The notes beneath the pieces are model-generated. The model was not told the DNA's origin. It made no database searches and saw only the letters and a program-made list of their open reading frames with translations. A stretch of 64,000 bases of DNA from Harriotta raleighana (lineage: Eukaryota). The first letter of the stretch is position 1. The number at the start of each line of letters is the position of its first letter. The stretch is from positions 6,747,786 to 6,811,785 of the forward strand of contig JBNZDD010013724.1 of assembly GCA_050575255.1 (NCBI GenBank). Direction: 5' to 3'. This document shows positions 1 to 64,000 of this stretch, in pieces. The position numbers and the translations under genes are program-made.

Positions 1-310
1 GCTGAAAGCCCGGCCGCCGATGGTAGGACGGTTAGGGCAGGGGATGTGGAGCAGACCAGTGCCAGAGGAACGGAGGGTACGGGCAGGTAGATAGGGGGAT
101 AGTAGGTCGGAGAGGTAGGAGGGAGCAAGGCCGTGAATGGCCTTGTAGGTGAGGATGAGGATCTTGAATTTGATCCTTTGGGGGATGGGGAGCCAGTGGA
201 GACGGGCGAGGGTGGGAGAGATGTGGTCTCGAAGCCTGGAGCGGGAGAGTACACGAGCTGCAGAGTTCTGGATGACCTGCAGCTTGTGGATGGAGGAGCC
301 GTGGATGGAC
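1..310 (-). mobile_element. L2-clade LINE ORF2 C-terminal fragment
   Basis: The minus strand translates to ...KLQVIQNSAARVL...LHWLPIPQRIKFKILILTYKAIHGLAPPYLSDLL..., the typical L2 ORF2 C-terminus. Confidence 0.9.
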
Positions 311-808
311 AGGCCAAAACCTTGGGAAAGTATCCTTACTCCACACATAAGAACATAAGAATTAGGAGCAGGAGTAGGCCATTCGGCCCTTCAAGCCTGC
401 CCCGCCATTCAATAAGATCATGGCTGATCTTCTGACCTAACTCTAATTACCTGCCCTATCCCCATATCCCCTAATATCTCTATATATTAAAAATCTATCA
501 GTCTCAGCCTTGAAAATGTTCAAGAACTGAGCATCTACAGACTTCTGGGGTAGTGAATTCCATAAATTCCATAAATTCACTATCCTCTGAGTGAAGAAAT
601 GTTTCCTGAACTCTGTTCTAAACGCCTGATAATAATCCCTCAAAAAATACAATAATCCCAAAATTGGTCAATTCAATCCACCACTGTGTGGGGGACACTG
701 CTGTGCACAATTGGCTGCCACATTTTGCCTACATATATACTGTCAATTCATTTTACAGTATATTCTGTGAAGCGTTTTGAGATGTCTAATGTAAGGATTA
801 TTATTATT
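311..808 (+). mobile_element. 5'-truncated tRNA-derived SINE split by a CR1 insertion (parts ~311-346 and ~624-808)
   Basis: aaaccttggg...tccttactccac / gcctgataataatccc...gtgaagcg...ggattattatt matches the other SINE copies in the window. Confidence 0.85.
345..622 (-). mobile_element. CR1-type LINE 3' end
   Basis: Minus-strand FRTEFRKHFFTQRIVNLWN.LP...FK.E.DRFL; 3'UTR ggccgaatggcctactcctgctcct; (ttcttatg) tail. Confidence 0.9.
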
Positions 809-1816
809 GCAACTTGCCCCAGGCCTCCTACGGTGATGTACTGTATGTGGTTGAGTCCAGGCACCAGCAGGTGTGAGCCACCTCTCCAGACTCTCCCTCT
901 GGAGAGTAGCCTGGCTCTAGCTGTTCTCATCATGACGACACAGCTGAGATCAGTAATCCATATTGTAGATTGCAAGCACGAGCACCGTGTGACGCAGGGC
1001 ATTGAGCTACACTGCTTTGCACATGACCATACTTCAAGTAAGATCACTGACACTGCTTTCATACACTGATTAAAATCAAAGGCTTGTGTATGTTTGAATT
1101 CCACAGCAATTTTAACGGAACGACAGCATAGTTCTCCACCTTATTGTTTTTACTATCAACACAGTAAGCTGTGTGGCTGCTTATTTTGCTGGTTCTCGCT
1201 GTATCCAGACTTAGCTGATTTCCAAGTGACTAAACGTTTGTCAGAATTAGTTTTGTCTCCTCAAGCTGAGAGGCAGAAAATTCAAAACGATTTTTGTTTA
1301 TTCAGTTTGATGAATGTTTGCACTTCGCTATTACCCTTCCCGACTTCAGCACAATGCGTCTTATAATTCCAAAGCTGAAATGCGAGAGAGCGATACAGAA
1401 ATGCCGACAGATGGGGGGTGGTGGGGGGGATGGGGGGGGTAAAACTTTAATCTTTGCAAATGCTATGAAGATGTTGCATTTCTACGAAAGCAATAAAAAC
1501 AAACGAGGGCGAGAGCAAGAAAATCTTTCTACAACAACAACAAAATTACATTTATAGAGTGCCTTTCACGCCTAATGTTCTACCGAGATCTATCATTTCA
1601 CTCGAGATAACATGAAACTACTAAGCACTTTAGGATATGCTTTTATCTGGAGGTAGCCTCATAAAGGTGTGGCACATAAAGCAGGATTTAATCACAGCAT
1701 GGGACTGAAGATTCAAAGGTTGAGTAGTTTAAAGATTTACTGTACTTAGCTATAGCTCCACCTTCCCGATACATCATTGGCTTTATCATGGAACACTGCC
1801 TCTGATTGACAACACT

Positions 1817-1980
1817 GCCTACTTTTAATAACTTGTCATGTGATGCTGAACAGTAGCATTAGTGTAGTAGTAAGACAGGTGCCTTCAGTTCTGTCTCTGG
1901 AAGGGGCCAGTACCCCACACGTGTGACTGCTGTGTGTGAGCGTGGATTTATTGTGGCTTTTGCTTTAAGTCAGAAGCTGA
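1817..1980 (+). promoter_or_regulatory. Proximal promoter/TSS region and 5'UTR of PPARGC1A
   Basis: M-box/CLEAR-like GTCATGTGA at 1835-1843; TAGTAAGACAGGTGCCTTCAGTTC at 1868-1891 matches, from memory, the 5' end of the human mRNA; CACGTG at 1918-1923. Confidence 0.75.
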
Positions 1981-2028
1981 ATGGCGTGGGACAGGTGCAA
2001 CCAAGGCTTTGAGTGGAGTGAAACAGAG
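1981..2028 (+). CDS. PPARGC1A: PGC-1alpha exon 1 (coding part), MAWDRCNQGFEWSETE
   Basis: ATG at 1981; 16 codons match the PGC-1alpha N-terminus (MAWDxCNQ...WS.xE); donor GAG|gtgagc; phase 0 matches exon 2. Confidence 0.95.
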
Positions 2029-5000
2029 GTGAGCTGGAACACTGTAAGTGATATTTGCGAAAGAAGAAATTAATATCATCTCTAAATGAGGAGGGAATAT
2101 TACTTAAAACTGTACTTGCCTACCCTTCAACTTAGTGCCTTGCACTTGTTATGCTTGGAATCAGTGAAAAAGTATGTTCAGTATGTATGTGCAAATGAAT
2201 TCTGCTTTCATTTTCATCTGAGAGAACCAGCTTTACTAAAGCTCTCAAAACATAACATTAAGACTTCAGAGTGGTGTAAATCCTATACAGTACTACCTTA
2301 CGCAGTGTATTAATTTTGTGCTGGGTGTTTTATTAGTATCTCCTTAGTTTGAAATGCAATTAGGTATGTTGTGGTTTCTCATAGCTGTGATAGGTGACAT
2401 AGCCTTTTATTGAAATGCTCAGTTCTGAAACAACTTGTGTCATGAGGTTCAGATGCAACCTAAAATCTCACTGTCATTTGGTAATCTTATTGGCACAATG
2501 CCACAAGCTGTCAGAATGCTGGAGTAAATGAAGGTAGTGAGCACATTGAGAATACACCAAAGGTTTAGTTTTCGATGCACTTTAAATTCTGATCATTTCC
2601 CAAGCTTGGACCCTTGCTACACAATAGTTTTGCTAGTGGATCTGCAGGTTTTTTTTTGTATGAAAAAGAAAATGTTAGATCTAGAGCATCCACAGTGGGC
2701 AGTGCAGCAGCTACAGAAGGTCTATATGGAAAGACTGCTGCTGCTAATGTAAAAATAGATGCCAATATATCAAGTCAGTATCACCTGCATGGGAACAATT
2801 CATGAAGAAAAAGCAGGCGAATTTGCAGTTGCTCTCTAGGGTATGCTAGTAGTAAGTTTATGGCTCTATAAGGGATTTTATGTGTTCATTTTGAGATCCT
2901 GAAATACTCGTATTGGCAAGAAGATTGCAGCTAACCTTGTGATAATCTTGAGACAGCTTATACTAAACACTGAATATAAGCTTTCCTGTAGCAGAGGCTC
3001 CTTCTTGCCTCTGTTTTCTCTCAAAGTAATTGTCATAATGCAGAAGTTGGACCTTTGGCACAAGTATATTTGTTTTACTTGCCGTTTGAGTAGTTTTGCT
3101 TACCTGCCAACATACAACACAGAAATGTTGCTTCCCAATTCATAGGTGCTGGGAATTTAACAGACTTCTTGCAGCCTCAAAGGCTGCCTGCGTCACATAA
3201 GTTTAGGATTTGCAAGCTCTCATTTTCATTCGATTGTGAGTTATGTGGAAAGTCATACGGAATTAAGCTAAATTGAATCACCACAACATGTTATGATATT
3301 AATTGCAATCTTGCCTGCAATATGTGAAAATATTGTGATGGTGACTGTTGCTTTAGGGAGAGCAGATAATGGTTGAGCAAATCTAGCAAGTCAGTGTGTT
3401 GAGCTCTATAGCCGTGTAGCTGGTATATTTTGGGTACCTCATTTATCATATTACATTATAGGTATATAATATTTTCTAACAATAAGCCGCATTGTAGAAA
3501 GCTATTGCCCTGAGTGTATAGAAGTGACTGATAAGCACTCAAAATCAGTTATGCAATCCGTGGGGCAATACTGTAGTTTAGCAATTATAGCTGAAAACTA
3601 CAATTGATTTTTAAAAATATATATAACTTTGAGCAATATTTATTTCACACATGATGAAATGACCCATTTTAGTGGGAGCTGAAACAGGTTGTACAACTTG
3701 GATTTCAATTTCAGTTGGGAAATAGTCTTTGCTGAGTTGTCCACTGACATAAATTAAAGGGCAACAGTGCAAACTATTTTGTAACAGAACATTATGTTTA
3801 GTGTTTTTGGTTGAGGTTATAAACTTTACTCTTAATATATTTCAGCTGAGGAATAAAGTCCCTTGAATTATCCTATGATTGTAAATGTTCTAACTGGAAA
3901 TGTCAGTGATCTTACCCAATGTTGTTAAATTGTACCTTGTTACCTTCCTTTAGTTTACAAATGCTGAATGGTGGAGGTGAGGTAGGTGTGGGTGGTGGGG
4001 GGTGGGGGAAAAGATATGCGTGATAACACAAACCTGTGTTGCAGTGACATTTTTATGAATGGGGACAGTGGATTATGGGCCGCCCTCTTCATTCATTATG
4101 TCACATTATGGGAACCTCTGCACAAAATGCTGACCCGGTGATTTCAAACCAGAAAGCCAAGCAGCACCTGGTAAAGTATAGTGAGGATGTTGTATAACAC
4201 TTCTGATTGGGTGTGTGTTTTTTGGGGGGTCAGCGGATGTCTTGGTCTATCACCAAGCTTAAGAGTATCCAAACCAAACTGTTGAGATTTCCATTTACGT
4301 TTGTCTGGTATGAAGTGTGCACTATGTCTCCAGAGGTATGCATCAATACAAACTTACCTAATCCAGGAGAATTTCAGTGCAGTTTCACGAGACAAGACTG
4401 AGGGGCCCCAGAGTTGTACTGGGGAATTGCTGAAATATTTGCGCATACATATATGTATACTGTATATATAATTGTTGCATTAACAAACAATGACTGACAG
4501 TAAATATATAGGTAAGTACAGTATAAAGATACCCAATTTTGTCAATCATTGGGTTTCTGGGACACATTTTTAACTACAGGTCGCTTTAGGAAGCTCTGGT
4601 TAGATAAAATTGTATTCTTTTAAATTTGAAAACAATAGCATTTATTTAGGAAGCCATACAAGAGAAATGATTCAGCTGCTCAAATTAGCAGCAGACTAGT
4701 ACTTTGAATAAAGGACTGAGAGTGTCCGAGGGCTGGGTTTCCCTTTGTCAGATCCAGACCCTGTCTTCAGTATTTGTAAGCTGTAAGTAGAAGCACTATC
4801 GAAAGTGGGGGAGATACCCCCTTTGAAAGAAAAATAACGGAGGGTTAAGAACACCATGATTTTGTGTTGCCCTTTCACACCAGTCTGGTTTAATTAAAGG
4901 AAGGCAGAACTATGTAATTGTACAGAACTACTGGTACTCATTGAAAAGGGTTCTCTATGCTGTAAAAATTCTTAAGCGGAAGCTGGTGCATGTGTGCAGA

Positions 5001-5407
5001 ATGGAAATCTGAACGCTGCAATTTCTCATGTTCTGAGGCTGGAGTCTATTGTCAAAATTTAAGATCATGTGAAATTTTGGAACAAAGTCTCAATTCAGTC
5101 TTCATTTGGGAAGCCAATTTTCTGCAGTATAAAAATGAGCATTTCAGGCCATTTGTTCCAACTCAGTGAATAAATTGGGGTGGAAATCAAAAGAGGAGAA
5201 TTGGAAATTGTACGGCTTTTGCTTATCTCACCGACTGCCCCATTGGATAAAGTCTGGGAGTATACTATGCCTTCCTTTTCATGAAACAGTGAACTAAAAT
5301 TCTGTGAATGGTTACAATTCAGAATGAATTTACAAACCATCTGTGCTAGGTTAGTGAAGTCAAATATTGTAAAGTCACATTGTCCTTTTTGTATTTTTCT
5401 CCATTAG

Positions 5408-5590
5408 TGTGCTGCTTTAGTTGGTGAAGACCAGCCCCTGTGTTCAGATCTCCCAGAACTTGACCTTTCTGAGCTTGATGTAAATGACTTGGACACAGAA
5501 AACTTTCTGGGTGGACTCAAGTGGTACAGCGACCAATCCGAAATCATTTCCAACCAGTATGGCAATGAGTCAGCTGCGGCTCTCTTTGAG
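5408..5590 (+). CDS. PPARGC1A: PGC-1alpha exon 2, CAALVGEDQPLCSDLPELDLSELDVNDLD...ALFE (activation domain)
   Basis: Pyrimidine tract + tag| acceptor; GAG|gtaagc donor; 183 nt; near identity to vertebrate PGC-1alpha. Confidence 0.98.
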
Positions 5591-6844
5591 GTAAGCCAGT
5601 ACAATAGCAGGAAGAATCACCATTTCTGCTGTTTAGGAAGCATTGGCAGTCTGCCCAGTTCATAGTAGTCTTTATCCAAAGCTATTGTTCAAAAGGTACA
5701 CGCTTGTAAAAAAGGCTGTTTGTAATTAGAAAAAAAATTCCAATCCAATGTTCTTGAAGTAATTTCCATAATATCAGCAAACCATTAATAACTTCCCTTT
5801 ATGTAGCATCTTTCGTGTAGAGCGATTCACTGTGGTGGGGTCAGTATCAAGCAAGGGACTGAAGGAGGTAACCATAGGCAGAGTTGAAAAGGTAAACCAA
5901 AAATAAGTGATCAATTTCATTAAATTGTCAATGAGCTGAGGAGCAAGGTCTCATGGAGTTCGAACTGGTGCATGTGTGCCTACCCGAGGTTACGTAATGT
6001 TATAATTTTTATTCCACAAGTGACTGACCCGATAACGTAGGAGCGGTGAAGATGGGAGTTAAGCAAGTTGTGGCCATGGCTACAATAGGGAACTCTACCA
6101 ACTCCAACAGATTCTCACTCTTATGTTACCTTTGTGCTGAACACAATGTAAGTAAATGAAATTCAAATGGGAAATGAATCAATGTGCAAACTGAAGTTCA
6201 CCTTGAAACTTTTTCTTCCCAATACAATCTTCTCTCAATGGTAACATTAACTCCATGAAATAGATTTAAAAAACATTGCGGGCGATGACATTATCACGTA
6301 TCATCTAAATATAAAATCCCTCCCACTACATTTCATTGCATTTTCTCGATGCACATACATGTCACCCAAAGATGTTCTAAAATTAATGTATTATGAATAG
6401 CTACCAGGGAGTTAAAAGGTATTAACACAGTCAAGGCCAGGAGGTTGGTTGGATTAAATGCAAGAGGGAAGCTGGAGCAGTTAGTAGTTTGTTTGAATAA
6501 GAAAAGCTTTGGTGCCTTCAATATCCTCCTAAAAATCCTTTAGAATTTATTTGAATAAATTACTTATACAAATTTAAACTTTAATGGTGTAGCTTTTGGA
6601 TTCATGTGTTGAGAAATGTTTCATGTCAAGAAACTTTGACAATGTGCATTGACATGGGCATTCAGCCATTGGCAGTAGGAATTTCTCGCCCGTGATGTCT
6701 TGCCAGTTTTGGAGCTGCCTCAATGATATGAATACATACTGTGAACATTTGTTGCATTAGGGAATGAAACAAGGCATCACATGATTAATAGAAACTTACG
6801 CTTTGAAAAAAAATCATTAATATGTATATATTTTAATTGATGAC

Positions 6845-7148
6845 AATCATCCTTGCATTTCATGCTTTTCATTTTCTCTAGACGTCCCAAAGTGTTTCAC
6901 AGAATATATTGTAAAGTGAATTGACAGTATATTTATAGGTGAAACGCAGCAGACAATTGCACACAGCAGTGTCCCACAAACAGTTTGTGGATTGAGTGAC
7001 CAATTTATTATTGTTTTCTTTTTTCTTGAGGTATTATTATCAGGCATATGGAGTAAGGAAACTTGGCCATGGTTTTGCCCTGCCGGGAATCGAACCCAGG
7101 TCTCTGGCTTGCAAAGTGAGTGCTCTAACCACTGAGCTACAGGACTCC
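6845..7148 (-). mobile_element. Full-length tRNA-Ala(TGC)-derived SINE with L2-like tail
   Basis: A box TAGCTCAGTGG and B box GGTTCGATTCC on the minus strand; body and tail shared with the other copies. Confidence 0.9.
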
Positions 7149-8699
7149 TGATCTTAAATTGCCTAGGAGTATTCATTAGTGTACGCAACTAAATCGCTGA
7201 TTTCATAAGATGAAAACCAACCTGGATTAAGTGACCTAGTGGCATACTGACCTGCTAACATACTGCTTCAGAAAAATGGAAGGAGTTGCATCTGAGACAC
7301 CATATATGGTAAGTTGTCAGTCAAAGTACTTAAAGGAGGCAAGGAGCTTCTGAAGTGCCACTTGAGGTCAGTCATGTACTATGGGATGGATACAGAGTGA
7401 AATGGCAAACCTTGGGAAAAGAGTGCTGCCAAGCCTGTTCTTCAGCTGCAAATCTAACACTGGGTTTGGAATGCAATATGTTCAAAAAGTGCAAAATGTT
7501 AAACTCAAAGCAAACTAGGATTGATTGTTCAAATAGCAAGGTTAATGCTCCAAATCACTCATGGATTGGCATGGAGCCTTTGACATATTTAATACTTTGA
7601 GATAGATCAACAGGATTATTTTCTTAGTCAGAAGTAGCTCTATGATGTATACAGATGTGCTACTACTTTATGGCTAGATACTGTTGAAAAAATCTCAATA
7701 TTACTGCAGTGACTATTACAGCAATGACAATATAGCATTACTGAAGAATGCTTTTTGTCAGTATGAATTGTAAATATAAATGTAGATAGAATATTTGTTA
7801 AATCTAAGAAATTATCAGATCTCTAAATATTGTCTAAAAACAAGAGTGTACATCAAAGATGTACAGCCCCGATGTTAACTATTTATATAATACAGAGCAT
7901 CTTAACCTATGAGTGTCATTCATCTACAGTCTCAGAGATTAACACGTGATAGGAACAAAACATTTGTAACTAGTTCATCCTGTAGATATCAGGATGTATT
8001 TGAGACTATCTACTGGAACTCTGCTTGGACACAGATTGAGCCAAAGTCCTACCATGTGTCAGGAGCCTCATTTAGCTGTAATACAGCTTCATAGACGACA
8101 AACTGTATAGCATCCAACATATTTCTAGCAGGTCAATCTCTGACTTACAGGACTCTCTAGTTACAAAAGTTCTAGAGAATCTATATCACCATTGCCCTCT
8201 TGTTTTGAATTGTGCGAGGTGAAAAGTAGAGCTAATGGAAAGGATGATGGAGAGGAGCAGAGGCTCACATCTTCAAATATTACATGGAGGTAACATTTAC
8301 ATGTTCAGGAAAGCATCAAGGAATCCCAAAATGTTTTTTTTATTAGATTGGAATAAACTCCCCACACATAGCTCTGTAAGACTCTCCTGTCTCTGATGAT
8401 CTGTGCCACATACCCACACACATCCACTGCTTTAGATCAGCTGCCAACAGCCCGAGTGAAAAGAAACAGAAAACTACAATAAAGTGGGAATGTCAGTTCG
8501 GTCTTGATATGAGGAGTGTAAACATAGGCAGAGGAATCTCGATTGTGTAGCTCATAGACCAGGAATAGCACATCCATTGCTGACATAAGTAAGGAGATTT
8601 GGAGCAAATTTATGGAATTCCTTAACACTTTGTGCTAATTAAGACAAGGAATATAACTATAACTTGCACTGATTTTGCACCCTCCACGCAGGGTAGCAT

Positions 8700-8940
8700 C
8701 TCAGAACACTTATCAGTGGCACTGGTGGAGCCTGACTTTGAGCCAGGGGAGGGAGATGGCCATAAACACGGTCGAAGAGGAAGGTTTTCAGGCGGGTCAA
8801 CAAAAAAGGGAGAAAGCAGACAAGATGGGGGGATTGAGTGAGTGTTCCAGAGTTTTGGGGCGTGGTAGCTGAAAGTGTGATCTCCGATGGATTAGGTGCA
8901 AGGGATGAGCAGGAGACCGGCGCTGTCGGTCATTAAGGAA
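8700..8940 (-). mobile_element. Decayed L2 3' fragment
   Basis: gaagaggaagg...gttccagag...gctgaaag...ccgatgg is the reverse complement of the L2 3' region seen at 15815-16188. Confidence 0.6.
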
Positions 8941-9827
8941 TACCACAAATTTTACGCCTTCCGGTAATTGAGGAATCCAAACATCTGGTAGCAAGGGGAC
9001 AATGTGGAACAGAATATGCATGAACAAAAAGCCTTGAAAAAATTAAGCCATAGAATGCATTGCAGGCAATTAACGATTTACAGACTTTAATAAGTGTAAA
9101 ATGTCCAATCTTATGGCGACATACAGTGTAACTATTTTTGCAGTATCTTGCAAAGTGTATCTTCAAAATAAAGTACAAGAAATTGAAATTAACACTCCCA
9201 TGTTGGATAAACTTGACAGAAAACAAGTGAAAGGAGAGACTTTTTTTCAAAAAAAGGTACAGGGGTATTTCTTTTATATATCATCTTTTGTTGTATGTAT
9301 TGTTTTAACATATCTCAGGATAACTTTTGGGTGAACTAATTCTAGATGGATTAGTCAAAATGAAACAACGATAGCATTTCAAAACCTGTTCAAAAACAAA
9401 TGGATTGAATTTAATCTCCCCAACATTCATTTTTAATTTTAAAAATGAATTCATTGTTTGCGTCATTTTCATTAAAGGCAACTGTCTTTGTCACAATAAT
9501 TCTGAATTGTTTAAAATATATATTCAATATTCATTAGAAAATGGTAGAGAATTAAAATAATTTGCTGGTGATAGTGGGTCACCAATTAATAGTGTCCAGG
9601 CAGTGGAGTCTCTTATAAATGGATTATAATATTTTCCTGGAATAAAGAAATAAGAGAACAATTTTTTTGTGATCAGCATAGAATCAGTTCCATTGTTCTT
9701 AACAAAGCTAGTCAAGTACTGTATTTGGTTCCAACCCCATCAGCTATGCATGAAACCAACTTATTCCAGTTTTTCTAACTGCCTGATTAAAAGGTCATTT
9801 CCAAAATATTTGGATTAATCTCTAACC

Positions 9828-10379
9828 TCTAGAATGCATTGCCTGAAAAGGTGGTGGAGGCCGATTCGATAAGAACTTTTAAAAGAGAGGTAGACATTTA
9901 CAGTAAAACCCCGTTTATCCGGCATGCTCGGGTGGGGGTCGACCAACTGTGCCGGATAAATGGGGGACAAGTTGCCGAAAACCCAACATAAAAAATTTAA
10001 CTTATTTTAAAACATACCATGTTAATAATACTCTAAATAGTAACAGAATATTGTATGGATACTTACCAACAAAGCATTCCAGCACAGTCCGTAAAAAATC
10101 CAAGTGCATAAGTTTAATAAGGGCGCAAGCGCACGCATTGCACACATGCGCCAAATGAGCGAACTTGCGATTCCTGGAATGTGGAATTGCCCCGGGAGAG
10201 GGTCGAGGAATCCGTTGATCAGGTCATTGATAAACAAGGTTTTACTGTATTTGGGGAAGACGGGTTTGTGAGGTTATGGGGAGAGAGCTGGGGAGTGGGA
10301 TTAAATTGCTCTTTATAAAGAGCCGGCATAGACTCGATGGGCCGAATGGTCTCCTTTTGTGCCGTAAGATTCTATGATT
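9828..10379 (+). mobile_element. CR1 3' end interrupted by a MITE
   Basis: gaatgcattgcctgaaaaggtggtggaggccgattcg...ggccgaatgg...attctatgatt, colinear with the CR1 at 17060-17235 once the MITE is removed. Confidence 0.85.
9901..10247. mobile_element. Tc1/mariner (Tigger/pogo-type) MITE, 347 bp
   Basis: TIRs CAGTAAAACCCCGTTTATC / GATAAACAAGGTTTTACTG (17/19 match); TA on both sides; the host CR1 resumes after the element. Confidence 0.9.
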
Positions 10380-13300
10380 TCCAAGGTTTCCATGGCATTA
10401 AATAGCATTCAAAGGACCCTTGAAAATTTGGAATTTTAAATTAGGAGGAGAAACTTGCAAATTAAATGCATTACAGAAAGGAAAATTGAGGGGAAACATT
10501 ATACAGTATAAGTTTTTGAAATATTGACAATGGTTTCATCAATTCTGTGCCATGTTGGATGATCTCAAATGAGGTTGCAGATGAGGTGTTACAACTGGTC
10601 TCTAGTGAGGAAGGAAAACCAGAATACCATACTTCCATTTGGTTTAGTGCTTTTCATATCAGGAAGACATCCAAAATGCTTCACAGAATAGCTTGTGTTG
10701 TGTAGGACTTTGTATTTTGTATGGATTTCAAATCCCAGCTAGAGCTCCCATTCCTGATAATTATTTCTATGATTTCAACTAGAGAATTCCACAGAACCCA
10801 CATTGTTTCAACATATCAGTCATGTTGACATGATACAAGCTGCACTGTATAACTCTGCTATTAGCTTCACATTCTGATACTTCTTGACAGTTCCTGTGTG
10901 TTTCAAGCAGAAGTTTCTAATTCCTATCGGACATAAATTTACTCTGAGTTTAAGATTACCAGATCCTTTGTAGAATGGGTTTGCCTGAATTTTAAGACAA
11001 TGATGTTTTCTTAGCCAGTATTTGTGACCCATTTTATTGTTGTTACTCTGTGGTTGTTTCCCGAATAGCCAGTTCCAAAACTTTTTCTGCAAATTCATTT
11101 TCTCTCTTGAAAAAGAAGTGCAGCCTGAGGCAGTGACTTTAGTGAGATATGAACTGCGAATGAAACACTGGGAACCGGTGCGAGATAGCAACTGGCCTTC
11201 CATGATTTGCATGATTTGTCAATCCTATCCATCNCATATTTGCATGATTTGTCAATCCTATCCATCCACTGAAATTGAACTTGGAAGTACAGTACATGAG
11301 GTAGCATTGAGTACGTGTGCAACATAAGAGGGACAATTTTCTGAAGGTCAGTACATTTATGGACTTTGCCGTGTGAGAATGTTTTGTTTTTTTGCTGGTC
11401 TGATTATTCATGAACCTTCATAGAATTATCCCTTAGGGGGTCTGACCTTTACAACAAAGAAAAGCACATGGATCATTAAACTCACATGCCATAGAGGTGT
11501 TTACTGATCTGCAGTTTAAAGATATGCTGGTATTAGTAACAATTGTACTTATCATTTTACTTCTGAAATACAACACCTAAACACAATAACCACAGCTGAG
11601 ACTTGTAGTTAGAACAATTTTTTCATCACTTTCCATTAAACAACTACATGAACATTATTTTAAATATGGTTCATTTTGAAGATATTTTGAAGATAACGAT
11701 TATAATCCTCATATTTGATTGTAAAGCACAACGAAAGAGCATGAATGGTACTGAAATGCATCCTGATATTTTCGCATATCATCACAGTATTTATTGTATT
11801 TGCAAGTTCAACGGGTTTTCCTTGTTCGACACCCAAAATATTTTTGTTTGTGAAGACTCTGTCCCTTTTAGAACATTTACTATTTGTTATAATGTGGAAA
11901 ATAGCAGAATTTTATTATAATTGCCTCTTGGCAAAAATTTTGTTTGCCAGACCACAATAATTTTAATGTAGCATTGTGAAGTGCAATTTTAGGATAGACA
12001 CGAGGAAGTGTTTCTTTACATAGATAGAAATCAACAGTTGGAACAGGTGACTGAGAAAATGGATAAGGCAGTTGACTCATTTTAGAAAGAGCTTGACAAT
12101 GTAAACCTTGCTTGTTGTCTCTCGTGATCTGTTGAGGAATATCTCTTTATTGGTACTAAATTAATGAGAAGCAGAATAACTGAGTTTGGTAGCTCAAAGC
12201 AGAACATATTTCCATTTTGATACAGTTCATCCTTTCTACATGCTTCGCTCCAACTATTTCTGTTTCCCCCTCCTTGCTTGGCATCCAAACCCACCAATGT
12301 GAAGCACTCAAGATTTTCTACGTGAAGGGTGCTTTCTAAATGCTATATAAATATATCCGCTGTTGTTATTGACGACATTTAGCTGCATCACAAATGATAT
12401 TCTCTGTTCAATGTCCCTTTTAGAATTGGCACAATATTTGGAGCCTAAGAATATACCGGCCTGAGAAAGACTATTGTGGTCCATCTGGCAAGTTCCAAAT
12501 GAAGATTAAAAAATGCACTACTTCTATTCTCCTTGATCAATTATAATGGAAAATCCCTTTGCCAGCACAGAATGCCAAGTTTGTTTGCATTAGCAAAATT
12601 ATTTATCTTTAGAGTGTCAGTGAAAGGCAGTGTGTCAGCACCCTCATGTACGCTCTTTTCCCCCTGTAGGTCACCCTACACCATTCACTAATTCTGTATT
12701 TTAAATAGAATAGATGACCTTGCCTGCCCAGTTCTTTGCCAATGGTGCTTTGTTGTCAGGTGATAGGTGTTCTGCATGAGCTGCACAGGTTAATTTGCCC
12801 TTGGTTTTTTTCCCTCTCACTACCCTTTGGTGAAATGTTTTTTCTCCATTTGTCAACACCTCCAATAGCCTCATTAAAAACAAAATGTCACTGTGAGATC
12901 AGAAACGGGATGGGTAAAATCATATCTATCTTTGATTAGCCCCGGGCATTCAGTAATAGACAACAATCACAATATGTGCTTTTGTTTGTGTTTAATTACT
13001 GTTGAAATTCACCATATTTTTCTGCAAGGAACCAATTAGTTTGTGTTTAAACTGAACCTTTGCTTAGGTGTTTGAGTCAGGCTCGAGCAAATGTTGTGTC
13101 AACCAAGTCTTTAACTGCTTTTCTTGCTGTAGTCTTCCACTCCCAGGCACATGATGTGGAAAGTACAAATGTACAGGTCACAATCCTGTTATGCAAACAT
13201 TCCATCATATTCATTACCACTTTACTTGGCAGTGCTGAGTTTTAACGTATCTATTCACACACACCTTACCTCAAAGTGTGTTGCCCAATCCATCTCTTCT

Positions 13301-14149
13301 TGGCAACATTTGCATGTTCCACAGCACGATCGCCATCATTGTGCTGCAGATGTGAGGAATTCCTGACCATTTACTAAAACTGGAGACAAAGGAGATCTAA
13401 TAATAAAAGGCCTTCACTTGTTGTAGAGGACAGCGTGTTGGAGTCACAATCCAAATTCATGTTGGTGTCAGTACAGCTGTCTTGCCAAATTCTAGTTAAG
13501 TCTGTGTAAATGTGATTTTAAAAAAAGCCACAATACTGTCTTCAAATCATTGATCAATTAACTGACATTCAATTTATACCAGGTTAATACAGTACTGTAA
13601 TTTGATGAATACAATATCTGCTGATACAAAATGTTTAAAATATTACTAAAATTAATTTCCAAAAAAAAGTATTGTTAAAATATTCAAACTCATGGACTGT
13701 TGTATTTTACCAATGCAGTGTGCTAGCTTGAAGCAAGATAAATCTTTTGTGGATGCTATTTTTAGTCAAAGAGTAAGCTAGTCTAAGAGCTTTTGAGTTC
13801 TGTGTCCCTTTAACCTGGTCAGATAAGCTAAGCCATTAAGCTGTCTGATAATTTCCGTCTGCTACTGGATATCAATGGCAAACCCAAACATCATTTATAA
13901 GGAGGTGCTCAGCTATGATACTTTCTTGCATAATGTAGTTTGACATTTCAAAAGGTGTTTTAAAAGCAGTCCTTTGCTGTTTCGAGGTTTTCCTCATTGC
14001 CGGCAGAGCCAAGTATTTCCAGGTTATTGTGACAACATACAGTAACTTGCATAGACATGCTGATGTTAGTACAGCTCCTCGCTTCTCTGCAATCTGCAAG
14101 TTGTAGTGATACCATGGATTTATTACGGCCTATTTTCCCACTGTTTTGT

Positions 14150-14335
14150 ACTCTCCAAGGCACTGGATCTTGCAGGAGCCAGCAGCCCACTGGTCTCTCA
14201 CTCAAGTCATTTTTCATGTGTCACCTTAGAGCTTGAACATTGACAGATTGATTGTGGAGGGCATCAAAGCTGATCCTGAACCTCCTCTTCATCCAGCAAC
14301 CAGACATGTGCACTATCCATTAAAGAAATAATTGG
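14150..14335 (-). mobile_element. Old SINE fragment (same family as 21680-21920 and 30255-30445)
   Basis: Reverse-complement similarity to 21790-21920 (gaggacaggatcaggct...atgccc...cacatgaagaatggccac). Confidence 0.55.
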
Positions 14336-15369
14336 TGGGGCTTCTTGTTCAGTGCAAGCATGCACAACGTGTGATACCAGAAGTGACGCTAGCAAAGCAT
14401 GTTAAGCATCAAGTAACTGTACAGGAAGTGATATTATCGATGGCCTGGTGACCTGGAAAACAGCCATATTTTGTGACCTTGATTAAAATGTGGTCATACA
14501 TTTCTTGGACCCAGCTGACTGTATTGTGACAGGGTTTCCCTGTAGAACAATCTGTATAAATCTTTGCCACGGGGTCTGGAGCATAGAGTTGAGGTAAATT
14601 TATTTGGTAATCAGCAAATTGGTTTATGTAGTCAGAATACCAGTGCCTAAAAGCAGATAAGATCATTTACTTTAATTTTTTGTTTCTCTATATTGTATTC
14701 AGCATCAAGTGTAAATTGAATAGGATGACCTTTTGTTAGTGAACGAAATTGACTGCATTTCCAAAGATTCTTTGGTTTCTATTACCATAAATATTGATAT
14801 TGGATCCATAATCTGAATCGGGTCTCGAATAAGAATATCTTTTAGCGGTTTGTCCTGTTCACATTATTTAGAATTATAATTTGTTTTTATCTAGTTTGAA
14901 AAGGTTATTATTATAAAGACATTAAATGTACACTGTGTAAGCAAAGATAAATGCATTATTAAATTCAATAACTGAACTGGATTATTAATGAAAAGGTTAA
15001 GCAAATTATAATGGGTTACTAACTGAACCTCGAAATTGCATTCTTACTGAACTGATAACTAAAACTGTTCCCTGAAGTACTGAAGTATATGTTGCAGTTT
15101 TGTTTCCTAAGAAAACTTCATGTATAAAACCACTTTTTATCATTAAATGGCCCAGCACATTGGCTCATCATTGTGCTACAATACTGGACTCGTATTTCGA
15201 AACACGGTTAATACCTGAGAAAAATATTTAGTAGATAAATATATAACACAATATGATAATTTAATTACACCATAACTCATTTGCAACCCTATTGTTCGTG
15301 GGTTATTGGATCAGGCCATCATAGAATATGTTTCTATTCCATGATCACTCATTATGTGAACTCTATTCA

Positions 15370-15530
15370 GCAACGACAACAACAAAATTACATTTGTATA
15401 CTACCTTTCACGTTGGGAAGATATCCCATGGTTCTGGGCAATCAGAGTTTCGGACCCTCGGAATCAGGGAGGGTGGAGTACAGGAGGGGAAGGAGGGTGA
15501 CTGAAGGCACTATTGAAGAGGAGGGTCTTA
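15370..15530 (-). mobile_element. L2 3' terminal fragment
   Basis: (CAA)n tail followed by aaattacatttgtata...ctttcacg, the reverse complement of the L2 terminus at 16130-16188. Confidence 0.75.
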
Positions 15531-15814
15531 TTCCAGCTCCAAACATGTCATGACACATGCAAATTGAAATACTACATGTGAAGAGTTTGGGAGCTTCAAA
15601 TTATTTCACTTGATTATAAACGCAAATTGCAGCACCAACAAAACTGATCTGAATTGATTTGGTTACTCTAAACTAAATATACCAACACAATTAATTGTAT
15701 AATCATTCATTCTTATTGAATAAAGATAATGACTGTGGAACACATCATCCTAACTGTAACATTATTCGATAACATGAGTACCATATTTCAAAAGCTCTCC
15801 CAAGAGGAAGGAGT

Positions 15815-16188
15815 CTCTCTGACCTGCTGTCTCCATATCAGCCTGCCCGTACCCTCCGTTCAGCAAATTCAGGCCTGCTCCGCGTCCACCGCCCTAACCG
15901 CCCAACCATCGGTGGCCGGACTTTCAGCCTCTCTGCCCCCACACTCTGGAACTCCATCCTACAGTCCCTCCGCCTTGCCTCCTCCCTTTCCTCCTTCAAG
16001 GCCGGTCTCAAGACCTTCCTCTTCGACTGCGCCTTCGGCTCCCCTCCTGATTCTTCCCCCCTCCCACTCTCCTTCCCTCTCCCCCTATCCCCAACCCTCC
16101 CTCCCTGCTCGGGTCCCGAACTGACTGTTCAGCGCTTTGGGACGTCCTCCCGACGTGAAAGGCACTATACAAGTGTAATTTTGTTGTC
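15815..16188 (+). mobile_element. L2 3' end (ORF2 tail + 3'UTR)
   Basis: LSDLLSPYQPARTLRS...PTIGGRTFS...PTLWNS; terminus cagcgctttgggacgtcctcccgacgtgaaaggcactatacaagtgtaattttgttg. Confidence 0.9.
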
Positions 16189-16237
16189 TGTTCTTGTGAG
16201 ATTGAGCTGAAAGATTGCAATGTTAATGGTAGTTATC

Positions 16238-16636
16238 CTCTATCCCAGAAGGTAGAGTTCAAAGTCCTCACTTTCAAAACCCTCCACGGACTTGCTCCTC
16301 CCTACTTCTGCCAACTCCATACCAATCTCTCCGCGGAGCGCTCCAGCTTGCTCCATGTCGCCTGCTCTGCCTGCCCCGCCATCTGCGGTTTGGCCTTCAA
16401 TCTTTCTATCTCTCTGAACTATCCCACAATCTCTTTGCCTCATCTCTTCCCTTGCTTTCTTTAAAACCTGTCTCGAAACCTATCATGCATTTGGCTTCCC
16501 TTATACTCCCACCCTCCTTGCCCTCCCTCCACTCTTCCTGATCCCATCCTCCAACTGGGGTGCAAATTCTTGACTGCAGCACCTTGGAACATCCTCCTGA
16601 CATGAAAGGCGGTATACAAATGCAAATTGTTGTTGT
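16238..16636 (+). mobile_element. Older L2 3' end, adjacent to the previous copy
   Basis: cccagaaggtagagttcaaagtcctc...ccacggacttgctcc; terminus gacatgaaaggcggtatacaaatgcaaattgttgttg. Confidence 0.8.
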
Positions 16637-16689
16637 AATAAAAAATCTAGGACAGCCCTCAATAACAATAATAAAAATAATCCTTGCAT

Positions 16690-17235
16690 TTAACCTTTAT
16701 AAAACTTTGGTTAGGTGTCAGCTGGAGTACTGTGTTCAATTCTGGTCATCACTCTATAGAAAGGATGTTAAGGCATTGGAAAGGGTGCAAAGAAGGTTTA
16801 CTAGAATGGTACCAGGATTGAGGAACTTCAGTTATAGGGAAAGGTTAGATAGGCTAGGTTTATTCTCTTTGGAACAGAGAAGGTTGAGAGGAGACTTAGT
16901 AGAGGTTTATAAAATCACGAGGGGATTCGACAGGGTGAATAAGGAAAAACTGTTTCCACTGGTGGGTGAACCTGTGACTCGTGGTCACAGATTTAAAATA
17001 GTTTCAAAATGAAGCAGAGGGGAGCTGAGGAGAAACTTTTTCACTCAGTGGGTTATTTGAATCTGGAATGCATTGCCTAAAAAGGTGGTGGAGGCCGATT
17101 CGATAACAGCTTTTAAAAGACAATTAGACTTTTATTTAGGGAGAACGGGTCTGTTAGATTATAGGGAGAAAGCTGAGCAGTGGGATTGAGTTGCTCTTTT
17201 CAAAGACTAGATGGGCCGAATGGCCTCTTTTTGTG
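16690..17235 (+). mobile_element. CR1 LINE ORF2 C-terminus and 3'UTR
   Basis: LYKTLVRCQLEYCVQFWS...LERVQRRFTRMVPGL...RRLRGDL.EVYKI; ends in (attctatg) repeats; in-frame stop present. Confidence 0.95.
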
Positions 17236-17304
17236 CCGTAAAATTCTATGATTCTAATATAGCACCAACTTTCACGTCATGATTTCTCAAAGCACTTCAC
17301 AGAA

Positions 17305-18005
17305 AGACAAACCCGGAAATTACAGGCCAGTCAGCCTTACTTCGGTAATAGGAAAACTATTGGAGACCATGATCTGGGGCAGAATAAATCTCTATTTAGA
17401 GGAACACAAGGTAATTAGAGATAGCCAACATGGATTTGTTAAAGGCAAATCTTGCGTAACAAATCTAACAGAATTTTTTGAAGAGGTGACTGCGAGGGTT
17501 GATGAGGGAAATGTGGTGGACGTTATTTACATGGATTTCAAAAAGGCTTTTGACACAGTACCGCATAAGAGATTAATAAAAAAATTAGAGGCCCACGGTA
17601 TTAAGGGGACAGTGGCAGTTTGGATTAAGAACTGGCTGCGTGACAGAAAGCAGGGGGTGGTGGTTAATGGGAGTTTCTCAAAATGGAAGGAGGTGTGCAG
17701 CGGTGTCCCCCAGGGATCGGTATTGGGACCACTGCTCTTTCTAATATATATTAATGATCTGGACTTGGGCATAGAGAGCACTATTTCCAAGTTTGCAGAT
17801 GATACAAAGTTAGGTAGGGTAGGAAATAGTGAGGAGGATTGTAACCAATTGCAATAGATATACACAGAATGGTGGAATGGGCTGACATGTGGCAGATGGA
17901 TTTCAATGTGGATAAGTGTGAGGTGATATACTTAGGTAGGAAAAAATGATAGGAGGCAATATAGACTTGGTAGCTCAATCTTAAGGGAGATGAAGGTACA
18001 GAGAG
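17305..18005 (+). mobile_element. CR1 LINE reverse-transcriptase fragment (inactivated)
   Basis: PGNYRPVSL, QHGF, DFKKAFD, GVPQGSVLGP and FADD motifs; stop at 17855-17857. Confidence 0.95.
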
Positions 18006-18010
18006 ATTAT

Positions 18011-18293
18011 GAGACCTGTGTTCGAATCCAGGCAGATCAGGGCGAAACCTTGGGCAAGTTTCCTTACTCCACATGCCTAATAATAATCCCTCCCCAAAAA
18101 GATAAATAAATAATAAAATTGGTCGTTTCAATCCTCGACTGTTTGTGGGACACTGCTGTGCGCAATTGGCTGCCGTGTTCCGCCCACAAATATACAGTCA
18201 ATTCACTTTACAGTATATTCTGTGAAGCGCTTTGGGACGTTGATAAGATGTGAAAAGCGCTATATCAAATGCAAGGATTATTATTATTATTAT
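18011..18293 (+). mobile_element. tRNA-derived SINE (A box missing), inserted in or after the CR1
   Basis: B-box-like gttcgaatcc; body and tail as in the other copies; (ATT)n end. Confidence 0.88.
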
Positions 18294-18294
18294 N

Positions 18295-18450
18295 AGAGAG
18301 AACTGGATAGGTATCTGGGGAAGATGGGTTTGCAGGGTTATGGGGAGAAAGCTGGTGATTGGGGTTAATAAAAGTGACATTGCTCTGTCTAAGAGCCACA
18401 CAGACCCGAATGGCCTTCTTCTGTGCCGTAACCTTTTATGATTCTATGAA
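18295..18450 (+). mobile_element. CR1 3' terminus
   Basis: gagagaactggataggtatctggggaag...ccgaatggccttcttctgtgccgtaa...tatgattctatg. Confidence 0.8.
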
Positions 18451-21400
18451 TTGTCCATAACCTGTAGTGACTGTATAATGGAGCACAACAATGTCCCGCA
18501 AAACAGTGAAGAAATCAATGAACAATTTTAACCCAAGCAATCTGGCCAGGAGACTAGGAGAAAATGTATTTTTTTTTCAAATAGAGTTATGGCATGTTTA
18601 ATGTCCACCTGAGCAGGCAGAATTACATTTAAGAATGTGCAGAGCCACATGTCACATAGACTCACAGCCAGGGACTCACAGCACGACAAAGGGATTCTCT
18701 TTTAATGAACTCTCATTAACATAGCACAGCACAGAGTTATCGGTAGAGTATCCAGCTCAAGATGTTCCTCCACTTGTTCATATTAAGTGGCTCTGAGCCA
18801 TGCTGACTGTTATATTCCCTATTAACTTCCAAATTTGTTTAAGAAGTAAACCGCTAAAATGTAATTTAACTGTGTTTTGTAGTGGTTAACAACAACAACA
18901 ACAAAATTACACATGTATACCGCCTTTCACGTTAAATTACGTAGTTTCAATTATACTGGTCTTGAGTTGCAAAAAAAGGAAAATCAGTTACATTGAAAAA
19001 AAACTTATGCTTCAAAAAGTTACTACATCACAGATATATGACACAGATTACCGGCTAGCAGAGTGAATGTTTGGAGTGCTGCCCAATGCAACAAGAAGCA
19101 AGGAGGCATGGAGTGAATGACAAGGAAAGAGCAAGATGAAATAGTCTCTTGGAGTCCTGAATATGGATATAAATAACAGAGCAAGGGAATTGAGTTGGAT
19201 AATTTACTTTTGAATCCTACTCCCTTTTATTATTTTGCTCCATTGATTTCTGCACTTAATGGAATCAAGTTCCAATTTCCGCTTTTGAAGACAAGGTAGG
19301 AAAGGATTGATACAGATAAGGGTGAATTGCTGCTTCTGATCTGGCTGAATTGAGACGTTCAAGATTTATTCGAGAATATCTGAATGTTGGGCTAAGTCAA
19401 ACACCATATTCACTAAGATAATGGCACCACTCATGCCAAGTAGATTAATTTGTCATTTGCTTTGTTTTTCTATGCATATGCATTTCTATTGTGTTTGTAG
19501 GCTCCATTCTTTTCTATGATCTGAAGTGTATGAAAATTGAATTGTGAGTGTTAAGTACAGTATATTTATATTAATCTTTTATCTTGGAAACTTATGTATG
19601 TATGGTCTAGGTTTGCATAGTCAGTTTGAACTCCTGATATGAAAGGCACTTTACAAGTTTAATTTTTTTTGCTGTTTTTTGTACAGTTTAGCCCACAGAG
19701 TATTTCTCTTAACATCTATTTCCATTAAAAGTATTACTATACTCGCCCATTCATTTACAAGCTCTATTTTAATGATGATCTGTAAAATTTGATCGTGATC
19801 ATAACTTAAATTCCACATTAATCCAAATGTAAAGCAAAACTAGCCTTTCTTTGAAAGTTGTTTTCACATACTTTCAAAGATTCCTGAAAGATATAAATTA
19901 AAACAACAAATCTGCCCTCAATCACTTTGATTGTCCATTAAGAAGTAACACTTTTCTCTCTTTTTAAAAAAAAACACTACTACTGTTCCAAAATGCTTCT
20001 AACCTTGAATCCTTAACCAGCCACTTTTAGAGTATGAAGCAATAAACCAGAACTGCCAATATTCTGTTTTGTTCTGAACTGTTTTGTGTCTTACATTACA
20101 AAGGTCAAATAGATAAAGCTACGATTAATTAACTACCTATTTTGACCCTGTTTGTGAGAGATCTATAGGTGGACGTCATGAGGGAAGTGAAATGACGTTT
20201 CCTGATATATTCTATTTGCCCAACTTTGTTTGAATAACTAAAGAAAGGTTCAAAATGACCAATCGATTCCAATTTCCAAATTTTTCATTACAAAGAATAA
20301 AATAATTTCATGGTGTATACTTTCTGTTTTAACTGTTTTAATATTAGAGATATTCATTTCCTCTATGCAAATAGAGTTTAATTAAAAAAGAATTTACAGG
20401 TCCTTAATCTTATTGAAACTTGGAGGAAAAGACCTCCTTTCCGCCCCCATCCCCAATTCATCTGCAATCTAATTTTAGTGTAATTGTACTTTTTACCTCA
20501 TTAGTTTTTCCTTCTACCTTCAATTTACCAGCTTTTTAAAATATATTTCTAATTTTCTTGACTTATTATCGACTATCTGAGAATCCCAAGAATTTTTTAG
20601 TCCATGTTTACAACAACATCTTGCATATATACAATATCCAATACACAGGAATACATCTTCAGATTTTATGGGGGCTATTAAAGTTTTGTAGAAGTGGGTT
20701 TTTTTTATATGTCTTTTCATGTTGTTTTGTCAACCTTCCTCAAAAAGCTCCGGGATGCGAGATCGCAAGGGCTCATCTTTTTTTTCATTTGAACATCCAG
20801 ATCTAGGAAATGGAAGATTGGATATCACCAATTACAGAATGAGATTCTGAATTTGGCTCCCTGTCAGCAATCCTTTGGTGTCATTGTAAACCCACACCAA
20901 TCATTTATTATTCATGTAATATAATTGATCCTATTCTTTGATAAAATCATGTGTACTGTCAAAATGATCGTTTTATATATTAAAGACATTTAGTTCCTCA
21001 AATCAAACCAATGAGGATCTAATGTAGAAATCTACCCAAATCACGTCACACCTAGTCCATGTTTATCCTTATAAACGCCTGCCTTCAGCATGGATGTGAT
21101 CTTTGTAATCCTTGGATTAATGATCGATTAATGAAATGTAGTTTCTGGACTGAAATATATCTTAGATTTAAGGACTCTGCACATCAAAGACCTTCTGAAA
21201 TCCATCCATGGTACATCTGTTTGTAACGTTTTATAATGCATCTTGCTGAAAGCTTTGTACTTATGTTTTGGCAGTTTCTAGATTTTGTTGCTACTTTACA
21301 AATTTGGGGGTGAAGATCCTCATCATTTCACTGTTTAATTCTAGTGTGGACACACATTTTTAATTAGCAACAATAAAAAAGGTTCCATAGAACCAAAGAA

Positions 21401-21679
21401 ATCCACAAGAGAGTCGGACGCAAGTTAACCTTTATTAGGGTCTGCATTTGCTACACAATTAAGCGATTCATCCTTATCCCTATTCTCTTTCTCTGTACAC
21501 TCACATGCCCTTCTTCTGCATGCGCCTGAATGGCCTGCTCGAGCTGTAATCTCACCTTTAACATTCTATGTATTTACATCCCTAGAATCCTTTGTTCCTC
21601 CATTCCATTGGGACTTTTACCACTTGGGATATATTTTTGTTCTCTATTCATCTTCCAAAATGTATGATGATTCGTTGGT

Positions 21680-21920
21680 TAAATTCACTGCTGAATATGG
21701 AACTAAGCCACATATCAGTTAGCTGTGTCCCTGGGCTAGGGGAAAATTCAGCCATGAATCCTGTTCCTGATTGCTGTTTAGTGACTCCTACTGGAAAGTG
21801 CGTGCGTATAGATGTCAATGAGGACAGGATCAGGCTTGAACACAATGCCCCTTATGGCCAATTAGCTTGCTGTCGTTCAATGGTTATTCTCACACATGAA
21901 GAATGGCCACCTGGGCAACA
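21680..21920 (+). mobile_element. Old chondrichthyan SINE body
   Basis: Overlaps in sequence with 30255-30445 (aaaatt...cctg.tcct) and with the reverse complement of 14150-14335; family name not assigned. Confidence 0.55.
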
Positions 21921-22845
21921 TCCCAATGGACTGCAAATACAAAAAGAACTATACTACAGGATGACTTACTCACCGCCTTAGGGAAAGAATTGGGGGAATA
22001 ACAGTATATACATGGCGGCAAGTACGTATGACTAATGTTATACATTTATATTTTTCTTTATTAGGCTTCAAAAAGAAAATTCTTCTACTAATTAGGCTCC
22101 ATTCATGAATGTCTTATATGATCAAATTATAATCATGTTCAGTTTTCTTTTTACTACAGATGAATGCCAGATTAAAGCAAATTCCACTTGTTATCTACAG
22201 ATAATAGAAGATATAATATCTTTTTAGAAAGCTTCACAATATTTATACAAGCAAGGACAACCTGAAAGATGAGTGATTTGATAACATAAATCCCTTTAGA
22301 GAATAAACAGTCACTGTTCACTTTTTAAGACTCCTACACTTTGGGGGTAACCTATTAAACAGCTGATTTCAACAGAATCTTTCAAATTCAGTTCTGCCAG
22401 TCTGTTTTCCATCTGAAAACTGTATTGAAAAATGGACTTTAGATCCATTTGGTTTAGTTTATATTCTGCGCTTAAGGAGATGTTCTGGACAATTTACTTT
22501 GCAGTATGATGGCTTGCTATAGTCTGTTTACGTAACAGTAGTACTCACTACATACTAATCATATTTTATTTTATTTTATACACATGTCCCATTACTGGAC
22601 TTGTGGGGGAAGGTGGGGGGGAAAGGGGGAAGGGCATTATTATTTCTACACTTATGCCACTGCCCCCTCACTGTACACATAATTCCACTGCTCAGTAAAG
22701 TAGAGCACTGAATAGGATCTTCTTATCCTAAGTGGACACTGGCAATGTTGGTAACTGTACCACTAATAATAACAATAATCCCAGCATTTGATATAGTGCT
22801 TTTCACATCTTCTCAAAACACTTCACAGAATATACTGTAAAGTGA

Positions 22846-23093
22846 CAAAAACAGAAATCGCTGGGAGCAATCAGAAGATCATGCAGCATCTATGGAGAAA
22901 GGAAAAGTGAGTCAACGTTTCGGGTCCAAGACCCTTCATCAGAACTGACGAAGGTTCTGACAAATGGTGGTGGACCCGAAACGTCGACTCACTTTTCCTT
23001 TCTCCAAAGATACCTGACCTGCTGAGTGTTCCCAGTGATTTCTGTCTTTGTTTCAGATTTCCAGCATCTGCAGTACTGTATTTTGCATTTTTG
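22846..23093. mobile_element. Non-autonomous Penelope-like (inverted pseudo-LTR) mini-element with hammerhead motifs
   Basis: ~95-nt inverted arms; 14-bp direct repeat atactgtaaagtga at 22832-22845 and 23094-23107; CTGANGA...GAAACGT(T/C)-type cores on both strands. Confidence 0.75.
22910..22946 (-). ncRNA. Minimal type I hammerhead ribozyme motif (dimer-type)
   Basis: Minus strand AGUU-CUGAUGA-A-GGGUC-UUG-GACCC-GAAAC-GUU-GACU: intact core, 5-bp stem II, 4-bp stem I, palindromic AACGUU in place of stem III. Confidence 0.65.
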
Positions 23094-23289
23094 ATACTGT
23101 AAAGTGAAATTGACTGTACATTTGTGGGTGGAACACTGCAGCCGATTGCGCACTGCAGTGTCCCACAAACAGTCATGGATTGATTATTTGTTTTTCTTGA
23201 GGGATTATTATTAGCCGTATTGAGTGAGGAGTAAGGAACTTGCTCAGGGTTTCACCCTGCCTGAAACTGAACCAAGGTCTCTTGCTTGT

Positions 23290-23382
23290 TTGGGTCCCCC
23301 TTGCTCGGGTCCCGACCTGACTATTCAGCGCCTTGGGATGTCCTCCCGAAATGAAAGGCACTCTAAAAATGTAATGTTGTTA
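23290..23382 (+). mobile_element. L2 3' terminus
   Basis: gctcgggtcccgacctgactattcagcgccttgggatgtcctcccgaaatgaaaggcact, near-identical to 16107-16170. Confidence 0.8.
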
Positions 23383-23525
23383 TCTGACTCTCCGCTTTGT
23401 CGGACTACCCTCCTTTAATCTCTCCCAATATCTTTGCACAGGGTATTAGTAATAGGTGTGTGAGAGAGTTTTGACTTCCATAGAGTGGGGTAAAAGGGTC
23501 TATGAAATGCAAGGATTATTATTCT

Positions 23526-23930
23526 GAGGTCTGTAGCTCAGTGGTTAGAGCACTCGTCTTGCAAGCGAGAGACTTGGGTTCGATACCCGGAAGGGCGAAA
23601 CCTTGGGCAAGTTCCCTTATTCCACACACCAGATAATAATCCCAGCAGTTTGTGGTACAGTACTGCATGCAATTGGCTGCCGCATTTCGCCCACAGCAGT
23701 CAATTCACTTNGCTTGGGTTCGATACCCGGAAGGGCGAAACCGTGGGCAAATTCCCTTATTCCACACACCAGATAATAATCCCAGCAGTTTGTGGCACAA
23801 TACTGCATGCAATTGGCTGCCGCATTTCGCCCACAGCAGTCAATTCACTTTACAGTATATTCTGGGAAGTGCTTTGAGAGTCTAGAAGACATGAAAAGCA
23901 CTATATCAAAATACAAGGATTATTATTATT
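23526..23930 (+). mobile_element. tRNA-Ala-derived SINE (internal segment duplicated across N at 23711)
   Basis: tgtagctcagtggttagagcac...cttgcaa...gggttcgatacc head; (ATT)n tail. Confidence 0.88.
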
Positions 23931-24146
23931 TATTAATGTATTTATTTCCCNGTGCTTTGAGAGTCTAGAAGACATGAAAAGCGCTATATCAAAATACAAG
24001 GATTATTATTATTTATTAATGTATTTATTTCCCCCACAGATTTATTTTCCTGCAGTAAAAATTAACAATAACAACAACAAAATTACACTTGTATAGCACA
24101 TTTAAATTATCTGTTTATTTCCCCCCCCCACCCCCCACCCCCCCAG

Positions 24147-24341
24147 AAGATAGACGAAGAAAATGAAGCTAATTTGCTAGCTGCTCTCACGGAGACTCTG
24201 GACAGTATCCCAGTAGATGAGGATGGATTGCCTTCATTTGATGCACTAACAGATGGGGATGTGACCAATGTCGACGATCCCAGCCCTCCCTCAGTGTCTG
24301 ACTGCACCCCTCCAACCCCAGAGGCTGAAGAGTCGTCTCTA
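24147..24341 (+). CDS. PPARGC1A: PGC-1alpha exon 3, KIDEENEANLLAALTETLDSIPVDEDGLPSFDALTDG...EESSL
   Basis: C-rich tract + cag| acceptor; CTA|gtaaga donor; 195 nt; contains the L1 leucine motif. Confidence 0.98.
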
Positions 24342-24789
24342 GTAAGAATCCTTCCTACTGTTTACAATATATGGATGAGCCTCTGGCTACGTGCTGCATG
24401 GGTATGATGTAATCAAAATAAAGTTTGGATTTTTAAATCGATTCCACCGAGAAAGTAAAAATTGAAGCGGAGATTACAGCAGTTTAGGAACGATGCTGCA
24501 GTGATTTGGGAATTCTAAAGCTAACCACTTCCAGTGGTGTGCTGTGTAGTATGCTTTTCTTAAAAAAATGAAATACTGTTCTCTGATTTTGTTGTTTAAA
24601 AACGTAAGTTTTAAATCGGCAGATTTGTTGAGGTTGAAAGTCAAATACTGTTATCAAAGACCTGCATTTAAAAAGTAGATTGTTTGTTCTCTTATAGTTC
24701 ATTTTAATATTTCTCTTCCCCATTCTCCCCACTGCCCCCCACCTCCCCACTGTTTTCCCCCCACACTTTCCTTGGTTGCATTTCTGTAG

Positions 24790-24912
24790 CTGAAGAAGCT
24801 CTTGTTAGCTCCAGCTAATTCACAGTTTATCTACAACGAATGCCACGGAGGCAGCATGCGGACCCATGTGACCAATAATAACAAGATTAGACCAAACACT
24901 GCTGTTGTCAAG
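24790..24912 (+). CDS. PPARGC1A: PGC-1alpha exon 4, LKKLLLAPANSQF...AVVK (LxxLL/L2 nuclear-receptor box)
   Basis: tag| acceptor; AAG|gtacac donor; 123 nt; LKKLL motif. Confidence 0.97.
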
Positions 24913-26252
24913 GTACACTTTATATCATTATGAGAACTTTATGCCTTGGTTAGAAAAGAATATTTTATCCTTTAAAGGATGTGAGTAGTTGTGGACCTTC
25001 TAATGAACTTGGTATTCTGGAGTGAGTGAAAATCCTGATGGATTATTGACTTTGGTTTCCAAGAAAGCCGTGAGAATTACTTATTTTAATTCTATACATA
25101 ACAATGATTCAGCAAGAGCATATAGATTCCCAGCAGCATCTGAACTGAGCATCCGTGACATACTTAGCATTTAGACTGAGTTAATTAAAATTATAATCAT
25201 GGAACGTATAAGTATCAGTGAAATACCATTGTAGAGTGACATTGTAATCAGCTGCTGGTATTGTGTCTAAAGTCAATATTATACCATAGAGAAACAATTG
25301 TAGTGAATGCTGGATTCTTAACAGGTTGCAGAAAAAACAACAAATTAAACAGAATTCAAAAGGCATTGAGCTAGATTTTCTACAGGGTATCCACTGGGTA
25401 TTGGAAAATGTAGCCAAATGCCTTAATTTTTCTCTCCAAGTGTTATCTTCAAAATGGAAAACAAGGAATGCTGCAGTGGATATCACAGTGTAGTCATCTT
25501 TCTTAAAGGGACACCACCTTCTTTAAAAAAACAGTTTGAGCGACTTCTTATTTATAAACACACAATATGATGATGGAAAGTTGTGTCAAAATACAATATT
25601 GTTTCACTTATACTTAGTTGACAAATATTGGATGCCTTGGCTCAAACACCAAGCCCTTTTTTTATGAAGCTGTGTGCCCAGCAGCTTCCAGCATTCATTT
25701 TTTGAGACAGCTGGGGAGTGAAATTTCACTGGTCAGTAAAATTGCAGGTGTGCACAATGAAAACATTTGTTAACATTGAGCCACCAAATTCATTTAGTTC
25801 TTATCCTCTCATTGATGTAGCACATAGCAGAGATAGAGTGTGACATATTACAATGTAAGCTTAGATGAAAAGGCCTTTTGGCCCATTTGATCTCATAATA
25901 TCCACTGTACTATTTTACAATACAACATCAGCTGCTTCTTAAATTTATCCAGCGTCCTAGCATTTACGACCTAATAATCTATTATGCTCTGCATACAATA
26001 AGATTGCAATGCCAACATTGTGACCTTTACCAATCTTTTAGAACGATGCCCCTCTGGTCTTGCTACAATTGTCTTTATTTTTTGTTGTTGTCCCATTGTA
26101 TAAGCAAAAGAACACATGCAACTACCTAACCTTGAAAGCGGTACCTTTCTTTGTTCAAACGGAAAGAGCTAATGTGCTGAATAGATTGTGTTAAACGCTT
26201 TTTACTAATGTTGATGTTTACTAACGTTGATGTTTCATTATGTCTTTGTAAG

Positions 26253-26463
26253 ACTGAGGCTGCATCGAGTAATAAGTTGAGGAACATTTGCCAACAACAG
26301 AAATCCCAGGCGCAGCGACGCCCATGCACAGAATTACTCAAGTACTTGACTGCAAGTGATGACCCTCAGTCTAAATCAAATGACCACAAAACTAGTCCTA
26401 AAGACAAAGGCGTCTCCAAAAAGAAGGTGCAACTGCAGTCTCAACAGTCACATCCTCTGCAAG
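26253..26463 (+). CDS. PPARGC1A: PGC-1alpha exon 5, TEAASSNK...RRPCTELLKYLT...PLQ (L3 motif)
   Basis: tgtaag| acceptor; CAAG|gtaaga donor; 211 nt; RRPCxELLKYL motif; frame continuous with exons 4 and 6. Confidence 0.95.
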
Positions 26464-26989
26464 GTAAGAATAGGATGGCAATATAATGTTGATAAGAGTT
26501 TTGATGGTAATAGTGCACCCAAACCGACAACATTGACTGTGAAGAACTTGGGGCCCTGGGCTTGTTAAACTGTTTGTTTCAGTTCCCTTAGCACTGATGT
26601 AGTGCTTCTGTAGTCCAGCCACCTCTCCAGCCTTTGAGAGGTGCACCAATCTTTGAGAGGTTCCCAAACATTATCGTTGTCTCGATTGGTACAATGGCAA
26701 TCCCCCTACCACATTGACACTAAGTATGGCATATAAATGGGCATTAGCAAATTAGTCCAAACATAAACAATAGGAAGGCTCCAAATAATCATTTGAAGTC
26801 AGACAACAAAATATGTCAAAACAATCTCCTAGATTACAATATCCCGATTGATAATTTATGAAGAAATTCAGGAAATTCACTCGAGAAAGACAGGCTCTGT
26901 GAACTGGATAAAATAGCAAGCTAGACCACTGCNGGAAATTCACTTGAGAAAGACAGGCTCTGTGAACTGGATAAAATAGCAAGCTAGAC

Positions 26990-27330
26990 CACTGCTTTAT
27001 TTGACTTTAGACCTTGGTTCTAATCCAACTGAGACAAGATGGATCAGAGTACTGTATCCTGTCTAATGGCAGTTAAGAGTTCCAAGTGAAATGGGTCACA
27101 GGAGGTTCAAACTAGTTCCTAGCTGGCACGAGTCCAGAACATAAAGCCATCCTTCATTTGGCACGAGTTGAGCAATCTCACTCCTCGAGGCTGATAAGGA
27201 TGGCTGGCATACAAAAGGAACGTTTCACATTGTTGTTGTAGAGGTGCCCTTCTCAGGTTGAATTTAAGGACATTGTTCGGACTTTATAAAAGGAGCTGAA
27301 ACTACACTAACCAGTTCTATTAAAGAACTG
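26990..27330 (+). mobile_element. LF-SINE-like ancient element
   Basis: Ordered motifs ggttctaatcca...gtgaaatg...agttcctag...ttggcac...gaggc..aagga...tagaggtgccct...aggtt...acattg resemble the LF-SINE consensus as recalled. Confidence 0.6.
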
Positions 27331-28753
27331 TGAGTGCTCTGTGCTATCACAGAGACAAAGAGGAAATGTCCATTACTTTGTATTATCATTTAAATGAGCA
27401 CAGAATTCACAACACAGTTAATTTACCACGCTTGAGCAGTGTTTAAGTGCAGTTATTGACGGTTTCCTGAAAGGGCAATGTGTTTTTTGCTGTCACTGAA
27501 CCAAATTTCAGCAGATTTTCTCCTCAAACCATCAGGAGAGGAGTTTAATATTTCATTAAAATAAATGCTCCTGGTATGTGCTTTTTCTATTTTGATACGC
27601 TAACGCAAAAAATTGTTTTGACGAGATTAAATTGATTTATATCTGTTTTTCCCTAGTGCTAGACTGCTTTACATGAGATCACCATACATATCACTCTGCA
27701 GTCTTTGATTATCTCATTTCATATCATAATTATTGATGCATGTGTTCTCACCAGTGTAGAGATAGTGGGTCTATTATGTGATGTGTGTAAACTCTGTGTA
27801 AACCTTTGTGTGGCAAGAATTCCAGTTTCCCATAATTAACCAGGATTATAATTTCTATGGTGCTTTTCATCAGTTGATAATTACATTGTTAAAGGCACTG
27901 GGAATTCTGTCTGTGCATATTCATTTACACACAGTTTGCACAACTAGCACAATACAACTGTCAGAGTTGCAGAGTGCATTCAGTGTACTAATTTGAAATA
28001 GGATTAAAAATAATATATATATATACTGTTTATATATATAAATAACAAATTTTAAATGCAGTATTTTTCATTTGGGTCTGTAGCTAGCCTATAACCTTCA
28101 TTTCCAGATACAGTACTTATTGTGGAGTGTATTGGCAAGGGAGAAGAAAGGAAGCCTCTTTGTGTCTCACTTGAGTCTTAGTTATTGTATATCTATGTCC
28201 TTAAAGTCTTTTGAATGAACTCTAGGTCAGGTATAATACAAATATCTTCAGCATAACACTCTGTCCCAGTAATATGCTTTAGTCCCTTCTTTAGAAGAGC
28301 ATTAAGACAGCATTTCCATTTCTGACAAGAAAAGAAATAAAAAACATTTCAGGTTGGGAGGATGTCCCAAGGTACTGAATAATTATAATGGCTTAAGGAG
28401 TGAGTTGTCAATTGTTACATTTTATCTCTGGTCAAGACTCTTATACACTTGCTGGAAGCTAATTTTGGCCGACTCAAACTGATTTTATCTAGGACGTTTA
28501 AAACTAACAGTAGAAAATACTTACAGCATAAGTTGTATTCAATTGTACACAAGATCCAATTTGAAAGGATAGTATGCTAACTCATTGATCATTAGTTTTC
28601 CACAATTCGTTGATCAACCATGTGAATGATGTAAATATGCATGTTTGATTTTTGCAAAATATGAGACTTGTGGTCCAGTAATAAACCACTAGTCCCCAAT
28701 GTGCATCCTCCATGTATGTGTCACTGGCTTATTAATTTTGCTACTTAATAATA

Positions 28754-29499
28754 CAGTAAAACTCGCACAAGTTGTCTCTTTATAAATTGTATAATCGTGT
28801 AAGACTTACATGCACCTGAGTCCCATTCAGTTTCCTACCAAAAGACCATTAGATTTCTTTGCGCTGGTCGTATTTTATACATTGGGTATAATGCTAAATA
28901 ATAATGGTTTCTTGGTCCCAAATAATCTTAAATCCTCTTCAAATCTCGACTCTGCTCCGCTGGCTCCGTATCCCTCAGAGGATCAAGTTCAGAATTTTCA
29001 ACCTCACCTTCAAGGCCCTCCATGGCCTTGATTCTTTCTACCTCTCTGACTTGCTAACCCCCTATCAACCTGTCCCCTCGCTCCGCTCAACAGGTTCCAA
29101 CCTGCTCCATGTCCCCCACCCACCCCATCTCACCATCATTGGTCAGGCCTTCAGCCTCTCTACCCCTACCCTCTGGAACTCCATCTGACATTCCCTTGGC
29201 CTCACTCCCTCCCTTGCTTCCTGCCTCAAGATCCTCCTCTTCCACTGTGCCTTTGGACACCCTTCTTCCCATCCCCGCCATCCAACAACACTGTTCTCAA
29301 CCAAAGTCTTGACCAGTCATCATGGCATCAAGCAATACAGGTACAATTAAACTCATGTTAGTGACAAGGAGCTTGTATTTGTTATGTGTTAGTCTTATAA
29401 ATTCCTATACTATCTGACTTAGCAAGTTTGCGCATACTATGTGAAAGTCATATTAAATGCTATGGTACCTGACTGATACAACTTATGTGAGTTTACCTG
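28754..29499. mobile_element. Old Tc1/mariner-type MITE containing a nested L2 fragment
   Basis: TIR CAGTAAAACTCGCACAAGTTGT vs reverse-complemented right end CAGGTAAACTCACATAAGTTGT (18/22); TA at 28752-28753 and 29500-29501. Confidence 0.7.
28945..29285 (+). mobile_element. L2 ORF2 C-terminal fragment
   Basis: LRWLRIPQRIKFRIFNLTFKALHGL...YLSDLLTPYQP...PTLWNSI. Confidence 0.9.
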
Positions 29500-30254
29500 T
29501 ATAGCCCGTAACTGCAGCTTACGGACAATTTTTGTGCTTTTAAACATAATTGTCATTATACTGCACATTATCATTATAATGAGAAAATTGCCATTATACC
29601 TTAAGATTATAATGAAAAGCACACTGCAGTCTTATGATTTATTGTAGTTATTTATTTGTGACTTTTGTTGCTGTATACAAATGGGAATGGGTGTGTCAAT
29701 CGCTTTCAGTATAATAAATGATAATCATGAATTATCCAACTAATTTTAAATGTGATACAATTCTTCCTCATTGATTTTCCTATTTCTAATGTATTAATTT
29801 TATTATTTTCTCTGCAACCATGTGACTTTATTTTTCATTTTGGTTATAATTCCTTCTGGGAAAGCTTCAAGGTGTTATAATTTTACTATTTCCAGTGCAA
29901 CAAGTGTTCTTTCTCATCATAAATCTTTGATAATGTATCATCTGATTTAATAACATTGCAGTCAGTAATATGCTACTGAAGTAGTCAAAATAAATCCAGC
30001 AAACAGCCTAATAATTATAGAATAAAACAAAACAATCTCTATACGGCTATAAATGAATAATTTTCAGTCCCCTTGATATGCAAACATTTCTATATTTTGG
30101 TGGTGTTTCTCTAATGTTGAGATCATTACTGGTTTTGTTGCAAATGAGCATGATTTATTTCAATTCCTTATAATTTTGATGATCAGATTTTACCTGAGAG
30201 AAACTATCTGATCTTTCCATCAAAGTACACAGCAAATTATTTCTGTGCGGCTTC

Positions 30255-30445
30255 CCCCAATGGCTCAGTGTGTTAATGCAGTGAGTAGTTGAGTCATGTA
30301 GACTGGAAAGGTCTTGGGTTCAATCTGCGGTCTGTGCTGAGTTAGTCAATCTCAGCCAGGGAAGCAGAAGGGAGGCTACAATAGGCTTTAGGGGTCCAAA
30401 GTTGAAAAGCAAAATTAGATGTGATTCCTGCTCCTAAATGCATTG
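30255..30445 (+). mobile_element. Old tRNA-headed SINE, 5' part
   Basis: tggctcagtg (A box) ... gggttcaatc (B box), followed by ggtctgtgctgagttag..atctcagcc. Confidence 0.6.
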
Positions 30446-30782
30446 ATCCTATAAGCTTCATGGCATAAGGTGGAGGAGGTACTGGAGATGTGAGTGCCTT
30501 TGGAGCTTTACTCACAGTAGAAGGGAAAGGGAGTCTTAAAACACCCATTAGGCAAGGAGTACAGGGAGAGAATTGGTAATGACAATAAAGATGTATTCCA
30601 GTGTGCTCATTAACTTCTAGAATAACTTGTGCACTTGTGGCTGTTTAATCCAAATGTGGCCAACTATTTTGCTAAGGTATTCTTTTCATGTAACTGGCAA
30701 AATGCAACACCGAAAGGCAAAACTAAAAGCCACATGTTTTAGGTTACCAGTAACTAAAGCATTTCTTATTTAAATTTTGCAG

Positions 30783-30828
30783 CTAGACCAACTACTTTGT
30801 CTCTGCCCCTGACACCCGAATCATCAAA
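30783..30828 (+). CDS. PPARGC1A: PGC-1alpha exon 6, (A)RPTTLSLPLTPESS(N)
   Basis: ttttgcag| acceptor; AA|gtaagt donor; 46-nt exon. Confidence 0.97.
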
Positions 30829-30950
30829 GTAAGTGTTTCTTAGAAAATTGTAGGATTTCTCATATTTGAGTGAAGCATTGTATTTGAAATTTTTAGATGC
30901 AAATCATTTAAGCAACTGAAGAAAATTAAAAATAAACATTTATTTTTCAG

Positions 30951-31024
30951 TGATCCCAAGGGCTCCACTTTTGAGAACAAGACCATTGAACGTACGCTGA
31001 GTGTACAACTCTCTGGTACTGCAG
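30951..31024 (+). CDS. PPARGC1A: PGC-1alpha exon 7, DPKGSTFENKTIERTLSVQLSGTA
   Basis: tttttcag| acceptor; GCAG|gtaaga donor; 74 nt. Confidence 0.97.
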
Positions 31025-33559
31025 GTAAGATACGATAGTTTCCTTCATCTGTGCATGGTTAAGCTGTTTTGGTTGAGAGTTTTCATTACGAAGCAGGGAC
31101 TAAATTCATCAAAAACTGGTTTTCTGTACAAATACTGTAACAGGGTCTATAGTGAAATCGTGTGTTAAGCATTTGGGCTATAGTGAAGTGCATTATAGTG
31201 AGGCTGCACTGCTGTGCCAATATTGAAAAGGGAATTGGATAAACCATTGAAGAGATTAGAGTATTAACATGAACATTTTCTGCACCATTTTAGGCTTTAT
31301 GCGCTAAGTGGCTTCCTTCTATGCTGTAATCTAAATGATTTGATTCTACTTAACATAGCAAAGACAATAGCTATCAATTAGCCAACTTTTCAAAAGATTT
31401 TTCCCTGATGTGTTCTTCATCCTGTTTTCTGATATCAGTCACAACATTTCTCAATGTTGACATAATCTAACAAATCCTACCCATCAGAGATGAATGCATT
31501 CATATAAGGTATCCAGGTAGCATTTTTGAAATACAGTAATATGATCCTTTTTGATAAAGGCATACTGTACATAAAATACAAGTGTGCAAAAGAGTAGCAC
31601 AATTGTATTTGATGTTTTATAATGGACTGCAGAGAAATGTGCTCAACAAAACACTAATAGCAGAATAACAGATTGTTGCTCTTCTTATTCATAACATTAT
31701 TTTTCCATTTCAGTTAATATAATTGGATCCAAACTGTTAAAAGAGATTTTCTAATGTAGTTATTGATTTTAAGACAAACCTAAAGTTCCTAATGAAAAAA
31801 TAAAGCATTCATTTTCAGTTTGTGATATCATCATCTTAAAATTGAAAGCGCGTTTCATTATTCAAAGGAGATATTTTGTTGCTCTCTAATGATTAACACC
31901 GAGAGATAGACAGTCACTACGTGCTGCTTCAAAGCCTAGATGATTCCAGCTCTGTTCTCTCATGCATATGCCATAAATATCAATCATAAAATAAAGGTGC
32001 AAATGGCACATCAAATTTTACAACAACACATGTGAGTATACAGACTGTGATAAATTTTTGTTAATGCACATTTCATCATTTCCATAATTTATTCAATATT
32101 TCCATTTCAATGATTTATCACATAAAGTTCATGTTGTGTAAACAAAAGTACTCAGTGGGGAACCTCGGAATGCAGAATAGATTTGTCTCATGAGGCAGAC
32201 CTTTATAACTTTCTCACTTGGGAATTATCCTCCTCACTTGTGGATTACCTTCTGCATCCAAACTTCCTCACTGAGTTATTCTTTATGAAGTACATTGGGA
32301 TTTCAAATATAAATCACTAAATTTGTTGAAATTCTTTCCTAGCCATCTTGTGTGTGTTGATCGGGGAGGTTGGGGATGGAGTGTTGAGGTAGTAATGGGA
32401 AGGTTTGAAAACATACTCTTGAATTCATCTGTTCAACCAAAATACAAAGGTGTGATTATAACAATCAAAAAATATTCACAGATCAAGAGAAGGTGATTGA
32501 GCCCTTTATGTCTACTCTGCTGCTATGTCCTCCGCTGGAGCTATCACCTCTGATCGCATTTATCTGTGCTTTGCCCATAGTCCTTAATATTTTTCCTTGA
32601 GCATCTATCCTGTTGACTAGTGATTCTCATTGAACTTTCTGGTATACTATATTTAACGACATGGGATGGTTGAGTGGGAGGATATTTTATTCTGGCTGGG
32701 CTGCTGAACATTGGTAATTATACCCACCATTAGAAAATGAGATTTGCTCACCTGTGTACCAGTGACTAGAAATTCATGCCATGTTAACTGTGATTCTTTG
32801 AATCCGAGATGGAATTTCCTCCTGACAAATTGAGTTGCTACATTTTGTCATGTAGGAACATTTTTTTGTTGAATGTATGTTAATCTCATAATGCACACGG
32901 TTGCTTACTGGGTGGGGAGTTATGGATGGGGCAAAATTCTACATCTGGGTCCAAAACAGACTGGTCTTCTCAGCTATATCACGGAAAAGATGTGAATGCC
33001 TTCAAAGCAGCTTTTCAACTGTTTTGACCAACACAAATTCAAAGAGCACAAAGCCAATCATTTGCCCATTTGGTATTTTTAATTCCTGAGTGATAAATAT
33101 GCTATGGCTATGTTTTGATTTAAGATCTTTTTAAAATCCCACACACATTAGCATTTTTCCCCATTGGATTTCCAAATGTGATGACAGTTTGGCAGCTTGT
33201 TCTCAGAAGTTGATGCAATATTAGTGCCAGGAGAACACCACTAGGTTGCCCTCTTGTGGACATGTCTTCCTCATTTGCTGAGTTACCTTAGTTGCTCCCT
33301 GACCTTGTTATTCAGGCTACAGTTGGATTTTCAGATTTTCCTCTATCATCATTGTTGCCATCAATGGGAAAACCACACAACACATTGTAATGATTCAAAA
33401 AATGCAAATGCCCAACTCTAAAATAATGATGCATCTTCCTTGTAATTTTTTTTAGAAGAATATTGGGCAGGCTCAATCTCTGTATTATACAGAGTTATTA
33501 TTATAATACTGAGTTAGTATCCTCCAAAAAAGAAACACAAACCTTTAATTTAATATTGC

Positions 33560-33770
33560 ATTTGATAGCATTGATATGTCTGAAAGATTTGGATTCCTGT
33601 GAAGTGAATTACCTTTTGAAGACCAGGACATTGGTAGAAACTCACTTATTTTTATGGAATAGTGCTGGGGGTAGATAAGACCTTGGTTTAGTATCTCATC
33701 CAAAGAACAGCACCTCTGACAATCCAGTTCCTCCACAAAACTGCTTCAGAGTGTCATCTTAGACTACAGG
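33560..33770 (-). mobile_element. Decayed DeuSINE/SacSINE1-like element
   Basis: cttggtttagtatctcatccaaagaacagcacctctgaca...gagtgtca is the reverse complement of the Deu-domain core as recalled. Confidence 0.6.
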
Positions 33771-36700
33771 CTCGTTGGATGATGCAGCAACAGTCATGAT
33801 ATCCTGGCAGCAACCACAGGAAAACAAATATGTATTGTTTCCTGCTATCCATTTTTGTGGCTTTTAAAGGTCCTTGGCTTCACGAAAAAGATAAACCTTT
33901 AACTGTTTGAAAGGGAAGGAAGAAGAGGCAAGTGTCATCATTCTATAAAATAACGTTATTTTGTTTCAGTTTTTTAAAAGAATGATATATTTTTGAATGT
34001 TTTGTCAATGTCTTTTTCACAAAGGCAATTCCCATTTAATATCACAGAAATGTTTCCAGAAAACCGTTAACAAATAAATTAGTTTTAAAAATGGAATTCT
34101 CTGTGGTATGAGACCTTTATCTGCAATAGGTTTAAATTAACAAGGCCTGCAGGACCCTTAAAGTTTACAATGTTATTAAGAATACTTCTGCTTTACAATT
34201 TCCCTCCTGACCAATTGTGAGGGATGACAGTACATTAGAGAATACGCTGTAGAGAATGAGTCCCACGTGTCCAATATTCCAGATGTTAACAATCAGCTGG
34301 AATTCTCCACTCAGAACTAATATCAAGCATTAAAAATTTATATTTAACCTATTAAATCTTGGAAATGTTCCTCTTTTTCCACAAAGGAATGATTCATGGC
34401 AATTTTGCAATATTGATATTGCTTCCCTCCATGAGGTGAAAAGTGATATGTTTTATACCAAGATTCAAATGTATTGGTTGTGAAATATCAATTTTATTCA
34501 TCCATTCTTCATGACTGGCACAGGTGTGAGTCCCCATCCCCCGTCCCCTACTCCAACAATATCATCTTCCCAAGAGACAGACTTAGAGATTTAACAATGT
34601 TTGTTAGTTGTCCTGCCACTCAATATGCTCAAATATTTGTGAGATAATAATAAATGGAATGGTGGGCTAGATTACAAATTCAGTTAAATTCAGATTTCTG
34701 TAGATCATGCTGAAAGTTTACTGCCCTTGAGGCACTACTGAGAACCATGAGGCTGATTCTTTGTAGGAAAGGGACGAGCTATTAGAATTGACCAGATAAG
34801 GTACAGCTTTACAGACTTAAAAAAAGTCCCTGAGAGTCTCCTGGAGGAGTTCATAAAACACTTATTGGGACAGAAAAAATAAATTGAATTATTTTCAGAT
34901 ATGCCAAAGCAGCAGAACAAGAGGCACAAATTCAGGGTATGACAAGGAATTTGGGGACATTATTTCTTATCAAAGACAACAATGACAATGAACAATGACA
35001 ACAGTTTCCATTTATATAGTACGTTTTGTGCAGGAGGCAGTGTGGGGGTACAAAATTAGAGTGTAGGTGAGAGAAGGGTCAGTCAAAGAGATAGATTTTT
35101 AGATAGATTTTGAATGAAAGAGGAAGCATGGCTTTTGGAATAGAGTTTGCAGTCTTACAATGGAGGGGGGTAGTGGTACAATAAAGTAAACCTGAGTTAG
35201 CGGAGCAGACAAAGTGGGTTGAGGAGTTCACAGAGGTGGGGTACAATGGGCTGTGTGGGCCAAACGTGTGGACCATCATTTGAGAATGGAGGATCTTAAA
35301 GTTGATCTGTACAGTTACCGAGAAGGATGTAGGGGGCTAATAACGACCCTGAGTTGTGAATGGGGAATCGTTTAGAGTAAGAGTACAGGAGCTTTGCTGT
35401 CCATCTGGCATCATCATACCTGATCTGGGAGTGCCTGATTCCAACAATGAGTGCCCAAACTGGAAAATATTCTATTCCATTTCCCTTGACTGACATCTCT
35501 TGCTTTAATGAACATAAAATTGAAATGCTGAAGCCCAGAAGGCTGATAGACTTAATTGTCTGCAATTGCCAATTTTATTATAATTACATGAACTTATTTA
35601 TAATGGAGACGATTAACATTAGTAGTTAAGTCATAAAAGTGTTCCATTTTAAAAATAGTTTAGCATATTTGGCTGAATGTATTACTGCACATTCTGTCTC
35701 CCCATTGTAGTAGTGCTGAATGCATATGCATTATCTATGCTGTTACTGCAACAAATGGATGGTTTACTCTAGTGCCACTGTGGTAATGCCACCCAGAAGT
35801 AGGAACACAAGGGAGTGGGGATGAGACTACTTGAAGAGGTAGTGCTTGGTTTCGTACCTGTCATAAGTATTCAGGTCCTTCCTTTAACTCTCCACCCAAT
35901 AGAGAAAATTTGCTTGAACTTGGTATCCGGCCTTGTTCTGAATTCTACAGTCTGTTAATTACTTGAATGCATTCTGAGACCTTCAGTGCATGAGATGCTA
36001 TAAATATGCAAGTTTTTGGTTCCCTAAATGCTGGCTGGTGTGAATAATGTTTGCACTTGGAACAGTACGAGCACATATCAGTGAATAATAACCCTAAAGT
36101 ACTTTAAATGGTTTTCAAAAGTCAAATCATCAGATTTGTTGAGTAAGCAAACGTTTGAAACAGTCATCTAATTTGGAGTAAAAACATTTTACAATTGTAC
36201 CTATCCAATTATGCTCAAGTTGTAATTAAATTACATTATAATTACATCCAGTTAGTCATAACCACTGTTTTTGTCTTCTATTGTTTTTTGCCTTTATTAA
36301 ATCACATGTGTTTTTCAGTGTGAATATTATTCCTCTCAGGCTTCAATACGTTTTCACGCATACATAAGTAACAGTTCAGACTGTGAGGTATTTGCTAGTT
36401 TTGTCAGGTGTTATCCATTTCAACTTCCTATTTGATGGTAGAGGACTGATTTGGTGCTGGGATTAATATTCACACTTTTACAGTGAACAACTGGTATATG
36501 TCACATTATTTTCCTTGCAGATATCAAAATACTTGTTTGTGCGTCATCTGTTTCTTTATTTTTGTCTGAACTCTACAAGCAGTATTATGTTCACCTCACA
36601 CCCCTTTCTTCATAATTTATCCCATAATAAACAACCAGATTTTACTCTAAAAGCAAGTCATTGTGTATTTAAGGTGCCTGTGTCATGTGACTAAAAGGTT

Positions 36701-38323
36701 GCTTAATGCTTTGATTAAAATTGTGACACTGTCCTGGGAATATTGGAAAACAAGTGAAACTGTTTTAGGAGCTATTGGATTTTGGCTTCTTTTATGCGGC
36801 TTCCTGTATAAATCAATATGAACCTGGTAGATTATATTGCTTCTGGGATGATTGTAAAAATGAAAGGGATTGACTGGATGATTCTATAGAAGTTATTCAC
36901 CAAAATGCAATGAAAATTGTGCTGAATAGTTACAATTAGTGAATCACATCTCAAACTTTATAACACATTACTTTTCTATACTTTGGAATGGGCATGAAGC
37001 AAATCATATTTTTCCTCTTTTTTTCTAAAAGTACTGAAGGGAAATGTAATCAATAGTTGACACTGATGATTGATGCAGAAATGTAATGAGTTAGATACTA
37101 TATAATCATGAACCGGCTTTCAATGAGTTCTTTGGTGGATTAATCACAATTGATAGTACATTGTATTTCCTAAAATTTCATATGCATTTATACAAAGTCA
37201 CACAAAGAAGCTTTGCGAATATTCTGACCCATGGCAAGTGAGTTGAATGGCGGAAATCACTACAGTATGAAAAATGGATCTATTTGAATGCTCAGTGTTC
37301 AGGAATTATAGCCTAGGGGTTCCTTGTGACATCTGACAAGTGGTCCACTAAATCCATCTAAAGAAAACTAGAATAACTGGGAAGGATTTTAGCTAAGTTT
37401 CAGTATAAGATATTATTTGCCTATATTTACAGAACTCTTGAAAATATGAATACTAATGTCAAACACACACATGTAATATTCTAGAATGAATGGCACGTTT
37501 AAAAATAGGATTCATTTTGAAAATTTTAAGCATCACTGACATTGTTTACGCAAAATGAATTTCCCAACACAATTACTGTCTGTGTAATATATATTAGCTA
37601 TTAGTTACTTAGTGCAGCATGCAGCGTGAATGCAACCAGAAAAGAGGCGGCAATGGAATAATAACCCAAATTACATTCCATATAATGTTGCAATGCAGGG
37701 TGTTTGTGCGTGTATAATGACAGGGCTATAAACTGCTGGTTGCCAGCCTTCAGCATAGAACAGCCATCTGTCTGTGCATAAATCTATCAACAGTGGTGGG
37801 CATCAAGAGATATAGAAGATATACAGTAGTAAGAAATATTTGAATATTGCAGATTTAATAAGCTATTTTATCAGCAATATTCTGTTTGCTGGTTTGAACA
37901 AAATCTACAGGACTGGTTAAGACAAACAAAGAATTAATGTTTCAGTTGGATCCATGTATGCACTATTTGGTGAAAGGAGATCCTTTATAGTCTTATATGG
38001 CTGCCTATATTGGGGGAAATCTGAAGTGAATACTATATCATTTATAAAACTCAGACTACATTAGTAGCACTTCATTTAAATAATGAACAGCAATGAGACA
38101 GGAACATTGTAATCAAGTCGTTTAGAATCTGTTGCACTCTGCATTAATGCAAATTGTGCTGTCAGCCACACAAGGCAACACTTTACTCAGTTCATCACAA
38201 TGTGATTAGCTTTCGGTACCTGGTTATTTGAAAATGGCCAGTGTTTCGAAATGCTCTTAATTTTAATGGTTAGCCTTCAATCACTGACTGGTGTGAAAAG
38301 ATATGCTGTCATTTTCATTTCAG

Positions 38324-39269
38324 GTCTAACTCCACCAACCACTCCTCCACACAAAGCCAATCAAGATAATCCCTTTAAGACTGCAGTCAAACATAAGGCT
38401 ACTTGCAGTTCTTCAGTACGCAGCCCACCACCAAAGAAATCACGTTTAAGTGATTCTGCCTCTAATCCTCCGCCAAGCAGTCCTGCAAAGAAGGATCCCG
38501 AACAAACTGAACTCTACGCCCAGCTTAGTAAGACTTCAGTTTTACCCAGTGCACTTAGTCTTGGCCGAAATGAGGAAAGAAAAATGTCCCGGTCAAGCAC
38601 ACGGCTCTTTGGTGACCATGACTACTGCCAGTTTATAATTGCAAAGGCAGAATCGCTAAATATCAGAGATCCCTGCAGATCACGAGATCCCAAAGACATT
38701 AAACTCCACTGCAAAGACCCTTTGCCTAGGCAGCAACAACAAAACATTATTTCTGTCAGTCAAGTGTGCAGCAAGGAAAATCAACAACATAATATGCAGG
38801 CCCTTTCCTTCTCTAATAGCAAGACACAGCTAAAAGACCAAGAAATCCGGGCTGAGCTAAACAAGCACTTTGGCCATCCTAGCCAAGCTTTCTTTGATGA
38901 AGTAGAAGATAAGGCGAACCATCAGCGAGAAAAAGACTTTTGCTTTGAATATTATTCAAAGTTGCCTACATTTCTCAATGCAGGGATGTCTATGGATGGT
39001 GTGTTTGATGAAAGTGATGATGAAACAGACAAATTTCTTTATCCATGGGATGGAACACCAGATGGGTTCTTGTTAGAAAGATCTTGCTCTCGTTCTTTGT
39101 CCAGCTCCCCAGGCAGTGATTCTGTCTCCTCAGTGAAGGCTTTTGCCTCTTTTCAAAGAACATGCAGGACAAGGTCTAGATCTAGGTCTTATCCAAGATC
39201 TCGAGCCTCTTCTCGCTCCTCCTGCTCTCGTTCTCGATCAAGATCTCCATATTGCAGATCCTCCTCCAG
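38324..39269 (+). CDS. PPARGC1A: PGC-1alpha exon 8 (GLTPPTTPP degron, DHDY HCF-binding motif, start of RS domain)
   Basis: Lies within ORF 38251..39273; tttcag| acceptor; AG|gtaagg donor; 946 nt; motifs GLTPPTTPPHKANQDNPF, FGDHDYCQ, IRAELNKHFGHP, RSRSRS. Confidence 0.98.
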
Positions 39270-42200
39270 GTAAGGAAATGCATTTTCTTTCAAATCTTTG
39301 AATTGGATGGGAATATCTAGCGTTTCTAGAAATATTAAAGATGAACAATGAGATCTAATTTGTGATTTTTTTTTTAGAAGTATCCCTTTAGAACTCCCGT
39401 TGGGATTCTGCTTTGTTGGAGTAAACCAAAGCAGATTTCCCAGGGTTGGGAGCTGAAGTATTTCTGTTCATCGAAACAAGTCACCATTTCTACAAAGAGG
39501 ATTCCTTAATAAGGAATCCTATTTGTGTTCAGAAATTCCACAAGTTAGACCCCAACATTTCAGTCAGAGGCAAACAATACTTGTTATACAACCTGAGGAT
39601 GGTGGTGAAACAAGAAACTAAAAAGACAGGACAAGTTTGTGTCAACAAAATAATTCAGGTTTATGAGATTTATAGATATTCAACAAAGGGATCTCTGAGA
39701 AATTGGATGGGTAGATTTAATTGATTGATGGTCTACTCCAGTCTGAAATTGTTGCTATGGGATCTAACATGTAGCAATTTCTAACAGGATTGCTTAATAA
39801 GGAAACAAAATGGAAATGACTTCTGGTAATTGCAAGTATTGCTATCTGAGCCGTGGGAACTACACTCCAAAGTAAATGATTTTGGAGAGGAGCCAATACA
39901 TGCATCAAAATACAATTCCACCATGATGCAATTTCAATTCCTTGTTAGAATTTGTTGACTATTAGATTCTGGGGTTACACATATATTTTCTCTTTATTAT
40001 TTAAATCTTTACCATCCTAACAATAAAATTATAAAATGTGCAAAAGAATGGCAGTTTCCCCAGCCACTGACCAAGCTTTTGCGCTATTTGGTAATGGTAA
40101 AATATTAATATACTGTACATTAGCCATCTTGCTTCCTCTCTTTCTAACTGAAAGTACTTCCATTGGAGCTTAGATGACTTTTTCCCTCTTTAACATATTG
40201 ATGGAGATCAGTTCAGTGGCAGAGATAGATTTATTTCTAGGTTGGCTTACTGGATGCCTCACATGGTGGTTAATGGATGAAGTAACCTAAATGTAGCTGT
40301 GTTTTACAGGACAATGTTTAACACCACCAAATTGAGGACAGGAGGAGAGGGGTACATGCTGACAGATTAAGTGACCGCGAGAGTATATAATGTCAGATCA
40401 TTGGACATCAAAAATGAAAGGACTATATAGAATTCAGAAGAATTCTATCTCCAATAAGTTTGATGGTACCATTCACATGCATTCAAATGCCATGCCATTT
40501 ACATTGCCTTAAATTAGTCTATTAATTCAGGTATTTCTTAGATCAGTGCCCATTTATCCTATCAAATAGAGATAGTTTTCTTTACTGGAAAGTTTTGTGC
40601 ATGAGCACTGAGTTTGACACCATAATCTTGTTTCATAGATTATACAATTTTTAAGAATCATGACTATGTTGATGAAAGTTGATTTGGGACGACTTTTCAT
40701 ATTGACAATTGATTAAAAAAAAGGACATACTTGACGAATAGGAATTTACACAGGATTGAGACAGAATTATTTCAAGCGAAAGATAATTGATGTAATGGGT
40801 GTGGAAAAGGCTGTTGAAGGAAGCAGCAGAAGCTGGTTCAGGCAGCAATGAGATGTGTTCCTGGAGAAAACAGGATGGATGTGGTGAGAAGGAATAAAAG
40901 CTTTAGTACCAAAATGGTGAAGGCCTATTGCCTTTCTTCTGTTCATTTAATAGATTTATTTTGCCATAGAGTAAAATGGAACATTGATAGAAAATAAATT
41001 TGCTGTTTGACTCAACAAGGTTAATACAGAGAACAACAGAACAGACAGCGACCCCATGCCAAGGCAGAACCAGGAAAGATTTGGGATTGACAATGTTTGG
41101 CCAGATGGTTGAACGTGAAATACTAGCTGACATAAACTTGCATCATAAATGGGGACTTAGAATAGTCTACAAGCTTTCTGAAGGTAATTAAGTGAGCAGA
41201 CGCTATAGCTTGCTGCTATCTTTAGCTATGGATTCCAGATTGTTTACTGTAGTAGATTACATGATGTTATTAGAACTAATGATTTAAATGTAGAAATATG
41301 GGCATCCAGGCTTTTGTAGTTATTTAAAATTGTTTTATTGCAGTGCATAGAATATTGAACCTAGAGATAACTTACAACATCTGCATCCTGTGTTGAAATG
41401 GTCTTTGCTGTTGGTGGAGGTGATTCATAGCTGACAGGCCACTATGCCATTTCTTACGCTGTGAGAGTGATGTAGGTAGTTGAGTTCAACCTCGATCAGT
41501 AACAGGAGCCTCACGTAGAGAACAGGAGAGGTGAGTGAAGAGAAGTAAAGGGCATTGAGTGCATGTCCTTCAGTCCCTCAAGACGCCATGGTCCGTCTGC
41601 CCAGACTTCAGGCTGCAGCTAATCTAATGACTTCCTCTGGAAAGCAGATTTTATTCATTACCTAGAAATGCTGCTTTACAATTAAAGTGTGTCTCGGTGA
41701 TTCTGAGACTGAAGTATAAATAACTTTTTTTTCAGTTTCATTTCTGTTAGGTACTTTTCTCATTGATTCACTAATTGCTTGTTTTTGTTTATGTCTGGCT
41801 GGCTATGTTAACCACTTCTATGAATAGAATCCACAAATGTGATCATCTGGTGTATGGCGATTTCATAATATAATTTCTATATAGTTTTTTAAAAACATTT
41901 TTCTTCCCCCTCCTCGTGTTATTTTCCCTCTCTTTGTTTGCCCCCCACCCTCCTATCATGCCATGACATTCCCTGATTGAGCAGCAGTCTACTGTTGGGC
42001 TTTCCTGCCCTGTAACCAGCTGCCAGAAGCAGCCTGCGTTGACTTGTGCTCCGTGTTTTAGTTTACACGTACATGGGGTAAGTGCCTAGACTCCTCTCAG
42101 CACTAGCCCCAACGCTCATCTCCCAAACACCCTGTCTGAGAACAGGAACATAGCGTGTGAAAAATCCCCAACACATGCTCATGCCCTGCTTCAATCTGGC

Positions 42201-42301
42201 TCAGTAAATTCTGAAGAGATTTTAATTTTCGCCAAATGATTTGAAAAAATTCTGATTGCTATTAATTTCAGTGACATATTTACATTTATTTTGCTTCATA
42301 G

Positions 42302-42418
42302 ATCACATCAATGCTATGATTCAGGGCGCAATAGGGTACAGCACAGGTCGCGTGGAAGCCCTTGCTCATATTCAAGGTCATGCTCCAGGTCACCCTGTGC
42401 CCGCTATAGTAGACCCAG
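42302..42418 (+). CDS. PPARGC1A: PGC-1alpha exon 9 (RS-rich), SHQCYDSGRNRVQHRSRGSPCSYSRSCSRSPCARYSRP
   Basis: ttcatag| acceptor; CCCAG|gtgagg donor; 117 nt; phase 2-2 fits the neighbouring exons; RS-rich. Confidence 0.92.
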
Positions 42419-44136
42419 GTGAGGGAATTACTAGTGTAACATATTTTACTGTGCTCTAACGTGCTGAACCATCCTTTAATAACTTAATATTCCTATTAAT
42501 AATATTATAATGTACTTAACGAGCTTGTGTTCACACAGCAATTATTTTACCTGGATTAAAACTCTAAATTGGTGTCATGTGGCTTTAAACTGACACCATG
42601 CCTGGGGCACAGAATATTTGGCTTTCTTTGGCTTAAGACAATTGTATTACAATTGGAGATTGTACGAATTTTGGAAAAGGTAATTGGAACACAGAATTCA
42701 CTTGTAATTTGGAAACTGTTTTTTACACTATTTGTTTAAGGAACAGGAGACAGTAATATTCGGATGAAATTATACAAGGAATTGAGTAGGTAGATTAGAG
42801 GATTGCTCTATTCCTGCCTGACATTATTACGATGTAACAGTGTATCCTCTCTCTTCTCTCGTTGTGAGAGCAGGAAGGGCTCAAAAAGAGCAATCAGGTG
42901 GGTGGACTTGAGGCACACATGGAAGGAGCAAGATGAGAAAAATTGGTCTGTCTGTCAATCAAGTGCTGAAATGCTCCACATGCTGACAAAACTATCGTCG
43001 GGGCCTGGCTATGTGAGCATCCAGTTATGCTAAGCCATGTTAGCACCTGCATTTCTCTTATGGAAACTCATCCTCTCCTCTCCAACAGCTGCTTTTTTTT
43101 ATGTGTAGAGAGTGCAGACATTCTCATCTCAGTTATTAGTCATGAGGCCAGCACATGAAACAGCCAATAATATGGTCTAGTTGGCATTAAATTGCTAATC
43201 TCATGCCATGGCTGGGTTAGAAATAGCATTAATCATTGGTGCAGCTGCGAGAAGTCCTTTTTGAAACTGAGAGTCCTAGTGCACACTTAGGACAAAGGAA
43301 GAAACTTGCTCTGAACCTAACTTTTACTGAACCCAACTTTAGAGTCGATGGTACTTTCACTGGTTATTTAAAGTGAAAAAGAAATTGCATTTGCAGCCCT
43401 GACACCTCTTACCTTGACAAACACACATTTTCTCTAAAAATCAAACTATAAAAGCGTAAATCAGTTGACAGATTCCATGTAGCAAGGGCATTGTTATTCC
43501 AGGACACCAGTAAAACAATTGCTGTGTCAATGGGTACTGGGTTTATGCCAGTTCGGCACCTTAACTTGAATCATGAGTTGGTGCTGTAGAGATTAATTGA
43601 AGTTGTTTTTTGCGGGTTCTTTTCTATTCTCTGTAACTGACCTACTTCTGTACCTTTTGATCAATACTGAAACATTTCACAGTGACAATATGATTAAACA
43701 AGCTTTTCTGCAATGAGAAAATTGCAGTTTCAGTGCAGTACACATGAACCGTGGGCAGAAGGTGCTGAAACAAATCACTTTATTTGATTTGCAATGGCAC
43801 TTACCTGGTCAACACAGTTGGCTACAGTTTGCTGGTGCATCAGTGTGCTGTGCCCTGATCGGGCAGGACACAGATCCAGTTCCCTGCCTTGTGAGTGACC
43901 AGTCTCAAGAAGGGGGTGAGGGCAGAGACACACACACCCAGCAGAGTTTCGGGGCATTTTCCTGCAGGAGTGGAGGTAAATGATAGGCCATGTCGATTTG
44001 GTCTTCTTATACCCATCTGAGCCGCTATTTACCAAACTACAGAGGCTTGGAAGCAGACCATTTGCCCATGTTTTTGCAGATGCAAAAATAATAAGTAAAA
44101 GATTTGAAAGCGAAAACTGGACAAATAATATTAAGT

Positions 44137-44367
44137 AAAAACACAAAATACTGCAGATGCTGGAAATCTGAAACAAAAACAAGAAGTCGCTGGCAACACT
44201 CAGCAGGTCAGATAGCATCTATGGAGAAAGGAAAAGCGAGTCAACGTTCCGGGTCCATAACCCTTCGTCAGAACCCAATTCTGATGAAGCGTCGTGGAGC
44301 CAAAACGTTGACTCGCTTTTACTTTCTCCATAGATGCTGCCTGACCCTCTGAGTTTTGCCATACAAA
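44137..44367. mobile_element. Second palindromic Penelope-like mini-element (opposite orientation to 22846-23093)
   Basis: Same arms (gcatctatggagaaaggaaaag.gagtcaacgtt...); hammerhead-like cores at 44239-44275 (-) and 44277-44313 (+); attaagt on both flanks. Confidence 0.75.
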
Positions 44368-47300
44368 ATTAAGTGTTTATCTTACATGGAAAGTTAGTTT
44401 CTATAGAATGGTATTCTGTTTTAACACCAAACAACATAATAGACGGTTGGTTCACTCGTGCACAAACCTGAAAGGGGAATTATAACCAAAATGTCAGGAG
44501 CCACTTCGAATTTGACTGAAATCCAATTATCAACAATTTGCTTACAGTATATCTACAAAAGATATGTCCTCATGTATATTATTTGACCTATGTAAATAAG
44601 TGCATCAAATATATTTTTACTTCAAAACAATTTTGTTTCAAAACCTCATCATATTTGCCAATTTCTACATATTGTTCGATATTATTTACTATGAATATAT
44701 CGACAGACCTAGTTTATCTGTGATTCATTGAATAAAATTTAATTTCCAAACTTTGGGATAAGGCATATACATATAATCCTAAAGGCTCCTAATCTGAACA
44801 TTTTCTTTTTCAAACCTCAATTGAATGAACTATATACAGGGTTGTCCTTTGCTCATGAAACCAAAAGAGATGTTCATTACATGAAGCTGTCTTGCACTTT
44901 CCCACGAGACATCAGGCCTTATCGCTGTGGGAGAAATAGCGGAAGATACGACGATATATGTGAACTGCATTTGCTCTGAGATTTCTGTGGTGCAGAAATG
45001 ACAGCTGTGGGTCTGGAAGCTGAACTAGCAAATACTGCTTACAAAAGCATGACAGCATTTGCACAGATTTAGTTTGGTCTGTGGATGGCTCATCTATTTA
45101 CAGTGACACCTGGAGAGACTGGGAGAAATATCTGGAACCATGCAATTGTCCATCTTAACCCATTGTTCATCTGGACAAGAACAATAATCTGGAAATAGTC
45201 AGAGTGCAATGAATTCTGAGGGTACCATTATATCAAACGCTGTACTCACTGAAAAAGGACATTGTTACAGATGACAGACGGGTGTTGTATACAGACAGAA
45301 TATGTATATCCCGACATGAAAGGTGCTCTACAACTGTAATTTGTTGTTGCTTTGTAAGAACATAAGAAATGCTAGGCAAAAAAAGAGGACCACAGTCCAT
45401 CGAAATTGCCTTCCACCTTCTTGAGGGTAGCATGAACATATGTCCCAAACTACCTATGTACTACATCCCATAATTTTATTTCCTATGAATTTCCAGAATT
45501 ATACTATAATTAGATCCAATCCTATGAGTGTTGATCACACTGCTGTCACCGCAATAACTACAATATGTTTTTACAGGTAGTACCCTACCACATGCTTTGC
45601 TTAAAACCATTGCCTTAAAATGTAAGAATATGTAGAATTTTGGAAAACAATCTTAATTTTTAAGCAACTTTTCTATCGGAAAATAACTGTTTCAAATTAA
45701 GTCTGAATTTAAGACCATTTTCCAAAATTCCACAAACACAATCTTAAATTTTATGACAATGATCTTAAGCCTAATAACAATTGTAGAATTCCAGGCTGCT
45801 AATATGTACAAAGTAGATGAAACTAGTTGTTTCTATTGGGACCCTAATGGCACATTAGCATCTGCAATGATCACAAGTGCTAAAATTGACTGTTACTCTG
45901 CTGTAATGCTGATGGCTCTGACAAGAGAAAGGCATTTGTTATTGGCACTGAAACTGCAAATGCTTAAATGGGTTATTGGATCCAGAAATGTGCATTCGAC
46001 ACAGGAAAGCCAGAAAAGGCATGAGCCACGACCTTCGAGTTCAAAGATTAGCTGCATGATTTAGATCGCTCCAATTATTGGCAACAGTAACATGTCACGT
46101 TGCCTGTGGATAATGTTGGCACATGTAGCTGGATAGCATGATAACTCTGATGCTTCTACCACTTGCCACAAAACACCACAGTGCCCGTGCAGGCAATAGA
46201 CTCTGGTATCATCAAAAGCTTCAAATGCTTTTACATAAAAGGAACTTTGTTGGCATTGACTGTGCAGAATCAGTGCTTAGACTTAGTGAGTCTTTGCCAA
46301 GCTTTGCTCTTTATCTTCAGTTGCTGACTAGCTGTGACTGCCTCTCCCATCAGCAACTGCTGGAAGAATGTGCACATCATTCAGGTACCAGCTGTGATTG
46401 GTGACAAGGAGCCAGCAGTACCAAAGCCCGAAGCTGCACCCCCTGTCACTGAGGATCTGGCAAAGAATACAGGGCTTGATCCAGATTTTTTTCTTGTTGC
46501 AAAATGGTAGCCAAACCTCTCCTCTTCTAATACACACAGACATGGAACATATTGATCTATTCAGCCAAATGCTGAACCGTGGAGGGTTCAGAGAAGGGGG
46601 ATTGGAAACTATCACCTTTCCCATTTCCCATTAGCTTTTGTGATGCCTTCAATCAGTGTCATGTTATCTGAGCAATCCTTGTGCCTTGAGACCAGCCTTT
46701 CGCTATTGCTGTATGAGGCATTTTAAAATACATGGACAATCAAGATAGAGCAAACAGCAGATTTTCCATCAAGTTGTAAGTTGAGAGTGATTGGAAATTT
46801 TGATGGTAGCTTTTTGGACACTGTTAGATTTTTGGATATGCAATCTGTTTGTTCTTAATGGTTTTCATACCCTGTTTGCTCTTCAAATAAACAAATCAAT
46901 GGTGTACAATACATGCTTTAAAGATTTATTTGCATTTCTTTCCATTGGTGTTTGGTGAATTAGATGATTCGCAATGCACATCAAAATGATATCTTCCCTA
47001 ACATATTCAGATAAACTAGGTCTGACTGTATTTTAAATAGACAGCTATTTGAATATGTGTTTGAGGAAACATCACAATACAGTATTCAGAAGCTGAATTT
47101 CTTTGATCCCTCCTTAGGTTTAAGTCAAGATTCATTTAATGTTTTATCTGTCATCATAAAGATATATGTTTGTATATATATATATATGTACATATTCACT
47201 ATGTGGTAATGTTCTGTTTGTTCTATGTTTAGTGCACAATAACATGTGTGTTTACTATGAATTTCAATATAATCACACATTTTCAAAGTGCATTAAGCTT

Positions 47301-47391
47301 ACATGCTCATGGAGTGACAATCCGTATATGTGTGGATTTGACTATGTTAACACTTTTTCTATCTTCATGCTACATAATTAAATATCTTCAG

Positions 47392-47512
47392 GTACGACAG
47401 CTATGAAGAATATGAAAATGAAAGGCTGAAGAGGGAGGAATATCGACGGGACTATGAGAAACGGGAATTTGAAAGGGCAAAGCAAAGGGAGCGACAAAGG
47501 CAAAAGGCCATT
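47392..47512 (+). CDS. PPARGC1A: PGC-1alpha exon 10, YDSYEEYENERLKREEYRRDYEKREFERAKQRERQRQKAI
   Basis: cttcag| acceptor; ATT|gtgagt donor; 121 nt. Confidence 0.97.
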
Positions 47513-47614
47513 GTGAGTCATTGAAAGAAGTATTGTGCTTCGTTTGTGTGCTGAATGTCGAAAAAAAGCAATATTTATATGTGTAAATATTGTTTTGTTT
47601 TTTCATATCTTCAG

Positions 47615-47736
47615 GAGGAACGACGCGTTATCTATGTGGGTAAAATCAGGGGTGACATCACACGCACAGAATTGAAGAGACGATTTGAGGTCTTTGGTGA
47701 AATTGAGGAATGCACTGTCCACTTACGGGAAGATGG
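47615..47736 (+). CDS. PPARGC1A: PGC-1alpha exon 11 (RRM, N-terminal half), EERRVIYVGKIRGDITRTELKRRFEVFGEIEECTVHLREDG
   Basis: cttcag| acceptor; GG|gtaaga donor; 122 nt; RNP2-like VIYVG. Confidence 0.98.
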
Positions 47737-47977
47737 GTAAGAATTTGAATGGTTCAGTATCATTGAGGACTCGCAATTATCTTAACCTTGGGCTTGTCTG
47801 ATAGATATAACAAGCATCCTTTGTATAGCAAGTGATAAAATAATCCACTCGGTTATCCAACCTCATTACTCGTCTGTCAAAAAGAAGTCCACTGAATTAA
47901 ATTCCACATTTCATTCATAATCTGCCAGGTGTGTTGCAATGAATGACTGATTTTACTTGTGCTCCAATTATTTGCAG

Positions 47978-48129
47978 TGATAACTATGGTTTCATCACAT
48001 ATCGTTACACCTGTGATGCTTTTGCTGCCCTGGAGAATGGACATACTTTGCGAAGATCTAATGAACCCCCATTTGAATTATGCTTTGGTGGTCGTAGGCA
48101 GTTCTACAAGTCTAACTATGCAGATCTAG
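47978..48129 (+). CDS. PPARGC1A: PGC-1alpha exon 12 (RRM, C-terminal half), DNYGFITYRYTCDAFAALENG...SNYADL
   Basis: tttgcag| acceptor; CTAG|gtatga donor; 152 nt; RNP1-like YGFITY. Confidence 0.98.
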
Positions 48130-48692
48130 GTATGATTCCAAAACAACAAGATTTCTAGTATTGTAAATGTCTTTGTAGGAATTTGAAATAGAATTGATAA
48201 ATCATATATTGTTTGCAGGAAGAGGTTTGCAATTCAACCCATTGTGTCTACTGGTGCTTGCTCCATTCCAATCTATCGTAAACCTGTTGTTCTATTTTTC
48301 CAACTATCTTTTACATTATGTTTCCTCAAATGTTTATCCAATTTCCTTTTAAAACCTGTACTTTAATTGATTTCAACAGTAATATTTGATAAAACATTCC
48401 ACATTATAACAACCTTATATGTAAACAAAGGTTTTTCTAAATGTTTACCTCTGAAAATAATTTTTTCTATTCTCTTGTCACTGATTAACAATCATGAGAG
48501 ATAGTCTTTTTCTATTTATCTGCAACGAAAGATGGTTCCAAATCTCCATTGCTTTNTTTTTTTCTATTCTCTTGTCATTGATTAACAATCATGAGAGACT
48601 TTTTCTATTTATCTGCAACGAAAGATGGTTCCAAATCTCCATTGCTTTGGCAGATGTTTTTGTTTTCTGCAAAGAAATTCATGAACTATTAT

Positions 48693-48860
48693 GATAATAA
48701 ATTGGTCATTTAATCCATGACTGTTTGTGGAATTGGCCGCAGTGTTTCACCCACAAAGTATACAGTCAATTCATTTGACAGTATATTCTATGATGCACTT
48801 TGAGACATCTCAAAGACGTAATATGGCACTATATCAAATGCAAGGATTACTATTATCATC
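48693..48860 (+). mobile_element. 3' half of the tRNA-derived SINE
   Basis: ttggtcattttaatccatgactgtttgtgg...cagtcaattca...gcactatatcaaatgcaaggatta. Confidence 0.8.
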
Positions 48861-50747
48861 AAAAATGTACATATTTACAACAGGAAGGTTCTAAGTTACA
48901 TATTGGGCAACATTATTTTATGTCTTGACTTGTCTACAAATAGAGTTACTACACTTCATGGTAAATCCTAGTAAATTCGAGGATTATTATTATGCAAAAA
49001 TGTAATTGTATATAGTTGCATCATTAAGCAGACAGAAGCCCAGAGTGCAACACAGAAGACATAAAAACAAGCTGATTTGCAGAAGTTTTGCTCCATTTTA
49101 ATGGTATTGTAAATTTGTAAATTGGGAAGAGTTACATTTAAAACTAGAACATTATTGCTACTAACTGATTTCTACCATACTTCCCTAACTTAATGATTGA
49201 ATAGATGTTATGGATTCCATTCATTAATTTCAAATTAATGTCATTTGTTAAACATAAGCAAATTCAATGACCTCCTTAAGTTCGTGGAATGCTAATTGTA
49301 CTCATTTAAGCGAGTTCCAAATATGGGCTAATTTTAGAAGATATAACCAGCATTTCAAAAGTAAATGACCAGTTTGCAATTGTTATTACAGACTATCAAG
49401 AAAGTGAAGCATTCAATCTTTCTAATGTTGGAGGATATGAATAGCAGCAAATGTTTCTGAACTTGGTCAAGTAGAAGCAATGCTGTAGCCCTACTTATGA
49501 TTGTCCCTTTAAAAGCAATTAGAAACCCATTTGTAGACTGCTTATTTTACTGTCCTCTTTTCAAAGCGCATATGTCATTGTAAGAGCATCAGTGAACTTC
49601 TGTAAAATTCTAAATGCTTTTTCAATCCCCAGATTGGAGGCTAATAACATCATTTCAACTTCTGTAGCAACATTTATTACAGATAATATTCAGAGTAATT
49701 TGTTAATGCATCCTTGATACAGAAGCATTGGTTTAAGCAAAATTCATCTAAATTTTGCAATAATTAGATTTAAAATAATCCAAATTGGAAACAAATTCCA
49801 TTCTTTGATTAGCAATGCTTTCTCTGGAGATGTAGAAAATAATTACTTTCAGTAATGAAGTATACCACTACTTTGCAGTTTAGAGTAGCCAACTGTAGTA
49901 CAGCGTGACCTTGTTGTAAGGCATCTCTCTAAAGCAAATGGATACTTATAACTCAGGTATATTATAGCTCTGTTGACCTGTGGTTATTGAAAATATTGTA
50001 CAATTTCTGGTGTATGCTTCCAGCCAGCCAGGCTGTGCTAAAATAGCATCATCAACCTGCTGACCCAGGATTGGGATTGGTGACCATTTTACTGCTGACT
50101 GTTTTGTGCAAGGGTCTAATTTTTAGATTCAGAACAAAACGTAATGGGGCCATTGTGCGCCGTGTTTCAACACCCATAAGTGTATACTTAAGAAATAAAT
50201 ACTGAATTCTAATGAATCCCTAAAAATGAAAGGCAGATTTTTCCCAGTCAGTTAAGAAACTGATCTTACTGTTGGGATGTGCAGTTACGCAGGAATAACA
50301 TACCTGCTAAGAGAGGCCAGTTTAAAATTCTATCTGGCCTTGCTAAACCATGCCAATAGTCCTGCATATAAGATCTAGGCAAATTAGTGGAAAATAAAAG
50401 CACACAAGATGTGACATGATACAATAGAGTTTTGAATTAATCCTTTGCCTGATTAGATGGGTACATATTCTATTGGAAATAAGTTAATTAACAAGATATA
50501 ATAAAGTATTACCACATAGGAAAACAATAACACCTTACCTGATAGATCAATAGATGATTATAAATGATTAAGTTAGGATGATCAAAATAAGATTCTAATA
50601 GCTAACAAAAATTTTTTATTATTGCTATTTGTTAATTAGATCTATTACTTGTCATCTGCCATTTCTTGAGCATTCACCAGTTTGACAGGTTAGGTTATAG
50701 ACCTAAATAAGTGGAAATATCTATAACATGATTGCCAATATCAAATA

Positions 50748-51105
50748 CAGGTAGACCCCACATTTTTCCCATAAGAATGAATGAAAAACTGGAGTTAGGT
50801 TCTTTTGGACATTTTTTGTCAACATTTTCTTTAAGAAACCATTTTACTGTAAAGGATACTGACTGCCTGCCTGGCTCGCTCACTGGCTCCCTGACTGCCT
50901 GCCCAACTCACTCACTCGCTGCCAGTCTCACTAGCTGCCGGCCTGGCTCACTCGCAGGTCCTAGCGCCGTCATGCCCCTTTTCCACCCGTTGGCAAACGA
51001 CATAATAACGAACGTCGCAACGTTAAATGAATATATGTTCCCAATGTATCAGCAACATAATAACGAAAAAAGTTAAGCAAGGCGATGTTAATTGGGGTCT
51101 ACCTG
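50748..51105. mobile_element. Tc1/mariner (Tigger-type) MITE, 358 bp
   Basis: Perfect 13-bp TIR CAGGTAGACCCCA / TGGGGTCTACCTG; TA on both sides; internal low-complexity ctgc/ctca repeats. Confidence 0.9.
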
Positions 51106-51429
51106 TACATAACATTCTGTCTTATTTCTGATCAAAATTCATCAACTACTTATAAGGAATGGTTGGATATTTTCAACATAATGGGGTGTAAAATACAGAT
51201 TGGTCTGAGTTGCTATGGGTTTGTCATGTTCAGCTGCCTTTTATTATGTAAATAACCACCAATGGAAAGAATTGCAGGTGATTTTGTAAACCTATTCATT
51301 CTTTCCAGATAATGATAGTTTGAAGGTTTTAGTGTGTTTATATATGAAAAGGGGAATAGGGAATAAGCTGCACATACTGAACATTAGAGCGCCTTCAAAT
51401 GTATAGCAATTGTCACAAAAGCAAATTGC

Positions 51430-52547
51430 GATGAATCGCCTCTTTAACCTTTGAGAAAGAGGATTTTTCTTTTTAAACCAGTTTGAGAGTGGATAAAACT
51501 ATTTAAACCTAAATGGGGTTCCTTTGTTTGATCGTTTTGTAAGCATTAATTCATAAGGATATTTCGACTGGACAAGTCTAAGTGAACCATAGATGTATCC
51601 TTGATACTCTGAGAGCAAGATGTATATCTACGTCACAACCGTTGAGTGAGAGGGAACCATAAAAAGGAACCTTTTCCATAATTAGTGGTTAATGACTTGC
51701 AGGGAGGGGAATACCTAAAGCAGACAAAAGTATACATCACCTTAATGAGCTAGTAGGTGGATTAAAACAAAATATATCATACACATATTGCTTGCAGAAG
51801 AGGGATGAAATAGGAATTAATCAGAACCAGAAATAATTCATTGTAATGGAATATATATTTCCCTAGGAATTTTTCAACCAGTTTTGTCTTGGGGGAAATA
51901 TTTTTGAAAGGAATACAAATAGGAACTGAATTAAGCTATAAATGGTGATGAAAAGAGTCTGCACAATGTGAAGGTAGGACACCTAAATAGACAATGGAGT
52001 ATGCACAGTACTGACTGAATGAGTTCATTATAAAATGGAGGGAAAGTAAATACGTGCTGATAACATTCTTTGATGGATTAAAGAGAACGGATATCTAGTA
52101 AATAGTGTAGGATGATGCATCACTCAGATGAAGAGCATCAAAAATTTAGTAGGTTTATCTTCAGCTGAGAAATTTAAAAATATACAAATAAGGCAGCTCC
52201 AATGGTTTCTGTACAGAGTTGTGGTTTGAGAATGCTGCTTCGAACCTTGGTCCATGGGAGGTTAAATTGTTTCTGACCTTACTAAGTTTAGAGCGATGAA
52301 AACCTCTCAGCACTTTGTACTAGATGTGCATACGTGTGGCAGCTGGCTAGGGAGAGTTCAGGTTTGGCTCTGACACCCTCTTGAGTTGATGAATCGCCTC
52401 TTTAACCTTTGAGAAAGTGGATATTTCAATTCCAAACCACCTTGTTAGCAGAAATAACTATTTAAAATCTAAATGGGGTTTCTGTGGTTGAAAATTTTGT
52501 CAGCTTCATTTCATATAAATATTTACACCAGTCTGAATGAACAGAGA
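51430..52547 (+). repeat. Dispersed direct duplication of a ~160-bp unit (51430-51593 and 52388-52547)
   Basis: First 30 nt identical (gatgaatcgcctctttaacctttgagaaag); the rest colinear but diverged. Confidence 0.85.
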
Positions 52548-53319
52548 ACAAATCATCACTCACTACCGAAACTGAATGACCAACAGGCAGCCATTAAGTG
52601 AATGACCTATTTTATTTTGGAGGTTTGTTGGCTAAGACACAATAAGAAACTCACTTCTCTTTTTGTATAATGCCATGTGATCTTTAACAGGCAGATGGAA
52701 CTATAACTAGGTGCTATACAAAAAATAAAGATTATAAGGCTTATTATTAATGTACCAATGGAGGAAAATTATTTTTTAAATAATTGGACAAACTAAATTA
52801 AAAGGAAAGGTATGGGAAAAATACAGATAGCGTATAAATAAAATAGAGTTGTGAGTCATTCCATTTCTTTTGAAATACTAAATAGAAAAGACTAGATTGA
52901 GGATAAAAGAAAATTAATATCAAAGCTGTGGTTTAATTCATGAAGCTTTGTGAGATTGAAATGAAAGAGATTGGTTTTATTAAATAAAATACATAAATTA
53001 TACACAGTGAAGTCAATTATTCAACTCCTCGGAGTGCAGAATGAATGTGGCGAGTGTTGAAAAATAAATCATGGATGTTGGTACACAAAAGCCTTTGCAA
53101 TTGGAAACCATGGTACAGAAAAACAAGTGTTCAATTTGATATAAGAGGTAGAACAAATTGTTATTTCGGGTTTCTATTCTGTGGAGATTTTTCCCCTCAC
53201 CTCCCAATTTCTTCCTCCCTTTACTGATGCTGTTGGTTGACTCATTAAGAGGTACAAGTCCGCAAGCTCTGGCTGGCAACTTGTGCTTCAGTTATGTACA
53301 GTATTCATTATTCAAGTGT

Positions 53320-53630
53320 CAGCACTCTCGCCTCTGAGTTAAACTTTGTGCGTTCATGTTCTGCAGTGTTGGAGGTGCAATTTTTGGACATTTAATTTCA
53401 GGAACTATCTGCCTGGATGTTAAAGTTTCTGTGGTACAATTTGAAACGACTAGGTAGTTTCTTCCCATATGCTGGCTGGCACTCTCCTGGATAAAATTGG
53501 TCAATGACTTCATAGCTGTCTGTGGTAAATTGCTGTGTTCCGCTTCACCGTCACCCCAATTTGCAATAAATTCAGTGGAGCACTTGGAGACTTCTTGACA
53601 TTGTTGTAAGGCGTTCTATTATATGAAATA
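53320..53630 (+). mobile_element. Decayed DeuSINE/SacSINE1-like element
   Basis: agcactctcgcctctgagt head...gcagtgttggaggtgc...gctgtctgtggtaaattgctgtg...tail. Confidence 0.65.
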
Positions 53631-53969
53631 ATTATTATTTTGTTTGTGTTGAAACTGGGAGTTTCATCAGACTATTTGGACTTGGGGAGAACTGGCACAG
53701 AAACAGGTGATTTGTTCTACCAAGTCTATGTGTATTTCTCTCCACATGAATCACCCAAGCTGATCTCATTCTTCTGCTCATTGCCCATGCCATTTAATAT
53801 TCCCCTAGACTGGGATGAGAATACTCAATGTAGTGCAGGCCAGGTATCAAACTGTGACCTTCTGGATCCATCTAATTGAGTTTCACACTAGTTGGTGGTT
53901 TTACTAACTGAGCCCTTCCAAATTTAGAACTTTTACCTAAACATTTATTCCTATACTCCTCTGTTGTAG

Positions 53970-54073
53970 ATTCCAATTGTGATGACTTTGACCCTGCTTC
54001 CACTAAAAGCAAGTATGATTCGATGGATTTTGACACCTTGCTGAAAGAAGCACAAAGAAGCTTGCGAAGGTAA
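53970..54073 (+). CDS. PPARGC1A: PGC-1alpha exon 13 (coding part), (D)SNCDDFDPASTKSKYDSMDFDTLLKEAQRSLRR-stop
   Basis: ttgtag| acceptor; TAA at 54071-54073; characteristic C-terminus; the summed exons give 2442 nt in frame. Confidence 0.98.
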
Positions 54074-56175
54074 CAAACGCCAAATTTGCCACTCGTGAAG
54101 GAAGTTGCAGCACCTTGCAGGCATCCTGTCATTTATCATTAAAGGACTTGTGTTCGTCATCTCGGGATCTGATCCCTCTTTACACTCTGTACAAATAAAG
54201 TTTACATGAACACAGCTGCTCCAGTGTGTGAGGAAGCAAAGGATATCCAATAAAGAAAACAAGGCATTTGAAGGTATCCAAAATGCAAGAATACAACCAA
54301 TAGGTTAGAGAAAGTGTTACACATGATATTCACAAAATTCTGATGGAAAGTGCAGCTTGTTCAGCGTTTTTTTCTGACATTTGGATGTGGTGTTACATAT
54401 CTGACAAAAGTTGGGGATAAATATCTGGGGTGTTTCAGATCTTTTATTTACTAAATGCTGAAATGTAGGTACTTTACTAATGTTAAATTGAGTATTTTTA
54501 TTTTGTGTAAATAAAACAATGTTCTTTTTTGTTTGTTACAGCTATGCACTGTAAATGCAGCCTTCTTTTCAATAATTAAGAATGTAATCACAAATTAAAC
54601 ACTTATTGGACACTAATATATTTAGAGAGTTGGGAAGGCACTAAACTGAGTAGATGTGTAAAGCGGATTGTATGTGTTTCGAGCACCTAAACTGCTGCTC
54701 CTTTTCTGTACTGTAGCCTTTTACAATGAGCTTGCAGTTGAATGATTTAGAGTGAGTCATGTCAGCAACCCCATGGCTATTTTTAATTATTGAAGGTGCT
54801 TTCATTTTGTCCATTACGATAACCTAGATCAAAGTTGATAAATCGGGAGGTTTTTTTTATATAAAAAAAGTTGCATTTGATTTGCTCGTGATATTTAGGA
54901 AAAAAAATTCTGATGTGTTAATAAATTGCAGATCATTTATCACTTTTTTATTAACTTATTATAGTACCTATTATTTCTCTCCTTCTCCCTCCCCCGCTGA
55001 AACCTTGACTATTTTAAGGGAAGATTAAAGCCAAACTGAAGGATGGATATTTAAAGTTAGCAATTACCCAGCCTGTCTTTGTTTAACTTTACTGATCTGC
55101 TGAGAAATGAGGAAACAGGGGTGGGCAAATGGTTAGCTCCTTCCCTCCCCCTCCTATCCCCTGTTTACACTATGAATCTAAACACAATGTGCTTCCGTCT
55201 GAGGAAAGTGCTTTTTTTTAGTTCATTTGTCCATCACTGCTAAAATTTGTATTAAGAGATCCTAATGGCTGTCATTAGGAAATTATTTTCATACGTTTGC
55301 TAAACTAAGTTGTCAACCTTATAAGTATACAGATAGCAATATAAAAGGTTTTGACCCAGTCATTCATTAATGTAGTACCACTGGTCTTTATCTCTGCTCG
55401 CAATATTACTTAATAGGTACAATTTCAGGTCTTTTAACTCATTTTATCATATGATGCCAAACTGAGGTTTACATTTTCTTCCCTGGCTTTTGAATATTCT
55501 CTTCTTTATTGTAATAGCAAGATTGTAAAAAAAAATACAAAAATAGCAATAAATGTTTATTTTTAAAATTCTAATTTTAGCATATCATTGTTGTGAGGTG
55601 GAGGACCAGGCACATTACCCAGCCTCATTAGGTGCTTATTGTGTGTTTTAGGAAATGTTAATCTAACCTATTGCTACTGAAGTATTTCATAGTTTTTGTG
55701 TGTAACATTGTCTAACTAGAACAAAATCAGTGAAACTGTGCATTCATAGCAACTGTTAGTAATCAGCAATTCTTTACAACTTGGGTAATGACGTTTTGTC
55801 CTGTCTGGCGACTGTGATGAAGATTTTAATGATTGTAAAATAAAATTTGCTCTGTAAAATACTTAGAATAGCAATGTATTATATCACTTGATTATTCATT
55901 TTAACTGGTGTGACAGATCCTTTAATTAAGTAAAATAAAAACCTATGAGGATACTGTGCTGTTTGTGGGTGACAATGTATCAATGACTTTAGTTGATGGA
56001 ACCATGCTGACCAGGAAATCGGAGTAGAGATGTTGTCTGTCTGAGCTTCCTTTTGGCTGACACTTCTACCTGTATTGTGTGGTTGAACCATTGTATAAAA
56101 TTACTGTGAATTTTTTTTTAAATGTGCAGTTCTCATCAACCTCACCTAACTAATAAAGGGAAACAAGGTTTCAAA
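54074..56175 (+). other. Probable 3'UTR of PPARGC1A with several AATAAA signals (distal candidate 56152-56157)
   Basis: AU-rich stretch with no recognised repeats after the stop codon; several AATAAA hexamers; the 3' end cannot be fixed without transcript data. Confidence 0.55.
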
Positions 56176-57873
56176 CTCTGTCCTCTGTTTGTCTAATGAT
56201 CATCCAAATTTAAAACAACGCAACCATGCTTTTCGAGGTTAGGAGGAATTGTGATGCAAGTGAGCTCACAAATGAGTAAATTGCGCAGATTAATAACTGA
56301 TGGCTTGTGCTAAAATAAAATAGCAACATTCAAAGTTCTTTTAGAAAAATATAAACCATTTATATGAGAGAAAGCTAACAATCAAGTTACAGAGATAACC
56401 ATGATTGTATGTTAATTCTTCTGTCCTTATCTGTCCTCATTGGTGCTCTAGAAACAGATAGAAATTGATAGCACAGGTGGCTATTTGGTCATTGTGCCAA
56501 TGCTGGCTCTCCGAAAGAGGTAAATGAATTCATTAATCACCTGGGCTCACAACAAATCTGATCAGTTGCTGTTCTCTCAAATTTTCCTGTAGAGTTGATT
56601 TGCTGATTCACTAATCTTAAAACACATTGGTATTTCTGTCACATCATGCCTTATATTCAGCAGTGTTTTAGCAAACTTCACACAAACACAACCCAAATTG
56701 TCATGGTTGAATGTTACGAACTGTGTTTGCTAAATAAAGAATAGAGAGGTAATGATTATTATAGCTGAATGCTGATTGCAATACTTCTACTACATCTGCA
56801 TAACTATGCGAGAATGTGCACACAGATGGGGGCAGATTGCCTGCAGCACCCATAAGGCTTACTACTTTCGAAAAAGGACATTTTCACTGAAAACATTGTA
56901 GATACACTTCTGCAGTTATCAGATGCAGTGCATGGTTCTGCATTGATGAGGTAATTGATGTCTGAGTCCTTTAACGTGATTTACTATGCTTCAATTACTC
57001 CTTTTTTCTCTATCTTTCCACCTCCACCCCCCCACCCCACCCCAGCCCTATCCTCTGCTGAGTACGATTCCATTAATATATTGAACTTGAGCCAAGCACA
57101 TGATATTTTAAGCCTCAATGCACAGCTAGATCAGTCAGATTCTATTCACGGATACAAACAAATTATTGTGGCTCAAAGAATTAAACACACGTTTTGTATA
57201 TTTAAAACATAACATTGCATGTAACGGGGAAAAGGCAATAGAGCAAAAAATGTGACAGTCAGTCATAATTGGCACCAAAGATTATTATGATAGTTAATGT
57301 CCCATTTTCTCACCATGTAATACTGATTAGCAATGTGTACATATAGCTGTATGATCAGTGACTCATGTGAACACAATTCTTTTAAACAACAAAAAGAAGG
57401 AATTTTACACAAGATTAGCAAGTTCAACTCCACATAAACTAGATTTCATAACTATTTTTGCTTTGCACTTTCTTCCTCTTCCCTTTGAAAATTCAATTAC
57501 TGAATGGTACCATCTGGTTATTTGCTCTGGCATTTTTCTCACAGTCTAGAAAATTTTAGGTTCAGTATATCAAAAAAAGCATCCTAATAATAATAATCCT
57601 TACATTTTTGTACAGCTCCTTTCAGCTCCAGAGGATGTCTCAAAGTGTTTCACAGGATAATCCAACATAATTGCAAATGGCTTCATAAAATTCTATATTT
57701 TGCACTCATATTTTGCACTCATAAACAAAACAAAAAGGAAGAAATTCTTTCCCAATTTCTAGTCTGTATTTGAGCTCATAAGTAAGGCTCATTAAATTAA
57801 TTTAAGACCATGTTTATTTATCCTGTATGCTTTTTTTTTCAGCTTCTTATGTCTTATCAAGTAGTAGTGATAT

Positions 57874-58181
57874 GGAGCACTGTAATTCACTGGTTAGAGC
57901 ACTCGCCTTACAAACGAGAGATCTGGATTCGATTCCTGGTAGGGTGAAACCTTGGGCAAGTTTCCTTACTCCATATGCCTGATAATAATCCTTCAAGAAA
58001 ATATAACAATAATGAAATGGTCATTTCAATCCACGACTGTTTGTGGAGCAATGCTGTGCACAACTGGCTGCCACGTTTCACTCACAAATATACAAATTCA
58101 TTTTACAGTACATTCTGTGAAGCGCTTTGAGACGTCTCGAAGACGTGAAAAGCACTATATCAAATGCAAGTATTATTATAA
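57874..58181 (+). mobile_element. Full-length tRNA-derived SINE
   Basis: tggttagagcactcgcc...ttcgattcctgg...gtgaagcgctttgagacgtc...gtgaaaagcactatatcaaatgcaag(TAT)n. Confidence 0.9.
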
Positions 58182-58492
58182 TCGGTAAAGTGGGGTGACT
58201 TGAGTGTTTGTAGGCAAACATACTATTTATATAAGTGTTTTGATTTTATGTCATTAACATCTGGTGGCATTTCTTTATAAACTGAATAACATTTTCCTTT
58301 TGCCATGTCCCATGAGCAGCCTATGTGAAATACTTAGATTTGCATTCCTCAGCTGATCATACGTTTCAGATGTGGCCCATTTGCACTAAAGGATTGACAG
58401 TGACTGATCTGATTTCAACAAACAGGATACTTATGGTCATGAGGGAAGAGAGCAGACTCTGAATTTAAATTCTAGTCATAAAGTTGCAGTAA

Positions 58493-58600
58493 TTCTAATG
58501 AAGGGTGTTATCTGATACATTAGTCTATTTTTCCTTTCAGATGCAGATCCACCTACTGTGTATTTCCAGCATTGTTTTTTATTTCAGATTTTCAGCATTA
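58493..58600 (+). mobile_element. Older, single-arm remnant of the Penelope-like mini-element family
   Basis: ttctaatgaagggt...cagatgc...cctactgtgtatttccagcatt...tttcagattttcagcat matches the right arm and tail of 22955-23075. Confidence 0.5.
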
Positions 58601-58723
58601 ATGCGCTTCTATTATTATGTTTTTACTACTTTGGGAAAGACAGGTATATCCATAGCATACACTCCAAAAAAAAGTGTTGTTATTATTGTTATGATTTTTT
58701 AAGATGTGTGTCAGGTTGGTTCG

Positions 58724-59020
58724 GGTAGCACTCTCACCTCTGAGTCAAAAGATTGTGGGTTCAAATCTCACCTCAGGATTTAGAACCACATAGTCTAAGC
58801 TGACGCTTCATTCTAGTGCTGGGGGTGTGCTGTCCTTCAGATAAAGGTCCTGTTTTGTATGGAAACTAAAATTCCCGTTTTTCAAAATGAGAAGGGAATC
58901 TCTCCTAGAAAAGAAGGGAATTTCTCCTGGTGTCCTGGCCATCCCCAAATAAAATTGGTCTCTAAAGCCATGGTTGTTTCTGGCACAATTGCTCTTCACA
59001 ACTGGCTGCCATATTGCGCC
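58724..59020 (+). mobile_element. DeuSINE/SacSINE1-like element
   Basis: gtagcactctcacctctgagtca...gtgggttcaaatc...gctgac...ttctcctggtgtcctggcca...tggctgcc. Confidence 0.7.
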
Positions 59021-59104
59021 CAGTTTACAATTTTTTAAAAGCTATTATTATTCTGGGAAAAGTGATCCACCAATCGACTAACAACCAGGATCCTACTTAG
59101 GTAA

Positions 59105-59212
59105 ACAGGCATGTGGAGTAAGGCAACTTGCCCAGTGTTTCACCCTGCCGATAATCTAATCCAGGTCTCTTGCTTGCGAGGTGAGTGCTCCAGCCACTGA
59201 CCTACAGGAGTT
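59105..59212 (-). mobile_element. 5' part of the tRNA-derived SINE
   Basis: ggcatgtggagtaagg...ccaggtctcttgcttgcgaggtgagtgctc...ccactga.ctacagga. Confidence 0.8.
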
Positions 59213-59574
59213 TACTCCAATGTATACAGTGCTAAATCAAATGTAAAGATGATTATTATTATTACAACATGACAAGGATGTGAGGGGTACTCTGGCTAGA
59301 TTTCTGAAACCATCAGCCATGTGATTGAAGCCTCATTGTAATGCAATAGTTTAGGATCCATTAAAACCCAACCAGTGCTATCACAAGCGCTGGTCAAGAC
59401 TTATGCATTCGCTAATGCTAGTGTGTAGAGAAATGGCTGAGTCCAGTGCCACTTCAAAAAGTCAGCCAGCACAAGCAACCCAAAATAGCAGCTTCCAGGT
59501 CATCAGGTTGCTTCTGACACCACTTCCTGTGTTGTGTGCCTGTCCAGGTCAGCTTTCTTGAATACAAATGCAGC

Positions 59575-60266
59575 TGCCTGGTTCAAATCCTATCTCTCCC
59601 ACCGTCTCCACTTTGTCTTCATAGACTGCCTGACGAATATCAAGTCCAACATGAGAACTAACTTTCTCCAGTTGAATGTCAACAAGACCTAGGCCCTTCT
59701 GCTCGGCTCCCATCAATGCCTCCATATCTTGGGCACTGACAGCATTACCCTTCATGGATGCACTCTCAACTCGCTGAGCCAATACAGAACCTTGGCGTCC
59801 TGTTCAATCTGCAAGTGTCCTTCAGCTCCCACATTTCTGCCATGACCTGCCCATCTTTCCCCACCTCCACAACATTGCCAGCCTCTGCCATTGTCTCTCA
59901 TCGCTCGCCCCCGCAACACTAATCCATGCATTGAGCACATCTAGGCTTGACTACACAAACTTTTTGCTTGTGAGCGTTCTCCAACTCCTCCCACTGCAAG
60001 TTGCAGATAATCCAGAACTCTGTGGCTTGTGTCCTCTTGCGACCCTATCAACACCCACCCACCCATCCTCGCCTGGCTCCATTGCCTTCTTCATGATCCG
60101 CCTCAAGACCTTCCTCTTCAACTGTGTCTTTGGTCACCCTTTTATCGCTGCCTTCCCTGCACTCCACCCCTCCTCATCCCAACCACCATTTTAGCTACAA
60201 ATACCTGACTGCTCAGCGATAAACTTTGACCCGAAAAGCGCTATACAAGTATAATTTGTTGTTGTT
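59575..60266 (+). mobile_element. Decayed L2 ORF2/3' end
   Basis: Remnants of NFLQLN..KT, SRLDY.N and LQ.IQN; terminus aaaagcgctatacaagtataatttgttgttgttg. Confidence 0.8.
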
Positions 60267-60834
60267 GCCTCTCACATTTTGAATTTTTTGATGAAGTAAA
60301 TGTAAGTCCAAACCCAAATGGCATGATAAGACCTCCCACTTGATAATGAAGCAGTTTATAACAGGGTTCAACTGTATGTCAAAAAACAATGGGTGGGGCA
60401 CAAAACAGGGAAAGGAATTTCAGATTTAATTATTTACGCAGAGAGTGTGTGAAATCGACTACCCAGGGAGTTGGTAGACGCAGATTGTGTCAACAAATTT
60501 GAGAAGGAATTAAATAAATATTTGGCTAAGAATTCAATTGAGGGATTTGAAAGATATAATGGAAAATTATTTAATTTGTTATTATTTTATTTCTTAATAG
60601 CTTTTAAAACATGGAACAGATTGCAATAGCCTTTCCTGGTTATTTACATTCCTGTGCTCTGACTTGAACCTTAATAAATTGCTCTATGAATTGGTTTGAC
60701 TGAAAGACTTTATTCATTCCTGCATTCTGATCTTTTTATCAAGCCTTTTGAACAAAATTAATGGTTTGTGACAGATAAGGAGTGACAATGTCCCCAGACT
60801 ACAACAAAAATTGGATGGTAGAGAGAAAGTTCAG

Positions 60835-61300
60835 TCCACTGGCAGGAAAATCAGACATCCCAGCCACATACACATAAACATACAATATTGCTGGGGAAAT
60901 CAGGCATGCAGATTTTCTGGTGAGTGCCAGGGAAATCAGATGTGCTGCCAAGGAAATTGGATACTATAAACACATGGACTCACAAGACTAACAAGGTGGT
61001 GTAGTTGCCCAGACTCACTAGACTGCCAGCACGATCAGAATTGTAAATGAACTAGAATTTTAGAGAAATGGGACACTTTGGATTTATGAATTCAAAGGAT
61101 TACCTCAGGAAATCAGAAAGCACAGGATGCACAGACCTGCTAGACTGCCAGGAAATCGGACATTGTTAATAGACTACCAGGGAAAATCAGACAAAGCAAG
61201 TGTGTGGTATTAATGGTTTGCCAAGAATATTGAGTACAATGATTCACTGGACCATCGGGGAAACCAGATGCCTTGGGTACATACCCAAGGGAATTGAATG
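60835..61300 (+). repeat. Degenerate minisatellite-like array (core ctagactgccagggaaatcagac)
   Basis: About 8-9 irregularly spaced occurrences of (g)ggaaat(c/t)(a/g)ga and agactgcca. Confidence 0.6.
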
Positions 61301-62579
61301 AATTAGACAGCCACCAACACTAATTGTCTACTGACAGTTTCTGCCTTTTATCCAAAAGGAACCAAAACATAAGTGTGTGAAAACCTTCAGGGGGCTATAA
61401 AATAAAATGTCACTAGAGATAGAAAAAAGGTGGCATTAGGAATGGACCAGACACAATTAAGGATTCATATCTAGGAAAAGTCGCCCTAACAAACTTTCGA
61501 AAAAGCCCAGAAATCTAGATTCACAGGTTTGAAGCATAGATCATTTTTTTTGGTTAGCCAGATTTTGTACATATGCTGATTGACATCACCATGCTTGAGA
61601 ATATCACACGATCACACAGGATTGGTTTGGATGAAGAAGACCCTTCAGTGAATCTGATCTCATCCTTCCAGAACACTTCCTGTCTTGAAATTGTTCTTTA
61701 CAATACTAAACCTGTGGCGCCTTGATGCAGCCTTATGTATTGAACTGGGTTTACTGTTTCCAACTCATTTAGAATGTTTTACAGCTTTTACACCCTCCTA
61801 GTCGTCCAAACAAGACTGAGCGTTTCACATATGTATGCCAGTTTCACATGGAAATGTTCCTGTGTCTGGAATGAAATATGATCTCTCTCTCTCTCTCTCT
61901 GTACCCTGTTTTAACCAATACCAGAGAATATTAGGCACAGATTGGTAATACCCAAGTTTTGGGGGACTGCAGAGATGGAATACTGCTGGAGATTAGTCAA
62001 CTAAACCCACATTTGGAACGCTGTGGCAAGCACCTTGATGCTTGTCCAGCTAGGACCCCTTTACTCATTAGGGTTTTGGCATGCAGTTGTGAGGATGGTG
62101 AAGCAAGGACCGACACAAATTCTCCAATCAATTAATATTTATTAATACAAATTAGTTAAGGAATGGATATCAAAGTTATGGGTTTCATCGGATCAAATTA
62201 ATCTTACGACAGGTTAGTAAAGCTCAATGCATGAATTGTCCAAATAAAGTTGCTTTTATGAGGAATCGCCTTGTTAATCCATGTTGATTGTAGTACATCC
62301 CTCTTTTTCTCGATATTATTTACTGTAGGTAAACAGTAGGTACACCATTTCCAAAACTCAGCTCCGCTCCTTTCCTTTTAGACTCACCAACTTTACAAAG
62401 ACATTTGGCCATCAGCTCCACAAATGTATCTTTTTGTCAATCGTCTCCTCCTGTTACCAATATCCCAATAAATGTGAACATACCTTCACCTAGATCAAGA
62501 TTCCAGCAGCTTGTTTTAAACAAGTAAGAAAAAGTCTGAGAAAGTCAATTTTGTAGCCAATGACAGTGTCTTAACAACT

Positions 62580-62840
62580 GGGGGGGTCATAGTTTTAAGA
62601 TTAGGATTTTCGCACAGAGTTGAGGAAACACTTCTTCACTCAAAATGCCGTAGATGCTCAGTCCTTTAACATAATCAAGATTGAGATGGATAAGATTCTT
62701 ATGAATAGAGGGATTAAGGGATATTGGAATAAGGTGGGCAGGTAGAGTTAAATTAGAAGATCAGTCATGATCTTATTGAATGGCGGGGCAGGCTCGAGAG
62801 GCCGAATGGCCTACTCCTGCTCCTTATTCTTATGTTCCTA
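62580..62840 (+). mobile_element. CR1 3' end (same subfamily as 345-622)
   Basis: gaggaaacacttcttcactcaa...cttattgaatggcggggcaggctcgagaggccgaatggcctactcctgctcct...ttcttatgttc. Confidence 0.88.
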
Positions 62841-64000
62841 TAATGATGCTGAAGCATTTTGTTCCGTAAACATGCTTTCATAGTTCACAGCTAATGTTTT
62901 GCTGAAGAAAACAGATCCGTGAAGTTTAGCGATTATTTTGGAGTCAACTCAAGCAACTCAGAATTCTGATTGCTTACACAGGGTTAATAGGAACTAAGTG
63001 GGAAGAATCCCTGCTCCCAGGCTTCCCAATTAAGTCCTCCCAATGACCAGGATGACTGGTATGTCATCAGCTGTGCTCTGGAGTACTGCAGACATTTACT
63101 CAATTCCACCATTCCTTGTCCAGCATAACACCTCTGATCAGGTTCAGCTCCAAGGTGATCCTGCTTCTCTTGCTTCCAAGGAGAATGGTGTATAGATCAT
63201 TATATTACAAAAGAGTTTCAGATAAAGAAGGTCCATCGACCTCCCCAAAACAATCCTCTATTTGCAATATACTGTAGTATCCATCTTTGTTCCTTAATGA
63301 GTGCAGGGTCTTGGCTTCTAGTATCATTCCAGGTAACTTTTTTGGATTGAATAAGAATTAAATATGATTGTTAGATAACCTATTACCAGTTGATAGCGAT
63401 GCTTTGTGTAAATAAATAATTCTTGGTATTTGTTCTATGGCTTGGTATATCTGAAATTATTGATCTGGATTTTATTTTCTCTATCCAAATATAATCTTAT
63501 GTATCATTATATGGCCCTAAATAAGACGTCTCTTTTCAAAGCTAGAGTTCTAACTTGTCTGTTTTTTTCCTTATACAGTAGTTCATTCCTCTGATAAGGA
63601 TCATTCTCATTGCTCTCTTGGAAGGCTGACAGTTGCTTCATTCACCTCTCTTGGCCCAAATGTGATTCATGCCTTACATCTGGCATCTTTGCATTTCAAG
63701 GACATTGTACGATTATGCTAAATCCATCTGCTTCACCCTCACTGATGCTTTTGTCACCTCAAGCACTTCAATCTTCTTGACACCAGTCTCCTTAGCTTCA
63801 CTCCTGACATGATCTACATCATTCAATTCAAATTTCTAGATCTTAGGTTCTCTTCTATACCAGGTCTTCACAGACCCATTATCCTAAACTCATAAAGCTC
63901 CTTTGAGTTCCAGCACCTCCTAAAATTATATCTCTTTGACTGTGCATTTGGTGAACTTCTCTAGTTCCTTCTTCTCTTTCCTTGGGGCTTTTTAAAAAAT

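Follow-up and report, generated by a model that had tools for sequence, protein, structure and literature searches.

The 248-nt insert that interrupts a tRNA-derived SINE copy in an intron of a PPARGC1A-like gene was interpreted as a non-coding remnant derived from an endonuclease-type Penelope-like element (PLE), a reading to which we assign a probability of roughly 0.8. The assignment is by anatomy, no reading frame of a PLE having been detected in the window. Its make-up is very likely that of an inverted pseudo-LTR (pLTR) end joined head to head with a direct pLTR end and a tail, with no coding part. The window, by which the whole 64-kb stretch of DNA analysed is meant, also held a second palindromic member (copy B) and a strongly decayed third one (copy C); the insert itself is called copy A where the three have to be told apart.

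The site of insertion was defined by comparison with sister SINE copies. The two copies of the target-site duplication (TSD), at 22832-22845 (left, SINE sequence) and 23094-23107 (right), are identical at 14 of 14 nucleotides; a given 14-mer would occur by chance with a probability of about 1e-8. When the insert was excised in silico, the resulting junction aligned continuously with six other SINE copies in the window (18038-18292, 57910-58177, 6896-7111, 622-782, 23770-23938 and 48712-48859), which served as intact empty-site controls and in each of which the 14-mer or a near variant is present once. As removal of the insert restores a continuous SINE match, the 14-bp duplication is regarded as a true TSD, confirming the perfect 14-bp TSD and the SINE-splitting 248-bp insert of the preliminary description. 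The host copy carries one additional A 3' of the right TSD. On the minus strand, the interrupted SINE consists of its 3' part (22761-22845) and its body (23094-23289), from which most of the tRNA-like head displayed by sister copies is absent; tRNA-like SINE heads at 7075-7146 and 23527-23598 were the two matches obtained with Rfam at the gathering score in the window, both to tRNA. At least eight copies or pieces of this SINE family were located in the window (622-788, 6825-7148, 18011-18292, 22761-23289, 23527-23947, 48694-48876, 57874-58183 and 59112-59176), with pairwise identities of 71-83% among the seven that were aligned. A dispersed repeat at 23296-23386, with a counterpart at 16100-16190, adjoins the interrupted SINE at the place of the missing head, and other unclassified dispersed repeats were seen at 347-538/62650-62841, 1-114/15815-16038/29042-29256 and 51430-51587/52388-52542. 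The claim that the insert is younger than the SINE held in so far as it postdates its host copy, with the qualification that the insert is itself old: its two arms differ in 14 of 81 columns (8 of 66 outside CpG), a divergence at which a perfect 14-bp TSD has a probability of about 0.16. The insert is later than its host SINE copy, yet not recent.

The host gene runs on the plus strand from 1981 to about 54.1 kb, with exons at about 1981, 5408, 24147, 24790, 26181, 38206-39270, 47.4-48.2 kb and 54.0 kb, placing the insert in an intron, some 1.05 kb ahead of the exon at 24147, with its intact hammerhead antisense to the gene. LxxLL-type motifs, an RS-rich exon (38206-39270) and RRM exons were recognised, together with a weak Pfam RRM match, and PDB searches for a gene name returned 0 matches and 43 generic RRM matches, neither of which supplied a name. 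From its motifs we tentatively take the gene to be a PGC-1alpha (PPARGC1A) orthologue, and the repeats of the window are presumably of cartilaginous-fish type. Four near-identical (95-99%) direct duplications, at 23573-23850, 23869-24033, 26871-26995 and 48461-48648, are each split by a single N and most probably reflect the assembly of overlapping contig ends rather than true tandem repeats.

Between the two TSD copies, a 100-nt arm read leftwards (22846-22945, minus strand) and a 98-nt arm read rightwards (22954-23051, plus strand) stand head to head, each pLTR-like and each with its 3' end outward, and a 42-nt tail (23052-23093, plus strand) follows the right arm only. The preliminary description had given two inverted arms of about 95 nt and a short tail, which these measurements bear out. 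The tailed arm carries a 3-nt deletion relative to the other arms. Pairing between the inverted arms reaches 88% complementarity over 58 nt and 84% over 37 nt, and the head-to-head junction is marked by a near-perfect 22-nt palindrome (22933-22954). The tail-less arm ends exactly at the point where the tail starts on the other arm, 68 nt past the scissile bond as against 66 nt in the tailed arm, whose tail ends at 108 nt. At the start of the tail (23056, plus strand), a pyrimidine-rich stretch followed by CAG resembles a splice acceptor on the sense strand of the host gene, by a simple pattern only, about 1.1 kb ahead of the real exon.

The left arm contains a minimal type I hammerhead motif (22910-22946, minus strand) that keeps 13 of 13 core positions and fits the published consensus, with a helix I of 4 bp, core position C3 at 22942, a helix II of 5 bp with a 3-nt loop, GAAA, and a CG stub for helix III; cleavage is predicted after 22914 (GUU). 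It was the only sequence in the 64 kb, on either strand, to match a minimal-hammerhead descriptor (minus strand, 22942), as compared with a mean of 0.03 matches, and a maximum of 1, in 100 shuffles. The corresponding motif of the right arm (22953-22989, plus strand) is damaged, with G8 changed to A at a CpG site, G10.1 changed to U and helix II broken. The intact minus-strand core and the damaged plus-strand core reported in the preliminary description were thereby recovered, and its reading of them as hammerheads of the minimal type I, in which a palindromic stub stands for stem III, is supported. The partial third core that it had placed at the centre is present as sequence (22945-22954) and was rejected as a separate ribozyme, being the right half of the 22-nt junction palindrome. 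A search with Rfam models identified no hammerhead in the window, either at the gathering score or at E<=10, where the six matches were all miRNA-type hairpins below the gathering score. Neither a score at the gathering threshold nor a stable helix III, as in canonical Rfam hammerheads, was found, and no Rfam match is to be expected because the motifs are without helix III.

A single ORF combining a telomerase-like RT with GIY-YIG, as in autonomous PLEs, was found neither in the insert nor among 114 ORFs of the window. These comprised 112 of the 121 frames of at least 72 aa (the nine spanning an N were excluded) and two shorter exon frames, a scan that is blind to shorter or frameshifted PLE debris. 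Pfam detected no PLE RT and no GIY-YIG in them, the two matches being to RVT_1 and RRM_1, and the RVT_1 match (17258-17854), the only RT match in the window, is not a Penelope RT. We take it to be CR1-like. LINE reading-frame fragments extend over 16542-17854 (plus strand), with the RVT_1 match at E 4e-30. In the left arm, a candidate ATG right behind a stop codon opens a frame that runs to the arm end (22845-22890, minus strand), and a candidate ATG in the same setting opens a short frame in copy B (44137-44219, minus strand). Such a frame may represent the start of a lost PLE ORF, as in rotifer pLTRs; no protein match was returned for the left-arm and copy B frames in the search. When the frame of the tailed arm was compared with longer proteins, neither of two candidates proved to be a PLE protein. 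The single match of an exhaustive search of 1.84 billion proteins, PLE-sized at 826 aa (E 7e-7), was discarded as a bacterial-type HYR-repeat protein in which the score accumulates from one repeat to the next, and a family-motif scan of bacterial and archaeal genomes gave 0 matches, a result that is uninformative.

The assignment to PLEs is based on the correspondence of the insert with published terminal anatomy. In rotifer, fly and other PLEs, a head-to-head inverted pLTR, a tail at one end, a junction palindrome and 8-10-bp TSDs have been described (PMC8557442, PMC3846280, PMC2377424), and hammerhead pairs on opposite strands, 100-700 bp apart, are reported from Schistosoma (PMC4209133). 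The features found here were a minimal type I hammerhead in the repeat, an inverted head-to-head pLTR with a junction palindrome, a tail of the 30-40-nt type on one end (42 nt in copy A, about 36 nt in copy B) and, in copy A, a TSD at an AT-rich target with ATT; the TSD of copy B was not significant. The hammerhead fits the PLE consensus, down to the bulged base that precedes helix II and the CG stub, which is palindromic (PMC4209133). The Penelope-like origin put forward in the preliminary description is thus supported by anatomy. Counting against it, the TSD of 14 bp exceeds the 8-10 bp of rotifer PLEs (PMC3846280).

A possible mechanism is offered by the protein of an anole PLE, which was reported to cut and extend both strands with a preference for 5'-ATT-3' and to start reverse transcription at two internal sites bounding the tail, the hammerhead being dispensable for insertion in vitro (PMC11167929). 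The outer arm ends of the insert fit what two such internal starts would give, the end of the tail-less arm coinciding with the tail start of the other. In all five SINE sequences that match the target 14-mer pattern and are uninterrupted, ATT follows both inferred nicks; the host copy has it at +1 on one strand and at +2 on the opposite one. A random 14-nt stagger with ATT would be met in 0.14% (exact) or 0.5% (+1/+2) of cases, a post hoc test on one site in which the five SINE copies represent one ancestral sequence and not five events. In the proposed sequence of steps, a PLE GIY-YIG/RT protein acting in trans would nick both strands of the AT-rich SINE site just 5' of ATT, 14 nt apart; synthesis at one nick would start from the outer internal start site and give the tailed end, synthesis at the other would start from the inner site and give the tail-less end, and repair would leave the 14-bp TSD.

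Copy B (44137-44361, minus strand) is 85% identical to the insert over 209 nt. The two have the tail in common and a centre that is shared to within 5 nt (a 5-nt indel), and both cores of copy B are broken. The tail-less arm of copy B is shorter by about 18 nt or has decayed beyond alignment (P 0.27 for a continuation), and its TSD candidate, matching at 11 of 14 positions (P about 0.1), was not accepted. Copy C (58493-58598, plus strand) is a strongly decayed single arm with tail, detected by nhmmer at E 1.3e-5 (composition bias 13.7), with no match in the reversed control and P<0.001 against shuffles. An inverted partner of copy C was not detected, either as a hairpin (z +2.2) or in three alignments (P 0.09-0.28). 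Copy C is much older than the palindromic copies.

The hammerheads of the insert are, on the folding predictions and the pattern of mutation, probably passengers, an ordinary pLTR motif that has been carried along. Metazoan minimal hammerheads are described as needing a same-strand partner or the help of a protein (PMC4209133, PMC11167929). The two motifs here are on opposite strands, and the required dimer is therefore impossible within one RNA. Read-through RNA of either strand was predicted to fold into a hairpin of -143.3 or -129.5 kcal/mol (z -18 and -12), and none of 200 shuffles was as stable. Enforcing the hammerhead fold gave -97.6 kcal/mol, a cost of about 46 kcal/mol, and pair probabilities for the hammerhead helices in the minus-strand read-through RNA were 1e-11 to 1e-30. 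An isolated arm also favours another fold, with a probability of 6e-5 for the exact hammerhead fold, and co-transcriptional folding should give no help, as the antisense arm is always transcribed first. Across the four arms of copies A and B the core is broken in three, and mutated cells are as frequent in the motif (14/144) as downstream of it (17/176); helices I and II showed 0 compensatory changes in 9 pairs, in a sample of four arms that is small for a test of structure. The most plausible view of the intact left core is that it happens to have survived neutral decay, and on account of the opposite strands, the burial in a hairpin of about 100 bp and the neutral decay, this copy most likely has no ribozyme function. 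The working ribozyme element implied by the preliminary description is thus not borne out, the motif being no more conserved than its flanks. It is very improbable that the minus-strand hammerhead cleaves, whether alone, as an intermolecular dimer or with the help of a protein, to release small or circular RNAs in the manner of retrozymes. In its favour are the intact left core, the perfect palindrome formed by the 6-nt stub of that core (duplex -3.5 kcal/mol) and the cleavage of the anole PLE hammerhead in the presence of its protein (PMC11167929); against this, no second motif lies on the same strand, the hairpin hides the existing one, the motif decays neutrally and runs antisense to the host gene, minimal hammerheads on their own are reported to show no cleavage in vitro (PMC4209133), and only one of nine Xenopus dimers is reported to cleave (bioRxiv 10.64898/2026.07.22.740005).

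With respect to the route by which the palindrome was formed, the two possibilities named in the preliminary description (movement as a unit, and truncated or inverted insertion) were both kept live, and loss of an ORF between direct pLTRs was added as a third. Copying of an already palindromic, ORF-less unit is tentatively favoured. In the four arms of copies A and B, 81 ungapped columns contained 4 arm-specific, 2 copy-specific and 0 cross variants, and without CpG and junction-edge columns (66 columns) the counts were 2, 1 and 0; in simulations from identical arms, two arm-specific sites had a P of 0.006-0.02 and one copy-specific site a P of 0.11-0.20. The arm-specific variants common to both palindromic copies thus weakly suggest copying as a unit, on the basis of 2-4 sites in the 4 arm sequences of two palindromic copies. 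The centre and tail end common to A and B also favour it, whereas the 18-nt shorter outer end of copy B (P 0.27), the 5-nt shift of its centre, the two copy-specific variants, the lone arm of copy C and the non-significant TSD candidate of copy B speak against it. Several of these observations would be expected if each palindrome had instead been formed afresh at its insertion through extreme 5' truncation and inversion of a full-length PLE RNA, the inversion arising by priming at both nicks or by folding back at the palindrome of the junction, with no non-autonomous family behind it. This is possible but doubtful. A 5' truncation with an adjacent inverted copy is a usual PLE outcome (PMC8557442, PMC8969392, PMC2377424), self-priming at junction palindromes has been proposed (PMC3846280), and the outer end and centre of copy B differ, two variants are common to both arms of one copy and copy C has a single arm. 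However, all four arms of A and B end within a few nucleotides 5' of the core, and arm-specific variants shared by A and B would be unexpected if the arms had initially been identical (P 0.006-0.02).

Less likely again is a full-length insertion (inverted pLTR, pLTR-ORF-pLTR, tail and TSD) whose ORF was later lost by recombination of the direct pLTRs, as in solo LTRs. Rotifer Pen2a is reported to have all of these parts, with a TSD of 9 bp and an inverted pLTR that is shorter, and solo pLTRs have also been described (PMC3846280); such a deletion would yield exactly the structure observed and retain the TSD. Nevertheless, insertions that arose independently would all need a short pLTR with a fixed 5' boundary, whereas the truncation of upstream copies is reported to vary (PMC2377424), and no ORF debris was found among the 114 ORFs of the window. 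Turning again to the copied unit, the suggestion that the palindrome of about 250 bp is itself a MITE-like, mobile, non-autonomous retroelement of the Penelope class is a speculative one that we consider rather unlikely. In such an element, the tailed arm would supply the first internal RT start on the RNA, the copied inverted arm would show the same signal on the cDNA and set the second-strand start, and a dimeric PLE protein would define both ends while the hairpin kept the ribozymes off. Least probable of all is that the insert is a MITE, a DIRS-type inverted-repeat element or a miRNA hairpin in which the hammerhead-like motif is coincidental. Long inverted arms with a TSD do look MITE-like, and six sub-threshold matches to miRNA models were obtained. 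Inverted repeats at both termini, as in MITEs, were not found, however, since the arms are not terminal on the right, where the 42-nt tail lies outside the inverted repeats; DIRS elements are described as having no TSDs (PMC8969392), the miRNA matches are far under the gathering score and reflect generic hairpins, the motif is rare by chance (0.03 per shuffle), and a lone arm with tail exists in copy C.

As a single decayed intronic repeat, the insert is of little importance; its value is that of a clean footprint. From the empty site in the sister SINEs, both inferred nicks can be placed at ATT with a spacing of 14 nt, and the positions of the outer ends agree with the pair of internal RT starts that the anole element uses in vitro (PMC11167929). 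The formation of inverted ends and the completion of PLE integration are described as open in the literature (PMC11167929, PMC8557442, PMC3846280). Should one junction prove common to many copies, the family would provide a minimal test substrate and a palindromic class of non-autonomous PLEs. If the palindrome is indeed mobile, it would correspond to the retrozymes, with a head-to-head in place of their head-to-tail arrangement, and would give studies of the second half of PLE integration a minimal substrate that occurs in nature. Inserts of this kind would, from the predicted fold, also put about 100 bp of double-stranded RNA into the host pre-mRNA.

Among known systems, the insert resembles endonuclease PLEs with an inverted pLTR and tail, namely rotifer Pen2a and Pen3a (PMC3846280), the general scheme (PMC8557442) and D. 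virilis Penelope (PMC2377424), a likeness of anatomy. Head-to-head arms, a junction palindrome, a 30-40-nt tail, a TSD, an AT-rich target and a hammerhead in the repeat are shared with these elements, for which pLTRs alone are reported to be sufficient cis signals for mobilisation in trans (PMC3846280). Unlike them, the insert has no ORF or captured DNA between its repeats, its arms are about 100 nt as compared with about 200 nt, and its TSD is 14 bp as compared with 8-10 bp. With the minimal type I hammerheads of metazoan PLEs (Cervera and De la Pena, PMC4209133) it shares the core, the bulged base, the G10.1-C11.1 pair, the palindromic CG stub, the short helix I, the U-rich 3' flank and the occurrence of opposite-strand pairs, although its cores are about 15 nt apart as against 100-700 bp there; no cartilaginous-fish entry was seen in the 56-motif alignment of that source. 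The ATT-directed cleavage of both strands and the two RT starts of the Poseidon element PAc of Anolis carolinensis (PMC11167929) would yield both outer ends seen here. PAc is described as autonomous and tandem, with an ORF that starts in helix II (PMC11167929), whereas the candidate start in three arms of the present copies lies about 25 nt past the scissile bond.

The non-LTR retrozymes are likewise non-coding, carry a type I hammerhead and have a proposed origin from PLE pLTRs (PMC7229834; bioRxiv 10.64898/2026.07.22.740005). They are described as head-to-tail tandems with ribozymes on the same strand that release circles, whereas neither head-to-tail units nor two or more same-strand hammerheads were found in the insert, whose head-to-head arms and opposite-strand motifs should preclude the release of circles. 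Judged by title and the beginning of the abstract, none of the papers listed names an ORF-less palindromic PLE family, in a literature search that covered few subscription papers and neither Repbase nor Dfam. The architecture and the motif have both been published already, and the insert adds a new case of this known PLE pattern.
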